From IMG/VR virus record IMGVR_UViG_3300009181_007093: DNA of 64,000 nucleotides; one strand, given 5' to 3'. The translations under genes and the position numbers were made by a program. Shown piece by piece: positions 1 through 64,000 of this stretch (the first letter of the stretch is position 1; every line of letters begins with the position of its first letter). Below the pieces are notes generated by a model. The model was not told the origin of the DNA. It searched no databases and saw only the letters and a list, made by a program, of their open reading frames with translations. Source of the DNA: a virus.

Positions 1-345
1 TGGGTTGTAATAAATTTTAGGATAGTGATAAACTGGCTCTAGTCCGTATGCACACTGTGTTGCCTCTATTATGTTTCTTCTCTTATTGCCTTCTTTCAAG
101 AAGCAGTTTGGAGTGAAAAGATTTTTTAACCAATCAATTGGAGAATCTTCTTTTTCACCTTTTAAAAAAGAATTTCTTTCCCATAAAAAACTTTTAATTC
201 CCTCGTTTCTATATGCATTATGTTTCGACAAGTAACAATTTATTCCATGGGAATTGCAAAGCTCAGGAATCATACTGATCGATAAATTATCTCCAAGACC
301 ACCATAGATTTGAAATAAAACTATGTCTTTTACTGATTGAGTCAT
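1..345 (-). CDS. Partial (runs off window) putative glycosyltransferase-like protein
   Basis: Not in ORF track. ATG at 345 overlaps the TGA of the upstream gene (ATGA). Translates MTQSVKDIVLFQIYGGLGDNLSISMIPELC..., open to position 1. N-terminal GGLGD motif is typical of GT-B (GT9/GT11-like) enzymes. Confidence 0.5.
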   Translation of the reverse strand, partial: MTQSVKDIVLFQIYGGLGDNLSISMIPELCNSHGINCYLSKHNAYRNEGIKSFLWERNSFLKGEKEDSPIDWLKNLFTPNCFLKEGNKRRNIIEATQCAYGLEPVYHYPKIYYNP

Positions 346-602
346 GTAGAACTGTTGTGCTTCTTTAAAATTTTCTTTGCTTTTTCCAACAAGCCAGAAT
401 TATCCAGATCCTTGCACTGGCTACAAACTTCGCTGGGTAGTGCAAGCGGAGGTTCTGGAAAAGCTTCTGTGGGAACTCCACAATGAATACAGTAATAGTA
501 ATACGGAGATCCTGCATGGAGACCGTTATTGTCGACTTTTTTTATATTCTCTCCGTAAAAATATCTGCGAACAAACTGGTCAAAAACCTTTATGTTTTCC
601 AT
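342..602 (-). CDS. Hypothetical zinc-binding protein
   Basis: CIHC...CSQC cysteine pairs; overlaps both neighbours. Confidence 0.55.
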   Translation of the reverse strand: MENIKVFDQFVRRYFYGENIKKVDNNGLHAGSPYYYYCIHCGVPTEAFPEPPLALPSEVCSQCKDLDNSGLLEKAKKILKKHNSST

Positions 603-841
603 TTCTCTTTTTCTTTATCTAAATTTTTGAAATTTTTAAGCACTTCATAGATTAGTTTTACTCCTGAAGAACCTAAATTGTCTATTTTAGATATTTCTGC
701 TTCACTGACCGCAAGTAGATCTTTTATATAAATTAATTTATATTTAGATTCCTCTAAAGCGTTTATAATTCGTAGAGGCAATCCGATATACTCTAATTCA
801 GCAATTGGTACATCTGAATCACTTTTTCTAATTTTTGACAT
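590..841 (-). CDS. Stand-alone RNA polymerase alpha-subunit C-terminal domain-like protein
   Basis: IAELEYIGLPLRIINALEE...IKDLLAVSEAEISKIDNLGSSGVKLI matches the alpha-CTD pattern I.EL.L..R..N.L....I..L.DL...E.EL..I.NLG.KS..EI. Confidence 0.75.
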   Translation of the reverse strand: MSKIRKSDSDVPIAELEYIGLPLRIINALEESKYKLIYIKDLLAVSEAEISKIDNLGSSGVKLIYEVLKNFKNLDKEKEKWKT

Positions 842-855
842 ATCAGCACCATGAA

Positions 856-1173
856 CTATTGGTGTAAAACATTTCTTTTTATGCCAATTGCCCTCGACAA
901 TTTTTGAGCTTTAACAGCATAAAAATTCTGTGGTGTATTCTCTTCTTCCATTTTATTCATGTGAGAAGAAATGTTTTCCCATTGCTTATCGTCTAATTGG
1001 TCTACAAGGTGAACCATAGAGTTAGAAAGTTTATATGCCAAAGCAATAAGCTGTTTGTCAGCAGTTCCAGATTTAAGAATTAAATCACCTAGTCTAACTG
1101 CAACATTTACTTCGATGCTGATATTACAACGCAAGTCAACTTCAAACGGGCTTTCAAAAGAATTTTCAATCAT
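856..1173 (-). CDS. Hypothetical protein
   Basis: Start moved to ATG 1173 (MIENSFE), preceded by GGAGATATATAAT. Confidence 0.6.
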   Translation of the reverse strand: MIENSFESPFEVDLRCNISIEVNVAVRLGDLILKSGTADKQLIALAYKLSNSMVHLVDQLDDKQWENISSHMNKMEEENTPQNFYAVKAQKLSRAIGIKRNVLHQ

Positions 1174-1248
1174 ATTATATATCTCCAAGGTAGCAACAAA
1201 ACACAAAACACAAAACACAATTCAATTTTCTGTCGTATAAGAACTGAT

Positions 1249-1833
1249 TTAACCAACATTTTGTTGGCGGATTAATTTTATTTCCCTTCTCATCTTATCG
1301 TACAAAGCCATTCTAGTCTTTTTATTTTTTTTTGCAAGGAAGGCAATAGTTTTTCCTTTAATGTAAAAATCTTTAAGTATTTTTTTATCCTTTATGTTCT
1401 GTTTGGTATCGCAGCAATTGTCTTCTAGAAGCTTAGACAGCAAGGTACAGTCGGACAAGTGGGCTGGTAATTTTTCTTGGTTTTTGTAACTTTTGTCCTC
1501 AATATCAGGAACACCATATGCGGAAAGCGTTTCCATGCTAACAGTATTTTTTGAAAAACGCTTTTTTCTTTTTATGTATCTTAAGTATTGTATTGCTTTG
1601 TTGAACAAGTGATTTGATGCATATTTGTTAAAAAGGCCTAAATTTGGATTATATTTTCCGATGCACAGTAGCAGCTCATGACAAAGTACACTAAAAATCT
1701 CAGAATCTTTTACTTCCTCTTTTGTATTTTTAAATTTAATAGATATTGCGGTAACCAAATACATATAATCTGCCACAACTGGTTTCTCTGTGGCATGCTT
1801 TTTTGGAAGAAATTTTTTATTTTGACTACTCAT
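1249..1833 (-). CDS. Sigma70-family RNA polymerase sigma factor (divergent; regions 2 and 4)
   Basis: Region 2-like KYNPNLGLFNKYASNHLFNKAIQYLR and region 4-like DKKILKDFYIKGKTIAFLAKK...REIKLIR. Confidence 0.7.
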   Translation of the reverse strand: MSSQNKKFLPKKHATEKPVVADYMYLVTAISIKFKNTKEEVKDSEIFSVLCHELLLCIGKYNPNLGLFNKYASNHLFNKAIQYLRYIKRKKRFSKNTVSMETLSAYGVPDIEDKSYKNQEKLPAHLSDCTLLSKLLEDNCCDTKQNIKDKKILKDFYIKGKTIAFLAKKNKKTRMALYDKMRREIKLIRQQNVG

Positions 1834-2566
1834 TGATTAGCTTTTTTTCCATGTGGAACTTAATATCATTAAAACTCCACGGTGTTCCAAATGGAACTTC
1901 CTCTCTTATATTATCCACTCCAACATCTAACGTAAGATTATTCTTCAAAAACAAAGTTTGCATTGATTTAACAAAAATATCAACTTTTTCTGGTTCTACT
2001 TTGAATTCTGTTAAATCTTCTATCCTGCTCTTAATAGTTTCTTTTTCTTCCAAGCTGAGGACGCAATCATCTTGTTGTTTTAATTTGTTATGTACGTGTC
2101 CATACAACATCCAAGAACCATAATTTGAACTAGGCCAAGATCTACAAGGATAGTGACTCGTAAAAATATTTTGCTTTTCTATATAAAAAACATGGTGGTC
2201 ATAAATAGCTTTAAAAAAAGAAGATAGAACTTTTCTATTATCATGGTTTCCGAAAATAAGATATATATTCTTGCAATTTATCCTGTCAAAGAAGTCTGCG
2301 ACGTCTTTTTTTGTTGTGCTGCTCCAACAAAAATCCCCTAAAATAACTAAATTATCGTCAGAAGCAACGGTGTTGTTTGTTGATTCAATTATGCAGTTGT
2401 TCATCTTTTTAACTGCGTCTTGATCTATTGTAACGCTCTTTAACGATATACACCCTTTTTTAGCAAGAGAAATAGTTGCTTTTTCGTATTCTGTAAGAAA
2501 AGGTCGATTGCAATACTTTATTATGTTTATATGGTTAAGATGCCAATCGGCTGTAAAATGCCACAT
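1826..2566 (-). CDS. Calcineurin-like metallophosphoesterase
   Basis: Motifs ADWHLNH, LGDF, GNHD, SHYP, YGHVH, DVGVD. Confidence 0.9.
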   Translation of the reverse strand: MWHFTADWHLNHINIIKYCNRPFLTEYEKATISLAKKGCISLKSVTIDQDAVKKMNNCIIESTNNTVASDDNLVILGDFCWSSTTKKDVADFFDRINCKNIYLIFGNHDNRKVLSSFFKAIYDHHVFYIEKQNIFTSHYPCRSWPSSNYGSWMLYGHVHNKLKQQDDCVLSLEEKETIKSRIEDLTEFKVEPEKVDIFVKSMQTLFLKNNLTLDVGVDNIREEVPFGTPWSFNDIKFHMEKKLINE

Positions 2567-2630
2567 TTATAGTCTGTTCAAAAGTTATTGAATTGCAAAC
2601 AAACCCAGTTAATCAAAGGTTTGCTACTTC

Positions 2631-2659
2631 ATTATACCATGAATTACCACTATTGTCAA
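2631..2659 (-). promoter_or_regulatory. sigma70-type promoter TTGACA-17-TATAAT
   Basis: Minus strand reads TTGACAatagtggtaattcatggTATAAT; perfect consensus with extended TG, upstream of the phosphoesterase/sigma cluster. Confidence 0.8.
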
Positions 2660-2671
2660 ATAGCAACCCGA

Positions 2672-3325
2672 TTATCCGCACAAATATGGTATTTTAGTGG
2701 GCTTTTCGACAAACTTTGGCATACGGAGTACAGAATTAATCTCTGTTTTGTCGGAGTTTTTGAACTCTTCATGCCATCCATGTTTTGCAATACAAACAGT
2801 TGGGATAGGAAGATTTCCAACAAAATGGGTGAATCCAAGCATGAAACGGATAACAGCAGCTTTTGTATCTCTTAGATGAAAATTTTCTTTAAATTCTTCT
2901 CCAAATAAAGATTCTTCAAAATTATCATGATCATGAGAATAGTTTATTGTTGATCTAACTAATAATGTTAGCAATGATTTTTTTATAGGACAGTCTAACC
3001 AGAAATTAGATGGTTCTATCCACAAAACGCTTGAGTGAGACGTTTTCGCAAAGTTAGAATTTTTAAACTTATTTACATGACTACAAAGAATAACGTCTTC
3101 AAATTTTTTTAAAAAGTTCGCCACTGAGGCTTCTTTTTTAACTTCATGACAAAAGAAAAACCCTTTTGATTTATTATTTTTGTAATCAAATTTAGCAGAA
3201 AATTGTTCTCTACAATAGTCCCATTGTAAAGAACAATTTTCTTTATCTTCTAATGCAAAGCTTCCAATAATAGGCGTACTGTAATGCGATTTATATTGCT
3301 TGAAATCAAATTTTTGGCGAATCAT
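2672..3325 (-). CDS. Hypothetical protein, paralog of 28432..29040
   Basis: Shares WxYCRxxF, FFFxH, WIxPSxxW, SLxTxLxR, AVxRFxxGxTxxVG and GWxExF motifs with 28432..29040. Confidence 0.75.
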   Translation of the reverse strand: MIRQKFDFKQYKSHYSTPIIGSFALEDKENCSLQWDYCREQFSAKFDYKNNKSKGFFFCHEVKKEASVANFLKKFEDVILCSHVNKFKNSNFAKTSHSSVLWIEPSNFWLDCPIKKSLLTLLVRSTINYSHDHDNFEESLFGEEFKENFHLRDTKAAVIRFMLGFTHFVGNLPIPTVCIAKHGWHEEFKNSDKTEINSVLRMPKFVEKPTKIPYLCG

Positions 3326-3331
3326 ATATTA

Positions 3332-3559
3332 TCAAATATTTTTAAATCTAATCCATTTTGAGTCTTCTTCAGACCAAACAATAGGAAATCCTTTTGGTAT
3401 AGTGTCTAAAATATCAAAAAGTTCTGTTTCTGTTTTTGAACGCTCAACAGATCTTTGAAAAATTAAAGGATGAACAGAAGCATATCTTTCTTTCAATTTG
3501 TTTATAATTTTTTCGTCCATCGATGCTCTTAAAGTTTTTGTAAGCAGGATCTTCTCCAA
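3332..3559 (-). CDS. Hypothetical protein (start may be ATG 3520)
   Basis: Fills the gap between neighbours in the operon. Confidence 0.55.
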   Translation of the reverse strand: MEKILLTKTLRASMDEKIINKLKERYASVHPLIFQRSVERSKTETELFDILDTIPKGFPIVWSEEDSKWIRFKNI

Positions 3560-3783
3560 ATATAACAGAACAAAACTCCACCCAATACAGACATAATAAG
3601 TCCTGCTGGTTTAAATTGTGATCCGCCTGATATCATATAATTAACAAGTCCTCCTATAAAAGAACCTGCAACGCCTATTAAGAGCGTTGGCAAAAAACCT
3701 ACAGGCTCATTGCCTGGATGTGTAAATTTTGCTATCGCCCCAACTAACAATCCAAAAACCACCCAACACAATAACGCAATCAT
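3529..3783 (-). CDS. GlsB/YeaQ/YmgE family (transglycosylase-associated) membrane protein
   Basis: WVVFGLLVGAIAKF..PG....GFLPTLLIGVAGSFIGG...SVLGGV signature; ATG 3783 overlaps the upstream stop. Confidence 0.85.
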   Translation of the reverse strand: MIALLCWVVFGLLVGAIAKFTHPGNEPVGFLPTLLIGVAGSFIGGLVNYMISGGSQFKPAGLIMSVLGGVLFCYIWRRSCLQKL

Positions 3784-4688
3784 TTTGTCCTCCATTTTGG
3801 TGAAACTATTTCATAATATATATCAGGCACCTTATTCATATTTATTTCTCGGAATAAATCGGCTCTATATAAAGTGTGCTTATCTTCAAACTCTTTTAAA
3901 TTTTTAAATCCATATACCGCCTGTAATGCTGATTCTGCCGAATTTTTTTCTACAATCTTCAAGAATCCATGCAGCTTAACTTCGCCAAATTCTTTTCTAA
4001 GAAAAAGACAAAGCACTAAAGAACACTCATCAAACTCTTTCTTTTTATCTGCACTAAAAGCTTGATAATCATCATGCGATGTTTTAAAAACTTCTTCACA
4101 ACTAAAGAATACTTTGTTTAAAGAAGCTTCTCTCATGATTTTTTCTATATCGCCCATAGATGAGTTCATAATGCCAGCAGAATTTACAAACCACCAAGGA
4201 GTAGCAAATCCATTTTGCTCATCAAACTCTGCAAAACTTGCCATTGTTAACAAGCCCGTAATTTCGCTGAACCCATCGTTGTTTAATACCATCCAAATTA
4301 CTGATATCTCTAATTCTCCATCTTTTTTCCTAACCTCTATTTTTGAACTATCTAAGCCAAAAAGTTTTTTTAGTAAACTATGATTTGGAACACAGAATAC
4401 ACGGCATTCTTTTGAAAATTTTGTTTTTGGAAAGCCCCATCTAGAAGTACACCAATAATTATATAATTCTATTCGATCTGAAAGAAGAATTCCTTGTTTG
4501 TTGTCTATGCTTAAGATAACAAAGTTGTTGTTAGCGTAACGATTCCATTCTAAAGACTTTAATTCTGGGTCGTCTTTCAAATTATCTTGTTTAAAGTCAA
4601 CAGGATAAGTAATTTCGCTTCCTGTTAAATTGTTGCAAGCAATTAAATAAATGAACATTCCAAATATAATGATTATAGTTTTCAGCAT
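3780..4688 (-). CDS. Hypothetical exported protein
   Basis: 302 aa; hydrophobic N-terminal signal ending LIAC. Confidence 0.65.
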   Translation of the reverse strand: MLKTIIIIFGMFIYLIACNNLTGSEITYPVDFKQDNLKDDPELKSLEWNRYANNNFVILSIDNKQGILLSDRIELYNYWCTSRWGFPKTKFSKECRVFCVPNHSLLKKLFGLDSSKIEVRKKDGELEISVIWMVLNNDGFSEITGLLTMASFAEFDEQNGFATPWWFVNSAGIMNSSMGDIEKIMREASLNKVFFSCEEVFKTSHDDYQAFSADKKKEFDECSLVLCLFLRKEFGEVKLHGFLKIVEKNSAESALQAVYGFKNLKEFEDKHTLYRADLFREINMNKVPDIYYEIVSPKWRTK

Positions 4689-4733
4689 AGTTTAGTGCCT
4701 TAAATAGGGTTTTCCGAATTTTTACAAGTTATT

Positions 4734-4762
4734 ATTATAACAGTAATAACAACTATTGTCAA
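4734..4762 (-). promoter_or_regulatory. sigma70-type promoter TTGACA-17-TATAAT
   Basis: Minus strand TTGACAatagttgttattactgtTATAAT, perfect consensus. Confidence 0.8.
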
Positions 4763-4773
4763 CGATCATTGGC

Positions 4774-5025
4774 TCACAAGTCTTTTAGACCTTTGGATTC
4801 TTCATGAATTCTTCTAGACGTTTCTTTTAATTCTTCTTCGTATTTTTTATCCCAAGGTATTTCTTTTTTTTCATTCAAACTAATATTCTTATTATTTTTT
4901 ACTTCATAATCATAGTTTTTCTTATAGGATCTTACAATAAAAACACCTATAAAAAAAGTAAAAATAATGTTCAAAAAAGACACAACAAAAATACTGCCTA
5001 AAATAAAATATAGAAGAATATTCAT
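4774..5025 (-). CDS. Small membrane protein
   Basis: Start moved to ATG 5025 (MNILLYFILG) because TTGACA-17-TAGGAT at 5075..5103 occupies the longer ORF's 5' end; one TM segment. Confidence 0.6.
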   Translation of the reverse strand: MNILLYFILGSIFVVSFLNIIFTFFIGVFIVRSYKKNYDYEVKNNKNISLNEKKEIPWDKKYEEELKETSRRIHEESKGLKDL

Positions 5026-5107
5026 TAAAATGCCTGTAATTGTTAAATTTCCATCATAATAGTTATTGGTAATAATCCTAGCATATATGAAACTATTTGT
5101 CAAAATT

Positions 5108-7714
5108 TTAGCTCTTCAAAGACCTTAAATCTTGTTTCGTGTTTGAAAAAGAAGAATTGTCCTTAGAAATTCTAATTCTTATTAATGGATTTTTTTTCCA
5201 ATCAGACAAAGTAAACATTCCGATATTATCAGACAATACAACCTCTTCATTTACCTCTACCATGTCATTTATAACATTTTTTGTTTTTGTGTTCAAGGCG
5301 AAAGAAAATTCTTTATAAAAATTACTTATTTTTTTACATAAATTTTCTGCTGGGAAAAATGCATGTACTATGCTGTCTTCGTCCTTGCCTGTGTCCAAAA
5401 AGTAGCGATTCATTAAAATAGAAAACTTCCACAAAAAATTGTCAGAAGAATTACCAGAAGAAGTGCAAGCCCATTTAAACGTAAAACTCCACCTTTCTTC
5501 TGAAGCTGAACCAGATCCTACTACGCTATAATTTGAAGTCCAACATTCTGTTACTTTGCTATAATGCATTGCAAAATAATTTGGTAAAATAATTTTGTTA
5601 TTTAACGAAAAGTTATAAAACGCACCAACATTTAAATTGTGCGACACATAGAGTACAGCCGGAATAGCCGTGCAAATTCCGCATGCAGTAATAGATCTAG
5701 AAGCTGGCTGCAAAACTGTAACAACCGATGTAAAAGTAAAAACAACAGTTGCCGTGAGCAATGCTTCTTTTGTCATTACAAAACTTGTTAGGCTATCTAT
5801 TCTATCAATATATGTTTCTGTAGGCAAAACAGATTCTTGAATAATTGATCCAAAAGGACCCATCGAACTTGTTGTGATACGCATGCCAACCTTAAGATTA
5901 AGTGTTGATGAAATGGTAGCAATCTTGCTTCCTTTTGTAGTATTGCCAGAAAGAATTACAACAGTAGGTGGTGGATCTGTTTGCCCTGAGTTTCTATCAT
6001 AATCATTAAGACGAGAAATGTTAGCATATGAAATCCACGCCCTTGCTTTCATTTTAACAATATAAGGATCTTTAGGTATGCAACCTGCACATAAAGAGTA
6101 GTCAGAAGCACCACTGGCTACAAGAGCCGGTTCATGGTAACACAATCTTTGACATCTTGGGCTAATTTCATCAATTTGTGTGTGATAAACACCAAAATAT
6201 GAATCCGCTTGTGCTTTGGAAGGGAACGGCCAATACACACCATTCTCCCACTGCTGGAATGCGGGTTCATAAAAGTTATGATACCAAAAACCCATTGGAG
6301 CAATGCTTGGGTCTAAAGTATCTTTTCGCACACTTTGCTCATAATTTAATATTGTTATCACCTCACCAAATTCTTCGTTATAGCTCCCATTGTTCCAAGC
6401 AATCTCAATGTAGCCTGTTGAATTCTCAACAGTTGACCCAGAAGAAACAGCGTTTGTAAATGGAAATTCTATAAGATCTGTGAAAGAAAAAATTCCGGAG
6501 TTAGACACAACAAAAGTCTGAAATGGTGTATCGCCGTACTCTTGGCTTCTTATAAAAATTGTACCTACAATGGTTCCAGCTATAATTGGGAAATGACCAG
6601 TATTGTATTTATAAACTCCATCTGAGACTTCAAATTCGGTGGCAGTTTCATTTAGAATTAGTCTAGAACTAATATTATCATCTTGATGGCTTCTGTCTGG
6701 GTGATGACAACTATAACCACTAGAAACAAATTGAAAAGTTTTTTCTCTTTCATATAAAGATAAAGATTCCTCGAACTCTAAACCAATAGAACTCACTATG
6801 CCTCCAGAGGCAACAATTGAGCCTGATATGGTGTATTCTAGTGTTGAAAAAGCCACACAAGGAGATCTACTGCCTCCCAATGAGTGAGCTGATCCATCTG
6901 CCGATGGTACGAGATTAGTTGTTCCAGGCACATCACTAAAAATAATTCGTTCTTCTGAAATTAGAAAAGATAAAGATTGATCATTTGTGTATCCTGTCCC
7001 TCCATTCGATATATACAAACTAGCAAGAAAAGGTTCCTCAGTGGAAAATACTGCATAACCCACTAGTCCACTTCCACCGCCATATACAGTTGCGTGTGCC
7101 GTTATCAAGCCAAAAGAACTTTCACAGTCACAAGTAGAAGCACACCCAGAACCCACTATGTTAAAAACGCTAGAAACATAAACTCCCATTTTTGTTCTAA
7201 TAAGAACATTAGAATGTATATAAAATTCAATACACTCTGGAACTTCTTTCCAGTCTACTGGATTACATTCAATATCTTGGTTTGCCTGAGGACCGGTATA
7301 ATATGGTCCAGATGTTTCTATACTTATTATTTTCCAATTTGAGCCTTTTGCTACTGCCTCTCTAATAGTCTCTGTCGAAGATATCTGAAGGCAAACGTCT
7401 TGTGGAGATGTTGCTAATATCATTTGCATAAAACATTGATTGCAATTCAAGCAGTTCCACAAACTTCCATTTCCAAATGTACTTGAGTTTGAATCAATAG
7501 GTCTTGCATTTTGCCAGGTTTGTCCTGCGCTTATTACGCCTTTAATTTTGTACCAAACCAAGAATCCAGTACCTACGTGCCAAGAAATGTCTATATCTTT
7601 TACAAAGTTTCTCTCTACCAACCAAGATATATCTTGTTCTATAAACGCTATCTCCAGAGAACGCATTGTTCCAAATGATTCTTCGTTATAGCTTTCATCA
7701 GTTGATATTTGCAT
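5108..7714 (-). CDS. Large putative virion (tail/baseplate-associated) protein
   Basis: 868 aa, S/T/G-rich. Contains ISNGGTGYT and GNTTKGSKIATISSTLNLKVGMRIT...PTETYIDRID segments of the kind seen in large-phage tail proteins. CTATATATT motif upstream at 7744..7752. Confidence 0.6.
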   Translation of the reverse strand: MQISTDESYNEESFGTMRSLEIAFIEQDISWLVERNFVKDIDISWHVGTGFLVWYKIKGVISAGQTWQNARPIDSNSSTFGNGSLWNCLNCNQCFMQMILATSPQDVCLQISSTETIREAVAKGSNWKIISIETSGPYYTGPQANQDIECNPVDWKEVPECIEFYIHSNVLIRTKMGVYVSSVFNIVGSGCASTCDCESSFGLITAHATVYGGGSGLVGYAVFSTEEPFLASLYISNGGTGYTNDQSLSFLISEERIIFSDVPGTTNLVPSADGSAHSLGGSRSPCVAFSTLEYTISGSIVASGGIVSSIGLEFEESLSLYEREKTFQFVSSGYSCHHPDRSHQDDNISSRLILNETATEFEVSDGVYKYNTGHFPIIAGTIVGTIFIRSQEYGDTPFQTFVVSNSGIFSFTDLIEFPFTNAVSSGSTVENSTGYIEIAWNNGSYNEEFGEVITILNYEQSVRKDTLDPSIAPMGFWYHNFYEPAFQQWENGVYWPFPSKAQADSYFGVYHTQIDEISPRCQRLCYHEPALVASGASDYSLCAGCIPKDPYIVKMKARAWISYANISRLNDYDRNSGQTDPPPTVVILSGNTTKGSKIATISSTLNLKVGMRITTSSMGPFGSIIQESVLPTETYIDRIDSLTSFVMTKEALLTATVVFTFTSVVTVLQPASRSITACGICTAIPAVLYVSHNLNVGAFYNFSLNNKIILPNYFAMHYSKVTECWTSNYSVVGSGSASEERWSFTFKWACTSSGNSSDNFLWKFSILMNRYFLDTGKDEDSIVHAFFPAENLCKKISNFYKEFSFALNTKTKNVINDMVEVNEEVVLSDNIGMFTLSDWKKNPLIRIRISKDNSSFSNTKQDLRSLKS

Positions 7715-7785
7715 CTATTGCCTTGTACTTAATTATTTTCTATAATATATAGATAAAAAGTACAATTTAGAACTCACGAATCATA

Positions 7786-8526
7786 TTACTGCGACTCGCA
7801 ATTATCTTCTAATCTTTCTAAAATAGATGAAATTAAAGGGTGCCTTACTATAGAGCTTGGTTTAAAATGAATAATACCTATTCCATTTAGACCGTTTAGC
7901 TTCTCCACAACAGACATTAAGCCCTGATCCCTTCTCGGTATATCGCTTTGATTTGGATCACCGGTTATTATTACTTTGCTATTCTTTCCAAATCTAGTAA
8001 TAAACAATTTAATTTGAGAGAAAGTTGCATTTTGTGCTTCATCAAATATACAAACCGAGTTGTGCCATGTTCTACCTCGCAAATAAGCTATTGGTGCTAT
8101 TTCTATAGATTTATTTATAACCTCTCTTTGTGGGCTTTCTTTACCCATACATCTATTGATACAATCATACATTGGCATCATATATGGTGCCACTTTTTCT
8201 TCAAAGGTTCCAGGAAGGTAGCCCAAACTTTCTCCAGCCTCTACTACTGGTCTTGTAAGAATAATTTTTTCTTTTCTTCCGGCAAGTACTTCGCTCATTG
8301 CAAAGGCACAAGACAATTGGGTTTTCCCTACACCGGCTGGTCCCAATAAAAATAAAACATCATGTTTTTCAAAAAGTCCCCAAGCACTTTTTTGTTCTTC
8401 ATTAAAAAATTCAAAATGAAAAGATTGTTTACTATAGTTTGATTTTTCTACTTTTTTTTCATTTTGATTAGTTCTTTTTTCTGTTCTTCTTGTGCTTTGT
8501 CTTGTGCTTTGCCTTTTTTTTCTCAT
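7786..8526 (-). CDS. phoH: PhoH family ATPase
   Basis: GPAGVGKT, TRPVVEAGESLGYLPG, YLRGRT, DEAQN, GDPNQSD, VRHPLI. Confidence 0.97.
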   Translation of the reverse strand: MRKKRQSTRQSTRRTEKRTNQNEKKVEKSNYSKQSFHFEFFNEEQKSAWGLFEKHDVLFLLGPAGVGKTQLSCAFAMSEVLAGRKEKIILTRPVVEAGESLGYLPGTFEEKVAPYMMPMYDCINRCMGKESPQREVINKSIEIAPIAYLRGRTWHNSVCIFDEAQNATFSQIKLFITRFGKNSKVIITGDPNQSDIPRRDQGLMSVVEKLNGLNGIGIIHFKPSSIVRHPLISSILERLEDNCESQ

Positions 8527-8578
8527 TTTTCCTTTCTAAAAATCTAGAATATATAGACTAACAGATAATATATAATAT

Positions 8579-9049
8579 ATGGAAAACTTTAAAATATTTC
8601 TAGAGAAAACCGAAGAAGAAAGAAATGTTAATCAACTTATTGATAGCCTTCCAAAAAGCCATAAAAAACTATTAAATAAATACAAGTTCATTTATACTGG
8701 CGGCAACACTCTTAATGACGATAAGCAGCATGTAGGGTATATACATAAAAACAAAATTGTTGTAGCCGCTCCGTGGAACTATAGCCGAGAATTTACCACT
8801 TTGCATGAAATAGCACATCTTGTTTTCGAGAAATTGATGACTACTCAATTAAAGAAAGACTGGTCGAGTCTCGTTGAAAAAACGATATCAGAACAAATAA
8901 AAAACAACCCAAAAAACAAGAGTGCGTTAAAGCAGAATGATGAAGAAATATTCTGCATGGCGTATGCAGCCAATTATGCCAAACATGCGCCACAAACATA
9001 TACCAACAAAGAATGGCAAGAATTTATCAAAAACAAATTGCCTCAGTAA
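8579..9049 (+). CDS. Zincin-like (HExxH) metallopeptidase-domain protein
   Basis: TLHEIAHLV plus downstream EEIFC; N-terminus MENFKIFLE. Confidence 0.7.
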   Translation: MENFKIFLEKTEEERNVNQLIDSLPKSHKKLLNKYKFIYTGGNTLNDDKQHVGYIHKNKIVVAAPWNYSREFTTLHEIAHLVFEKLMTTQLKKDWSSLVEKTISEQIKNNPKNKSALKQNDEEIFCMAYAANYAKHAPQTYTNKEWQEFIKNKLPQ

Positions 9050-9157
9050 GTCCTTTTTGGATAAAAGAAATACCAATAATTAGATAAGCTATAAATTTCA
9101 AATATTTCGTAAATCAAAATACAGCTTTCCGTTATCACCACAAAGATACAAATAATT

Positions 9158-9619
9158 ATGAAAAAAATAAGACCTGCCATAAAATCAGATTATTCTGATA
9201 TTACCGAAATTGGAACAAAAAGTTATTGTAATCAATATTACGAAGGCGATGAAAGTTTCTTAAGCAAGATTGATGGATGCCCGGCGGGATGCTTTGTCGC
9301 GGATTTAGATGGAGTCGTTGGTTACGCAATATCATTTCCATATCTTGTGGGAAAGTCGTTTCCAATTGATTCATTTTTTGTTCTAGTTGAAAATCCAAAT
9401 TGCTTGTACATACACGACGTTTGTGTGGCAGAGGACTTCAGGGGCATGGGGATAGCACGAATGCTTGTCTCTAAAGTTATAGAAACAGGATGGAACGTTA
9501 TGTGCCTTACAGCAGTGCAGGGTTCGGAGGGGTTCTGGGAGCGGTTCGGGTTCCGATCCTTTTTTGAAACGAAATACTGCGGGAAGAGAGCCAGTTACAT
9601 GGTCTTCATAAAGAATTAA
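9158..9619 (+). CDS. GNAT family N-acetyltransferase
   Basis: YIHDVCVAEDFRGMGIA acetyl-CoA motif A; FWERFGF. Confidence 0.92.
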   Translation: MKKIRPAIKSDYSDITEIGTKSYCNQYYEGDESFLSKIDGCPAGCFVADLDGVVGYAISFPYLVGKSFPIDSFFVLVENPNCLYIHDVCVAEDFRGMGIARMLVSKVIETGWNVMCLTAVQGSEGFWERFGFRSFFETKYCGKRASYMVFIKN

Positions 9620-9654
9620 AGATGGACAATTTTTTACTCAAATACAACTTATAG

Positions 9655-10308
9655 TTAGCTTTTTGTAAAAAAAGCGACCACAGAACATCTGGCTTTTTCT
9701 CCAGCATTTACATCGACTCTATTAATGGAGTGCCACACACCAGTCTTAGTAAAAACCATTCTATTTGGTTTAGGAGAAATATATCTTCCCATTGCCAGGT
9801 TATCTAATACGGCACCAGAATGCTGCCTATTGATAGGATCGTTGTTTTCCGTACATTTCACATCATTGTTATTTACATCTGCTAATAGCAACTCTCCTCC
9901 CCAATTTGAACTCCATTTTTCATGAGGATAAAAAATTGCAGCCGCTACGTATCCTGTGTCATTGTGCCAAGAGATTTTTGTTCCTACTGGATATATGTAC
10001 GGAGTAAGAAAAAAGTCATCCCAATCTTCTCCTTTTTTACCAACCACATCTTGAAGATGCTGCTCTGCTAACGCCAATATAACAGCGTGAAGCCCATCCA
10101 TTGGACATCCAAAAGGTGCTCTAGAATGGTAATACGGAGGACCAGCAAGAATTTGACCATCTGTTAAACGCCAAATTTTTTGCCACCCCGTCATAGACCT
10201 AAAAGCAAAATCCATTGAACCAAAGTAAGAAACAAACTGATCAAATGTATTTTTATCAAATACATCATCTACAATTGCATAATTATTTTCTTTTGTGGTA
10301 AGTTGCAT
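9655..10308 (-). CDS. 2OG-Fe(II) oxygenase (prolyl-4-hydroxylase-like)
   Basis: WHND, WGGEL, PKPNRMVF, WHSI...R.S. Confidence 0.9.
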   Translation of the reverse strand: MQLTTKENNYAIVDDVFDKNTFDQFVSYFGSMDFAFRSMTGWQKIWRLTDGQILAGPPYYHSRAPFGCPMDGLHAVILALAEQHLQDVVGKKGEDWDDFFLTPYIYPVGTKISWHNDTGYVAAAIFYPHEKWSSNWGGELLLADVNNNDVKCTENNDPINRQHSGAVLDNLAMGRYISPKPNRMVFTKTGVWHSINRVDVNAGEKARCSVVAFFTKS

Positions 10309-10320
10309 TTTTAAAAATTT

Positions 10321-11058
10321 CTACAATGGTCTTGATTGAACATCTGACATTAGTTTCGGCAAAATTGCCATAGCTTGTTCTGTCATTCTTTCATACTCAC
10401 TAATATCCATACTAAATATTCTGTAGTGATGTACGATTGCATTTTTCATTATCTGCGGCTTATGTCCTCTGCTTTGTGCTCTCATAGTTAGTATGAATGC
10501 ACTTCCTATCATTGGAAGCTCTTCAGGCCAAGGCCCAATATCCTTCCATGCTTCCCTTGTCATTGCAACAATAAAATCTTGTAAGAAATCTATCTTTTGA
10601 GTTCCTATCATATAGCTCTGTGTATCAATGCCAATAAGTCCTGACTGTTGTGCTTCAGAAACATTGATAAGAAGATCCATCCATGCTGGATTTAGAACAA
10701 CAACATCACAATGTAGAAAAATAAAATATTTTGAGTTACCATCAGCAGCTTGAACTCCTTTGTTACAAGCAGCAGACCAATATAAATTCTTTTCATTTCT
10801 TACAACTTTTACTTCACCTTCAATATCCTTTAAAAAGTCCTGTGACTCTTTACCGCTTGCGTTGTCGACTACTATAATTTCATAATTATTATTAAATGAA
10901 GTAACAGCAATAGATTGCAAACATATATTAAGATATTCTGGTCTGTCTTTGTGTACGATAATTATAGATACATGTTCGTCGGTGTTCTCATGTAACTTTA
11001 TGCTAAGTTCCGGCTTATCTCCTTCAAGGGGATTATGAGGAGTAATAGATGTTGCCAT
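10321..11058 (-). CDS. Glycosyltransferase family 2
   Basis: SIIIVH, CLQSI, EIIVVDNAS, ACNKG, FLHCD. Confidence 0.9.
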   Translation of the reverse strand: MATSITPHNPLEGDKPELSIKLHENTDEHVSIIIVHKDRPEYLNICLQSIAVTSFNNNYEIIVVDNASGKESQDFLKDIEGEVKVVRNEKNLYWSAACNKGVQAADGNSKYFIFLHCDVVVLNPAWMDLLINVSEAQQSGLIGIDTQSYMIGTQKIDFLQDFIVAMTREAWKDIGPWPEELPMIGSAFILTMRAQSRGHKPQIMKNAIVHHYRIFSMDISEYERMTEQAMAILPKLMSDVQSRPL

Positions 11059-11115
11059 TTTTCATACCTTTCTTTATTTATTATTTCGACCGATTCTAAA
11101 CCTACCAAAAATAGA

Positions 11116-11325
11116 TTAATCGGTCAAGTCAATTTCAAAAACTCCTCTTTCGCAAACACACGCAATAGTTCCATTTGGAGTAACAATAGATTCAGCATAC
11201 CTTGTAGATAGTTCTTTAGAAAATTGCTCTGCGGATTCCCTAGTCTTAAATGCTTTTTCTACCTTTACAACACAATATTCGCCATCTACTTGCCTGGCCA
11301 CAGAAATAATAGCAAAAACTTTCAA
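11116..11325 (-). CDS. Small hypothetical protein
   Basis: Likely TTG start at 11325 (MKVFAIISVARQ) after AAGGGAA. The longer track ORF is an off-frame read of the tandem repeat. Confidence 0.6.
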   Translation of the reverse strand: MKVFAIISVARQVDGEYCVVKVEKAFKTRESAEQFSKELSTRYAESIVTPNGTIACVCERGVFEIDLTD

Positions 11326-11329
11326 AATA

Positions 11330-12121
11330 TTAAATTCCCTTCTTAGAGTCTTCCTGAGCGTCTTCCTGAGCGTCTTCCTGAGCGTCATCCTGAGAGTCAT
11401 CCTGAGAGTCGTCCTGAGAGTCCTGAGCGTCCTGAGCGTCCTGACCACCGGAACTAATGTGAGACAACGTCTCGATATACAAATCGTCCTGAGCGTCTTC
11501 CTGAGCGTCTTCCTGAGCGTCTTCCTGAGCGTCTTCCTGAGCGTCTTCCTGAGCGTCTTCCCGAAAAAAGTCCTGAGCTTCGTCAGCGTCTTCTTGAGCG
11601 TCCTGAGCGACTTCCTGAGCTTTCTGAAGAACTTCCTGAGCAGCAATCGTTGGTTTACATTCAGAATCTGGCACATGATCAAGACGATCAAGGGCACAAG
11701 CTATTTTATCAAAGTCATTTCTAAAAACTCCTTTGCCTCTGGGTTTGGCAACGTCCGGAGATACAGAAACAACGTCCGGAGATACAGAAACAACATCCGG
11801 AGATACCTCTATGTCTTTATCGTCAAATTCTATGTCTGTATCATCAAAAGATTTTTTAACGTTTTTATTCCTAAGTTTGCGCTGCACTAAAGCTAAATGT
11901 TTTGAATAACCTTTTCTCCATGCTTTTAAGGCTTGATGAGGGAATCTGGAAGCACTCTTTTTAAGTTCTTCTTTTACAATCAAACTAACATTTTGTCTGT
12001 CAATCCATTCACAAAGCTTTTTAAGAGTTAAATTGCTTAGATCACATGGCTTTCTATTATCAACTTCTGGACGTCCTGTCGTAAGCTGTATTTTAAATGC
12101 TTCTGGATTCCCTACACTCAT
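11330..12121 (-). CDS. Hypothetical protein with acidic EDAQ and VSVSPDV repeats
   Basis: Basic N-terminal domain and low-complexity acidic tail encoded by minisatellites. Confidence 0.75.
   Translation of the reverse strand: MSVGNPEAFKIQLTTGRPEVDNRKPCDLSNLTLKKLCEWIDRQNVSLIVKEELKKSASRFPHQALKAWRKGYSKHLALVQRKLRNKNVKKSFDDTDIEFDDKDIEVSPDVVSVSPDVVSVSPDVAKPRGKGVFRNDFDKIACALDRLDHVPDSECKPTIAAQEVLQKAQEVAQDAQEDADEAQDFFREDAQEDAQEDAQEDAQEDAQEDAQDDLYIETLSHISSGGQDAQDAQDSQDDSQDDSQDDAQEDAQEDAQEDSKKGI
11346..11641. repeat. 12-bp tandem repeats (gagcgtcttcct and variants; EDAQ)
   Basis: Two arrays directly visible; approximate ends. Confidence 0.9.
11749..11806. repeat. 21-bp tandem repeat, about 3 copies (caacgtccggagatacagaaa)
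   Basis: Directly visible. Confidence 0.9.
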
Positions 12122-12148
12122 TTAATTCTTTCCACGATTTAATATCGT

Positions 12149-12574
12149 TTAATTTACATCTTGTTCTGCGTCTTGTTCTGCGTCTTGTTCTGCGTCTTGT
12201 TCTGCGTCTTGTTCTACATCTTGTTCTACATCTTGTTCTGCGTCTTGTTCTGCGTCTTGTTCTACATCTTGTTCTGACGGTGCATCTGGTGCTTCTGTTT
12301 TAACAGAACTTTCATAATAACCAGATCTAGCCTTAGATACATATTCAAAAAGCTCTTCTGGAAGTTTTGGAGGCTCTATAATATCTGGACGCAAAGCACT
12401 CAATATATCTTGTTCTAAAGAAGCAATATCTATATTCTTATCTATTTCTTTAAAAAAAACACGTTCTTTTATATAATCAATATTCACATCAATAACAATA
12501 GTTTTTCCATCTTCATTAATGAATTCTATAGACATAGGAAACAAAGGATTAGCAGAAACTATTTGGTATTGCAT
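12149..12574 (-). CDS. Hypothetical protein with acidic (A/V)EQD repeats
   Basis: Likely ATG 12574 (MQYQIVS), just downstream of CACTATATTAA at 12579..12589. Confidence 0.7.
   Translation of the reverse strand: MQYQIVSANPLFPMSIEFINEDGKTIVIDVNIDYIKERVFFKEIDKNIDIASLEQDILSALRPDIIEPPKLPEELFEYVSKARSGYYESSVKTEAPDAPSEQDVEQDAEQDAEQDVEQDVEQDAEQDAEQDAEQDAEQDVN
12156..12277. repeat. 12-bp tandem repeat, about 10 copies (tcttgttctgcg / tcttgttctaca)
   Basis: Directly visible. Confidence 0.9.
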
Positions 12575-12628
12575 ATGATTAATATAGTGATAATGCAAAA
12601 TTTTAAAAAATACAATATATAAATTATC

Positions 12629-12877
12629 ATGGAATTTAAAAATTGGCTAAATTTGCCATTAATAGAAAAAAGCGGCAAAATAGAACTATTAAGGGACAAA
12701 GTCAATCCAATATATATGCAAATATCAGATGGATCAAAACTTTTTTTTACTTTTGATGAATTTAAAAGAATATCTGGGAAGCCATCTGTTGGAAAAACTA
12801 TTATTTGGAAAGCACAAAGAAATCCAAAAGATACAACACAAAATACATCTAAAATTACTTTTTGTAAAATAATTTAG
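12629..12877 (+). CDS. Small hypothetical protein with capsid-targeting-like N-terminus
   Basis: MEFKNWLNLPLIE; AATATATAAAT just upstream. Confidence 0.65.
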   Translation: MEFKNWLNLPLIEKSGKIELLRDKVNPIYMQISDGSKLFFTFDEFKRISGKPSVGKTIIWKAQRNPKDTTQNTSKITFCKII

Positions 12878-12911
12878 ATGTATTTTTGAGAAAAACAGAC
12901 TGGCATCTGCA

Positions 12912-13109
12912 TCAATATGCAGATCTGATCTTTGTTATGTCTATTTTGTCTGGGTCTAATCCTGGCCCATATGGAGAAGGAGAATATTCCTTTTGTAGCT
13001 TGTATATTACTCTGTCTGAAACCTTATCGATGAAAATCTTTGTTCCAATACCAAAAAACAAAAGTAAAATTGTCATACATACAAAAACATAAATTAATTT
13101 ATTATTCAT
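12912..13109 (-). CDS. Small membrane-anchored protein
   Basis: N-terminal TM helix; YSPSPYGPGLDPD tail. Confidence 0.6.
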   Translation of the reverse strand: MNNKLIYVFVCMTILLLFFGIGTKIFIDKVSDRVIYKLQKEYSPSPYGPGLDPDKIDITKIRSAY

Positions 13110-13173
13110 CTAATAGCCTCTCTAAATGTGTTTCGTTCATCTCGGTCCAGTGTACCAAAAATATAATCATGCG

Positions 13174-14202
13174 TCAATGGATTGTTTCGTTCCAATTTTT
13201 TATATTTGGAGTAACATTTTGTTTTTCTAATTCTGCCAACTTTAACAAAGTAGCCTTATATTCTTCGTTTATTTCTCTTGGTGTTTCTAACTTTAAAGTA
13301 ACAACCATATCTCCTATGCTTCCTCTTGATGGCATGCCTTTTCCTTTTACTCTAAATCTAGTATGTGCTTGACATCCTGCTGGAACTTTTATCAAAACTT
13401 TTTCATTAGAAACACAGGGGGTAATAATGTCTCCGCCCAATGCTAACTGACTATAAGATACCGGTATCTCTATGAAAATATTCGGACCCTCTCTTTTAAA
13501 TATAGGGCTTTCTCTTATAGAAATAAAAACTAACAAGTCTCCATTTCTACCACCTCTCAAGGATTCATCGCCTTCCCCAGAAAAAACAATTTGTGCCATA
13601 TGTTCTATTCCAGGCGGAATTTTACATTTCACTGTTTTTTCTTCAAACGATTCAGATCCTTTTCCTTTACAAGTATCACACTTTTTAGTATTAATTTTAC
13701 CTATACCAGAACAATGCCCACAAGATTGTCGAAGTACAAAAGGTGCTTCAGACACCTGAACAAAACCGTTGCCGTTGCATTGCTCACATTTTAAAAACTC
13801 AGAAAAGCCATTGCCAGAACATGTTTTACATCGGTTGCTTTTTTTGAATGTAATTTCTTTTTCGCATCCATTTAAAACATCAACCAAATCTATCTCTATC
13901 TTTTCTTGTAAATTTTTTCCTCTAAAAACACTATTAGAAAAAATTTCATCCATTGAAAATTCAAAGCCTGAATTATGAACTTGTCTGCTTCTAAAATTCA
14001 TGCCTCCACTGTCGTAAGACTGTCTTTTTCTTGTATCGCTTAGAATTTCATAGGATTTTTGTATTTCCTTAAAGGTATTGGCTGCTTCCGGATTGTCTCT
14101 GTTCACATCAGGATGGTACTTTTTTGCACACTCCCGATATGCTTTGTTAATATCATTAATCGTAGACGATTTATCAAGTCCAAGTATTTTATATGGGTCC
14201 AT
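13174..14202 (-). CDS. dnaJ: DnaJ chaperone (class A)
   Basis: J-domain HPD motif, four CxxCxGxG zinc repeats, C-terminal domain. Confidence 0.97.
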   Translation of the reverse strand: MDPYKILGLDKSSTINDINKAYRECAKKYHPDVNRDNPEAANTFKEIQKSYEILSDTRKRQSYDSGGMNFRSRQVHNSGFEFSMDEIFSNSVFRGKNLQEKIEIDLVDVLNGCEKEITFKKSNRCKTCSGNGFSEFLKCEQCNGNGFVQVSEAPFVLRQSCGHCSGIGKINTKKCDTCKGKGSESFEEKTVKCKIPPGIEHMAQIVFSGEGDESLRGGRNGDLLVFISIRESPIFKREGPNIFIEIPVSYSQLALGGDIITPCVSNEKVLIKVPAGCQAHTRFRVKGKGMPSRGSIGDMVVTLKLETPREINEEYKATLLKLAELEKQNVTPNIKNWNETIH

Positions 14203-14213
14203 TTCTATTTTTC

Positions 14214-14561
14214 CTAGCCCTCAGACAAAACTCCCTTAATAGAACTTGGTTCCATGAAAAATCTATCTCTATGTGATCCATCATAATTAGGAGCCATAAC
14301 ACCACCTCCAGAAACTATAACTCGATCACCTATTTTATAGCCCCAACTATCACTCAAAAATCCTGGACCAACGGATCGAATATAACCCTGAAGAGGAACC
14401 TTTAAATCAGTACTTTCAGAAAGGGCTAATGTTGTACCCATAAGCTCTTGTGATGTTAGCATTTCAACTAAAACCTGACTTCCTGTTGCGTGTACACCAA
14501 CAATTTTTGGTGTATTTGTATTGGATAGAATCTTTCCTGTCGTGCTAATAATTTTACTCAT
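14214..14561 (-). CDS. groES: GroES-like co-chaperonin
   Basis: GSQVLVE...GYIRSVGPG...KIGDRVIV...SIKGVL matches the GroES pattern. Confidence 0.8.
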   Translation of the reverse strand: MSKIISTTGKILSNTNTPKIVGVHATGSQVLVEMLTSQELMGTTLALSESTDLKVPLQGYIRSVGPGFLSDSWGYKIGDRVIVSGGGVMAPNYDGSHRDRFFMEPSSIKGVLSEG

Positions 14562-14604
14562 ATGAACCCTTTTCTGTTAAAAACAATTTATATACATACA
14601 GTCG

Positions 14605-14650
14605 GAACGACCGTTCTGTATAATATACCAAAACGTAAAGTATCTGTCAA
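14605..14650 (-). promoter_or_regulatory. sigma70-type promoter TTGACA-17-TATATT with palindrome GAACGACCGTTC over the predicted +1
   Basis: -35 at 14645..14650, -10 at 14622..14627, palindrome at 14605..14616. Confidence 0.65.
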
Positions 14651-14685
14651 CGCCATAACGAAATTTTTCAAAAACAAATCTAAAG

Positions 14686-15054
14686 TCATTCTAAAATAAC
14701 ATGCCCCTCATTCCCTGCATTTTCTAGATCATCGTATTCTTCTTCATATTCTTCTTCATGCTCTGAATAGTATGCGGTTTCAGGAAAATATTTTTGCGTA
14801 CATATAAATTCTGAATTGTAAGGCGGGTTATCAAAAACAGTTGTCAAATGATCAGAATCAATATTATTGTCAGGTTTCCAACAATAATATTCTTGTGTTT
14901 TATCTTCTGGCTTGTTGGTTTTTTCAAATAGTCGATCTACTTTACTAGTGCATATAGCATCACTTAAGTCTAAATAGCCTCCACATCCTTGTTTGTATAT
15001 ATCTTTAGAAAATTCTATTAATTCTTTTTTAGAAATACTAATCATTTCATTCAT
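14686..15054 (-). CDS. Hypothetical acidic protein
   Basis: Coupled to the ALDH stop (TAATG). Confidence 0.6.
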   Translation of the reverse strand: MNEMISISKKELIEFSKDIYKQGCGGYLDLSDAICTSKVDRLFEKTNKPEDKTQEYYCWKPDNNIDSDHLTTVFDNPPYNSEFICTQKYFPETAYYSEHEEEYEEEYDDLENAGNEGHVILE

Positions 15055-16556
15055 TATTTTAGTCCTTGTGGAAAATTTAAAGTTACAGAATGATTCACTG
15101 ACACTGCGACTTTATGTACGACAGCATCAAACATTCCTGCTGCTGATGGCCAACCGTTACCCGACTTCTTAATACCTCCAAAAGGCAGATGTGATTCAGC
15201 TCCTATTGAGCCCAAATTAAAATAAATCATACCTGCATCGCATAAGTTTCTTATTTTTCTCATATTACGAAAATCATTCGTAATAACTCCCAATGACAAA
15301 CCAAAATCTGTATCGTTATAAATCCTTATTGCATCTTCAATAGTATCAAAAGGTATAATAGCTACATGCGGTCCAAATACTTCTTGCTTTAAATATTCTT
15401 TATCAGACCATTCGACCTCGTAAACAAAAGGTCGTAAAAACCAGCCTTTTGTCAAAAGTTCTTGTAATATAGGCTCATCATACAAAACAGTTGCATCTTT
15501 ATCTTTGCGAACCAACTCATTAAATCTCTGCACACGTTCCATCTGATCTTTGCTAATTAGAGGTCCAAATTCAACGGAGCAAACTCCTACGCTTTTATCA
15601 AATGGATTTTTAACATTAGCGATTCCAACTTCATATAAAAATCTCTCTTTAAACTTCTTCATTACTGATCTATGAATTAGTAATCGTCCAGCAGAAACAC
15701 ATCGCTGACCGCTTAATTTGAAAGCACTATTAATGCAAGCAGATACTGCTAAATCAATATCGCAATCATCAAATACCATCACGGCAGATTTGCTGCCCAT
15801 CTCGCAGCTACATGTTTTATTCCAACTCTCTGCACAGTTCATTCTTATGAGCATTCCTACGTCCGCACTGCCCGTAAAACAAATATGATTTACATCATTA
15901 TTTTTAACAATTTTGCTACCAACATTTCCATCGCCATGGATCATATTAAAAACACCCGATGGGAAGCCTGCCTTCTCATATATCTCTGCTGTTTTTTGAC
16001 CAACCAGTGGAGTTAATTCACTTGGTTTAAAAACAACAGTATTTCCTTCTAGTATGGAAGGACCAGCACACCAAAATCCACCAATTGCAAAAGGAAAGTT
16101 CCAAGGTGCTATAACAGCAACAACTCCTTTTGGTTTCCGAATAATGTATGAATCCCGCTCAGAAAGCTCTGATGATACAATATCACCACAGCTTTCGCGT
16201 CCTTTGCCAAAACAATATTGAGACATATGCAAAGCTTCAATAACTTCAGCTTTACTTTCATTAAGACTTTTACCTGTTTCTAAAGAAATAGTTTTGGTTA
16301 CATCTTCTTCCATTTGTTCCAAAACTCTGCACAGATTCCAAAAATATTCTGCTCTCTTTACCCTACTAATTTGACTCCACGATTCAAAAGATTTTTTAGC
16401 TGTTTGGATTGCTAAGTTTATATCATTGGCAGAAGAATCAGGAAAAGAACCTATAATATCTTCTGTTGATGGATCGTATGAATTAAAAAAAGAACTAGAA
16501 TCTTCTGCTTGGAATTTACCATTGATAAAATTTAAGTTTTTCATAAAGTTTTCCAT
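15054..16556 (-). CDS. NAD(P)-dependent aldehyde dehydrogenase
   Basis: PWNFP, KPSE, FTGS, catalytic EMGSKS and GQRCVS, EVFGP, PFGGIKKSG. Confidence 0.97.
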   Translation of the reverse strand: MENFMKNLNFINGKFQAEDSSSFFNSYDPSTEDIIGSFPDSSANDINLAIQTAKKSFESWSQISRVKRAEYFWNLCRVLEQMEEDVTKTISLETGKSLNESKAEVIEALHMSQYCFGKGRESCGDIVSSELSERDSYIIRKPKGVVAVIAPWNFPFAIGGFWCAGPSILEGNTVVFKPSELTPLVGQKTAEIYEKAGFPSGVFNMIHGDGNVGSKIVKNNDVNHICFTGSADVGMLIRMNCAESWNKTCSCEMGSKSAVMVFDDCDIDLAVSACINSAFKLSGQRCVSAGRLLIHRSVMKKFKERFLYEVGIANVKNPFDKSVGVCSVEFGPLISKDQMERVQRFNELVRKDKDATVLYDEPILQELLTKGWFLRPFVYEVEWSDKEYLKQEVFGPHVAIIPFDTIEDAIRIYNDTDFGLSLGVITNDFRNMRKIRNLCDAGMIYFNLGSIGAESHLPFGGIKKSGNGWPSAAGMFDAVVHKVAVSVNHSVTLNFPQGLK

Positions 16557-16574
16557 TTTTGGTAAGGAGTGTGT

Positions 16575-17306
16575 TTAAAAGTAGTTTATAAAGTAACATT
16601 TTTCATCTTTTTCTCCAAGAAGAACTGCACTCATATAATTGTTTCCAATGAGAAAAAAATCTAATGCTTTGGACGCTTCTTCAACAGAGTTATAGCTATT
16701 TCTTTCTCCATTTTTCCCTATAAAATAATATTCGTTTTCTCCTGAAAAAACTTTAAATCCAGGAACAACTATACAAAAATTATCAAATATAGAATTGTAA
16801 TTATCTTCTGGAAAACGCTCTAGTGTTTTAACTATTTTTTTTGTTGATTCCGAAGCTATTTCCAAAAAATGATGTAGAGGGTATACTCTTGGCTCGTACT
16901 CTACACTCTGTCCTTGTCCAAAAGAGTTAATATCATTTAATATTTTATTTTTATTTATTTTATAACGTAACATTTTTGCCAATATAATGGCACTTGCTGC
17001 AATACCAATCGAATGAAATCCATAATACATTGCATTTGATTCTTCTAAAAAAAGTACGTAAGATTTAATCTCTTCAGATAAGAAATAGCATCCCATATCT
17101 TCATATTTATGTATTTTTTCATTCGCAGACTCTATATCTTTTTTATATAATTCATTAAATCTTAAAAAACTCCAGAAACAATTTGGTTGGCTTTCCCATT
17201 GTTCTATATTTCTTCTTAAAAAATACAAATCTATAATTTGTATTTTCTTTAACTTTCTAGATTTCATGCCTGATTCTAAGCATTCTTCTTTAACAGAATG
17301 AATCAT
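16575..17306 (-). CDS. Hypothetical protein
   Basis: 243 aa ORF in operon; no recognised motif. Confidence 0.65.
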   Translation of the reverse strand: MIHSVKEECLESGMKSRKLKKIQIIDLYFLRRNIEQWESQPNCFWSFLRFNELYKKDIESANEKIHKYEDMGCYFLSEEIKSYVLFLEESNAMYYGFHSIGIAASAIILAKMLRYKINKNKILNDINSFGQGQSVEYEPRVYPLHHFLEIASESTKKIVKTLERFPEDNYNSIFDNFCIVVPGFKVFSGENEYYFIGKNGERNSYNSVEEASKALDFFLIGNNYMSAVLLGEKDEKCYFINYF

Positions 17307-17309
17307 TTT

Positions 17310-17846
17310 CTAAGCTTTCCGCAGTTCTTTTGGAGACAGACAACAAAAAATTCTATTTCCATCTAACTTTGGTGCCTTCTCTAGAACAGAAAAAGGAGCA
17401 AGGTTTTCAATCATTTTAGTAATAACATCAAAACCTTTTTCTTTGTGAGAAAGTTCACGTTGCCCTTTAAAAATAAGAATTAAATTAACCTTCATTCCTT
17501 CTTCTAGAAATCTTTTAGCCCGAGCTGTTTTAACATCAATATCGTGTTTTTCTATAGAAGGTCTTAGTCTTAATTCTTTAAGCTGTACCTGAGACTCTCT
17601 TTGTTTTTTGTGGTGTTCTTTTTTTTTGATTTGTTGTTCATACTTAAATCTACCGTGATTTACAACTCTGCAAACCGGCGGCGTAACATTTGCCGCAATC
17701 TCTACAAGATCCATTCCACAATCTTGTGCGATCTTTATTGCTTTTTCTAACCCCATCACCCCAAGTTGCTTTTCTTCAACTATCACACGAACTTGTGGTG
17801 CCTTAATTTGCCAATTTATACGAAAAACATCTTTACTTTCATCCAT
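17310..17846 (-). CDS. infC: Translation initiation factor IF-3
   Basis: RINWQIKAPQVRVI, DLVEIAANVTPPVCR, KELRLRPSIEKHD, FLEEGMKV, FKGQRE. Confidence 0.96.
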   Translation of the reverse strand: MDESKDVFRINWQIKAPQVRVIVEEKQLGVMGLEKAIKIAQDCGMDLVEIAANVTPPVCRVVNHGRFKYEQQIKKKEHHKKQRESQVQLKELRLRPSIEKHDIDVKTARAKRFLEEGMKVNLILIFKGQRELSHKEKGFDVITKMIENLAPFSVLEKAPKLDGNRIFCCLSPKELRKA

Positions 17847-17849
17847 TTT

Positions 17850-19466
17850 TTACCTGATCGTGGTGGAATTTATTACGCTTTTAAGACCTAGCGAAACGCT
17901 AACTGGGTCTAAACAAACGTTTATTACAGATAACACTTTGTTTTTTAAAGATAAAGAAATAGATTCTTCTAATTGGTCTTCAGTTTCAACCTTATATCCA
18001 AATCCGCCGCCCATCATATCAGAAACCTTATGGTAACTCCAGTCTCTAATAAAAATATTTAAAATATTTTTTTCTGTTGCGTATCCTTTATTATTCAAAA
18101 CAAATATTATTGGGTTTAATTTATGCTGTAAAATAGTACTAATTTCTGATACGGACATTTGGAACGCCCCATCTCCAACTAAAACAATAGGGCGAATATT
18201 AGGTTTAGCCATTTGAAATCCTAACGCACCAGGAATAGCCAAACCCATACTGCAATAAAATGCAGGGCTTATGAACTGGTGGTGGTGCACGTTTAGCCTT
18301 GTTGCTCCAAACAAACTCTCACCAATATCTGCAACCACTGCCATTTTTTCATTTAAAATATTATTTATTTTTTCAAAAAATCTATCCACAGTTATTAATG
18401 CACCATTAACTGGTGTAAAAACTTTTGATTCTTTCTTTTCTAAAGTTATTTTTTCTTTCTTACCAAGATCAATTTTAAAAAGATCTTTACAGAAATCAGT
18501 GAATTTTACACCATTATAAATATGATTTTTTATCTTCAATCCTTCTGTAGAACAAAATATAGTTTGTTGTTTTGTAAATTTAGGAGTTTGAAAACCAGAT
18601 AGCATTTCTGTTAACATTTCCCCTAAAACAAGCAAACAATCAGAGTCGTCAACAAGCTTTCTAACACATTCTTGGCTTGTCTGGTTGCCACAGTACACAC
18701 CAGCAAAAAGTTCATGATTTTCATTTATTGAAGATTTACTCAATAGAGTTGTTACTATGGGTATATTGTTCTTTTCTGCAAACCTTACTAGACTTTCATC
18801 TAAACCAAATCTAGTTATTTGAACACCTGCAATTATTACTGGTGTTTTTGAATTTTTAATCCAATTAATTGTTTCATCCATAGCCTCTTTAAGGCTTTCT
18901 GGATCGCTTTTTTGCTCTACAGGAGTACCTTGTGTATAAACATCGTACTTAATTGGTTGCGAGGCTACATCACGAGGAAGCTCAATATAAATAGGCTGCT
19001 TGTTGTGTCTGAGCATTTCTAGTGCATTGTCTATTTTCCAACCAGCAGTTGTTGAGTTATCTAAAACAACGCTGCAACATGTTATGTGAGAAAATATTTT
19101 ATGTTGATTGTCAAAACTTTCTAAAACATGATGCAACATTAAATCTTCATTTCTCTCTTTAATTCCTGGTGAACCGCTTATAACAACAACAGGAGATTTT
19201 TCTGCGTACGCTCCTGCGATAGAATTGCATAGCTTTAGTGCTCCAACGCTATAAGTAGCACAAACACATCCTATGCCATTGGCTCTTGCATACGCATCTG
19301 CTGCGAATCCTGCATGATTCTCATCTGTATTGCTAACAAATTTTATCTTTTCATTCTGTGAAAGATTCCCTATGAATTCTGATAGATAATCTCCTGGCAC
19401 ACCAAAAATGTGTTTAATCCCAGAATTGCCTAATCTTTCAATAAGAAATTCAGCTACAGATGGCAT
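17850..19466 (-). CDS. TPP-dependent alpha-keto acid decarboxylase (pyruvate/indolepyruvate decarboxylase family)
   Basis: FGVPGDY, ENHAGFAADAYAR, AGAYAEKSPV, LHH, GDGAFQM...NNKGY. Confidence 0.95.
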   Translation of the reverse strand: MPSVAEFLIERLGNSGIKHIFGVPGDYLSEFIGNLSQNEKIKFVSNTDENHAGFAADAYARANGIGCVCATYSVGALKLCNSIAGAYAEKSPVVVISGSPGIKERNEDLMLHHVLESFDNQHKIFSHITCCSVVLDNSTTAGWKIDNALEMLRHNKQPIYIELPRDVASQPIKYDVYTQGTPVEQKSDPESLKEAMDETINWIKNSKTPVIIAGVQITRFGLDESLVRFAEKNNIPIVTTLLSKSSINENHELFAGVYCGNQTSQECVRKLVDDSDCLLVLGEMLTEMLSGFQTPKFTKQQTIFCSTEGLKIKNHIYNGVKFTDFCKDLFKIDLGKKEKITLEKKESKVFTPVNGALITVDRFFEKINNILNEKMAVVADIGESLFGATRLNVHHHQFISPAFYCSMGLAIPGALGFQMAKPNIRPIVLVGDGAFQMSVSEISTILQHKLNPIIFVLNNKGYATEKNILNIFIRDWSYHKVSDMMGGGFGYKVETEDQLEESISLSLKNKVLSVINVCLDPVSVSLGLKSVINSTTIR

Positions 19467-19472
19467 TTATTT

Positions 19473-20294
19473 TTATTCACTTGTAAAAGAATCAGAAATT
19501 TTTATTAGGAAGCCTTCCTGATCTGTTGGATACCTACGCATCCACTCAATCTCTTCACTTAGACCGGAACATCCAAAGTTTGAAGGAATAAGACTTGGAC
19601 TTGTAAAAACTGGTATAACACTTATCCCTTTTATAACTATAAAACTTGGTATCACACTTACATCTGGAATGGTTTGAACTGAAAGCATTTCTTCTTGAAC
19701 CATTTTTATAAGTTTGAATTCTAAATAATAACATCCTGGTAAGCAGGTATCGGTTGCAGACCATTCATACTTAAAATAGCTTTCTATCAAAACATCTTGT
19801 GTTGTTGTTCCATCTAGTTCTAGTACATCCTCATAAACCATTTCTACAACAGCAGTTGCATTCATGAACTTAATGATCACTAAAGAATCGCCTTTTGCCC
19901 ATTCCTGTGCAGTCGTTCCGTGATAAGCTCTTTGCACTTGAACAAGATTGTTTTTCTCATCAAATGCTATTACAAGCATTTCCTCTGGAAGTCGTAATCT
20001 GTTCATCTTTATTGTGTCCCCAACCATAATTTGGTTGAAACCAATATTATCTGCCAAAGCAAAATACGTGTCGTTCTCTGATATCGATGCTTTTAATTTA
20101 GCTTTTGCCCACATAGATGCCTCAAGAACTAAATCCGTAAGATCTAATGGACCATCGCAATCTTCTATTTTAAGCTTAAAATCTGGCTTCGTATCATGCC
20201 GCCTAATTATAAAGTCGGGACACACTCCAGCAACACACCCAAGAGAATCTGGGCAGTTGGTATTATAAGGAGAGCTTGAGGAGTTGCATTTCAT
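19473..20294 (-). CDS. BppU-like baseplate/virion protein
   Basis: IRRHDTKPDFKLKIEDCDGPLDLT...YEWSATDTCLPGCYYLEF resembles the BppU N-terminal domain, with an insertion. Confidence 0.6.
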   Translation of the reverse strand: MKCNSSSSPYNTNCPDSLGCVAGVCPDFIIRRHDTKPDFKLKIEDCDGPLDLTDLVLEASMWAKAKLKASISENDTYFALADNIGFNQIMVGDTIKMNRLRLPEEMLVIAFDEKNNLVQVQRAYHGTTAQEWAKGDSLVIIKFMNATAVVEMVYEDVLELDGTTTQDVLIESYFKYEWSATDTCLPGCYYLEFKLIKMVQEEMLSVQTIPDVSVIPSFIVIKGISVIPVFTSPSLIPSNFGCSGLSEEIEWMRRYPTDQEGFLIKISDSFTSE

Positions 20295-20369
20295 ATTTAT
20301 ATGTAGTAAAAAAAATAATTTTTAATTTTATTAAATAATTTTAGTTTTTAAACCTAGCAAGCCTGTTAG

Positions 20370-20645
20370 CTAGTTCCTATCCATGTTATTTTTTATTCGC
20401 TCCGCACGTTGAGCCTCAAGTTGACGAGACTTTTCAAATAATTGATTAGATATTCTACGATCATCATCTCTATCTATATCATAAAAGTTAATAATATATC
20501 TAGTGTTATTTTTCTCATCCCTCATCCGGTACCATTCTATCCTGTCGGCGTGGTTCATTTTTGTAGCAAGTTCGTATGCTAAGAAGGGCGTTTTTGAGGT
20601 AATACTCATAACAATAGCCAAGGCTACTAAAAGGGCAGCAAGCAT
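20370..20645 (-). CDS. Small exported or membrane protein
   Basis: Strong SD AAGGAGG; hydrophobic N-terminus. Confidence 0.65.
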   Translation of the reverse strand: MLAALLVALAIVMSITSKTPFLAYELATKMNHADRIEWYRMRDEKNNTRYIINFYDIDRDDDRRISNQLFEKSRQLEAQRAERIKNNMDRN

Positions 20646-20675
20646 ATATCGATCCTCCTTATGAAAATTTTATCT

Positions 20676-21068
20676 TTACTTTATTTTACCTTTGGAAATT
20701 ACCTTATCTTTAGTGATTGCCTTATCTTTGGTGATTGCCTTATCTTTAGTGCTTGCCTTATCTTTAGTGATTGCCTTATCTTTGGTGATTGCCTTATCTT
20801 TAGTGCTTGCCTTATCTTTAGTGCTTGCCTTATCTTTAGTGCTTGCCTTATCTTTAGTGCTTGCCTTATCTTTAGTGCTCTTATCTTTATCTATAACCTT
20901 ATCTTTATCTATAACCTTATCTTTATCTATAACCTTATCTTTAGGACTTGTCTTAGCACTTTTTGCCATTTTCAATTTAAACTTTTCTTTTGCTGCATGT
21001 AGTGCGTCTATTGATTTCGATAGTTTTTCTACGGCAATAAGCCATCGATCAATTTCAGTGTTTATCAT
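20676..21068 (-). CDS. Lysine-rich repeat protein (TKDKAS/DKDKVI repeats)
   Basis: Co-oriented with neighbours; non-repetitive helical N-terminus. Confidence 0.7.
   Translation of the reverse strand: MINTEIDRWLIAVEKLSKSIDALHAAKEKFKLKMAKSAKTSPKDKVIDKDKVIDKDKVIDKDKSTKDKASTKDKASTKDKASTKDKASTKDKAITKDKAITKDKASTKDKAITKDKAITKDKVISKGKIK
20702..20942. repeat. 18-bp tandem repeat, about 13 copies (ttgccttatctttagtgc and variants)
   Basis: Directly visible. Confidence 0.9.
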
Positions 21069-21078
21069 TAAATTTTCC

Positions 21079-21405
21079 CTATTTATAGTTTAAGAATCCA
21101 ACAACGTCATATTGACCGTCTTCAATTTTTGTTAACATATCCAAATCCATATTAACTTTAGCCTCATTGTGTACACTTTCTAACTTTACAAGCTTTCTGT
21201 GCAGTATTTTTAACCATCTTTTTTGACAGTAAAGACCAGTATGATCTACAAAATTATCAAAATCTTTAAATACAAAAAAATATTTTAGAAAAGATTGCTG
21301 TACTTCTTTTCTAAAATATTCCAATAAATATCTTTTTTCTTTTGGTATAATATCAATAGATTCATATTCTCTTGCTAAAAATAATAAATCTTTTTTAGAT
21401 ACCAC
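21079..21405 (-). CDS. Hypothetical protein
   Basis: GTG start after AGGAAA. Confidence 0.65.
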   Translation of the reverse strand: MVSKKDLLFLAREYESIDIIPKEKRYLLEYFRKEVQQSFLKYFFVFKDFDNFVDHTGLYCQKRWLKILHRKLVKLESVHNEAKVNMDLDMLTKIEDGQYDVVGFLNYK

Positions 21406-21415
21406 TTTAAATTTC

Positions 21416-21910
21416 CTATTCTACTTCGACCCCTTCTACATACTTTAAATACAATATAAGCATTCCACCGGCAAATTGCTGTGGCACGTTTTCAGCAGAT
21501 AACTTGTGAAGAATGCTACTAACTAGCCGAATGTCTCCCGTTACCTCGCCTAGCAATTGTGTTGCACTATCATGATTCCTTAGAAAAAAATAAGATTTCT
21601 TTACACTATCAATAATATCATAGTTAATTACTGTTAAAATATTATCACAATTTATCAGCATATTCTTGGGAATTTTACCACCACAATAAAATGGTTTATT
21701 TTTAAAGAATATTTTTATATGGTGTGCAGCAAGATGCTTTAAATCGCTTTGAAAGTTTTGTGCAAAACACAAAAGATCCTTTTGATTGTTCTCATCTTCC
21801 CCATTTTCCCCATCTTCCTCTTCATTATCTTCATCGTAATCACAGTAGTCATTTGAACAGAAACGTTTATTTAATGTGGCAGTTGATGTTATTGATGGCA
21901 TTAATGGCAT
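21416..21910 (-). CDS. Hypothetical protein with acidic N-terminal patch
   Basis: Downstream of TTGACA-17-TAAGAT (21976..22004). Confidence 0.6.
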   Translation of the reverse strand: MPLMPSITSTATLNKRFCSNDYCDYDEDNEEEDGENGEDENNQKDLLCFAQNFQSDLKHLAAHHIKIFFKNKPFYCGGKIPKNMLINCDNILTVINYDIIDSVKKSYFFLRNHDSATQLLGEVTGDIRLVSSILHKLSAENVPQQFAGGMLILYLKYVEGVEVE

Positions 21911-22028
21911 TGGAACCCCCAGTGAGATACCTAAAAATAGCAGTTATCAAACTGCACTTCGAGAACTAAAAAAAAATCTTACCAAAAATAAACTAGAATG
22001 TCAAGCCATATATATTAAAAAGGAAAAA

Positions 22029-22526
22029 ATGCAATTAACAAAAATTTTTTTAGTAGCTTTGTTTGGACTTTTTGTCACAGGTTGTGCAAATGGCAATTTT
22101 AGTCCCAGAAATAATCCAAAAATAAACAACGAACAAGGTAAAATAGATGAAATAAAATCTAATCAAAATGGAGTTTTAGCCGAAATTGGCAAGCTTAAAC
22201 AAGACGCACAGATAATGGAAAGCCAACTCAAAGAAATACAAAATGGGCTACTAAACGTTAATGCAATGATATCAAGAAACGAAAATAATGGAATACAAAT
22301 TCTACAAGGAGATGGATCGTTAATTATGGTTTTTTGTATTGGACTTTTTGCAATTATGCTTTTTTATCGAAATAAATACATTGCGAAAGAAAAAAGCATA
22401 TCTATAATCGCCCAAGAAGTTTCGCTTTTTAATAATGCAGATCTAAACGAAAAAATACTTAGAGCTGCAATGACTAAGGGTGAAGGCAAACAAATGCTAA
22501 AACTACTTCAAAACCGATCAATATAA
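22029..22526 (+). CDS. Lipoprotein with coiled coil and TM helix (candidate spanin-like protein)
   Basis: ATG 22029 after AAGGA; lipobox FVTG|C; heptad-rich segment; TM SLIMVFCIGLFAIMLFY. Confidence 0.65.
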   Translation: MQLTKIFLVALFGLFVTGCANGNFSPRNNPKINNEQGKIDEIKSNQNGVLAEIGKLKQDAQIMESQLKEIQNGLLNVNAMISRNENNGIQILQGDGSLIMVFCIGLFAIMLFYRNKYIAKEKSISIIAQEVSLFNNADLNEKILRAAMTKGEGKQMLKLLQNRSI

Positions 22527-22994
22527 ATCTATTTCTTTTCCAATATGAGAAATTAAAACACCATAAGAATGTTCTATTTCATGTTGAAAAACAATAGAAT
22601 AAAGACCTTTTTCAAGTGCAGTAAAATCTTCTATTTTTAATGTTTTTTCGTATATCAATCGTTTACCTGTTATTGTTACCTCAGAATGTCTTTCAACTTC
22701 AAATCTTCTAATTTCTTTTCCTTTTCTAATTGAAAGACAACCTTCAATTGATTTAATGAATTCTCCGTTACCGCTGTAACAACAGTTTAAGTAACATTCA
22801 TAAGATGAGTTTCTACTCACTATGAAAAGGTCCAAAGGAATTCCAACTTGTACAGCAGAAAGACCTATTCCATTGTTTTCATAACAGACTTTCTCCATTT
22901 GGTTAAATATTTTGTATATTTCCACCAAATTATCTGTTGGAGTTTTTTTAGCTTTAGGAATATCTTCTAAAGGCACAAGATTAAATTCAATCAT
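22518..22994 (-). CDS. def: Peptide deformylase
   Basis: GIGLSAVQVG, EGCLSI, QHEIEH; start moved to ATG 22994 (GGAG 6 nt upstream). Confidence 0.93.
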   Translation of the reverse strand: MIEFNLVPLEDIPKAKKTPTDNLVEIYKIFNQMEKVCYENNGIGLSAVQVGIPLDLFIVSRNSSYECYLNCCYSGNGEFIKSIEGCLSIRKGKEIRRFEVERHSEVTITGKRLIYEKTLKIEDFTALEKGLYSIVFQHEIEHSYGVLISHIGKEIDLY

Positions 22995-23075
22995 TCGCAT
23001 CTCCTGCTTTAACGAGAGGCTATTGTCGCTCTCCACAGGCTTAAATTAAGGATTTACCAGCTCTAGATTCCCGTG

Positions 23076-23351
23076 CTAATCTTTTTTATCATAACCTTGT
23101 TCTTTATACAGAAGAATAGGATAGCCAGAACAGTTGTTACCTAGAGGAGTGTTTTCTTTTTGAGGGTCGTTTCCTCTTCTTCTCATTTCATATAAAAATT
23201 CTTCTACTTCTATGTCAACTTCTTTTGCTTTTGAAGATTTTTTTAAACAGTACCTTTTTAAAGGATCAACTTCATCCTCTGCTAAATATCTACATTGTTG
23301 AGATGTTTCATTAATCAAACAAACATCTTTTAGATGATTAGAACTTAACAT
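23076..23351 (-). CDS. Small Cys-containing hypothetical protein
   Basis: Downstream of TTGACA-17-TATCAT (23385..23413). Confidence 0.6.
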   Translation of the reverse strand: MLSSNHLKDVCLINETSQQCRYLAEDEVDPLKRYCLKKSSKAKEVDIEVEEFLYEMRRRGNDPQKENTPLGNNCSGYPILLYKEQGYDKKD

Positions 23352-23409
23352 TTTTGAACCTACGGAAAGAGAAAAGGCTTGAATATGATACCGAAAAAAA
23401 AGTAAATTG

Positions 23410-23673
23410 TCAATGCGTTAAGTTGTTTACTATTCCTTCAAATCTAGGTTTTAGCCATTCTCTTAACTTTTCCACACTAGCTTTTACTTCACTTGGAATT
23501 CTTAAAATTATAGTATCATGAACCAAACCATCATTTGAATCATTCGGAATGTTTTTCTCTACTATATCTCTAATTAGTTTAGAAACAGAAACACCTTTTC
23601 TTTTAGCCTCTTTTTTGACTTTTTCTTGGAACTCAGCATCTATTGAAAGGCTTAATATCTTATTTGTACTCAT
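23410..23673 (-). CDS. Ribbon-helix-helix (CopG-like) DNA-binding protein
   Basis: KILSLSIDAEFQEKVKKEAKRKGVSVSKLIRDIVE. Confidence 0.8.
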   Translation of the reverse strand: MSTNKILSLSIDAEFQEKVKKEAKRKGVSVSKLIRDIVEKNIPNDSNDGLVHDTIILRIPSEVKASVEKLREWLKPRFEGIVNNLTH

Positions 23674-23918
23674 TATTGACCGTATCTTTCTGGAAAATTT
23701 TCTCTTAATTTACTTTTAAGAATTTGATTAGTTAGTTCTTTTTTCTTTCTCCTTCTCTTCTCGCCAGGACTCTCATATGATTCTCTTTTTTTATATTCTT
23801 GAAGAATTCCTGCGTCTACTACTGCTTTCTTGAAAATAGCAAACATTTTTTTAAAAGCAAATTCTTTATCTGAAAAGCTAGCATTACGGGGTAGCTCTTT
23901 TTTGTACACTTTTACCAT
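23673..23918 (-). CDS. rpsU: Ribosomal protein bS21
   Basis: FKKAVVDAGILQEYKKRESYESPGEKRRRKK matches bS21 (FKR.....GIL.E.R.RE.YEKPS..R.RK). Confidence 0.88.
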   Translation of the reverse strand: MVKVYKKELPRNASFSDKEFAFKKMFAIFKKAVVDAGILQEYKKRESYESPGEKRRRKKKELTNQILKSKLRENFPERYGQ

Positions 23919-23992
23919 TTAAGAAACCTTTTTGAAAACTTTTTCCTACCGTTCTTAATATTAATATAGTGTAGAAAATTAAATTTAATAAG

Positions 23993-25135
23993 TTAATCTT
24001 TTGGTATTCTTACGAATTTTATGCCCATTTTTTTTGAAACATGCTGCCTTACTTCTTTATCGTATGAAACCAATTCTGTCGATTCTCCTGTCGTTGGCCA
24101 TGAATCTCTATCTAAACTAGGCAAAATTTTATCTAATTTAAAAATTAAAATTTTAAATATATCACCATTCCAATGAGAAGAATTTCCTTCGCTTATTATG
24201 CTAGAAAATGTAAAAAAATGATATTTTTGCAATTGATTAGAGAAAAGATCGTCTATTTCATACTCTTTTTGTGAATAATATCTGGATCTTTCATCCACGG
24301 ATAAATATGGACAACGTGCTAAAAGAGCTAAACGAGACAAACTATTAAAAACATCTAATACAATTCCCGTTGCACGCATAGCAGCCAGAACACGAGTTAC
24401 ATCTGTTTCTGTTGTTATAACACATCTTCCTATGAACTCTTTGGAAACGTCATGCGAAAAGTTGTTTTGCCAAACTACAGGAGTATAACCTGATTCTAAA
24501 AGCTTGTTTAGAAGTTCTATCCAAAACTCTCTTTTAGCATTAATATTTTTAGCCTGTCCATTGGACCACTTTGTACAAAAAAGGGAAGGATAAACAAATA
24601 TTTTATATCCAGGATATGTTGCTACATCTCGATTAAAATCTTTTCCTAAAATAGCAGCGGATGGAACGAACGGTAAAAATCTTTTAGTGTCTTTATACTT
24701 TTGAAAAAATTTATTTTTAAATCCATTTTCATAGTAAGCAGATATTTCTCTATAATCAACTACATCTCTAAAAAACTCATTAAAGTTTCTAAGATAAACT
24801 GTATGAAGATCTGAAGTGTTGTTGAATCCAATAGATTTTTCATAAAACTTTTTTATATGAGACAAATCATTAATAGACCAATATTCATCAACATATGGGA
24901 ACAAACCTTGAAATCCTGGCCAAGATGCTAATATGAAGTATTTTGAAGATTTAGATTCTAGCCTATATCGATTCAGTATGAAGCTTGAAGCAATACAAGT
25001 GCTTCTTAAGTCTCCAAAAAATGGAAATATTGTAATCTGAGAAAAATCCGTAGGTATCTTTTTTTCTTCGAATCGTTCTCGTATGAACCCGTTTCTTTCT
25101 GCGGTTCTTTTTAAAAAATCTGCTATCGAATCCAT
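23993..25135 (-). CDS. Glycosyltransferase, GT9 (heptosyltransferase)-like
   Basis: FGDL...LFPYVDEYW N-terminal domain; KREFWIELL...GYTPV; paralog of next ORF. Confidence 0.6.
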   Translation of the reverse strand: MDSIADFLKRTAERNGFIRERFEEKKIPTDFSQITIFPFFGDLRSTCIASSFILNRYRLESKSSKYFILASWPGFQGLFPYVDEYWSINDLSHIKKFYEKSIGFNNTSDLHTVYLRNFNEFFRDVVDYREISAYYENGFKNKFFQKYKDTKRFLPFVPSAAILGKDFNRDVATYPGYKIFVYPSLFCTKWSNGQAKNINAKREFWIELLNKLLESGYTPVVWQNNFSHDVSKEFIGRCVITTETDVTRVLAAMRATGIVLDVFNSLSRLALLARCPYLSVDERSRYYSQKEYEIDDLFSNQLQKYHFFTFSSIISEGNSSHWNGDIFKILIFKLDKILPSLDRDSWPTTGESTELVSYDKEVRQHVSKKMGIKFVRIPKD

Positions 25136-25153
25136 ATAACACTTTCTGTTAGT

Positions 25154-26329
25154 TTAAGTACGCCATCTATTTTGTTTTTTTAGCATCATTTTAGTAACCT
25201 CATAGTTCTCTACTGGTCCTAAGATATCTTCCCAATTATCTTGCTTCATTTCTTCTATAGCCTGCTTTACATAGAAAAAAGCTCGTTCTTCTTTTTCTAT
25301 CAAATTTTTATACTGTGCTAAGACCAATTTCTTTTTATTAAAATCAGTTGTTAAGGCAATACGCATTCCTTCCTGTCCGTTACCAACTATCTGTTCTGGT
25401 GACTCAAACAGTATCCATGGAGTTCCCACCATAGAAGCAAGTCTAGTAGATGCCGTCCAAAACTGAATTGTGAACTCAAGTTTAGAGATAATTGCTAAAG
25501 TAAGCTCTAAATCCCTAGCTTCCGGAAGACTACTAAAATCCACAATATGTTTTACAGGACAAGGCAATACACTTTGTTTTTCGCCAAGCCATATCGGATT
25601 GTATCCTTGCTCCTCAAGATATAATATCAAGTATCGATAAAATTCACTTGTTAAATTTCGCCCATAACACACACGACCTCTTGCGAAAATACCAACAGAG
25701 TTTGGCTTTAAATACTTTTTTGCTAACTCTAATGATTTTAAACTCGGTCTTGGTATCTGAACAGCAAATTTTTTATGATAAGGAATATCATTAAGTAAGC
25801 CTCTCTCTATATCGCACGAGTTACATGATGGACATTTTGACTCATGTTCGTTATCGCCCCAGAAATTAGAACATGATCTACAAGTATTGCCCAAACAAAT
25901 TGTACCCATCGAAAAACCTTTATAAACAATTCCATGCTCCTCTAACAAATCTTCTAATTTTTTTATGTTTTTAGAAGTGTTTTGAAAAGCAAGAGAATAT
26001 TCTCTCATGCCTTGGAATTGCTCTTCAATTTCCCAGAACTCATCAACTAGATGCCTGTATAAATATTCTCTTCCATACCAACCAACACACACTACATAAC
26101 ATCCAGGATATTTTTGTATAATTTTAGGGATACAATACATTAAAGCAAGAGATTCACATCCAAATTCACTAAAACAAGTTATAAAAAGAATTCTTTTTTT
26201 ATCACTTGGCATTACTCTTTTATTGAATTTAAACTTACGAAGCTTAATCTCTTCTATTTTTTCTTCTTTTTCAATAATTTTACCATCACCAGGATTCCTG
26301 ATGTGCGTTTTTAGCAATTTCATTTTCAT
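25154..26329 (-). CDS. Glycosyltransferase, GT9-like, with Zn-ribbon insertion
   Basis: SEFG...LVDEFW, GYNPIWLG, IVDFS...LELTLAII...TASTRLASMVGTP; CRSC...CPSC. Confidence 0.65.
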   Translation of the reverse strand: MKMKLLKTHIRNPGDGKIIEKEEKIEEIKLRKFKFNKRVMPSDKKRILFITCFSEFGCESLALMYCIPKIIQKYPGCYVVCVGWYGREYLYRHLVDEFWEIEEQFQGMREYSLAFQNTSKNIKKLEDLLEEHGIVYKGFSMGTICLGNTCRSCSNFWGDNEHESKCPSCNSCDIERGLLNDIPYHKKFAVQIPRPSLKSLELAKKYLKPNSVGIFARGRVCYGRNLTSEFYRYLILYLEEQGYNPIWLGEKQSVLPCPVKHIVDFSSLPEARDLELTLAIISKLEFTIQFWTASTRLASMVGTPWILFESPEQIVGNGQEGMRIALTTDFNKKKLVLAQYKNLIEKEERAFFYVKQAIEEMKQDNWEDILGPVENYEVTKMMLKKQNRWRT

Positions 26330-26330
26330 T

Positions 26331-26525
26331 TTATTTATTTCTTATATTTACTGTGCGCAACATCTTAACATTACCGCTACATCTCAAGCATCGAAAAACT
26401 CTGGGCTTCCCACACGATGAACAACCACTACGAACTTCTTTTAAGTGCTTTAAATCATCTGCGGAACCTGTTGACATTTCTATCCAGCCGCATTTGCAAC
26501 GAAAAGTGAAAGGCTTTGTTTCCAT
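26331..26525 (-). CDS. Small zinc-finger protein
   Basis: CKC, CSSC, CLRC. Confidence 0.6.
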   Translation of the reverse strand: METKPFTFRCKCGWIEMSTGSADDLKHLKEVRSGCSSCGKPRVFRCLRCSGNVKMLRTVNIRNK

Positions 26526-26542
26526 GCAATAAAAGAGTATTG

Positions 26543-27673
26543 TTACTTTTTTATTATTTTAAAAACTCTTTTAATCTCTCTGTCGTTGATGCATTCCCAC
26601 AATTTATCCTTAGAAGAATCTTCACTGTCAGAGTCTAAAGAAAGGCTACCTAATTGAAAGTTATAGGCTCCTTTTCCTAGCTTTCCGCCGCCTCCACCAT
26701 ACTGACCACCTAGCTCTTTGCAAATAGAAGGTACGGCTAAAGCTGCGTTGCTACTACGTACTGATCCTTCTACTTTGTTTCCATCAATAACGGCAAAAGC
26801 AACAGCAGTTTCTACACTTTCCCAAGAAAGCATTTCATCAGCAACTGCCGCTATTAGATCTCGATTATTATTCGTTATTAATCCAATTCCATGTATTAGT
26901 ATACCGTCCTTAATAATATCATGTGCTTTTTGAGCAACACATGCTCTTGCTTGCACCCACTCCCTAGGATGTTTATACTTCGTTATTTGCTTTAATGCAT
27001 TTGAGTTTCTAAAGTTAAAAAGTTCTGAATAAGCTATATGTTCAAATTCAGTTGTGTCATCTGATGTCTGGTAATCGGTATCAGTTATAATTCCAACCAA
27101 CAAAGCTGTGGCCGTTTTTGAATCAATATCGTTGTCTTCTTCAAAAACAACACCATGTTGCTTTATTAATTGATAAACTGTGGCACAAACACTTCCGGCT
27201 CTTAAGTTTAGATATAAACCTTTAAAAGAACTATTAGGAGGATCTTTGTGATGATCAATTACCAAGTCAAAAACAGTGCCATCAGGACAAGCAGCATATG
27301 CTGGAACTACATCCACAGAAATCTTAATATCATATGTGCTTAAATCGTAATCAGAATAAAGTTTCAATTCTGGATCTAAAAGATTTGCCATTCTTTGGTT
27401 TTGAGGATGTGAAATAAAACCATCATAAAAACAGTCGATGTCTATATTATCATACGCCTTTTTTAGCATCCAAGATAATCCCATCTGCCCTCCAATGGCG
27501 TCAGGGTCGGCGTAAGGATGAGAAAATATAGCTACTTTTACTGAGCCTTTTTCAAAAACTACTTTTTGTATTTTATCTGATAAGAACTTGTGGCACTTTG
27601 CAACAGTTGTTTCTCTTATTTTTTTACGAATATTTTTATCGGGTAAAACGTCATCCTCTTTTTTTTTATTCAT
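26543..27673 (-). CDS. DHH/DHHA1 family phosphoesterase
   Basis: HPYADPDAIG, VIDHH, GIITDT, GSVRS, GGGGG. Confidence 0.93.
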   Translation of the reverse strand: MNKKKEDDVLPDKNIRKKIRETTVAKCHKFLSDKIQKVVFEKGSVKVAIFSHPYADPDAIGGQMGLSWMLKKAYDNIDIDCFYDGFISHPQNQRMANLLDPELKLYSDYDLSTYDIKISVDVVPAYAACPDGTVFDLVIDHHKDPPNSSFKGLYLNLRAGSVCATVYQLIKQHGVVFEEDNDIDSKTATALLVGIITDTDYQTSDDTTEFEHIAYSELFNFRNSNALKQITKYKHPREWVQARACVAQKAHDIIKDGILIHGIGLITNNNRDLIAAVADEMLSWESVETAVAFAVIDGNKVEGSVRSSNAALAVPSICKELGGQYGGGGGKLGKGAYNFQLGSLSLDSDSEDSSKDKLWECINDREIKRVFKIIKK

Positions 27674-27802
27674 TTTAATAAGTGAACCGTATCAACATTC
27701 ACTAAAAAACAATTTTATTAGGAATTGAATTCTAACTGTAACAAAAATTCCTAAAAAAGTCAATGAAGAAAGATAGCTATTATCAATTACAAAAATCAAA
27801 TA

Positions 27803-28414
27803 TTAGATTTTTTTAGATTTTTTTTCATTCCCTGCGGAGAACCTTCCACCTGACAAAGAATTGCTTAGCTTATCTATTTCTTTTCTTAAAGATTTTATTT
27901 TTGACATTGCATCTTTTTCTGCAGAATCTTTTTTGCCTGAATCTTCTTTAGACAACAAAGCACTTAATTCATTTTCTAATTTATTGAATTTTTCTTTTAG
28001 CTTTTCCAATTTTTCTATTGCTTCGCCGCCCATAGCCCAGTTTTGAGTAACATTTACAGCTCCGTCTTCTCCTACTGTGCTTGGTCGAATTGGATTGTGT
28101 GAGTTAGCTAAAACCTTAGTGCTACGTTTAGAGTCTGCACTCGTGCTTTCTTTTTTTACGTCTAGAGTGCTGTTAAATAAAGGATTTGCTTTGTTTGATA
28201 ATCTTAACCAGTATTCTGAGTCTACTTCATTAAGAGGCTTATTCTTTCCAGATTCTTCGGACGAATATTGACCAAAAAAGTCTGTGGAGGTGTCTGGAGC
28301 GTCTGCGTTATCGGCTGTATTCTTGGCAACATCATCAAAAATTCCTTTTTGCAATGCTGCATCCCATATTTTAGAGTACTTGTCTATATCATCCTGCATA
28401 CTGCTCATTATCAA
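27803..28414 (-). CDS. Hypothetical coiled-coil protein
   Basis: SD GGAGG; CTATATAAA motif upstream. Confidence 0.65.
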   Translation of the reverse strand: MIMSSMQDDIDKYSKIWDAALQKGIFDDVAKNTADNADAPDTSTDFFGQYSSEESGKNKPLNEVDSEYWLRLSNKANPLFNSTLDVKKESTSADSKRSTKVLANSHNPIRPSTVGEDGAVNVTQNWAMGGEAIEKLEKLKEKFNKLENELSALLSKEDSGKKDSAEKDAMSKIKSLRKEIDKLSNSLSGGRFSAGNEKKSKKI

Positions 28415-28431
28415 TCCTCCAAAGAGTTTCT

Positions 28432-29040
28432 TTATTTTATATAGGGAAGAACTAGCAAAGAATCTATATCTATTTTATTAACTTTTTTATCATAAAATTG
28501 CTCCAGCCATCCTTTTTTGTTTCCAACGTATTCTGTATGCCCTGATAAGAACCGATTAACCGCATATCTTGTAGACTTAACATACGAATCACTCAAAAAC
28601 GCTTCCTGTAAATTGTTATTTTTTGGAGAATATTCACTTCCACATCGTAAAAGTATTGTAAAAAGAGACCTTCTCATTGATTTAATTGTCCACCATTTAG
28701 ATGGAGATATCCACATAATAGATTTTCTTTGAGTCGGACCATACTCCGATAAAATATCAATTCCTAACTTTTTTTCTATTTTCTCCATAAAGGACGCTAT
28801 GCAATTTCCCTTATTCGGATTATGAGAAAAGAAAAAAATGTCTAAATTATATAATTTTGGATGAAAAACATCTCTACAATATGTCCAATCAACTACATGA
28901 TACTTATCTCCGTCAAACCTTTTATATTGGGCAAAACTTCCTACTTCAGGTTTGTAAGGAGTTCTTATTTGTATAATTTCACTGAACTTCTTCTGTTTTT
29001 TCTGCTTTTTCTTCTTCTGCTTCTTTTTCTTCTTCTTCAT
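28432..29040 (-). CDS. Hypothetical protein, paralog of 2672..3325
   Basis: Shared motifs with 2672..3325; poly-K N-terminus overlaps the acidic tail of the upstream gene. Confidence 0.75.
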   Translation of the reverse strand: MKKKKKKQKKKKQKKQKKFSEIIQIRTPYKPEVGSFAQYKRFDGDKYHVVDWTYCRDVFHPKLYNLDIFFFSHNPNKGNCIASFMEKIEKKLGIDILSEYGPTQRKSIMWISPSKWWTIKSMRRSLFTILLRCGSEYSPKNNNLQEAFLSDSYVKSTRYAVNRFLSGHTEYVGNKKGWLEQFYDKKVNKIDIDSLLVLPYIK

Positions 29041-29533
29041 TTTCTTCCTTCTTGGAATCTACCGTTAACTTAGATTCCATTCTAAGTGTTGTTCCTGAAC
29101 TGTCTAAAAAATCATCTAAATTCTTTATGTTTATAATCTCCCAATGTGGATCATCTATTGGAACGTATTCTTTTTTAGTATAATAAAATGACTCCATCTG
29201 ATATTTATACACTTTAGCTTCAACTTCTTCTGGAGTCATGCCTGAATACAAGTCTGAACATATATTCTTACACACTCTAATTGCATCTTTCTCTATGGCA
29301 CCGCCTAACTTTATTAGAACTTGAATTGCCGCCTGTACTTTACCTTCTTTGTTATAAAGAAGATCTATTATATCTAGTTTCATTCGACCATCAATAAATT
29401 CAGCTATAGCAGTAAATTTCGCTATAATTTCACCTTTACACGGTTTGTTCCTTCCACAAACTTTAAAATACTCAGTAAAGTTTGAACCGTTTATTTCCAA
29501 AACATCATCTTTTTTTTCTTCAACTTCATTCAT
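28979..29533 (-). CDS. Hypothetical protein
   Basis: Follows dnaE-C; SD AGGA. Confidence 0.65.
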   Translation of the reverse strand: MNEVEEKKDDVLEINGSNFTEYFKVCGRNKPCKGEIIAKFTAIAEFIDGRMKLDIIDLLYNKEGKVQAAIQVLIKLGGAIEKDAIRVCKNICSDLYSGMTPEEVEAKVYKYQMESFYYTKKEYVPIDDPHWEIINIKNLDDFLDSSGTTLRMESKLTVDSKKEENEEEEKEAEEEKAEKTEEVQ

Positions 29534-29543
29534 AGCATTATTC

Positions 29544-32500
29544 CTATTGTTGTTTTTTCATTGTACATTTTTCAAATTGCATAAGACAGTCTTCTTGTGT
29601 AATTGTATTATCTATTACTCCTTTTTTCATTATAGCAACTCTAAAATCATCTTTTTTATCAGATGTATTTTTACCACGACGGTTAGGCTTATGTTGGTTG
29701 CTTTCTAACGAAAAAGTAAAAAACCCATTTGAAGGTGCCTGTAGCCTCAATCTAAGTAAGTTACCTACTAAAAATTCTTCTTTCCATCTTTCCCAATCAT
29801 CTTGCCAAATAATTATTTTGTTTTCTTGTCCTGTAATATCCTCTGCGGTCAAATGATAGTATACTGTTCCTTTCTTACTTTTAGTCTTATTGGTCTTAAT
29901 AACACACACCTCAACTGGTCCAACTGAGGCACTTGGTGACCCTTTTTCCGAGTTATTTGTTACTGTAGAATAATCTCTTAAGTTATTAAATGTTAATTTA
30001 ACGTTATGATCTGGGCTGAATTCTAATGGATGTGCCAAGGAAAACCCATAATACTTCCTCTCACATGCTATGTAATTTGATATTTCCTCCTCTGTTTCGG
30101 CATCTAATTTGGCATCTAAATCATTAAAATCACCGAGTTTTGGTGAGTTTTTTTCATTATTTTTATTTTTTTCTATTGATCTATTTCTTTTGTCCCACAA
30201 CTTTTTAAAAGAATTAAGAGGGTTAAAGCTTTTCTTATTCTTAACTTTTTTGTAGTATACAACAATTTCTTTTTCTATAGTAACGCCACAATCTAAAGTA
30301 ACTGTGCCATTGGTTAGCTTTGCAATTGCACCGTCTTCATCTTTTTCGCATTTAATGCTACCTTCAACATAACGAACCTCTTCGACATCATACTTCTTCC
30401 AATAGTCCAATTTATAAGGGTTGGTGCTTTTTATATCAGATAGGTTAGTTGTTTCATTTGGAAATAAAGATTTAAACTCATTGTCATATTTTAGCATAGT
30501 CGCTATATGTCTTTTTTGCTTTTCTTCTTTTTTCTTGAAATAATTTTTATATTTTTCTGCAAACCTCCAAAGCGTTACAGGGTCACTTTCAGTAAAGCAT
30601 CGCAATCCTATCAATGGCTTTAAAACATTTGCCTCTGTTCCGAACCTTTCAAGAAAGTCTTCAAAATCTTTATACGGTTGACACTCTATAATTCTTGTGG
30701 CGGGAGCTTCACCAATACCTTTAATGTTAGAAAAACCAAAGTATATAATGTCTTCTTGCAAATCAAAACTTATTTTTGACCTATTTATATTCAAACCACA
30801 GACTTGCACACCATGCCCTTTTGCTTCCATTTTGTATTCTTTTATTTTTTCACTTGATTTTTCGCACCTTAAGATACTAGTGTAAAATTCATTTGGATAG
30901 TGAGATTTCAAGTAAAGAAGATAAGAAGAAATATATGTATATGCAACAGCATGACTGTTGCTCGTTACTATTCCGTTGGGCAAAATAAAGTTGTGTGTTC
31001 GATTGGAAACTTCAAGATCGTACATTTGATGCCTGCCCATGGGCAAGACTCGTAAAATTTTCCTAGACACCAGACTCCCGGTATTGGAGATTGAAGCATG
31101 TTCTGAAATACTTCCCACCAATCCAACGCCATTCTTCCCGTGCTGCTGTGGAAGCATGACATGCCCACTCTTATTAACATCACATCTTTTCTTCTTAAAC
31201 ACTCTTCGTTCAACATGGCATCTCGCTGTTGAACAATCGGCAACCGAAAATTTATTGGTTTGTTGCTTTGATGCTCGTAAAAATGATAAAATCCGTCTAC
31301 TTCTATCCAAATTTTTCCTTTCGTCATATCTACCTGCTTCCACTTTCGATCCGACCTTTTCCCACAACGAATTTTCTTGGTTCCCCATTTTAACTGGGCA
31401 CGCAACCAAGCTTCCATTTTTGATCGTTTTGGACTTTTCCATGCAGCTTCTGTGCATTTTGCAAATTTTTCTGGGTTTTCTTCTCTCCACTTTTTCAATC
31501 GTTCTGCTCTTTGTGCTTGTATCTCTGGGCGGGCAGATGTTTTTCTTGCAGAAACAGAAGAGGCTCTCCGATGACCTTCCGAGCGATTTGTCTTTAAATT
31601 CTTTGCTTTTATATTTTCTCGTTTTATTCTTTCGCAATCTTCGCAAGTTTTTAGATGCTTGTCTCTCGGAATCATTCTTTGAAATTCTATTTGACATCGA
31701 GATTTGAAAGTCTTTCCGCCGCCCCAGCCCAACCTTCGACACTCTCGACAAGCTGACTGGTGCTTCAGCATCAACGACTTTGATGGAAATATTTCTCCGC
31801 AACGAGCTTTTGATTCTTTTTTTGCTGGCATATTTTTCTCCGTATTCTTTTTCACAAAATATAGAAACATCTTTAGCCAGTATTTCACGAAGCGAAATTT
31901 GTCCATCCTCGGTTAAAAATTTATGATCTATGGTACAAATTATTTCATACCCATCATCAAAAACAACCTTGTGTCCTTCTAATATTCCGTGATCATGTAA
32001 ATTAACTACAAAAGTTTCTGCTTTGTTCCCTTGTTCATCTATGCAATAAACCTTATCGCCTTTTTGAAAATCACAAATTTTCTTAAGTCCTTTAGGCGTA
32101 GGTATATATGTATCTTGGTGCACAGATTTATTAAATCCATATTCAGAAAAAGCTTCAACTTGCTGATACAGATGGTTTATTGCTTCTTCACTTATTCCAA
32201 GATTCTTTTTACCATTTATTAAAAAAGCCTCTTTATACTTTATAAAACTCTCTACCTTCTTTTTTGATATTGCTTTTCTTACTAACTCGCAATCTTTTAG
32301 CGGTATGTTACCAACAACATTAAGCACTCTCATTACTTGTTCTTGATAAATCATCACGCCATAAGTTTCGCCTAATATCGGCTGCATTAATGGGTGCAGT
32401 TGATAATCTTCTCTCTTCTTTTTTCTTTCTATATACCTTTCCTGCATTTTCATGTTTAATGCGGAAGGTCTGTTAAGGCTCGTATAGGCAACTAAATCTT

Positions 32501-33491
32501 CAAAATTATCCACACCTCCTGTTCGGCACATGTTCCTGACTGTTTCACTGTCAAATTGAAATATGCCTTTAAGATCGCCTATATTTGCCATGCTAATGCT
32601 AAGAGGATCATTTCTCCAAGCAGCAACATCACTCCAATCTGACCTACCTTTTAATGCACATATACTTTCTAAATTGTGTCTGGACTTAACCAATTCACAA
32701 CAAAGTGCAACTTGTAATAAGTTAGAAACAACCAATAGATCAAACTTTACAAGACCAACAGGTTGCAAATCTTGCCCATGAAGACCTTCTACCCAAGAAG
32801 ACGCTTGTGGGCTGTCTTTCCTTTTAACAAGCGGTACTAAGTCAGATAAAGGTGTACTTGAAATGATAAGACCACCTGCATGAACTCCCATGCCTCTGTT
32901 TCTATGCAGTAGTTTCTTAGCAGATTCTGCTATATCTTTGTTGTCCGAGCAGTATTTTTTTAAATCAGGATACAGCTTCATTGCTGCGTCCCATGTCATA
33001 TCTTTGCCTTCGTCGTCTTTTGCATCTAAACTTTTTGTTAATCCAAGAATTTCATCTCTACTTTTACCATAAACACGAACCATATCAATTAAAGCAGACT
33101 TGATTCCAAATGTAGTATAATTTCCAATATTGCAAACATATTCTTCTCCAAAAGTTTTTGGTGCCCAACTTTCTTTAATATAATTTCTTACCTGCTGGAT
33201 ATAATCCGAGTCTATATCAGGAAAATCTCCATATGTACACGTTGGATCCAATTCTATTGAATGTTCGGATACAACTCCTAATAGCCAGCAAATTAAAAGG
33301 TTATTCTGATTAACAGCGTATCTTATATTTTTCTCATATAAATTATAAAAATAATCAATTTTATTTTTCGCTTCTATTTCCTCTATTTCCCACTTTAATC
33401 TTTTTTGATAACGAGCATCATTAAACAAACCTTTTTCTATAAGATTTTTCTTGCAAATATCAAGTATTTTTTCTTTAATAGGATTATTCAT
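29544..33491 (-). CDS. dnaE: DNA polymerase III alpha, C-terminal gene (palm/fingers/HhH/OB), intein-containing
   Basis: PDIDSD, GVHAGG, LVKFDLL, IFQFDS, YGVMIYQEQVM, GFNK|SHAVAY, IKGIGE. Lacks the PHP domain and GRGSAAG. Confidence 0.95.
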   Translation of the reverse strand: MNNPIKEKILDICKKNLIEKGLFNDARYQKRLKWEIEEIEAKNKIDYFYNLYEKNIRYAVNQNNLLICWLLGVVSEHSIELDPTCTYGDFPDIDSDYIQQVRNYIKESWAPKTFGEEYVCNIGNYTTFGIKSALIDMVRVYGKSRDEILGLTKSLDAKDDEGKDMTWDAAMKLYPDLKKYCSDNKDIAESAKKLLHRNRGMGVHAGGLIISSTPLSDLVPLVKRKDSPQASSWVEGLHGQDLQPVGLVKFDLLVVSNLLQVALCCELVKSRHNLESICALKGRSDWSDVAAWRNDPLSISMANIGDLKGIFQFDSETVRNMCRTGGVDNFEDLVAYTSLNRPSALNMKMQERYIERKKKREDYQLHPLMQPILGETYGVMIYQEQVMRVLNVVGNIPLKDCELVRKAISKKKVESFIKYKEAFLINGKKNLGISEEAINHLYQQVEAFSEYGFNKSVHQDTYIPTPKGLKKICDFQKGDKVYCIDEQGNKAETFVVNLHDHGILEGHKVVFDDGYEIICTIDHKFLTEDGQISLREILAKDVSIFCEKEYGEKYASKKRIKSSLRRNISIKVVDAEAPVSLSRVSKVGLGRRKDFQISMSNRISKNDSERQASKNLRRLRKNKTRKYKSKEFKDKSLGRSSESLFCFCKKNICPPRDTSTKSRTIEKVERRKPRKICKMHRSCMEKSKTIKNGSLVACPVKMGNQENSLWEKVGSKVEAGRYDERKNLDRSRRILSFLRASKQQTNKFSVADCSTARCHVERRVFKKKRCDVNKSGHVMLPQQHGKNGVGLVGSISEHASISNTGSLVSRKILRVLPMGRHQMYDLEVSNRTHNFILPNGIVTSNSHAVAYTYISSYLLYLKSHYPNEFYTSILRCEKSSEKIKEYKMEAKGHGVQVCGLNINRSKISFDLQEDIIYFGFSNIKGIGEAPATRIIECQPYKDFEDFLERFGTEANVLKPLIGLRCFTESDPVTLWRFAEKYKNYFKKKEEKQKRHIATMLKYDNEFKSLFPNETTNLSDIKSTNPYKLDYWKKYDVEEVRYVEGSIKCEKDEDGAIAKLTNGTVTLDCGVTIEKEIVVYYKKVKNKKSFNPLNSFKKLWDKRNRSIEKNKNNEKNSPKLGDFNDLDAKLDAETEEEISNYIACERKYYGFSLAHPLEFSPDHNVKLTFNNLRDYSTVTNNSEKGSPSASVGPVEVCVIKTNKTKSKKGTVYYHLTAEDITGQENKIIIWQDDWERWKEEFLVGNLLRLRLQAPSNGFFTFSLESNQHKPNRRGKNTSDKKDDFRVAIMKKGVIDNTITQEDCLMQFEKCTMKKQQ
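30957..32126 (-). mobile_element. Intein (390 aa) in DnaE at GFNK|SHA
   Basis: Block A SVHQDTYIPT, block B CTIDHKFLT, blocks F/G MYDLEV...HNFILPNGIVTSN, +1 Ser. No endonuclease motif in the intein frame. Confidence 0.92.
30968..31831 (-). CDS. Zn-finger plus Vsr/DUF559-type endonuclease nested in the +1 frame of the DnaE intein
   Basis: ACGGAGAAAAAT-ATG at 31831; 287 aa; two RCxxxFx7KHxxxCxxC repeats; SKMEAWL...QVDMTKGKIWIEVDGFYHF...RDAMLNEECL...LIRV. Confidence 0.85.
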   Translation of the reverse strand: MPAKKESKARCGEIFPSKSLMLKHQSACRECRRLGWGGGKTFKSRCQIEFQRMIPRDKHLKTCEDCERIKRENIKAKNLKTNRSEGHRRASSVSARKTSARPEIQAQRAERLKKWREENPEKFAKCTEAAWKSPKRSKMEAWLRAQLKWGTKKIRCGKRSDRKWKQVDMTKGKIWIEVDGFYHFYEHQSNKPINFRLPIVQQRDAMLNEECLRRKDVMLIRVGMSCFHSSTGRMALDWWEVFQNMLQSPIPGVWCLGKFYESCPWAGIKCTILKFPIEHTTLFCPTE

Positions 33492-33604
33492 TGCGGAAGA
33501 AAAACAAAGCGATTCTCGCCATGTATAGCATAGTTTGTCAAAAAAATACCCACAGTTGGTATTCTACAACAGATAAAACATACCTGTCAATAACATATTT
33601 TTAT

Positions 33605-34507
33605 TTACTGAAGCACACTGGAATCAAAATTTCCATCTATTTTATTTTTGTTATGATGATGGTGGTGATGATGGTGGTGGTGATGGTAGGTTTTTCCTGA
33701 GTCATCGCCTTCTTCGCCTTCGTCTTCTTCTTCAGCGTCTTCTTCGGCGTCTTCCTCAGCATCGTATTCAGCGTCTTCGGAGCCTTCCTCAGAGTCTTCT
33801 TCAGAGCCTTCTTCAGAATCATATTCAGCGTCTTCGGAGCCTTCCTCAGAGTCTTCCTCAGAGCCTTCCTCAGAGTCTTCTTCAGGTTCATTCTCCGAGT
33901 CATATTCTGACTCATCCCCTTCTACGTCTGGTCCAAACCCAATCGGAGTAGCAACCATTTCATTAATTGTATTTAACAATTTTTTTGAATAATGCTCATT
34001 TGTTACTGCTATTTTTGCTAATATCTTTAATGCTTCGTCGTGGCTCAACATCTCTAGCAAAAATGATTCAAAAATTTTGCTTCGTTTAACAGCTCTGACC
34101 AATGTTGATACGTTTTCCTTATTACACTTACAAGATTCAATAACATCTTTTGCAAGATCATGTATTTGACATCTGCATTCATTCTTTGTTAGATCTTTTG
34201 TAAATTCTGCCATGGACAAGTTTTTTGTTTCATTAATCCACTCGCTAACGCTTTTCTTTTGTAGGTTTTTCATTCCCTTATGTCCTAAAGCTTTTGGATC
34301 ATCTTTGTTAGGGTTTTGACCATTCGTTCCTGAAATATATGAAGCAGGTTCTCCGACTGGTCCTTTTCCACCAGCGTGCTTGTGCATTTTCTCTTTTTCA
34401 GGCTTACGGACTACATCGCCTGAATAATCTGCTACCTTCTCAACTTTTGGCTTAACAACCAATTTTTTATTGGTATCAATATACTCTTGGAAGGTTTTAT
34501 ATTTCAT
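33605..34507 (-). CDS. Hypothetical protein with capsid-targeting-like N-terminus, acidic repeats and His11 tract
   Basis: MKYKTFQEYID; SD AAGGAG; CATATATATATT upstream. Confidence 0.75.
   Translation of the reverse strand: MKYKTFQEYIDTNKKLVVKPKVEKVADYSGDVVRKPEKEKMHKHAGGKGPVGEPASYISGTNGQNPNKDDPKALGHKGMKNLQKKSVSEWINETKNLSMAEFTKDLTKNECRCQIHDLAKDVIESCKCNKENVSTLVRAVKRSKIFESFLLEMLSHDEALKILAKIAVTNEHYSKKLLNTINEMVATPIGFGPDVEGDESEYDSENEPEEDSEEGSEEDSEEGSEDAEYDSEEGSEEDSEEGSEDAEYDAEEDAEEDAEEEDEGEEGDDSGKTYHHHHHHHHHHHNKNKIDGNFDSSVLQ
33653..33880. repeat. Eleven His codons (33653..33685) and EEDS/EEGS repeats
   Basis: Directly visible. Confidence 0.85.
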
Positions 34508-34559
34508 CTGATTCTCCTTTGTTACCCTATTGAAATATATATATGCTTTATGTTTAAAA

Positions 34560-35285
34560 CTAATTAAGTCTTTTTTTTAACATTTTACAGTATGTATCAC
34601 TAATTTCTGAAGATATCCACTTTCTATTTAAATTTTTACAACATTTCGCAACGGTTCCAGTTCCTGCAAAAGGGTCATAAATCAAATCGTTTTCATTGCT
34701 AAAGTTTTCTAAAATCTTGTTTACAAGGTCTTCTGGAAATGCTGCACCATGTCCTTTTGCTGTTGTTTTTTGCCTTTTAATTTGCCAAATATCATTAAGT
34801 TCGCCTCTGGGGAAATTGCACTTTTCAAAAGCTCTAGATATTGAATTTTCTTTTTTCTCTAAAACTAGTATTATTTCATGCTGGCGGTTTAAAACGCTAT
34901 GATGCATAGATGGCTGTGCATGGCATTTATCCCATATTATGATATCTTTTATATTTTCAGAAAAATCACCAATCATTTTGAAAAAAGCACGTTTTGACCC
35001 AGTAACAATTGATATATTATAAAAGGTTATTTTAGAAACTCTAATAAGATCCGACAAAATAGCTTTGTGATTAGAGTAAAAGTCTTCTATTGGCACATTA
35101 TCAGAAAACTCAGAATACTTCGTGCTGAACTCTTCTTTTATAATTTGTCTTGAACAATAAGAACCATTCCTGATCCTTAGGTTCATATTATACGGAGGAG
35201 ATGTTAAAGATAAGTCTACAAAGCCATCCGGCATTCTAGACATAGTTTCCAAACAATCTTCGTTATAAATTTTGTTAATTTCCAT
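34560..35285 (-). CDS. Site-specific DNA methyltransferase, N4-C/N6-A beta class
   Basis: TSPPYN before HGAAFP and YDPFAGTGT; ATG 35285 overlaps the end of dnaE-N. Confidence 0.93.
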   Translation of the reverse strand: MEINKIYNEDCLETMSRMPDGFVDLSLTSPPYNMNLRIRNGSYCSRQIIKEEFSTKYSEFSDNVPIEDFYSNHKAILSDLIRVSKITFYNISIVTGSKRAFFKMIGDFSENIKDIIIWDKCHAQPSMHHSVLNRQHEIILVLEKKENSISRAFEKCNFPRGELNDIWQIKRQKTTAKGHGAAFPEDLVNKILENFSNENDLIYDPFAGTGTVAKCCKNLNRKWISSEISDTYCKMLKKRLN

Positions 35286-36681
35286 CAAAAACTTCACTAA
35301 CAGGTAATGGATCAATATTCTTAAATTCTAAAGATATAGATCTTCCTCCTCTTGCTTCACTCATAAAACGACTAAACAAAAGTCCTTCTGCCACTGGATC
35401 TACATTAGTTATCCCTAAACAATAACAAGTCAAAGCTCCAGCAGCCGACCCCCGCCCGGGGCCAACGGCTTGACTGCCATCGCCCCACCCTAACAAACTA
35501 GGGCAAATCCTTCGTGCCTCGTCTGTCATCATTTTTTGAATCAAAAAATAACTAGAAAAACCCTTTCTTGTTATAAGGGAATATTCTTCTTTTATTCTTT
35601 CTAAATATTCTTTATTTTTTGGAAGATTTCTAAAAACAAATCCTTTCATTACTTCTTCTTTAAGAGATTCATCTGCGTCAGGAAGTATGGGAAGCTTTAA
35701 ACTTCTATCTAGCTGAACACCTTTTGCTCTTTCACAAATTTTTACTGTATTCCTTTTAGCTTCACAAAATAATTCATATGGTATCGTGTCCGAATATTGG
35801 TCTAACCATTTTTTATTTAATTCTTCTTCGCTTTTCATCCATAAACTAGCATCCTGTAACTCAAAAAAGTCTTGTGCCTCATCGGCTTCTATCGCCTTTT
35901 GTATTTCTTGAACAGTTCTATTGGTCTGAACCATCAACATAAGTCTTTGAAACTTACTGTCTTCCTGATTGCAATAATGACAGTCGTTAGACAAAATGAG
36001 TGGCAATCCGTACTTTTCATGTGCCTTAATTATAAAAGCATCATAAGGCTTTTGCTTCTTAAAATCTAAAAGCATTAATTCCAAGAAGTAATGGTCTTTA
36101 CCAACCATTTCTACATATCGTTCAATAACGGCACAAGCTGCTTCTTCACCGCCTTTATCAAAAGCTCTGCCTACTTCGCTACTATAGCAGCAACTAGTGA
36201 AGAATAAGCCTTCTTTATGTTTTATAAGCTGTTCATAATTAACTCTTGGCTTTCTATAAAAGCCTTTAGTCCAACCCCAACTAGTAAGTCTAACAAGGTT
36301 TTTATATCCAATATCGTTATATGCAATTGCTAAAAGATGCGGACTGGCTTTTATTTCACTCTTCTCTTCTTCATTGAGATCCAGAATAAACTTTTGAACG
36401 TCTGCTAGTCCATTTGATTCTGGCTGAAGGCGATTAATATAAAGTTCGGCGGCAAATATAGGGGATAAAGTGTCTTTGCCTTTCTTTTCATTTATTCTTT
36501 CACATGCTTTTATTTGTCTTGGTACAGCACCAAGCATACCGTGATCGCTCACAGTAAGAAATTTCTGATTAATTTGAGGTGCCCTTTGGGCATATTCCTC
36601 TGTTAAACCGAAGCCATCTAAAAGACTAAAATCTGTATGAAGATGGAGATGTTCAAAGCCTACGATATCACAAGTTTTCAT
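35275..36681 (-). CDS. dnaE: DNA polymerase III alpha, N-terminal gene (PHP domain to GRGSAAG)
   Basis: HLHLHTDFSLLDG, SDHG, GFYRKPR, NDCHY, GPGRGSAAGAL, LLFSRF, then a stop before the catalytic aspartates. Confidence 0.95.
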   Translation of the reverse strand: MKTCDIVGFEHLHLHTDFSLLDGFGLTEEYAQRAPQINQKFLTVSDHGMLGAVPRQIKACERINEKKGKDTLSPIFAAELYINRLQPESNGLADVQKFILDLNEEEKSEIKASPHLLAIAYNDIGYKNLVRLTSWGWTKGFYRKPRVNYEQLIKHKEGLFFTSCCYSSEVGRAFDKGGEEAACAVIERYVEMVGKDHYFLELMLLDFKKQKPYDAFIIKAHEKYGLPLILSNDCHYCNQEDSKFQRLMLMVQTNRTVQEIQKAIEADEAQDFFELQDASLWMKSEEELNKKWLDQYSDTIPYELFCEAKRNTVKICERAKGVQLDRSLKLPILPDADESLKEEVMKGFVFRNLPKNKEYLERIKEEYSLITRKGFSSYFLIQKMMTDEARRICPSLLGWGDGSQAVGPGRGSAAGALTCYCLGITNVDPVAEGLLFSRFMSEARGGRSISLEFKNIDPLPVSEVFDGN

Positions 36682-36771
36682 TTGTGTTTAATGGCTGAAG
36701 TTTTCAAATAATTGATGAGTCTTAACTCAAAAGTATCATAATCAATAAAAATTTGCAATGGAAGATATGAT

Positions 36772-37893
36772 CTAAATGCAAACTTTCTCTCTTTCCCTAA
36801 CAACTCCACACAATATTTCTGCTCCAGTAATTTTCAACTCTTTCCTAATTCTGTCTCTAATTTTTTTATATTTTATAACTTCTTTGGGTGGTTTAGAAAA
36901 AGTTGGCATTCTACCTTCTAAAAAATCTTCCAATATTTGTTTTATATTTTTAAAATCCCAATATGGAATAATCAAAAGAGAACCTTTTTTCAAACAGAAC
37001 TTTATTCTTTTATGATCACTATTTATATTTCTTTTTAGGTTAATAATGTGTGCATTTTTTCTTTTAGAACCAAAGCTGGTCGGGATATAATGCTGCTCCC
37101 CATTATATTCTATTAACAGATTTAATTCTTTTATTACAAAGTCTATGCGGCATGTTTTTGTTTTATGTTGGTGCAAGAAGTTTACTCCTTCTTTCCATCC
37201 TTTATCTTCAAAAAACTTTAGAATAGCTTTTTCGCCCTTTGAATAAGTACAATTTGGACATCCCCTCCCTTGAATATGGCCATTTGGTGTTTGCGAAAAA
37301 GTAATTCCACACCCTACTTTTACACCATCTACAATCTTTTTACAAATTATACGGACTTTTTTTCTGGCGTTGATGTACTTTACTTTATCATAACAATATT
37401 TCTTCCCATGCTTCTTTTCCGATTTTTCAATGAACGTTTCTGTAGTGTCTTTTATACCAATGTTACAATTTGGACATCCATGCCCTCCAATATGGCTATT
37501 TGGACTTTGCGAAAAAGTAATTCCACACCCTACTTTTACACCATCTACAAACTCGTTGCAAATTATACTAACTTTTATTTGTGAGCCTACGTACTTTACT
37601 TTATCATAACAATATTTCTTCCCATGCTTCTTTTCCGATTTTTTAATGAACGTTTCTGTAGTGTCTTTGTTTTTACAGCTCGGACATCCCTGCCCTCGAA
37701 TATGGTCTCCTGGTGTTTGCGAAAAAGTAATTCCACACCCTACTTTTACACCATCTACAAACTCATTGCAAATTATACTAACTTTTGTTCTGGAGCCTAC
37801 GTACTTTACTTTATCATAACAATATTTCTTCCCATGCGTCTTTTCCGATTTTTCAATGAACGTTTCTGTAGTGTCTTTTTTCCTAATATTCAT
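36772..37893 (-). CDS. Free-standing homing-endonuclease-like protein: three Zn-binding repeats plus Vsr/DUF559-like nuclease
   Basis: Three TTETFI.KSEK.HG..YCYDKVKY...HI.G.GCP.C units; RIDF...LIEYNGEQHY...IIPYWD. Confidence 0.85.
   Translation of the reverse strand: MNIRKKDTTETFIEKSEKTHGKKYCYDKVKYVGSRTKVSIICNEFVDGVKVGCGITFSQTPGDHIRGQGCPSCKNKDTTETFIKKSEKKHGKKYCYDKVKYVGSQIKVSIICNEFVDGVKVGCGITFSQSPNSHIGGHGCPNCNIGIKDTTETFIEKSEKKHGKKYCYDKVKYINARKKVRIICKKIVDGVKVGCGITFSQTPNGHIQGRGCPNCTYSKGEKAILKFFEDKGWKEGVNFLHQHKTKTCRIDFVIKELNLLIEYNGEQHYIPTSFGSKRKNAHIINLKRNINSDHKRIKFCLKKGSLLIIPYWDFKNIKQILEDFLEGRMPTFSKPPKEVIKYKKIRDRIRKELKITGAEILCGVVREREKVCI
37255..37878. repeat. Three near-identical 210-216 bp intragenic repeats
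   Basis: tgtagtgtcttt recurs at 37441, 37657 and 37867 with long identical flanks. Confidence 0.9.
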
Positions 37894-38105
37894 GGTGTCA
37901 TTGCTTCTACTAAATCCCCAACCGTTTCTAAATTTAATACTTCATCTTGACTAATACTTTTATCTAATTCTTTCTCAATATGAAAAAGTAAATCTATTTT
38001 GCTTAAACTATCTTCTACAATCTCTGCCAGCAGAGTTGCTTTTGTGACCTCTATTCCTACTTGTTCCAGAATTATTCTCTTAATTTTTTCTTCAATATCC
38101 AACAT
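37890..38105 (-). CDS. acpP: Acyl carrier protein
   Basis: 71 aa, acidic; EDSL phosphopantetheine Ser motif; ETVGDL. Confidence 0.85.
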   Translation of the reverse strand: MLDIEEKIKRIILEQVGIEVTKATLLAEIVEDSLSKIDLLFHIEKELDKSISQDEVLNLETVGDLVEAMTP

Positions 38106-38247
38106 GAAAATCTCCGGTAGTCAAAACTTACAAAAATCTACAGTTATGATTTTCACTTGATTCTGGCTATTTCACAACTTATATCATCTTTGACTAATTG
38201 TCAATTCCTCTTTTCATATTTTTTTAAAAATTATAAATACATATATT

Positions 38248-38631
38248 ATGATTCTTACTAACCCAATAACTTTCACTCCACCGCCTACAAATCGAGATGG
38301 AGTTATCACAACATACGAACCTGTTGTTTGTTCTGATCTAGAAATTATATTAACCGACAACAATTATCATAAAATAGTAACTGTAAAGGTACGTGTTCGG
38401 AATGGTCCTTCTCATTGCGTCTTTTTTTTGAAATTATGGTCAGGAAAAGGATATGATGGTGCTGGGGATTACACACAAGATATGATTGAATCTAAAATAT
38501 TAAACTTATTAGGAGACAATAGCTCAAAAACTATAGAGTCTCTTATGGAAAGTTATAATAAACCACAACAAAAAATTGTTCAAATCCAAGCACGAAAACT
38601 TAAAAACACTTCACAAATTAAAATGTTTTAA
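38248..38631 (+). CDS. Hypothetical protein
   Basis: TATAAATA (T4 late-promoter consensus) immediately upstream. Confidence 0.65.
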   Translation: MILTNPITFTPPPTNRDGVITTYEPVVCSDLEIILTDNNYHKIVTVKVRVRNGPSHCVFFLKLWSGKGYDGAGDYTQDMIESKILNLLGDNSSKTIESLMESYNKPQQKIVQIQARKLKNTSQIKMF

Positions 38632-38642
38632 TGCTAGTTCAT

Positions 38643-38930
38643 TCACTCGTGAATAGAAATAATGTGGTTACGACTAAAGTAAAGATTTATAAAAAACCCA
38701 CAAAATGCACTTAAAATATTACTAACTATTGGATAGCTGTATTCCTCTACAGGATTAATGAATAAGCTAAGAATTAAACTGAACCAAAAACTTGAGCATT
38801 CATGGCACAATAATACTTTATTTAAATAAGGAATGGTTGCCACCTTATTCCTTATTGGTGTGCTAACTTCTGTATCATGCCATGCGTAGCAAATTCCTAG
38901 GGACGATAAAAGATAAATAATTATTTCCAT
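38643..38930 (-). CDS. Small membrane protein (DUF1360-like)
   Basis: LLCHECSSFW between hydrophobic segments. Confidence 0.6.
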   Translation of the reverse strand: MEIIIYLLSSLGICYAWHDTEVSTPIRNKVATIPYLNKVLLCHECSSFWFSLILSLFINPVEEYSYPIVSNILSAFCGFFINLYFSRNHIISIHE

Positions 38931-38944
38931 AATTAGTCCATGAT

Positions 38945-39349
38945 TTATAAAAAGTATACAGCTACTGCGTCGTCTCGTTCTGCTACGCTAAACCCTCTGA
39001 ATGATTTGCCCGCAAGAGTTTTTGAAAATTCACTCCATGCAGTTTGAGTTTTGTCTATAATGAAAACTTTTCCATTGTAATTATTTGCTTGTCTTTGTTC
39101 GTTTCCAGATTTTATTATTTCTGCTAGTTCTTCTTGATTCTTAACATACTTATTTAAAACCGTTGAGTCCTTTTGTAGTGCTTCTGTAAAGAATTTAAAA
39201 ACTCTACCTCTACAGGAACAGTTTGGATTGCTTCTATAAGAAACTAAGTCAGCTAATATTTCTGGAAAATCTTTTTTAATTTCCTCAAAAACAACATCAT
39301 TTCTTATGAGAAAATTTAAAGAATCTGGCAGGTTCATTATAGTAATCAT
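38945..39349 (-). CDS. Hypothetical protein
   Basis: NPNCSC motif; downstream of TTGACA-17-TAGAAT (39407..39435). Confidence 0.65.
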   Translation of the reverse strand: MITIMNLPDSLNFLIRNDVVFEEIKKDFPEILADLVSYRSNPNCSCRGRVFKFFTEALQKDSTVLNKYVKNQEELAEIIKSGNEQRQANNYNGKVFIIDKTQTAWSEFSKTLAGKSFRGFSVAERDDAVAVYFL

Positions 39350-39508
39350 TTTTAGTCCCTTTGTTGCAAGTGAATAAACGGGCGAAAATACAATTGTTTG
39401 CTAATAATTCTAACAAAAATATACTTTAATGTCAACAGGATTCAACGAAATTCCACATTGGTTTGTGCTCCAACGGAATGCGATCTATGATAGTATCATA
39501 GTGTGCTA

Positions 39509-39784
39509 CTAAAATACTTGCTCTTTGCTTTTTTTGAATTCTTCAAAAGCCAATTCTAAAGTTTTTGCTTCTTCTTCCAAAGCTTTTAGTTCTAATTGAA
39601 CCTTCTCATAAAAAGTTTTTAGTTCTAATTTTTTAATTTTTTTGTCTTCAAATATTTGAGATATTTTCTTTGAAAATTCAACAAATTCTTCTGTCAAAAG
39701 ATACTCATTTTTTTCCATATTTTCCTCCAATTTACCATCTAAAGGTTTTTTATCCTTGCTTTGTATATATCGTTTTTTAGCCAT
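39509..39784 (-). CDS. Small coiled-coil protein
   Basis: Overlaps the spoVR stop. Confidence 0.55.
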   Translation of the reverse strand: MAKKRYIQSKDKKPLDGKLEENMEKNEYLLTEEFVEFSKKISQIFEDKKIKKLELKTFYEKVQLELKALEEEAKTLELAFEEFKKSKEQVF

Positions 39785-42700
39785 TTTTTGTGTGCTCTTC
39801 TCTGCTTACAACTTCAATATCTTTTATTGGATCAGTGCCATAACAGCAATAGACCTTTTCATTACCATCTTTGTCTTGCGTTGACAAATAAACATCATTT
39901 CCCCAAATAGCTCTTAAAGCCACTAAAACGTCTGATACGTAAGGCTCGTATAAAGTTCGTCCATCAAACTGATGCTGCAACATCATGCCCCCTTTACCCC
40001 TATAATTGGGCTCTGTGAGCTTTATTTCTGGCTGACCTCCATTTAAGTGCCTTTTCATTAAAAGACTTTTTATTTTCTTATAATCTCTACTTTCTAAACG
40101 AAACTCACCATTAGGATAGTGAGTCCAATAAAAATATTCTTGTGTTCTGCAAAAATCTTCTGTGAAGAATTCATGTATAAATGTTAAATCATCATAATAC
40201 TTTCTTACCTCAAATATTTTCTCTTTTCCTAAATTAGTTTTAACATCCCAAGATTCTTTTTGATGAATATTAGTGCATTCGTCCCATTCAGAGCCAAATC
40301 TCCCTTTATCCCATCTATCACGAATATCGGATAATAAATAATACCCAAGTTTATAAGGATTCATAGAATACTTACCACCTAAAACGCCCATTTTATGCTC
40401 AGAATATTCTACAATTCCACAATCATGACTTTTTTGCCCAAGAGAAGCAAACCCCTGTTCTGCCATGATTACTGAGTCTGTTGTGCTATTATGATTTATG
40501 AATCCACAAGCTGAATACATATTGCTTGTTTCTACCGTAATATCATAAACTGTATCTTTTCCAATTTTTTCGACAGAAACAATTTTATTTTCAAGTTTTT
40601 GTTTCACAAACCATTTGTGACTAGAGATGTATTTCCTTAATTTGTCTTTTTTTCTTTGTAAACCAAATCCAATTTGTTCTTCGTATTTAACAGCTTCTGA
40701 GCCGGTCATCCGAATATGCCAACATGAATCCTTTTGTTTTCTTCTTGTAGAGAGAATCTTAAAATTCAAAAGCACATTCTGAATTTGTCTGGACATGCTT
40801 TCGCTTGATGTGGAGAGTATTACCCCTGCAGTCCCCGCATAACCATCGCAATCAAAATAAGATCGGATGAATGCCGCAACCACACTTTTTGGTGATTTCA
40901 ATATAATTTCTGGTATGTTTTTAAGTCTAGCACAAACCCCTGTTTTCATACCAAGATGAACAAGGAGTTCTTCCAAATCTTTAGAGTATACAGCAGCCCT
41001 ATATCTACCATTTTTTGATGATCCATCCCATTTTACCTTACATTCTAATCCAAATAGGGTACTCAGCAAAGTAGCGTAATGATCAATTTGCTCTTTATCT
41101 CCAGATGTTAAACCCATAGTTCTTTTAACTAAAGAAATATGACCATCACCAATCATGTATCCAATAAATGAAGCAAAGTCTTCATTCATATATTCAGGAA
41201 CACTAATAATGTTCCTCTTGTTTCTCATAAAAGTAGTTTTTTGATTGTCATATTCTTTAATCAAAGTTCCTAAAGAATCATTTTTTTCTTCACCTTTGTA
41301 TTGATATTTCCTATAAATCACTTTATATTTTGAAACAGATGCCATTTCGGCAAGTTCATTAAGTTCAATTCTTTTTTCTGGTACCTCGTACTTAACCTCT
41401 TGCAAGTCATTCTGCCAGATATCGGAAAAAGACAACTCCAATACCTGTCCAACGGACATTTCGTCCATACGAATCCAATCATACCTGCCCATAATACGAT
41501 GGTTATTAGATCCCTCAAAAACATATCCACGACGAGTTTCTATACGATACACATCTCGATTTTCAAAAGTGAACCAATTCGTAACTTTTCTTTCTTTCTC
41601 TCCATCGTAAATGGTGACTTGCATTCTATTTTCAACTATTTCTCCCAAAGTCAAAATACCAAAATTGCTACAAACAAGAGTGTCCTTTTTCCCGCAAGCC
41701 CATCCTTCGTTTAAGGTCTTAGTTTGTCTTTGTGGGAAAAAATACATTGCCTCGTCATAAAGCATAGAGATAATATCAGCTTGCCATGGTTTGAGCGGTG
41801 CGTTATCCCTTAAAAATCCCAAAATATTTTTTGTTGGCTCCTTAAAAATACCTATTTCTTCTTCAATGTCTTCTTGATGAATTTTTTCATTCTCTTTTTG
41901 GCGAAATTCTTGTGTGTTTATAAAAGGCTCCATATACATTCTTTCTTTATTGACTGTGAGCCTTCTTGGTTGTCTATAAACTCTTTCGTCTTGCACGATA
42001 ACATTCTTTGAAATTTTATCAGACCATGCTTCTGCTCCGTCAATTAAAGTTTCCAGTCTCATAACCCAATCAAGAAACTCTATGACTCTTTCTTTTCCCC
42101 AACGAGACATATAATTTCTAATTCTTGTGCCATGGTTTGCCATTTTATTAAGCATATTTGTATCTGTGGCACTAAAATGTATATTGTTCTTAAAAAAGTC
42201 ATTATGCCCTGTCGCATGTGCAATAACAGTCAAATGGTCCAAAAGAGTGTTGCTACTCAAGCAGTAAATATAACAAGGATTTGTATTGTGTGTGATCAAT
42301 CCATACGCAATAAAATCATGAGCATCATGATCCAGTGCAATATCAACGGTTTCGATCTCGTCTCCTTCGGTAACACTATCAACAACAAATAAAGGATTTG
42401 AAATAATATCTTTAATATAATTTGGAACAATTAATCCTTGTTCTTCTGCTCTCTGTACAAATGACGAACAAGAATTAATCCCGACATTTTTTTTCTCAAA
42501 CTTTTTAATAGAATAGCCAAGACTATGGTTTTTATATGTTGTGATACCAATATCTTTTGCCCACATAATCAATTGTCGTTGAATGTATGGTAACTCTATT
42601 CCAGAACCACGACAAAATTTTCTATCAAGTAGTTTTTTAAGTGATTCTTGCTTATATTCAAATACAAAACCTATTCTATTGTAAAATTTATTTTCAGCCC

Positions 42701-43904
42701 AAATTCCTTGAATTTTAACAACATTAATATATTTTTGATCACCTTTTTTGCCCTTACCATTTTTTAATGTTTTTAAATTAGAAAGAATTCCCATTTCCGA
42801 AAGCATAATCTGAACATCATCTGCTAATTTTTTATTGTAACAACTAAAACCAACATGGTTAGTTACATATCCATCAGTATCGAACAAACCACGAAGAAAA
42901 GCACATCTATAGGCAGGAGGAGACTTACAAATAATATCTGGAATTATTTTTTCTTTAAATGTTTTACCTTTCTTTAAACCAATCGAATCAACAAAATCAA
43001 CTGCGTTTTTTGAACATAATGTTACAGTGAAACAATTTGGCTTTTCGTAAATCTCTGCAACAACTCCAAATACCTTTTTAAATAAATCTACAACATGTTC
43101 TGCATATGTCCTGTGTTTTTTACCAACAGCAATGGTTAACATATTTTCAGCAGACTTTACTCCTATCGACCCATCTCCAACCAAAATTCCAAGAAGTTCC
43201 GCCAATTCTATCGTAATATGATTCGGTGGATAAATTTCTTTAATACAATGCCTAATGTTGGGACTTGTTGATTCAAAAACTTGTTCGGATGACCAATCAA
43301 TTCTTGGTGCATCCCAATTACTTTCATATGAATCAGTTCCTACAAAAATGTCACCAGGCACAACATCCGATGCCTTTTTCCAGATCAAACCATTATTAGA
43401 AAGAACACGCCATTTGTGATTTGGCGTACATACTAATGTTTGACCATACTTCAAACAAATTTTCTTAGTTTTAGAGGCATCTTGTCTTTTTATCCCAACA
43501 ACATTCCTAGTTTCATTTCCAACAATAACCTGATCGCCAGCCACTACATCTCCAGCTAGAACCGTACCCCGCTTAGTCAAAACCGGAGCATCAAGTTCAC
43601 AGCAATTGATTACCATTTCATATATTTTAAAAAGTCCGAACTCATACCCACGTTGTAACTCTTCGTATTCCATACCAAACGACCAGTGTGGAAAACGAAC
43701 AGGGAATCCATTATATGCTGCTATTTCGCTAATTTCGTCGTATGTTAGCAACTGAACTACTGTTGGATAAAAATCTAGACCCCAATCTTTACAAGACTGT
43801 AATATCTTTGGTGCTAGCTCTTTTAGCTCTTTAGAAAGCTGCACGCCTGGAACAGTATTATCTCCTAAAAGAATAGGAGATCCATGCAAAAATTTATTTG
43901 ACAT
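39777..43904 (-). CDS. spoVR: SpoVR/YcgB family protein with two inteins (about 532 aa after splicing)
   Basis: GFPVRFPHWSFG, IYEMVIN|TNPC, AHATGHNDFFKNN, PQRQTKTLNEGWA|S, NPYKLG. Confidence 0.95.
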   Translation of the reverse strand: MSNKFLHGSPILLGDNTVPGVQLSKELKELAPKILQSCKDWGLDFYPTVVQLLTYDEISEIAAYNGFPVRFPHWSFGMEYEELQRGYEFGLFKIYEMVINCCELDAPVLTKRGTVLAGDVVAGDQVIVGNETRNVVGIKRQDASKTKKICLKYGQTLVCTPNHKWRVLSNNGLIWKKASDVVPGDIFVGTDSYESNWDAPRIDWSSEQVFESTSPNIRHCIKEIYPPNHITIELAELLGILVGDGSIGVKSAENMLTIAVGKKHRTYAEHVVDLFKKVFGVVAEIYEKPNCFTVTLCSKNAVDFVDSIGLKKGKTFKEKIIPDIICKSPPAYRCAFLRGLFDTDGYVTNHVGFSCYNKKLADDVQIMLSEMGILSNLKTLKNGKGKKGDQKYINVVKIQGIWAENKFYNRIGFVFEYKQESLKKLLDRKFCRGSGIELPYIQRQLIMWAKDIGITTYKNHSLGYSIKKFEKKNVGINSCSSFVQRAEEQGLIVPNYIKDIISNPLFVVDSVTEGDEIETVDIALDHDAHDFIAYGLITHNTNPCYIYCLSSNTLLDHLTVIAHATGHNDFFKNNIHFSATDTNMLNKMANHGTRIRNYMSRWGKERVIEFLDWVMRLETLIDGAEAWSDKISKNVIVQDERVYRQPRRLTVNKERMYMEPFINTQEFRQKENEKIHQEDIEEEIGIFKEPTKNILGFLRDNAPLKPWQADIISMLYDEAMYFFPQRQTKTLNEGWACGKKDTLVCSNFGILTLGEIVENRMQVTIYDGEKERKVTNWFTFENRDVYRIETRRGYVFEGSNNHRIMGRYDWIRMDEMSVGQVLELSFSDIWQNDLQEVKYEVPEKRIELNELAEMASVSKYKVIYRKYQYKGEEKNDSLGTLIKEYDNQKTTFMRNKRNIISVPEYMNEDFASFIGYMIGDGHISLVKRTMGLTSGDKEQIDHYATLLSTLFGLECKVKWDGSSKNGRYRAAVYSKDLEELLVHLGMKTGVCARLKNIPEIILKSPKSVVAAFIRSYFDCDGYAGTAGVILSTSSESMSRQIQNVLLNFKILSTRRKQKDSCWHIRMTGSEAVKYEEQIGFGLQRKKDKLRKYISSHKWFVKQKLENKIVSVEKIGKDTVYDITVETSNMYSACGFINHNSTTDSVIMAEQGFASLGQKSHDCGIVEYSEHKMGVLGGKYSMNPYKLGYYLLSDIRDRWDKGRFGSEWDECTNIHQKESWDVKTNLGKEKIFEVRKYYDDLTFIHEFFTEDFCRTQEYFYWTHYPNGEFRLESRDYKKIKSLLMKRHLNGGQPEIKLTEPNYRGKGGMMLQHQFDGRTLYEPYVSDVLVALRAIWGNDVYLSTQDKDGNEKVYCCYGTDPIKDIEVVSREEHTKNG
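40488..41696 (-). mobile_element. SpoVR intein 2 (403 aa, LAGLIDADG) at NEGWA|S
   Basis: C1 GKKDTLV, GSNNHR, IGYMIGDG, FIRSYFDCDG, VYDITV...FINHN, +1 Ser. Confidence 0.95.
42285..43604 (-). mobile_element. SpoVR intein 1 (440 aa, LAGLIDADG) at EMVIN|T
   Basis: C1 CELDAPV, CTPNHKW, LGILVGDG, FLRGLFDTDG, TVDIAL...LITHN, +1 Thr. Confidence 0.95.
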
Positions 43905-44445
43905 TAGTTTTTCTCAATGGGTATTTTGCTACAAAAAAGTTCATTTCTTTTTTTAACGTTTTACTATTTTTGGTGGATAGCCTAAAACCAGATTTCATCA
44001 ACTTTTGTGAAATTGTAGGATTGTCCAAACGTGCACCAGTTTCTATTATGCGTAGCACTTCTTTGATTTCTCTTATAGGCATATTAATCTTTTTTGCAGC
44101 TTTAATCAAGCAAGAACATGCACGAATAGCTTTATTAATTCTTTCTTCACATTTCATAAAAAAAGGTTCAAGTGAATTTGGATGATGAATATACAGATCT
44201 TCTATTTTCATTCCTTTTGTATTTTTCTTGCCTTTAGCAAACAACCAATATCTTTGTCTCCATTTATTGATTTTTTTAACATGTACTTGCCTAGCTGTTG
44301 ATATGCCTTTGTATGGAGAAGTAAGCGTTTTAACTTCAAACATATTGCCTTTTTTATCTTCTGCGTCGTGTAAATATCTGCTGTCAACCTTAGTAAGTTG
44401 ACATAATTTAATTATTTGTTTTTCTCTTGAATCATCTTGAGTCAT
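43894..44445 (-). CDS. PvuII-like PD-(D/E)XK restriction endonuclease
   Basis: QD...HDAEDKKGNMFEVKT...KGIST...INKWRQRYWLFA...IEDLY..HPNSLE...DNPTI parallels PvuII as recalled (NDAVD...YELKS...KGFST...IAKYRQVPWIFA...IEAIY...PKDLE...NNPKI). Confidence 0.7.
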   Translation of the reverse strand: MTQDDSREKQIIKLCQLTKVDSRYLHDAEDKKGNMFEVKTLTSPYKGISTARQVHVKKINKWRQRYWLFAKGKKNTKGMKIEDLYIHHPNSLEPFFMKCEERINKAIRACSCLIKAAKKINMPIREIKEVLRIIETGARLDNPTISQKLMKSGFRLSTKNSKTLKKEMNFFVAKYPLRKTNVK

Positions 44446-44475
44446 AGCTAAAATTTTTTTGTAATTATATTATTT

Positions 44476-45687
44476 TTAAGGATAAGAAGCATCTTCTTCG
44501 TTATTCCCTAAAAGCGATTTTATTGCATTCATTATTTGTTTATTTCTTTCTTCTTCACTTAGTGCAGAAGAATTCCAATAACCAGCCGTAGAACCTTCTC
44601 CAATAGAAACAGTTCTCACATAATCACGCTCTAGTTTTCCTTGTCTTATTGCTTGATCCACATCATGCTTAACGCTTCCGGTTGTAACAGAAGAAAGTAT
44701 TTGAGTAATACCTGTAAAATTAACAACATTTGGTCCAAAGTCTGATTCTAAAGTTGAAATAAAAACTTGGTTATCATCAGTCCAGTTTTCACCGTCTGTA
44801 AAATAAAAAACATAGATATTCCATTTGTTTGTAGGATACCTATTTTCAAATTGTTTAGAAATAAACTTTAAAGCACTGCTACAGGTTGTTCCGCCGCCAA
44901 ATCTATATTTATAAAATTTATCTTCATCTACTTCCATGGCACTAGAATCATGCCAAACGTATAATCGATCCACTCGATCATAAAACCTTCTTATCCACGT
45001 ATCTATCCACCAACTCATATCAGAAACAATATCGCATTTCGTAGCGTCCATAGAACCAGATCCATCTCTTGCAAAAACAATAAGAGCATTGCTTGATGGT
45101 ATTTTTATTTCATTAAACTGTCTGTACCTTTTATCTTCATTTATTGGCTTAAGAATTCTTACAGGATCTTTTAGTCCTGGAACGTAAGAAAGATCGCTCA
45201 ACGTTCCTTCTACAGCTTGTCTCTTTAATGTTTGCATTAGAGTGCGTCTGTTGTGCCGCAGTGACTCTGGACCAATTAAAGAGATATTGTTATATTTTAT
45301 TTTTATTTCATCATAAGTTTCATTTGTTTTTTTCTTTAAATTTGGAAGCTTTAGTTCTTCCTGCATAAATTTAAGAACATCTTCTAGATCTAGGCTAATG
45401 GTAATTCCCTCGGATTCACCTTGCCCAGCAGACCCTTTGCCTTTCTTGGGTTCGTCTTTTCCGATCACATCCCCATCTTTACCTTCTCCTCTTCCAACGC
45501 CGTCGTCGCCCGATCCGTAAACAATATGGGGAATATCTATTTTTGGAATTGTGATAGATATTTTTCCGTTTTTACCACGGTTACGAACAATCTGTCCGCT
45601 TTTTATAAACTTTTTAAGGGCTTTTCTTATCTTGCCCCCTACAACGTCTCGGAAGTCTTTCCAATCTTCTTCAATTCTTCTAGGCAA
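44476..45687 (-). CDS. yeaH: YeaH/YhbH (DUF444, vWA-like) protein
   Basis: RDGSGSM MIDAS-like motif, GGGTTCSS, WNIYVFYFTDGENW; TTG start after AAGGTG. Confidence 0.93.
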   Translation of the reverse strand: MPRRIEEDWKDFRDVVGGKIRKALKKFIKSGQIVRNRGKNGKISITIPKIDIPHIVYGSGDDGVGRGEGKDGDVIGKDEPKKGKGSAGQGESEGITISLDLEDVLKFMQEELKLPNLKKKTNETYDEIKIKYNNISLIGPESLRHNRRTLMQTLKRQAVEGTLSDLSYVPGLKDPVRILKPINEDKRYRQFNEIKIPSSNALIVFARDGSGSMDATKCDIVSDMSWWIDTWIRRFYDRVDRLYVWHDSSAMEVDEDKFYKYRFGGGTTCSSALKFISKQFENRYPTNKWNIYVFYFTDGENWTDDNQVFISTLESDFGPNVVNFTGITQILSSVTTGSVKHDVDQAIRQGKLERDYVRTVSIGEGSTAGYWNSSALSEEERNKQIMNAIKSLLGNNEEDASYP

Positions 45688-45716
45688 GGTTCACCTTTTT
45701 AAATTTAAATTATCAA

Positions 45717-45947
45717 TTAATCTAAACAAACCAATTCAAAAATAAACTTATTATCATCTATTTCGCAAACAAAATCGGAAAGATTAAGGTGCATAAGAAA
45801 ATCTTTTTCTTGTTTGGTTAATCTTTTAAAAAAGTCACCAAAAGTTCCATCTTCACTCCATACCTCTAGACCAGCATCATCAATTTTATTGACGATTCTC
45901 TTTTTTTTCGCAGTACCCAACCAATGGTTTTTCATTTTAATTTTCAT
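45717..45947 (-). CDS. Small hypothetical protein between prkA and yeaH
   Basis: ATG at 45947 or 45935, immediately downstream of the hairpin. Confidence 0.55.
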   Translation of the reverse strand: MKIKMKNHWLGTAKKKRIVNKIDDAGLEVWSEDGTFGDFFKRLTKQEKDFLMHLNLSDFVCEIDDNKFIFELVCLD

Positions 45948-45953
45948 TTTCCA

Positions 45954-46018
45954 GTAGGGGCAGAGCCCCAAAAAAGGTGAACTTACACACCTTGCCCACA
46001 GAATAACTCTGCCCCTAC
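45954..46018 (-). promoter_or_regulatory. Stem-loop (12-bp perfect stem) containing antisense to the yeaH translation-initiation region
   Basis: Arms gtaggggcagag (45954..45965) and ctctgcccctac (46007..46018); inner aaggtg/cacctt stem. Confidence 0.75.
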
Positions 46019-46021
46019 CAA

Positions 46022-48109
46022 TTAATTTTCTTCCTCAGCTAAATCTCCACGAGCAAATATACTACCAACAAAGTCCAAAACATCGGTAGCAGACCTTTCG
46101 TTGTATCCATACTGTTTGATCAGTCTGGTTTTGATAGCATCTATTTTTTCTTGAATATCTTTATCTACAACAGTTGCTCCACTCACATTAAGAGCGGATA
46201 GCTTTATGGTGTCCTTAACATCTTCAAAAAGTTTTGCTTCTAAAGCTTTTCTTAATTTTGGGTTTGAATCCCATCTAAATTGCTTTTGTTTGTGTGCTAA
46301 ATCACCAATAAATGCAGCCATCTGGCGACGAAAATCTTCTGCACCTGTTTCGGGTATTTGAATCTTTTCCTCAATCTGACGCATTAATCTCTCGTCAGGT
46401 TTTCTGTCCTGACCTGTTATTGGGTCTTTGATCCTAGACTTATTAATATAAGCCATCACGTTGTCAATATAATTGGTGCACAATCTGATAATTGCATCTT
46501 CGTCACCAACAAGTGCTTTTTGAACCTCAGCCTTAAGAATTTCTGTTAACTTCTTCAGTGCTAAATCCACGCAAGTAATGTATCTACCGACTTGTTCTTT
46601 ATTCGTTAGAAGAGAAGAATTTTCCAATCCATCTCTTAGCTCATTTAGAACCATAAACATATTCACATATTCATGATTGTTTGCTAAACAATTAGATATT
46701 TTGTCTTGTAAGTATCTCACACTAACTCCGCCCGCCATTCCTTCATCTGGATACTTGTCTTTCATTTCTTTAACAGCATCTTCTGTCCATCCCGGCAGAA
46801 GCCGTCCATCATAAAGCTCGGCTTTTTCTATTAAAGAAAGCTTCCCATCTTTATCATCTAGCATTCGAGTAAGTACAGAAAAAAGAGCAGCTATTTCTAG
46901 TGTATGAGGTGCTATATGTTGCTTTACCTTATTTGGACCATAGTCCTTCTCTAGTATCTTCACTTCTTCCGACCACTTTAAAGTGTATGGAACATCAATT
47001 TTTGTTGTTCGATCACGGAATGCTTCCATATACTGATTGCTCTTTAGCTTCTGAAATTCTGGATCATTTGTATGGCTAAAAATTGCTTCATCGATACTAA
47101 CCTGTGCGAATTTCTTTGGCTTAATACTTTGTTCTTGACTCGCTCCTAAAAGGTCATACAAGAATGCTGTGTCTAACTTCAATACTTCTATAAATTCTAT
47201 TAGCCCTCGATTACCAGCCATAAATTCGCCATCAAAAGAAAATGCTCGAGGATCTGAGTCAGAACCAAAGTTGCCAATTTGCCTAAAATTAATATCTCCT
47301 GTTAGCTCAGTGCTGTCCTGATTCTTTTCATCCTTTGGTTGGAATGTTGCAATTCCACAGCGATCAGCCTCGCTATAAACTTTTCTAATTACACGAATAT
47401 GATTAACTAAAACTTTTTCTAGATCTCCTTCATACTTTTTAAGCAATGATCCCATGAACTTTTTGCATAAAGGATCTAATTCATCATTACACTTTAAAGT
47501 ATAAGAATCAGTTCTTCTGTTTTCTGGTAGCGTTTCCTCAAATATTCTGTTTAACTCTGCCATAAAAACTTTTCTAATTTCTAACGGCAAAAGCTTTAAT
47601 GGTTGTTCATGCATAGGACATGCACATTCTGTGTCGGTGTAAATACCATCAGGTCCTGTTGGCAAATTAACCCACTTGAATGAATACCAAGCTCCATCAT
47701 CGGTTTGCGAGAATCGCTCAAGACCCCTTTTAAGAAGTCGGCAGATTGTGGACTTGGAGCTTCCAACAGGACCGTGTAGAAGCAAAATACGACGCTCAGC
47801 ACCGTATCCTCCAGCAGCTCCTTTTATAAACTTTACAAGTGCATCTTTCATCGGAATCAAACCAACAATTGGTAGTTCCGCATCATCAAAAAAATTATAA
47901 TGTACATAAGTTTTTCTGTATTCTTCAACAGTAGAACTTCCTTTTTCCATTATCATTTCATAAATGTTTTGCCAAGAATTTCTAGCAAGATATGGCTTTT
48001 GTTTTACTAGTTCCAGATATTCAATAAAACTCATTTCTGAGTTTAAAGATTTAAACACATCTTTGTTAAAAATACTTAGTAGTTTTTCTAAGGTGTTTTG
48101 TTCAGTCAT
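46022..48109 (-). CDS. prkA: PrkA/YeaG family AAA+ ATPase / serine protein kinase
   Basis: LLHGPVGSSKST, CPMHEQPL, GSDSDPRAFSFDGE, NRGLIEFIE, PHTLE; start moved to ATG 48109. Confidence 0.95.
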   Translation of the reverse strand: MTEQNTLEKLLSIFNKDVFKSLNSEMSFIEYLELVKQKPYLARNSWQNIYEMIMEKGSSTVEEYRKTYVHYNFFDDAELPIVGLIPMKDALVKFIKGAAGGYGAERRILLLHGPVGSSKSTICRLLKRGLERFSQTDDGAWYSFKWVNLPTGPDGIYTDTECACPMHEQPLKLLPLEIRKVFMAELNRIFEETLPENRRTDSYTLKCNDELDPLCKKFMGSLLKKYEGDLEKVLVNHIRVIRKVYSEADRCGIATFQPKDEKNQDSTELTGDINFRQIGNFGSDSDPRAFSFDGEFMAGNRGLIEFIEVLKLDTAFLYDLLGASQEQSIKPKKFAQVSIDEAIFSHTNDPEFQKLKSNQYMEAFRDRTTKIDVPYTLKWSEEVKILEKDYGPNKVKQHIAPHTLEIAALFSVLTRMLDDKDGKLSLIEKAELYDGRLLPGWTEDAVKEMKDKYPDEGMAGGVSVRYLQDKISNCLANNHEYVNMFMVLNELRDGLENSSLLTNKEQVGRYITCVDLALKKLTEILKAEVQKALVGDEDAIIRLCTNYIDNVMAYINKSRIKDPITGQDRKPDERLMRQIEEKIQIPETGAEDFRRQMAAFIGDLAHKQKQFRWDSNPKLRKALEAKLFEDVKDTIKLSALNVSGATVVDKDIQEKIDAIKTRLIKQYGYNERSATDVLDFVGSIFARGDLAEEEN

Positions 48110-48230
48110 GATATTTTTCCCATTTTGAATTAGTACTAAAATTTCTGGTGTGATAAACGCATCATACAAAAACAAATTGACTCGATCAAGCCACGAAATT
48201 AATATAGTGAACTACTAACAATTTTAGAAT

Positions 48231-48566
48231 TTAGTTTGTCCAAGAACTATTTTTATTAATATCATTTATTTTATTATAAGGATCTTTTGTTTTTTGTGCG
48301 ATTTCTGCGGACTTCCTTTGTTTTATCACGGAAGGAAGATTATGTTTGAATCTATAATCATGTCCACCAGATTCACTTGTCCAGCGACCTGTACCTTCAG
48401 GATTAGTAAATTGAAATCCTGAAGAAGATACTAATTTGCATTTTTTATGTGACCCACAATGTGGGCATTCAACCTTAGGATATTTATCCTTTTCATTTAA
48501 GGAAACTAGTTCCTCATATGTTTTATTGCATTTTTTGTTTTTACATTGAAATTCATATAGAGGAAT
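48231..48566 (-). CDS. FmdB-family zinc-ribbon protein, apparent ATT start
   Basis: Not in ORF track. (ATT)PLYEFQCKNKKC...ECPHCGS...KLVS, 111 aa. In-frame TAA at 48582..48584 leaves no ATG/GTG/TTG; SD AGGTG lies 4 nt upstream. Confidence 0.8.
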   Translation of the reverse strand: MPLYEFQCKNKKCNKTYEELVSLNEKDKYPKVECPHCGSHKKCKLVSSSGFQFTNPEGTGRWTSESGGHDYRFKHNLPSVIKQRKSAEIAQKTKDPYNKINDINKNSSWTN

Positions 48567-48624
48567 AATACACCTGCCTTTTTAAGAAATATTGTGCGAA
48601 AACAAAAAACTTGTTTCCAAAACC

Positions 48625-48936
48625 TTATTCTTCTTTTTCAAACTTAATTAATTCTTTTAATTTGTTAAAAGTCTTATCGATATAATCTAATCTAGTATGA
48701 ACTGTATGAAATTTCCACCAAAAAGAATTTTTTAATATTTGAATAGATTCTCTAAGTAGAATATGATTTTTTCTTTGCTCCATATGTTCAAGCTTAGCTT
48801 CAAATAAAGTTAATTCTTGTTCTAAAATATCTCTATATTCATCAGGAGTAATAGTGTTTTCTGATTCTGGCGGTTCATGATCATAAAAATTACCTTCGGA
48901 ACCTGAATCCTCCTCATCAAAATTAAATCTTTTCAT
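48625..48936 (-). CDS. Hypothetical protein
   Basis: Overlaps upstream gene by ATGA. Confidence 0.6.
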   Translation of the reverse strand: MKRFNFDEEDSGSEGNFYDHEPPESENTITPDEYRDILEQELTLFEAKLEHMEQRKNHILLRESIQILKNSFWWKFHTVHTRLDYIDKTFNKLKELIKFEKEE

Positions 48937-49514
48937 AATTTTCCTGTCGATATTGTTTGAAACAAACTAATACTTTCTTTCCAAATATCCGCCATCCGTA
49001 CTTCATTAGAATTCATTCCATTGTGAAAAAAACGTTTTGAAAAAGATGACACAAGTGGACAATTCATATTATCTATCCACTCGGATGTAACAAAATTACC
49101 AAAACCATTTAAATAAGAAGAAAAAACACACATTGTATCTTCTTTAGCTTCGCATAAAAAATTAGTTTGAACTAAAAAATGTCTATCATTTAATATATTC
49201 TGATCTTGTTTCGCCTCTTCAAAGTCTCTTATTGCTATAACTTCTGGCGATGTAATTAACAAAGGCACATCTTTAATGCCTGATAAGTTGCCAATATCAT
49301 ATTCCCCATTATACATTTTAAAAGGAACATTAAACTTTTTTGTCCAAAGAAATAAACTTCCTGTTACGTTTCTTCTTCTGCATAATACAAAAACCTTAGC
49401 TTCTGGAAGGTTTTTAAAAATAGAGTAATAACATAAATATGACATCCAATTGTGACCAAAACTATGGTCACAAGATATTAATATATTTAATCCTTTGCCT
49501 AAACTAGAAATCAT
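48933..49514 (-). CDS. Hypothetical protein
   Basis: 193 aa ORF in operon. Confidence 0.6.
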   Translation of the reverse strand: MISSLGKGLNILISCDHSFGHNWMSYLCYYSIFKNLPEAKVFVLCRRRNVTGSLFLWTKKFNVPFKMYNGEYDIGNLSGIKDVPLLITSPEVIAIRDFEEAKQDQNILNDRHFLVQTNFLCEAKEDTMCVFSSYLNGFGNFVTSEWIDNMNCPLVSSFSKRFFHNGMNSNEVRMADIWKESISLFQTISTGKL

Positions 49515-49572
49515 ACTATAAACTAGTTAAGAACTGCGAAATGTTGCATCCTATCCATTTCACACTGTGAAA

Positions 49573-49884
49573 TTAGACAATTTGTTGCTTGATTGGTTGC
49601 TTCTTTGCCTGTGTTCGCATAAAGGTGTCCACATCTTTTTGTATGGTGATTGGATCAGGCTTTAATCCAGATAATGCTCGGGCAGCATTTTGAAATTTTG
49701 GATCCTTTAATACGGCTCTTGCAACATTACTAGCATTTGGCTTCTCACCAGCACCAGCCAATGCTCCTGCTATAGATCCTTGCTTTTGTAAATTGAAGTT
49801 TACATATGAATCTTCTTTTATATATCTACATTCAAGCCATTTTAAAAAAGTAATCAAATTTAACTCCTTTGTCTGTGCTTCCAC
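49573..49884 (-). CDS. Hypothetical protein with TFLKWLE motif
   Basis: CTATATAG upstream at 49898..49905. Confidence 0.6.
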   Translation of the reverse strand: MEAQTKELNLITFLKWLECRYIKEDSYVNFNLQKQGSIAGALAGAGEKPNASNVARAVLKDPKFQNAARALSGLKPDPITIQKDVDTFMRTQAKKQPIKQQIV

Positions 49885-49919
49885 TCATGAAGCTATACTA
49901 TATAGCTTAATTAATAATA

Positions 49920-51158
49920 TTAATAATTTTTTAATAAAAATGATTTGAAAGATTCCGCTTTTGGTTCTTCTTCAGACTTTACTTCCATTGTTTTTTTATC
50001 AATATATTCAATAAACATGCGGGTGGTTTCTAGTATTATTTCTTCATTTTCTCTTATGTTATCAGGATCTATTTTCCATAATGTCATATACACTATGGAA
50101 TGTGCATTCGGGAGTCCGTAATGACCCAAAACAAAATAATTTACTCCTTCCGCTTGCAATTCGAGTATTTCTTTAGCCAGTCCAGTTCTTTTTTCTGCTG
50201 TGTGTAAAATTTCATGAGTCAATTCATGAATCATTGTGCTTATGTTTTCTTGCAATAATTGAATGGATCCTTTTCTACTAACTCCCCTAGCTCCATCTAA
50301 ACCTTTTGCACTGACTGAGACTTCTATGTTTTTTTCTTTTGCAAAATCAAGCAAGGCATCATAAATGTATCTTGTTGACTCGTCAGGAGTTTCTTCATCA
50401 TACCACTTAGGAGTTGGAACATACATATGTTCTTTTCCTACTATGGGTACTGTGTCTAAAATGTCATAGATATTTCCCAATGTAAATCCGGCAAGTTTGG
50501 TTTCATCTGCGTTAGTATCTCTTATAGGAGCGTCTTCTTCTCCATTTTTTGCTTTATACGTAATTGGGACATATATCTTAATAGCTGTTGAACCAAGCTT
50601 AAGCATTCTACCAAATTTTTCTTTCCATGTGTTTTTACCTTCGACATGTGTTGCGTTTGGTTTTTGAATCCAAATCAACATTTGATTATTAAAAGATCTA
50701 TGTGTGAATTTTTTTCTAAAATTAAGAAATTGGTTGATTTCTTCCGAGCCTCGACTTTCTAGAATTTTTTTCTTTAGATCTTGAAATCTTTCTTTGAGTT
50801 TTTCTGACACTCCTAAATCCGCATGCTCTTCCACATCAGGTTCTTCTGGCGATGGTGGATTAAAATTTTTATTTAATTGATTTAATTTTTGCCTTATTTG
50901 TGGCAAAGCAACTATTAATTCTTCTGGTTCGTATTGTTGAACAGAAACCCACTTGCTTATTTCTTTGTCCCATCTAAATCCTAGGGACTTAATTTTTTGT
51001 TTATTTTTATAGGTTTCATACCCAGCGGCAGATTTGTCAGCTAGATCACTATCAACAACAAACACAAGTTTTCTATCTTGAGTATACCTTTTTTTAATAA
51101 CCAAGTTTTCTTGAAGCTCTTGTTGCCTCATCTTAACAAACTCATTAAATTTTTTCAT
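49920..51158 (-). CDS. ArdC-like ssDNA-binding domain plus zincin metalloprotease-domain protein
   Basis: RSFNNQMLIWIQKPNATHVEG...WKEKFGR...G..AIKIYVP; IHELTHEILH...ELQAEG; start MKKFNEFV at 51158. Confidence 0.8.
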   Translation of the reverse strand: MKKFNEFVKMRQQELQENLVIKKRYTQDRKLVFVVDSDLADKSAAGYETYKNKQKIKSLGFRWDKEISKWVSVQQYEPEELIVALPQIRQKLNQLNKNFNPPSPEEPDVEEHADLGVSEKLKERFQDLKKKILESRGSEEINQFLNFRKKFTHRSFNNQMLIWIQKPNATHVEGKNTWKEKFGRMLKLGSTAIKIYVPITYKAKNGEEDAPIRDTNADETKLAGFTLGNIYDILDTVPIVGKEHMYVPTPKWYDEETPDESTRYIYDALLDFAKEKNIEVSVSAKGLDGARGVSRKGSIQLLQENISTMIHELTHEILHTAEKRTGLAKEILELQAEGVNYFVLGHYGLPNAHSIVYMTLWKIDPDNIRENEEIILETTRMFIEYIDKKTMEVKSEEEPKAESFKSFLLKNY

Positions 51159-51250
51159 TTTTTCTCTTCTTATAATGTACAAGCAAGTTTGGAATTATGC
51201 ATTTTCTGAATAATTGCATAAATATATAGTTATTAAGAGGAATTTGTTTT

Positions 51251-51490
51251 ATGAAATTTATAGACTGGATAAGACTGAAAGAAGAGGCGGAATCCGCTCC
51301 TGTGGCGGCGGCAACAGCAGCTCAGACTACTCCTGCTCCCTCTGTGAATTTAAGCAGCACAATCACCAGCGATATAGCAAAATTCCCTCAAAGAATGTTT
51401 AGCAAACAAGTACAAACATCTGATAATTGCAGAAATTGCTCTAAAGATTGGAAAAACTGGCACTATACTAAAAAGAAGAAAAATAAATGA
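51251..51490 (+). CDS. Small hypothetical protein with capsid-targeting-like N-terminus
   Basis: MKFIDWIRLKEE; SD GAGG; ATAAATATATA upstream; related to 57846..58019. Confidence 0.65.
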   Translation: MKFIDWIRLKEEAESAPVAAATAAQTTPAPSVNLSSTITSDIAKFPQRMFSKQVQTSDNCRNCSKDWKNWHYTKKKKNK

Positions 51491-51822
51491 GCAAAGTTGA
51501 CTTTTTTCTAGTAAAAAAGTTGAAGAAGCAGGAATTGAATTCTCTTGAAAAAAAAGCTAATTAACAAAAGAATAAAAAAGCTATCAGATAAAAAGTGCTA
51601 TTTTTGCAGTTGTGATGTTTACGAACTTCTTGACATACACAGCTCCTACAAAACAATAATTCATATAATTTTCCTTTGTTGAAATTTAATTCAATATATC
51701 TATCATGTAGGTATAGTTTTACTTATGTGATATCATGTCAAGACGCAAAAAATTAATCAATAAAATTACCAAGAAGAGTTGGTTGCACTGCCGATAATAA
51801 ACAATTTTAGCCATTCATTGTT

Positions 51823-52839
51823 TCAATATTGTTTCAATATTTTTTCAATATTCTTCAATTCATTCCAAGCCTTTTGTCTAATAGGACGCCATATTTTACC
51901 ATAGCCAGCATTTTCATAATATTGTTTAAAAAACAAAAAGCGATTGTATTTGCGTTCAAGACTGAAATTTGCCCCTTGGTAAATATAATTCATAAATAAC
52001 ATAGCGTTTCTTTTATTGAATGACACTTTCCAAATATTCCTGTTGAATCTCAAATAACTTTTTGCACCAAACTCATCTAAACAAACTTCTTGTAATTTTT
52101 TTGCAAAATCATAAGAAGCACAAATCGTTACACACGGATAGACATAATATTTATGAGAATTTTGTATGCAGCCATCGCCATCAAAATACCCTCGTAAGAA
52201 ATGCCTCAATAAACAAACTTTAATGTTCGGAAATTTAACTATTTTAGTTTTTCTTGGAACGCACCCAAGAGTGACAAGTTGGTTAGCCAAAATAACATTC
52301 GTGATACATAACGACACTTGGTCGCCACAATCAGTTCGGGGGACCAATTTTACTGAATAATCAGTAACAAGACATTTTTTAATGTAATCTAATATAGCCC
52401 TGTCATTTTCTTTAATTTGCACTCTAAATCCAGTCAATTTACCTTTGCTGTCGTACACGCATCCATCGGCAAAAATGAAACCTAATGAATACGCCTTGTC
52501 TTGAGTATCTATTTGTTGAAAAAAAGTTTCATCAATATCAATAGTTGTTCTCTTGCGTAACTTAATGCCACCTAATTGCAATGCTTTTTTAACTCTGGGT
52601 CTATTAGACTTAATGACATCAGAAATTTGCTTTAATGTAAAATTTTGATTATAAAGAAGAACCACCTTATTTATCTCATCTTGTTGCAACACAAGTTTTT
52701 CTTTATTTGACTTTGGCACTTTAAGGTTGTGTGCAACACAAATACGACGAATTACAGACCTGTCACAACCGCACTTTTTTGCAATTTTAGTTAAACTTGT
52801 GCCAGATTTTAACCAAATACAAATTTGTTCAATATCCAC
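51823..52839 (-). CDS. Free-standing LAGLIDADG homing endonuclease with N-terminal HTH
   Basis: KAYSLGFIFADG, HFLRGYFDGDG, LERK; SD AGGAG. Confidence 0.92.
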   Translation of the reverse strand: MDIEQICIWLKSGTSLTKIAKKCGCDRSVIRRICVAHNLKVPKSNKEKLVLQQDEINKVVLLYNQNFTLKQISDVIKSNRPRVKKALQLGGIKLRKRTTIDIDETFFQQIDTQDKAYSLGFIFADGCVYDSKGKLTGFRVQIKENDRAILDYIKKCLVTDYSVKLVPRTDCGDQVSLCITNVILANQLVTLGCVPRKTKIVKFPNIKVCLLRHFLRGYFDGDGCIQNSHKYYVYPCVTICASYDFAKKLQEVCLDEFGAKSYLRFNRNIWKVSFNKRNAMLFMNYIYQGANFSLERKYNRFLFFKQYYENAGYGKIWRPIRQKAWNELKNIEKILKQY

Positions 52840-52911
52840 AAATAACTCCTATTAGACATCTCTAAGTATTATTGTAAGTATAGATAGTGGCAATGAGTAA
52901 ATTATTTTGAA

Positions 52912-53193
52912 TTATTTCCATAATTCCTTTTTATTTTCCCAAAAATGTAATATCCATCCTCGTCGATTAGTAGACATATATTTTCTATCAATTATAATTT
53001 GATGGTCATGTATTTTGTTGTGACAATTAGAACAAACAACAAGTGTGTTGAAATCACTATAAATTCCATTTGATTCACCAGCTATAATCCGATGACAGTG
53101 AAGACAGGCATAATCATCCATACCACAAAAGAAACAACCCCCAGACAACATTTTTGTTGCCTTCTTGTTTATTAACATTCTTTTTCTAGCCAT
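52912..53193 (-). CDS. Small HNH endonuclease
   Basis: CFFC...HCHRII...NTLVVCSNCHNKIH; SD AAGGAG. Confidence 0.85.
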   Translation of the reverse strand: MARKRMLINKKATKMLSGGCFFCGMDDYACLHCHRIIAGESNGIYSDFNTLVVCSNCHNKIHDHQIIIDRKYMSTNRRGWILHFWENKKELWK

Positions 53194-53208
53194 AGTAAAA
53201 ATCTCCTT

Positions 53209-53288
53209 TGCAATACGTCACCAACGTATTATGCCCAGTCCCCTTTAGGGGTTTCTTGTGGAAGGCATATAAACGGTTGGGTTTTGCA
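53209..53288 (-). ncRNA. Candidate structured RNA / 5' leader upstream of the HNH gene
   Basis: Nested complementary segments tgcaa/ttgca, ccaac/gttgg, tatgcc/ggcata, cccc/gggg. Confidence 0.45.
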
Positions 53289-53326
53289 CTATATTGATGA
53301 AAATGGTTTAGAACACTATGATTGAA

Positions 53327-53902
53327 CTAACCGATATTTTTTTTCTTGAACAAACTATTGCGGTGCTGTTTTATTAATGCACAAGCTTCTGGAGTCCAGC
53401 TTCTTGTTCTAACATGTCCTTTGAAAACATATTGGTCCATCTCTGCTTGACCAAATCTTATGGCTTTATCATTTGGAGAAAAAGACCTATAAATCATATG
53501 TTCAAATGATTTTAACATATCTCGCATTGAAGTGGGACTCATTACATAATATAAATTCATTCTAGGCACTAAAATACAAGCACCTTGATTGATATAATCC
53601 TGTAAAAGAAATGTTTTAAATGTAAAAGTTGTAGACCATTCTGGGATTGTCTTAATATCTACTTTATAAGTCTTTCCGTTGATTATAATTAAATTATCTG
53701 CGTTGTTATTGCATAGATTGCCTGCTATCAAGCCACCGGTATTGTCTACTCCATAATTACATATCTCTACTGACTCTCCTCTAGAGCATAAATCTGCTGC
53801 GTATATCCTTATCCAGTCCTGTTCCCTGCCTGTGAAATCCTTTATATTTTCTGAAAATATTTCTTTAGATCTGTTGTCCATTCTGTGTGTTAAGCTGCTC
53901 AT
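53327..53902 (-). CDS. Putative PD-(D/E)XK nuclease
   Basis: E...NADNLIIINGKTYKVDIKT; start moved to ATG 53902. Confidence 0.55.
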   Translation of the reverse strand: MSSLTHRMDNRSKEIFSENIKDFTGREQDWIRIYAADLCSRGESVEICNYGVDNTGGLIAGNLCNNNADNLIIINGKTYKVDIKTIPEWSTTFTFKTFLLQDYINQGACILVPRMNLYYVMSPTSMRDMLKSFEHMIYRSFSPNDKAIRFGQAEMDQYVFKGHVRTRSWTPEACALIKQHRNSLFKKKNIG

Positions 53903-53912
53903 ATTATAACCT

Positions 53913-54752
53913 TTAATAATTTGTAATAAAAAGTTCTTTTCCTTTTTTCTTAGTTTTAGATTGATTTTTAGCACTAGATGTGCCGCAATATGTCCAAGAA
54001 GCAGATTCAATATTGAAGTTGCTAAACAATTTTCGTATCACTCCTCCTTCATCATCATCATAACTAATCAATATTTTATGTTTGCACTTATAAACAGCAT
54101 CTCTAAATTTTTCATGATCCTCAAGCATAAAACCATATCTGTACAATTGTGAACTTCGAGCCAAATTTGTATTAACCAAGTACGGAGGATCAGCATATAT
54201 CCACACATCTTCTCCTGGTGTAGAAAGCAATTGTTCGTAACTGCCTACAGTAATATTAACATCTTTCAAGTGCTCTGCTGCTTTTTCTAGTTTATTGCCT
54301 TTTACAATATTCCATCCAGAAGGATTAGAAAAATACATTCTAGATGGCATGTCATAATTTGTTCTGCCTGCAAAAACTGTTTTATTTACAAATAAATACC
54401 GCAAAGCTTGATCGCACTTATCATCAAAAGACAATTTATCAAATACAGATTTTAGACGAGCGTTATAAATTTTTTTCCCACCAGGACGAGCCGAAGTAAG
54501 TTTTTCACCTTGCTTTTGAGGTTTTATTTTTTTACACATTTCTATGAATTCAGTGGGTCTATCTCTTAGTGCCAGATATACGCTCATTAAATGTGGGTCA
54601 ATATCATTAATCCATCTGCTTATTGGCTGAATAGCAAAAAATACAGATGAGCCACCACAAAATGGCTCTCGATAATCCTTTATTACACTTGGTGCTTTTG
54701 AGACTATCAATTTCGCCACTCGGCTTTTACCGCCCGGAAACCGAAATATCAT
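53913..54752 (-). CDS. DNA adenine methyltransferase (Dam/D12-like, alpha class)
   Basis: FRFPGGKS, EPFCGGSSV, INDID, YADPPY. Confidence 0.93.
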   Translation of the reverse strand: MIFRFPGGKSRVAKLIVSKAPSVIKDYREPFCGGSSVFFAIQPISRWINDIDPHLMSVYLALRDRPTEFIEMCKKIKPQKQGEKLTSARPGGKKIYNARLKSVFDKLSFDDKCDQALRYLFVNKTVFAGRTNYDMPSRMYFSNPSGWNIVKGNKLEKAAEHLKDVNITVGSYEQLLSTPGEDVWIYADPPYLVNTNLARSSQLYRYGFMLEDHEKFRDAVYKCKHKILISYDDDEGGVIRKLFSNFNIESASWTYCGTSSAKNQSKTKKKGKELFITNY

Positions 54753-54756
54753 TTTA

Positions 54757-55053
54757 TCACTGAATAATTTTTTTGTTATTTGAAGCTAAGACAATGCCAC
54801 TGCCGTATTGGCTACTGTATCCATTTTTAACATCTGCATCTGGCTCTGATATTAAAACAACATGATTTATACCAATAGTATAACTTTCATCACTACTAAG
54901 AGGCATAAGTGGAATAGATCCTATGCCTTCCGCTGTCATCATAAACCTTTGTGGTTTTTTCATTTTTATACTTTTGCCAAATAATTCATCATCAATCAAT
55001 TCAATATCTGCAACGATGTCTTCCCCTGTGACTATTTTTACTAGTTTAATCAT
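54757..55053 (-). CDS. Sm-like fold phage protein
   Basis: IKLVKIVTGEDIVADI...Y...YGSGIV, typical of a small protein family of T4-like phages. Confidence 0.6.
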   Translation of the reverse strand: MIKLVKIVTGEDIVADIELIDDELFGKSIKMKKPQRFMMTAEGIGSIPLMPLSSDESYTIGINHVVLISEPDADVKNGYSSQYGSGIVLASNNKKIIQ

Positions 55054-56425
55054 TTTTTACCTTTTCTACTATTTGTGAAATTAAATTCGTTGTTGAAAAA
55101 CCTGACACCATCGGAAAAACACAAACCTCTGCTGCGTGGCTAGCACCTACAATATCCTCTTTTTTGTATTCAGAACCTTTAACAATTACATCCGGAAGTA
55201 TTTCTTGGATAATGTTAAGAGGCGTTTTTTCATCAAAAACAACAATATAGTCTATTGATTCTAAAGATGATAACACTTTTATTCTATCACATAAGGACTG
55301 TATAGGTCTACCCTTCTTTAGTTGAGAAACACTTCTGTCTGTATTAATTCCTACTACTAGTTTCTCTCCTTTTGACTTAGAAAAGTTAAGAAGCTCAATA
55401 TGTCCGGTATGCAATAAGTCAAAACACCCATTTGTAAAAACTAATTTAAAGTCTCTTCTTCTCAAATCGGAAGCGTTTACAACTTTATCTTTGCCAACTA
55501 AATCAAGCTTGTTTATTGGCTCATTGTACTTTTTACGCACATAGATCAAACCCGCTTCTAATGCTATTTTAGATGCTTCTAGTATTGAGGCTCCTCTAAC
55601 AAGAGCCATAGTTAAAAATGCGACAAAACAATCCCCAGCACCTATAACCGATTCTGCCTGAGGTGCTGTGCAATCTGGAAATATCTCAACTGCCTTGATT
55701 CCTTCTGCCTGATTAGAAATTACCGTTATGCATTTATCTTCATTTGTTATGACAACATGTTCACAATTAATCTTTTTAATTATCCATATACCAGCATCAA
55801 TAGCGTTGCTACAGCCAGATATTGATATTGCTTCTTTGTAGTTTGGCTTAAAAACGGTACATCCATTCCACTTTTCAATATTCTTACATTTGGAATCAAC
55901 TACAGTTATGGGAACATTTTTTATCAAAGACGGCAAATAGTGCTCACAAACGCCTTTGTCATAATCAGAGAATATTAATGCTGAAAACTCCCCTATTCTA
56001 GGTAAGTTTTTATCGTATAACTCTTGACATAATTCCAGTATAGATTGTGAATCCATTCCATAGAATTCTTCTTCAATGTCCCATCGATAAGTAGGAAAAT
56101 TTTCGCTATAGAACCTTCTTTTCCTTGGTATATTATTTTCTATCATCAAACATAACGACGTATCTATGTTATGTTCTTCAAGTTGCAGTTTAGACTCTTG
56201 ATCTAAAAAACATAAAAGTTTAGCTTCAATGCTAAAATGAGAAAACTGATGTGCTACATTTGCTGCTCCGCCAGGACATATTTTAGATTTGTCCGTTTTT
56301 GAATGCATCACCGGTATTGGAAATTCTGGCGATATTTTTTTTACATTAACAAAGAAATATTCATCAATCATGGCATCGCCAATAATGCCTATTTTTTTAT
56401 TTTCTCCAATCAAATATTTCATCAT
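55046..56425 (-). CDS. hldE: Bifunctional heptose-7-phosphate kinase / heptose-1-phosphate adenylyltransferase
   Basis: GDAMIDEY...ISPEFPIPV, GGAANVA, SDYDKG, GAGD, FTNGCFDLLHTGH, GFSTT. Confidence 0.95.
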   Translation of the reverse strand: MMKYLIGENKKIGIIGDAMIDEYFFVNVKKISPEFPIPVMHSKTDKSKICPGGAANVAHQFSHFSIEAKLLCFLDQESKLQLEEHNIDTSLCLMIENNIPRKRRFYSENFPTYRWDIEEEFYGMDSQSILELCQELYDKNLPRIGEFSALIFSDYDKGVCEHYLPSLIKNVPITVVDSKCKNIEKWNGCTVFKPNYKEAISISGCSNAIDAGIWIIKKINCEHVVITNEDKCITVISNQAEGIKAVEIFPDCTAPQAESVIGAGDCFVAFLTMALVRGASILEASKIALEAGLIYVRKKYNEPINKLDLVGKDKVVNASDLRRRDFKLVFTNGCFDLLHTGHIELLNFSKSKGEKLVVGINTDRSVSQLKKGRPIQSLCDRIKVLSSLESIDYIVVFDEKTPLNIIQEILPDVIVKGSEYKKEDIVGASHAAEVCVFPMVSGFSTTNLISQIVEKVKND

Positions 56426-56464
56426 TATAATATATGAAAAAAAAGATTATCAATCAAGTCGTTT

Positions 56465-57121
56465 TTAGTTATTTTGGTTTTTTATTTCTTTTTTAATTTT
56501 ACTCATTCCAATTTCTGTAAGTACCATGAATTTATATCCTCTTGCCTCACAAAAGTATTGGCACGCTGCCCATTTTGCATTATTTTTAGGCAAGCTTGTT
56601 TGATTGGAAGGCTTTATTTCCCATATTTCAACTCTGTTGTTAAAAAAAATTTGCAAGTCAGGATTGTATTCGTGTGGCTCACCTTGGAAACTGTATGGCA
56701 CTGCGAACGGCTCTACTTTGTATCCTACAACATCATTCATAGCTTCCAGACATTCATATACTTCACACTCCATTCCGGATCTGTAATGAACCTCTTTGCC
56801 GTTTTTTACAGAATACATATAGCCTTCTCTAAACTTAGGCTTTCTCTGCGTCATTTTTCCTGTTTTATGATTTTGGTCTTTCCATATCGTTGCTTTCAAT
56901 TGACCTTTTTTTGGAATAGATTCTGTTTTGTGATTAACTAAAAAATGTTGTCTTAAATCTCTTACACATGCTCCACACCTTTCAAGAGGGCATTTTATAT
57001 ATTCTCTGCCCTCTTCATGGTTTTCTACAATGTGATCTGTAAACTCTTTAAAACAAGTGTAGCTCAAACCACATACAAAACAGGCGTAGTGTCGTATAGC
57101 ATTGTTTTGAAAAGGAAACAT
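56465..57121 (-). CDS. T4 gp4-like head-completion / TnsA-like endonuclease with two N-terminal C2H2-type Zn fingers
   Basis: YRSGME...EPFAVPY...YNPDL...EIKP..QT...N.AKWAA...C...G.KF..LTE. Confidence 0.85.
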   Translation of the reverse strand: MFPFQNNAIRHYACFVCGLSYTCFKEFTDHIVENHEEGREYIKCPLERCGACVRDLRQHFLVNHKTESIPKKGQLKATIWKDQNHKTGKMTQRKPKFREGYMYSVKNGKEVHYRSGMECEVYECLEAMNDVVGYKVEPFAVPYSFQGEPHEYNPDLQIFFNNRVEIWEIKPSNQTSLPKNNAKWAACQYFCEARGYKFMVLTEIGMSKIKKEIKNQNN

Positions 57122-57122
57122 T

Positions 57123-57413
57123 TTACCTACTTTTCAATATTTGCTTTATTATTTCTTTTTTGTCACAAACTTCTATTTCTGGCATGTCTTTCTCAATGAA
57201 AACTTCTTTTTTGTTTGTACTGATATTTTTTGCAACAAAACTTACTTTTTCATCTGCGGTCATATCTTCCGTGTCATGCGACTTAATTTTTGCAAATATA
57301 ATCCTATTATCCTCGGTAGCCACATAATAATTTCCATTTTTTTTAAAAAATAAAGTGTAGCCTTCTGAGTCTAAACTATTAGATATATTAAAAAAGTTTT
57401 CCCAAGTAATCAT
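57123..57413 (-). CDS. Hypothetical protein
   Basis: SD AAGGA; shares a TATATATATA element with the divergent gene. Confidence 0.6.
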   Translation of the reverse strand: MITWENFFNISNSLDSEGYTLFFKKNGNYYVATEDNRIIFAKIKSHDTEDMTADEKVSFVAKNISTNKKEVFIEKDMPEIEVCDKKEIIKQILKSR

Positions 57414-57456
57414 TAATAATTCCTTTAAATAACCTATTATCTTATATATATATAAT

Positions 57457-57849
57457 ATGTTAAATGCCTGTAGTTTTAAAACGTTCTTTTTCCATGAACA
57501 GCAAAAAAAAGCTGACTACCTTGCCGCTTTGGGCGACGAAGAAGGAATTGAATGGAGCAATCTTGTTAAAATATTAGAAACAGAGCCTTGGATTTCCTCG
57601 CATTTTGGCTTAGGAAGCCCAAATAAAGAAATACTGTATAAGCTCTCAGCATGGGAAGTTGTTAAAGGATCATTATCGCCACAAGGAGCCGATATAAGAT
57701 TAAAACCACAAACAGGTAGTAGAAGCTATTTATCTGGTAATAAGCTTAACAAATCTAGCTATCAAGATAAAAAAAGGTATCACTTAAACAGAAAAGAATT
57801 AACCAGTTTTCTTACAACAGGCTGGTCTCCAGCTTTAGGCGGAGTATGA
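57457..57849 (+). CDS. Hypothetical protein with SFKTFF N-terminal motif
   Basis: TATATATATATAAT directly before ATG. Confidence 0.65.
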   Translation: MLNACSFKTFFFHEQQKKADYLAALGDEEGIEWSNLVKILETEPWISSHFGLGSPNKEILYKLSAWEVVKGSLSPQGADIRLKPQTGSRSYLSGNKLNKSSYQDKKRYHLNRKELTSFLTTGWSPALGGV

Positions 57850-58019
57850 ATTTTAAAGAATGGATTAAATTAAAAGAAACAGGAACCTCTACAGCATCTA
57901 TTGCTGTATTTGCTAGACCTTTGTTTAGTAGTCCAATTAAAAGAATTCCAACACAGAAACTTAAAGTATCAGACAAAAAGTCAGTTGCTACCGTTAACTC
58001 CGAAATCCCTATTTTGTAG
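57846..58019 (+). CDS. 57-aa protein MNFKEWIKLKETGTSTASIAVFARPLFS...
   Basis: Below the track cutoff; ATGA overlap with upstream gene; similar to 51251..51490. Confidence 0.65.
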   Translation: MNFKEWIKLKETGTSTASIAVFARPLFSSPIKRIPTQKLKVSDKKSVATVNSEIPIL

Positions 58020-58102
58020 TGCCCTTGCTTCTATAGCTATGAATCAATGGTTTTTTGATTCTAAACTTAGCAGGAGTTATACGGGTCGGTGCAACTATCT
58101 CC
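57975..58102 (-). ncRNA. Candidate small structured RNA
   Basis: agttgc/gcaact, accg/cggt, taactcc/ggagtta and gaatcaa/ttgattc pairings; TGtTAGGAT extended -10 at 58107..58115; U-run after the closing stem. Confidence 0.4.
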
Positions 58103-58145
58103 GGCGATCCTAACATGCACTTAAAAAAGTGAAAAAAATACTTAA

Positions 58146-58748
58146 TCATTTTGGATCGATTATATTAGAAAAGAGTGAGGATATAAATAGTAATATTGAC
58201 TTATTCTTTTCTTCAATAGTCATGGATGCGTTCTCAATAATCAAATCAAAATTAGACCAGTCATATGATGATTTGTCTAAAGAGCTTTCGCTGGTAGATT
58301 TCGAGTTAAATGGGTCTAAATCTAACCTTATATTATATCCACCACACTTTTTGATCGCCTCTACCTCATTTGGGAATCTACAATCAGAAATAATAGCTAA
58401 GTCTAGATTTTCTTTTTTAATCTTATTAATTGTGGCGTCCACCCACACATTGTTTTTTAATGCTCTAAATACTTTTGTTCCAATAATCTCCATAGATTCT
58501 CGAGCAGTTAATTGTACTCCATCCCAACAAATATCCGTCATTGTATTTTTATCATCGTCGGTACCATAACATTGGTCATAAGATAACCCCAATATATTGA
58601 TACAAATATCCTGTTTTAAAGGATCTGCAAAACTGTACACTTTGCAAGAAAAATTAAAACTATTTTTCTCCATAAAAGACATAATATAATCGGCAGACGA
58701 GCTTTTGCCAGATTGCTTGCGTCCAGAAAGTCCTATGATTACAGTCAT
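58146..58748 (-). CDS. Deoxynucleoside monophosphate kinase (T4 gp1-like)
   Basis: IIGLSGRKQSGKS, SFADPLK, GT.VFR, ISDCRFPNE; promoter TTGACA-17-TATGCT at 58849..58877. Confidence 0.9.
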   Translation of the reverse strand: MTVIIGLSGRKQSGKSSSADYIMSFMEKNSFNFSCKVYSFADPLKQDICINILGLSYDQCYGTDDDKNTMTDICWDGVQLTARESMEIIGTKVFRALKNNVWVDATINKIKKENLDLAIISDCRFPNEVEAIKKCGGYNIRLDLDPFNSKSTSESSLDKSSYDWSNFDLIIENASMTIEEKNKSILLFISSLFSNIIDPK

Positions 58749-58898
58749 GTATCTGTCTATTTCTGTAGAAAAATTTATTCCTCAAGTTATTGAGGTTTCG
58801 TTTAATCCAGTGAAGCACACTCTACTATTTTAGCACAATATTTTCAAAAGCATAGCAAAAACAAAAAATCATGTCAATACTGTAAATAGAAAGATAAC

Positions 58899-59174
58899 AT
58901 GTCTAAAAAAATAGAACCTATATGCAAAAATTGCTTGTTATATGACGGCAATAAAAAACAATGTAAAGTTGCTATTTTGGTAGAAGGTACCGAGTACCAT
59001 TTGCCTGTTAGTCCCAATGATAAATGCCACATGGAAGAACTTGGAATAGAAGTCGAGCAAGTACGTTGGTGGGTAGAAGACTCTGAAGGAAAGCCAACGA
59101 ATAAAAAAGGAATTGTAAAAATTGAATATCCAAAAAATTTCTTTGGTTATGGAAAGAATATAAATGTCATGTGA
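58899..59174 (+). CDS. Small Cys-containing hypothetical protein
   Basis: CKNC..C..C; TAAATA upstream. Confidence 0.6.
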   Translation: MSKKIEPICKNCLLYDGNKKQCKVAILVEGTEYHLPVSPNDKCHMEELGIEVEQVRWWVEDSEGKPTNKKGIVKIEYPKNFFGYGKNINVM

Positions 59175-61941
59175 GCCACCATATGATTGTCCGGCTGCTA
59201 CAGGATCAGGAACCTGGTGTGATATTCCTTGCTGCCACTGCTGCCCACCTTGTCCATGTCACACCAGTGCCACATTCACATATGCTGCTGGCTCATTGCG
59301 ATCAGATCAGTTGAATACTGGTGCCTGCTGTATAACCTCCCAAGATTATGGTCCATGCTACCATATTGTAGCAATGAGTGGGCATGGCTTATCACAGTGG
59401 GCTAACGGTGCGGCTCCCGCCTCATTAGGAGGATACGCATCCGTTCCGGGATGGTATGGTAACTATTACAAGTTAATTGCAGGCACCACTTCAGGCAGTT
59501 GCATGGGCTCGCAACCAACTATGGATACTACCGATACTGATGCACAGATGAACTCGATGTTTCAGGATGCTATTGTCATTAATGGGTCGGCCTACGGCAC
59601 GACATCTCCGTATGGCATGACTAACCCCCCTGATCAGTCGTATTTACATTGCTTTGAATTCGTTGATAATTTTGGAGTGGATGTTTGCGGGGGAGCACCA
59701 TATGATCCAGTGTATGTCACAAGCTGTAGCACTGATTACTCTGAGGGCGAATGTGCCGCTGCAAGTGGGACTTACACACCAAATGCAAGCTGCTTCTCCA
59801 CAGAACAAGCAGGAGAAGACGAAGATACAGGATGTGTATGCTTGCCACAACGAACACCTATTGTTGTCGACTGCAATAATCCTTCTCCTGAAGGAAATGT
59901 TGGCGTTGAATTTACTGGTTCTGGAAGTGCCGATGATCTTGCTAATTGGGCAGATAAAAATGGTTCACCAGCAGTATATTTACCAGGACAAGGAGATTCA
60001 ATAACAATTTCTGGCTCTATGACAACCGTTTCTGGACTACACATGCTAAGTGTAAAGACTTTTTCTACTGTTATTGTAACCGCCACCGGTAATATGGGAA
60101 TTGACATGAAGTGCTCGGATAAAGCAACTATTTGGGGCACAATAAGTGGGAATCTTGATGTTTACACACTCTGTACTTTCAAGGTAACAGGACACATCAG
60201 TTCAACTGGCGTCTTAACAACACAGAACGCTCGCTTTTATAATGATAGCTATAATGATGGAAAAATATTCGGTAAGCATGGTGGTGGAAGCTTTGATACA
60301 GTATTTTATGATAGCAGTCAAAATAATGGAGATATTGTTGGAAATTGGTACAGTCCCATAATTAATCCTTCGAAAGGCAATGTATCATTCAGTACGACGA
60401 GCACTTCAGACATGAGCCTTTCTAAGGGTAAAAATGGTCCAACTGGAAGGATATGGCTACCATGTACATTCTATGGCAACGCTAAAAATGAAGGAATTAT
60501 AGTCAACAGAGGTGACGGCATAAATACTGTACCTGTAACTACATTCAAGCAATATGCAAAAAATACCGGAACAATTTGGGGCGGCGAAGTCGAAAACGCT
60601 TTTCCTGGTACTGTATTCGACGGATCTCGACGAGTAGCGACTCCTAATCGTTCAATAAACAAAGGAACAATTTACGGATCTGTTGAATTCTTAGGTGGAG
60701 AGGGAAATGGAGATACAGGAACGGTTTTTGGAAAAGCTAGGTTCTATACTGGATCAAGCAATTCTGGAGTTGTAAAAGGGTATAATTATAATTACTTGCA
60801 CCTCAATGAATTTCCATTACCGAACTTAGTTGCAATCGATCCAGATGGACAGTATACCCATGACGCGAATACCAAATACTCATCGACCTTCTATGCAGGA
60901 TCACTAGCTCAAGGCACTACTTTCGGGCTCAGACGAGGCGGAGAATATAGACAATTCGCACCAGCCTTTTCGGTGGGCAATCCCGAGGGCGTTAGTTCAG
61001 AAACCGTTTATACGACCGAACCTTCTGATGCACTTTCAGAGCCAACTCCTCCTGTTCCTCCTGAGCCTCCGGAAGGAATATTTGATATGCGTTTTTTACC
61101 ATATCCAAAAGAAATAAATCATACACAACAAAACAAACCTTTAATACATTTTTCTACTTGCGTTGAAGGAGGCTGTTCAGGATGGGTAGCATCAAATGGA
61201 AAATGCATTAAAACAGAATCTTCTGTTGCTGGCACCCTTGTTTATAGGGATGTTACAAGTTGTTTATGCAATTCATACCAAGATGTATATGCTTGCAAAG
61301 AAATGGCAAAGAAAAACTTATATCCAAGTTTATCATCAGAATTTCCAAAGTTTAATTATGATCTTTCAAAAGACTTTACACTAAATGTAGACGATAACGC
61401 ATATAAAGACGATGAAGGAAATACCATGAGCGTTTTAACTTATTCCTGTTCTGTGCCCTGTGAAGAAGTTGTTGTAACTTTAGAATTTACTGGTTGTTGT
61501 ATGGCAAATCTTGAAATACTAGGTTCTACAACTGCAGATTGGTCAGAAGGACGCCCAGTGTTTGCACGTGAAGTTCATTTTATTGCAATAGGAGATGGTA
61601 CGGTTTCAGTAGAAAATGATGAAGATGGTCCATGCAAGACCATATGCAATGGTTGGGTATTTTTAATAAGTATAAATGGTGCTGCTTCGGTACATACAAA
61701 TTCAGCGGCTGTAGTAAATTGTGATTCTGTGGTGGTGTCATGGATTCCACCAGCTCCAGTTTCTTGTTGTCTTCACTGTTTAGTTGATTATTCATTTACT
61801 AGTTTACCTGCTTGCGAAAATGTTGTTTCTGTAGCTGGTATACGTCGTAAAAATAAAAAAACTATAAGCAAAAAGAAACTAATCAAAAAAATAAAAGATC
61901 AAACGAACAAAAATAGAGTCAAAAAGAAGCGGAATCTTTAA
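59164..61941 (+). CDS. Large Cys-rich protein with beta-helix-like central repeats (putative virion/receptor-binding protein)
   Basis: 925 aa; repeated F...S.N.G.I.G units; Cys clusters at both ends; basic C-terminal tail. Confidence 0.65.
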   Translation: MSCEPPYDCPAATGSGTWCDIPCCHCCPPCPCHTSATFTYAAGSLRSDQLNTGACCITSQDYGPCYHIVAMSGHGLSQWANGAAPASLGGYASVPGWYGNYYKLIAGTTSGSCMGSQPTMDTTDTDAQMNSMFQDAIVINGSAYGTTSPYGMTNPPDQSYLHCFEFVDNFGVDVCGGAPYDPVYVTSCSTDYSEGECAAASGTYTPNASCFSTEQAGEDEDTGCVCLPQRTPIVVDCNNPSPEGNVGVEFTGSGSADDLANWADKNGSPAVYLPGQGDSITISGSMTTVSGLHMLSVKTFSTVIVTATGNMGIDMKCSDKATIWGTISGNLDVYTLCTFKVTGHISSTGVLTTQNARFYNDSYNDGKIFGKHGGGSFDTVFYDSSQNNGDIVGNWYSPIINPSKGNVSFSTTSTSDMSLSKGKNGPTGRIWLPCTFYGNAKNEGIIVNRGDGINTVPVTTFKQYAKNTGTIWGGEVENAFPGTVFDGSRRVATPNRSINKGTIYGSVEFLGGEGNGDTGTVFGKARFYTGSSNSGVVKGYNYNYLHLNEFPLPNLVAIDPDGQYTHDANTKYSSTFYAGSLAQGTTFGLRRGGEYRQFAPAFSVGNPEGVSSETVYTTEPSDALSEPTPPVPPEPPEGIFDMRFLPYPKEINHTQQNKPLIHFSTCVEGGCSGWVASNGKCIKTESSVAGTLVYRDVTSCLCNSYQDVYACKEMAKKNLYPSLSSEFPKFNYDLSKDFTLNVDDNAYKDDEGNTMSVLTYSCSVPCEEVVVTLEFTGCCMANLEILGSTTADWSEGRPVFAREVHFIAIGDGTVSVENDEDGPCKTICNGWVFLISINGAASVHTNSAAVVNCDSVVVSWIPPAPVSCCLHCLVDYSFTSLPACENVVSVAGIRRKNKKTISKKKLIKKIKDQTNKNRVKKKRNL

Positions 61942-64000
61942 TTGCTTGTTCAACTAGTTCCATTTTCATATTTAAAAGTTTTTTTAGTTTATCTTTATCG
62001 CATAAAGAAAATGATTTTGCATCTTTAATTCCAGCTTCATATAATTTTGTTGCTCTTACTTTGCCTATATTTGGTATGCTACATAAATTTATTAGGTGCA
62101 CTGGAACACCATATACAATTTTTCCTTCTATTTCTTTCATCCATGATATTTTTCCCCATTTACCTCCAAATGTATCCAACGATTGAATTACTTGTGAAAC
62201 ACGATTAAACTCAAGTTGTATATTTCTTTGGAAAGAAGCGAACACAGGATTATTTCTCCCCTGCATAAGGTTGAAATAACAAAATCCAACTTTACAAGAT
62301 CCTTCTGTAATAAACTTATTCGTTTTATTTCTTAACACTTTCGTTCTATAAGCACTCATTGCATCTTTTTCTGCTCTAGAAACGATATTGTTTCTAGCGG
62401 AATCTGTGTTCGCTAAAGCCATAGAAACAAAATAATCATCATCTTGCTTTTGATTGTCAAAGATAAACTTCAAATTAAAAAATAAATCGGACGCATCAAA
62501 TGGTGAATAATAAAACATACTTGCCACTTTACCTATTGCTCTTGCATACCACACATCATTTTCTGAGCCTATAGCCCCACATTTAGTAAGGGATGTCAAA
62601 GTATCGTCTATAGACTTTTCATTTAATTGATTGCTTTGAAAATACGCCAAAGATCTTTTATACCACCGATAAATGTCTTCTGTATTTTTCACATATCCAT
62701 GATGTATTTCGCTCACTAGGTGGAACGCTAAATTTTTATAATATGGTCCTGTTTTATTTAAAAGTTGCGATTCTATTTTAGATGGTTTTTGAAGTTCGGC
62801 TTTACACTCTAGCTGTTCACTTTCTGGTATAAGAACGTATGCATCTCCCATTGGATCTATTCCAAGCCTGCCAGATCTTCCTACCATTTGAGATATATCA
62901 TATGATGCAATCTTTTCATTTGCTCTATTAACGCCTAAAACAATCACTCGTCTTGCCGGTAAATTACAGTTGTGAGATATTGCTCCACATCCTACATAGG
63001 CATGTGGACTATCAACCTCAATCTCCTTGAAAAGACCGCCGGAACACTTCCTAACCTCCTTTATCCTCGACCAGAAATATGGTTTGCCGACCAGATATTT
63101 AGGATTATCCGATGGATTTGACAACAAGTACGAGTAAACCCTTGCACACTTTTCGGGACAATTGAATCCCACCCGACTCATAAAAAGATCAAGATTCTTC
63201 GATCCAAAAATGCGTAGCCTGTAAATATACTTTCTCGCTGGCATTAGAATCTTGCCACTGAGCGTAGACGGCATCATTCTTTTGCGTGCGTAAGAAGACA
63301 TTATGCCGAAACCAAGAAGAGCGGTACGGACAGACTGAATCATCTTCTCGCTTATGTTACAAATACCGACAGAAACTTTTCCGTTAGAATGGTCTTTGGA
63401 TCCGCCATTAGCATCGAAAAGCCCCCTCAAGAAGCTTCTCATAATGAGCTGTTTGTCGTAAATCTCATGAGGAATATCGTCACATCCATTTTTTCTTTCA
63501 ATGCAACCGTCTCCGAAAGCGAAACCTGCCAAATACCAGAATCGGTCAACGTCTGAAATCTCTTTTGTCCACAAGCCAAAATCGGATGGCACAGCAATAA
63601 AATCGCCTTTAGAAAGAGATGACACTTCATTCCAATCTGGAGCCTTCCTTCCTTCCGCCGCCAAAAAGACATGATCTTCAGACACAGTCATCGTGTCACC
63701 GCACTCGAGTTTAACAAAATATCCACGTTCAGACTCAAAAGTCTCCTGCCTGATAACTTTCCTAGGTTCGAAGCCGTTGTTGACTGGACAAAGCAGTTCG
63801 TCGCCAACCGAAATATCGGCAACGTCCATCATCGATCCGTTAGGAAGAACCACACGACTGCCGTGCTTATAACAACCCCATGCAAGTGTGCTGGTAGCGA
63901 CTATGACTCTAGGTTCTTTATCGTTTTTAAACCTATTCTCTAAGCTAATTCTTGCACTTTTGGCAAGATCAGCACTATGAAACTCTGCTTTTATTCCTGA
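61919..64000 (-). CDS. Ski2/Hel308-like SF2 helicase, intein-containing (5' end outside window)
   Basis: Frame open to 64000: FHSADL...VATSTLAWG|CNLPARRV, QMVGRSGRLG.D..GDA, IESQL, C-terminal HhH IPNIGKVRATKLYEAG. Confidence 0.92.
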   Translation of the reverse strand, partial: SGIKAEFHSADLAKSARISLENRFKNDKEPRVIVATSTLAWGCYKHGSRVVLPNGSMMDVADISVGDELLCPVNNGFEPRKVIRQETFESERGYFVKLECGDTMTVSEDHVFLAAEGRKAPDWNEVSSLSKGDFIAVPSDFGLWTKEISDVDRFWYLAGFAFGDGCIERKNGCDDIPHEIYDKQLIMRSFLRGLFDANGGSKDHSNGKVSVGICNISEKMIQSVRTALLGFGIMSSYARKRMMPSTLSGKILMPARKYIYRLRIFGSKNLDLFMSRVGFNCPEKCARVYSYLLSNPSDNPKYLVGKPYFWSRIKEVRKCSGGLFKEIEVDSPHAYVGCGAISHNCNLPARRVIVLGVNRANEKIASYDISQMVGRSGRLGIDPMGDAYVLIPESEQLECKAELQKPSKIESQLLNKTGPYYKNLAFHLVSEIHHGYVKNTEDIYRWYKRSLAYFQSNQLNEKSIDDTLTSLTKCGAIGSENDVWYARAIGKVASMFYYSPFDASDLFFNLKFIFDNQKQDDDYFVSMALANTDSARNNIVSRAEKDAMSAYRTKVLRNKTNKFITEGSCKVGFCYFNLMQGRNNPVFASFQRNIQLEFNRVSQVIQSLDTFGGKWGKISWMKEIEGKIVYGVPVHLINLCSIPNIGKVRATKLYEAGIKDAKSFSLCDKDKLKKLLNMKMELVEQAIKDSASF
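62969..63874 (-). mobile_element. Helicase intein (302 aa) with truncated LAGLIDADG domain
   Basis: C1 YKHGSRV, VSEDHVF, AGFAFGDG, FLRGLFDANG, EIEVDSPHAYV...ISHN, +1 Cys. Confidence 0.92.

Follow-up and report, generated by a model that had tools for sequence, protein, structure and literature searches.

How can one stretch of a polymerase gene encode, on the same strand, both an uninterrupted intein and a complete endonuclease in another reading frame? This question is raised by a dnaE gene in the window, i.e., the whole 64,000-nucleotide stretch of viral DNA that was analysed (GC content, 34%). The dual coding extends over approximately 0.86 kb and has very strong statistics, and it is easily missed; the recorded gene calls of several relatives consist of an endonuclease and a downstream DnaE piece, not of one continuous DnaE ORF. 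We consider it very probable that the locus is a cis-splicing class-1 DnaE intein that carries a complete homing endonuclease gene of the free-standing type in its B–F loop, in the +1 frame and separately translated. All features described below lie on the minus strand.

The DnaE intein and its middle region

The host gene (29544–33491), identified from the ORF list, its translation, and Pfam matches to DNA_pol3_alpha, DNA_pol3_finger, and HHH_6, is a 1315-aa ORF that covers DnaE from the palm and fingers to the C-terminus and carries the intein. The intein (30957–32126; 390 aa, Ser1 to Asn390) is inserted at GFNK|SH. Its translation is free of stops, Ser1 directly follows the N-extein junction residues GFNK (32127–32138), block B contains T65-x-x-H68, and the C-terminal end, VTSN, is followed by the +1 Ser and the His of the C-extein (30951–30956). 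Intein-less relatives (L037, L040, and L043) have GFNL|SH at the homologous site. The only Pfam match in this frame was Intein_splicing (residues 16–389), in agreement with an alignment of 17 homologues. The N-terminal splicing domain, with blocks A and B (residues 1–100; 31827–32126), was delimited from conserved columns and the AF2 model, in which residues 1–90 are beta-rich and Hint-like with a pLDDT above 90. The C-terminal splicing domain, with blocks F and G and ending in TSN (residues 346–390; 30957–31091), was modelled with a pLDDT of about 90 or above over residues 350–390, and tblastn found it conserved in all loci. Both splicing ends thus occur in the host frame within one uninterrupted ORF that has a terminal Asn and a +1 Ser, and the earlier note's description of a 390-aa DnaE intein with normal splicing blocks at both ends holds. 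The penultimate residue is Ser instead of the usual His, which counts against our preferred explanation.

The region between the two ends (residues 101–345; 31092–31826) is rich in K, R, and S. In the AF2 model, residues 109–344 had a pLDDT below 50 and no secondary structure, and the alignment of the 17 homologues dissolved into unalignable noise between the splicing ends. No folded endonuclease domain was found between the splicing blocks in the intein frame by AF2, Pfam, or PHROG searches.

A Vsr-like endonuclease gene in the +1 frame

The +1 frame contains an ORF of 287 aa plus a stop codon (30968–31831), assigned as a homing endonuclease gene from its translation, its homologues, and its AF2 model. 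A Shine-Dalgarno sequence, GGAG (31838–31841), stands 6 nt before the ATG (31829–31831), as had been noted earlier and was verified in the sequence. Only 11 nt separate the end of the stop codon from the splice junction, so that the gene does run through block F. We found 20 homologues at 34–69% identity and 155 representative clusters.

The +1 product, of 33 kDa, was modelled by AF2 with a pLDDT of 86. Residues 7–66 (31634–31813) form two zinc-finger-like beta-beta-alpha units, which are supported by AF2 secondary structure, by conserved C/H columns, and by Foldseek matches to C2H2 fingers with a probability of about 0.9 and weak E-values. A helical linker joins these units to the nuclease domain in the model, in line with the repeated Zn-finger units and linker described in the earlier note. 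The nuclease domain (residues 135–272; 31016–31429) is Vsr-like: in a wide VIA-align search, Vsr (1cw0_A; Z 10.5, rmsd 3.0, 119 residues aligned) and I-Bth0305I (3r3p_B; Z 8.2, 90 of 98 residues aligned) ranked first and second among 48,161 chains, and 3hrl gave a Z of 7.3. Its catalytic-type residues are E140, D168, E177, D179, H183, and D204; across 19 homologues D168, D179, H183, and D204 are invariant and E140 is nearly so. Judged by motif order, and not by superposition, these residues probably correspond to Vsr E25, D51, H64, H69, and D97. I-Bth0305I belongs to the "EDxHD" homing endonuclease family (Taylor et al. 2011, PMC3239194; PDB 3R3P). The window protein shares with it the Vsr-like fold, the bipartite build with an N-terminal DNA-binding part, and the EDxHD pattern with an extra acidic residue at the position of Vsr Phe62 (here E140, D168, E177, H183, and D204). 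In contrast, I-Bth0305I is encoded by a group I intron and has an N-terminal NUMOD/HTH part, whereas the window protein has at least two Cys/His zinc-finger-like units and a long helical linker.

At the level of sequence families, the +1 product matched neither Pfam, at E-values up to 1, nor PHROG families, and a profile search against PDB sequences returned noise only, with no sequence-level chain match. Foldseek with the whole model against PDB gave nothing at E ≤ 0.001, with Vsr and C2H2 fingers appearing weakly. A search of a GenBank phage collection with DNA and protein gave no match, and the family was found in metagenomes only. The earlier assignment of a "Vsr/DUF559-type" core was consequently retained for the Vsr-type fold, on structure comparison, while DUF559 was rejected as a sequence-family label and denotes a fold-level resemblance at most. 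These results support the view that the +1 product is a real, conserved nuclease of predicted Vsr type.

The 3' end of the endonuclease gene overlaps the C-terminal splicing domain by 124 nt (30968–31091). Tblastn, the ends of homologues, pLDDT, and the codon-position pattern indicated that both frames are meaningful in the first part of this overlap, and that the remainder is a read-through tail: distant homologues end near query residue 260, and endonuclease residues 278–287 have a pLDDT below 50.

In most of the closer dual-coded loci, (A)GGAG occurs 3–6 nt before the ATG, and the G of the motif and the ATG are conserved across an 11-locus alignment. This conservation argues for independent translation of the endonuclease, so that the earlier suggestion of an enzyme made apart from the polymerase appears sound at the level of initiation signals. 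A few dual-coded relatives (L011/L012, L032, and L033) are without an obvious Shine-Dalgarno sequence and start codon at the homologous place; internal initiation may not be universal, or some endonuclease copies may be decaying. Another route to the protein would be programmed +1 ribosomal frameshifting, which would fuse the endonuclease to the N-terminal part of DnaE and the N-terminal intein half. Upstream of the ATG, the +1 frame of the window has no stop for 27 codons, and the absence of a clear start codon in some relatives, such as L011/L012, also fits such a fusion. We nevertheless regard frameshifting as highly unlikely, given the motif before the conserved ATG in most loci and an endonuclease-frame stop only 2–3 codons before the ATG in L002, L004, L026, L027, and L031, which leaves no room for a shift site. 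A promoter and terminator scan of 30700–32400 gave nothing above shuffled sequences, and nothing relevant on the minus strand.

Stop avoidance and conservation in the two frames

No stop codon occurs in the intein frame across the endonuclease ORF, whereas synonymous shuffling of the +1 ORF gave a mean of 15.6, and none of 20,000 shuffles was free of stops (P < 5e-5). The earlier observation that both frames are stop-free over about 860 nt is thus far outside expectation. The same avoidance was seen at the codon level, as a T-ending codon never stands before any of the 86 "risky" endonuclease codons (those starting with AA, AG, or GA) but does so in 50 of 162 cases elsewhere. Shuffling tests on 25 distinct dual-coded loci (GC 31–61%) showed the same avoidance in every one (P < 5e-5), and the host frame is open in five further distinct loci; altogether about 30 distinct homologous loci (GC 31–62%) have this layout, without exception in the +1 register. 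In split relatives, on the other hand, stop numbers were close to expectation (14, 30, and 33 in L001, L006, and L023, against 12.5, 28.4, and 28.0). The split relatives as a group include registers 0, +1, and mostly +2. The stop-avoidance comparison that the earlier note had called for separates the dual-coded loci from the split ones. An openness of the −1 frame owing to the composition of the endonuclease family was rejected, since 18 more distant members have 17–36 stops there. These data confirmed that the host frame is held open by selection and not by chance.

Avoiding stops in this register is free for the endonuclease, because the initial T of any host-frame stop falls on an endonuclease third position and a change from NNT to NNC is always synonymous. 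The +2 register, by contrast, carries about 1.5 unavoidable stops per endonuclease, arising from Met followed by K, N, T, I, or M. This register rule provides a simple explanation, open to testing, of why the host gene survives certain endonuclease invasions and is broken by others.

The multiplicity of loci also bears on an assembly or sequencing artefact, in which the endonuclease would truly be in frame and displaced by two compensating frameshift errors. We assign this a negligible probability. About 30 independent loci, from different samples and assemblers and of different GC content, share the +1 offset and have no stop in the host frame; a frame that arose from errors would not remain free of stops, as shuffles give 8–22; and many loci have an endonuclease-frame stop just before the Shine-Dalgarno sequence and ATG.

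Judged from the aligned loci, the frame reflected in the substitutions changes along the gene: it is that of the endonuclease in the middle region and that of the intein in the C-terminal splicing part. In the middle, differences amounted to 0.62 at endonuclease codon position 3, versus 0.44 and 0.36 at the other positions, and amino-acid identity was 47% in the endonuclease frame versus 24.5% in the intein frame. In the C-terminal splicing part the order was reversed, with 59% identity for the intein frame and 54% for the endonuclease frame. For the closest pair, the window and L025, the differences at the endonuclease codon positions were 0.18, 0.15, and 0.56, and the endonuclease frame was 76% identical, compared with 39% for the intein frame. 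The other frame thus contains a complete nuclease ORF whose codon-position pattern and identity indicate purifying selection.

Together with the disorder in the AF2 model, the low intein-frame identity and the stop avoidance support the conclusion that the intein-frame middle is a disordered spacer kept solely stop-free, consistent with the motif-less, spliced-out linker of the earlier note, its splicing being predicted. If the spacer were instead a functional disordered basic domain, for example in DNA binding or splicing regulation, both frames would encode selected proteins; its open frame and its K/R/S-rich composition in the window could be read in this way. We find this very improbable, and slightly more so than frameshifting. 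The least variable codon position of the spacer is its own third, which is the endonuclease second; its sequence is poorly conserved and does not align between the splicing ends; no structure is predicted for it; and its composition follows from shifted codons of a K/E/R-rich endonuclease.

A further possibility is that the endonuclease of the window is a decaying, inactive passenger, with the intein alone maintained and the open +1 frame a remnant. Endonuclease-deleted mini-inteins occur in the close relatives L038 and L041, and decay therefore happens in this lineage. For the window copy itself we consider it unlikely, though less so than the other alternatives above, since this copy is full length, retains every residue that is invariant or nearly so in the family, folds confidently, and differs from that of L025 mostly at endonuclease third positions, with the much higher identity in its own frame.

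In our interpretation of this dual coding, the endonuclease gene lies in the loop that joins splicing blocks B and F, with its frame displaced one base downstream from that of the intein. The polymerase mRNA would be translated straight through, turning about 240 overlapped codons into a disordered basic spacer that would leave with the intein at splicing. The endonuclease would be made separately from its own Shine-Dalgarno sequence and ATG inside the intein ORF, and would presumably cut intein-less dnaE alleles around GFN(K/L)|SH, driving the homing of the whole unit. Selection keeps the intein frame stop-free, at no cost to the endonuclease in the +1 register.

Alleles at the DnaE site and related systems

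The close DnaE relatives include empty alleles (L037, L040, and L043) and the two mini-inteins, and split (fractured) homologues of the unit were found in L001, L006, L019/L097, L087, and L096–L116. Related phages thus present, at a single DnaE site, a series of allele types: empty, dual-coded, and mini-intein, together with split forms whose endonuclease gene is either Vsr-like or of the LAGLIDADG type. This series is indirect evidence for protein splicing and homing. For the non-DnaE copies L009, L011, L013, and L015, Pfam and PHROG searches with the host proteins gave no clear family. The mini-inteins found keep both ends of the endonuclease ORF and are deletion derivatives, not empty precursors, and do not document the earlier proposal that an endonuclease gene had invaded a mini-intein.

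The earlier note had also seen in this layout an intermediate on the route to split inteins. Split forms do occur at the same DnaE site and such a precursor is plausible, but the tree does not settle the direction: the free tree nests two split rows inside the dual-coded clade, at weakly supported forks, and an AU test of all dual-coded rows forming one clade gave p = 0.22. The direction rests on a ratchet argument. We tentatively suggest, as a possibility short of an even chance, that in this lineage of Vsr-like endonucleases and inteins unsplit +1 dual coding is common and ancestral, being maintained because the +1 register alone allows host stops to be purged synonymously (T to C), and that fractured split inteins arise by one nonsense mutation. 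The step would then be a one-way ratchet, because stops would pile up to the neutral level after the nonsense mutation and could not be removed again. If this is true, the origin of split inteins could be tested directly on natural unsplit/split pairs from one DnaE site.

In fractured genes (Dassa et al. 2009, PMC2677866), a free-standing endonuclease gene, Vsr-like or GIY-YIG, lies between the two halves of a split intein. Like the unit in the window, these arrangements occur in phage DNA-synthesis genes, including dnaE, with the strand order of N-half, Vsr-like endonuclease, and C-half. The same-strand endonuclease of the window also overlaps the C-terminal half with its 3' end, as detected by tblastn, by 124 nt as against 6–69 bp in fractured genes. 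However, fractured genes have a stop after the N-half, a non-coding spacer of 27–51 nt, and a new start for the C-half, none of which occurs in the window. The host gene is in two ORFs in L001, L006, and L019, whereas the window has zero stops over 30957–32126; as this is one ORF with neither stop nor spacer, any splicing must be in cis.

The layout itself, although rare, is not new, and the novelty implied earlier for an out-of-frame endonuclease in an intein was overstated. Out-of-frame or antisense endonucleases in unsplit inteins have been described for other endonucleases in two bioRxiv preprints (Gosselin, Arsenault, and Gogarten, 10.1101/2025.01.02.630785; Phillips, DeSimone, and Gogarten, 10.64898/2026.09.14.751524) and first, as cited, by Gorbalenya (1998). 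These non-canonical inteins, for which invasion by a free-standing endonuclease gene has been proposed as the origin, have in common with the window an unsplit intein, conserved splicing ends, an unstructured in-frame middle, a complete overlapping endonuclease ORF, selection in the endonuclease frame, and an own Shine-Dalgarno sequence. The published cases comprise an endonuclease VII-like gene in "frame 3", LAGLIDADG genes in antisense or as a dnaX "+2 ORF", and antisense Vsr-like genes. The window differs from them in that its Vsr-like gene is on the sense strand and in the +1 register. The host gene is DnaE, the phages are uncultured and many have AT-rich DNA, and homologous split forms share the insertion site. 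What is new is the sense-strand Vsr-like endonuclease in an unsplit intein, a missing combination between the Vsr-like endonucleases of fractured genes and the recent non-canonical unsplit inteins.

Out-of-frame insertions of the ShiLan type in phage methylases (Arsenault et al. 2025, PMC11855218) similarly hide an endonuclease ORF in another frame of a stop-free host. Unlike the window, they have no splicing domain, so that the insert stays in the host protein, and they involve an HNH nuclease, GC-rich actinophages, and no detectable ribosome-binding site. Inteins that tolerate a disordered insert of about 240 residues and have natural split homologues may also serve as protein-engineering parts.

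Organization of the intein and the overlapping endonuclease gene

The palm-to-C-terminus part of DnaE (1315 aa; 29544..33491, minus strand; Pfam DNA_pol3_alpha, DNA_pol3_finger and HHH_6) contains an intein of 390 codons (30957..32126, minus strand), which interrupts the conserved GFNK|SH motif. The translated intein begins with Ser and ends with ...VTSN, followed by Ser-His, and its block-B motif is T65-x-x-H68. Pfam returned Intein_splicing alone, stretched across residues 16-389, and an alignment of 17 intein-frame translations showed conservation at both ends and an unalignable middle. In the AlphaFold model of this frame, Hint-type beta structure was predicted, with a pLDDT of >90 at residues 1-90 and of about 90 at residues 350-390; residues 109-344 had a pLDDT of <50 and no secondary structure. 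These results bore out the claim of the earlier note that the middle holds no recognisable motif, and translation and model indicate that it is spacer only. DnaE is also divided further upstream (window 33605-36681, minus strand), where a DNA methyltransferase-like ORF (34560..35315, minus strand) and a gene for an acidic, His-run protein (33605..34507, minus strand) lie between a PHP-domain gene (35275..36681, minus strand) and the intein-bearing gene. No intein halves were visible at this upstream break, and the start of the intein-bearing gene resembles the end of the PHP-domain gene, as if repeated from it and since decayed.

The endonuclease ORF (287 aa; 31831..30968, minus strand) is read in the +1 frame, offset by one base downstream from that of the intein, with a GGAG (31841-31838, minus strand) six bases 5' of its ATG and a stop codon that ends 11 nt short of the splice junction. 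The layout proposed earlier, an uninterrupted intein with this ORF and its GGAG, thus holds as written. Twenty homologues at 34-69% identity were found in a clustered protein database, and an exhaustive search yielded 155 representative clusters at E<=0.001. The AlphaFold model, built with homologues as the alignment (mean pLDDT 86), has two beta-beta-alpha zinc-finger-like units at residues 7-62, which a helical linker joins to an alpha/beta domain (135-272). Foldseek matches to the whole model were weak; in an exhaustive structural search the best match was E. coli Vsr (1cw0_A, Z 10.5, 119 residues), followed by the catalytic domain of I-Bth0305I, a homing endonuclease (3r3p_B, Z 8.2, 90/98 residues) and a DUF559-like Neisseria protein. 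Residues E140, D168, E177, D179, H183 and D204 vary hardly or not at all among the homologues and follow one another as in the E-D-x-H-D motif, with the extra acidic residue described for the I-Bth0305I-type family (PMC3239194). The earlier note had assigned a Vsr/DUF559-type core and anticipated a match for it by profile or structure: the Vsr fold was recovered by structure, whereas Pfam and PHROG searches with the endonuclease gave no match, so that "DUF559" is a fold-level label only. Homology and model together indicate that the +1 ORF encodes a genuine protein. The match of distant homologues ends near residue 260 and the pLDDT collapses past 277, suggesting that the last ~25 codons are read-through into the intein's C-terminal portion.

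Of the closer dual-coded loci (those with an open, unsplit intein frame and an endonuclease ORF in another frame), most have the (A)GGAG-plus-ATG arrangement; in 11 that were aligned, the GGAG-type motif and ATG-CC are conserved. Production of the endonuclease as a frameshift fusion, rather than from its own start, is argued against by this conservation and by endonuclease-frame stops standing two or three codons 5' of the ATG in several loci. A clear start was wanting in a few dual-coded relatives (L011/L012, L032 and L033), and no promoter or terminator signals stood out at the locus. Internal initiation and independent translation, as suggested in the earlier note, appear probable from the conserved motif and ATG.

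Selection on both reading frames

An intein-frame stop arises when a T-ending endonuclease codon precedes a codon starting with AA, AG or GA. In the window, a T-ending codon stood before 0/86 of these risky codons and before 50/162 of the others. Synonymous-codon shuffles of the endonuclease ORF averaged 15.6 intein-frame stops, and the observed count of 0 was reached in none of 20,000 trials. Among related loci drawn from assemblies, IMG/VR and JGI metagenomes, a first set of 25 distinct loci with the endonuclease at +1 (GC 31-61%) likewise had zero host-frame stops (P<=5e-5 in each). Later searches added four dual-coded loci (L088 and L090-L092) and a distant one, L086, with 32% identity and a different intein subtype. 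At L024:2950-4145, a very divergent endonuclease of the same family lies in a homologous DnaE intein directly after block A, not between blocks B and F; its register is again +1, and over 367 codons 9.8 host-frame stops would be expected where 0 are present. In split controls, where the host gene is broken into two ORFs, observed stops were close to expectation (L001, 14 vs 12.5; L006, 30 vs 28.4; L023, 33 vs 28.0). Because 18 more distant family members carry 17-36 stops in the corresponding frame, the openness is not a by-product of family composition, and recurrence of the stop-free +1 layout across distinct loci excludes an assembly artefact. These data demonstrate that stop avoidance in the intein frame is selected and that the unit is a real, selected dual-coding element.

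In a codon alignment of 25 dual-coded loci, differences at endonuclease codon positions 1/2/3 were 0.44/0.36/0.62 in the overlapped middle, where the least variable position is the intein frame's own third and identity was 47% in the endonuclease frame and 24.5% in the intein frame. The closest pair, the window and L025, gave 0.18/0.15/0.56 in the middle. The corresponding values in the C-terminal splicing part were 0.23/0.38/0.39, with identities of 54% in the endonuclease frame and 59% in the intein frame. Protein-level selection thus follows the endonuclease frame in the middle and the intein frame in the C-terminal splicing part.

Register and direction of evolution

At +1, host-frame stops begin with T at the third endonuclease codon position, and since the stop-removing change NNT to NNC is always synonymous, dual coding in this register would need no endonuclease amino-acid change. 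At +2, a TGA cannot be avoided wherever Met precedes K, N, T, I or M, and such stops average 1.5 per homologue. Every one of the roughly 31 dual-coded loci is at +1, and relatives with a split intein at this DnaE site fall at +2 (11 loci), 0 (3) and +1 (5). These counts are not phylogenetically independent, as the split loci at +2 form a sister intein lineage (C-terminal motif DHQ(F/Y)YL...TSN, replacing THNF(L/I)L...TSN). The counts support our inference that +1 favours dual coding at no endonuclease cost.

In the endonuclease-core tree, the +1 clade (98/95 support) comprises 26 dual-coded and two split rows; the branches that leave it early lead to dual-coded rows, and the two split rows are separated from each other. 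A tree keeping all dual-coded rows together was not rejected (AU test, p=0.22). In split L001, both intein halves are read in a common frame, from which the endonuclease is offset by +1. A ratchet would favour the direction from unsplit to split, because a single nonsense mutation would suffice to split the gene, and removing a dozen stops without stepwise selection seems implausible.

Alleles, other hosts and related systems

With the N-extein as query (closest DnaE relatives, 51-81% identity), we found empty alleles with GFNL|SH (L037, L040 and L043/44) and mini-inteins of 188 and 201 aa (L038/39 and L041). In L038:2966-3529, about 610 nt shorter than the window's unit, and L041:2969-3571, the intein frame is open, and the original Met-Pro-Lys start and C-terminal tail are joined in a single +1 reading frame. 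Since the first and last endonuclease residues are kept, these mini-inteins are internal deletions and not the uninvaded precursor that the earlier note had envisaged. Empty, mini and split alleles alongside the full one are, at the sequence level, what a homing cycle would be expected to leave; protein splicing and DNA cleavage by the endonuclease are presumed. At the same site (GFNR|C...), L042:2900-4700 carries a different, split intein whose halves flank a free-standing gene for a LAGLIDADG endonuclease; this fractured gene thus represents a third type of endonuclease. L001:1-2900 has a second DnaE fracture upstream, with a PHP/alpha gene followed by a DUF4379-match gene and next by an ORF that starts with a C-terminal intein half (...VAHN|C) ahead of the palm domain.

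Inteins overlapping endonuclease genes are already known as a rare, recently described layout. The fractured genes of Dassa et al. 2009 (PMC2677866) are all split, with a non-coding spacer, whereas the window's intein is unsplit. Gosselin et al. 2025 (bioRxiv 10.1101/2025.01.02.630785) described unsplit inteins with an endonuclease VII-like gene in frame 3, an antisense LAGLIDADG gene and an antisense Vsr-like gene, stating that Vsr-like enzymes are otherwise known from split inteins only; the window's gene is on the sense strand. The cyanobacterial dnaX intein of Phillips et al. 2026 (bioRxiv 10.64898/2026.09.14.751524, which credits Gorbalenya 1998) has LAGLIDADG in a "+2 ORF" with frame-dependent dN/dS, in contrast to the Vsr-like gene at +1, and the out-of-frame HNH inserts of Arsenault et al. 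2025 (PMC11855218) occur without any intein, unlike the overlap here. Within the literature searched, the Vsr-like endonuclease on the sense strand over an unsplit intein is new, and no report was found in which unsplit forms and their split homologues occupy one site.

Homologous dual-coded units also occur in other host genes (L009 and L011, about 2000-4300; L013, L015 and L018). One such host, a protein of ~350 aa, has an N-extein similar to sigma-factor region 2; the other, a large protein (>1200 aa), could be assigned to no clear family. L008 (in DnaE) and L013 share a viral contig, so one phage carries two dual-coded units. In recorded gene calls for the dual-coded relatives L002, L003, L025, L027 and L028, the endonuclease is listed together with a piece of DnaE downstream; because these calls include no continuous DnaE ORF, DnaE looks split in these records, although its frame is continuous.
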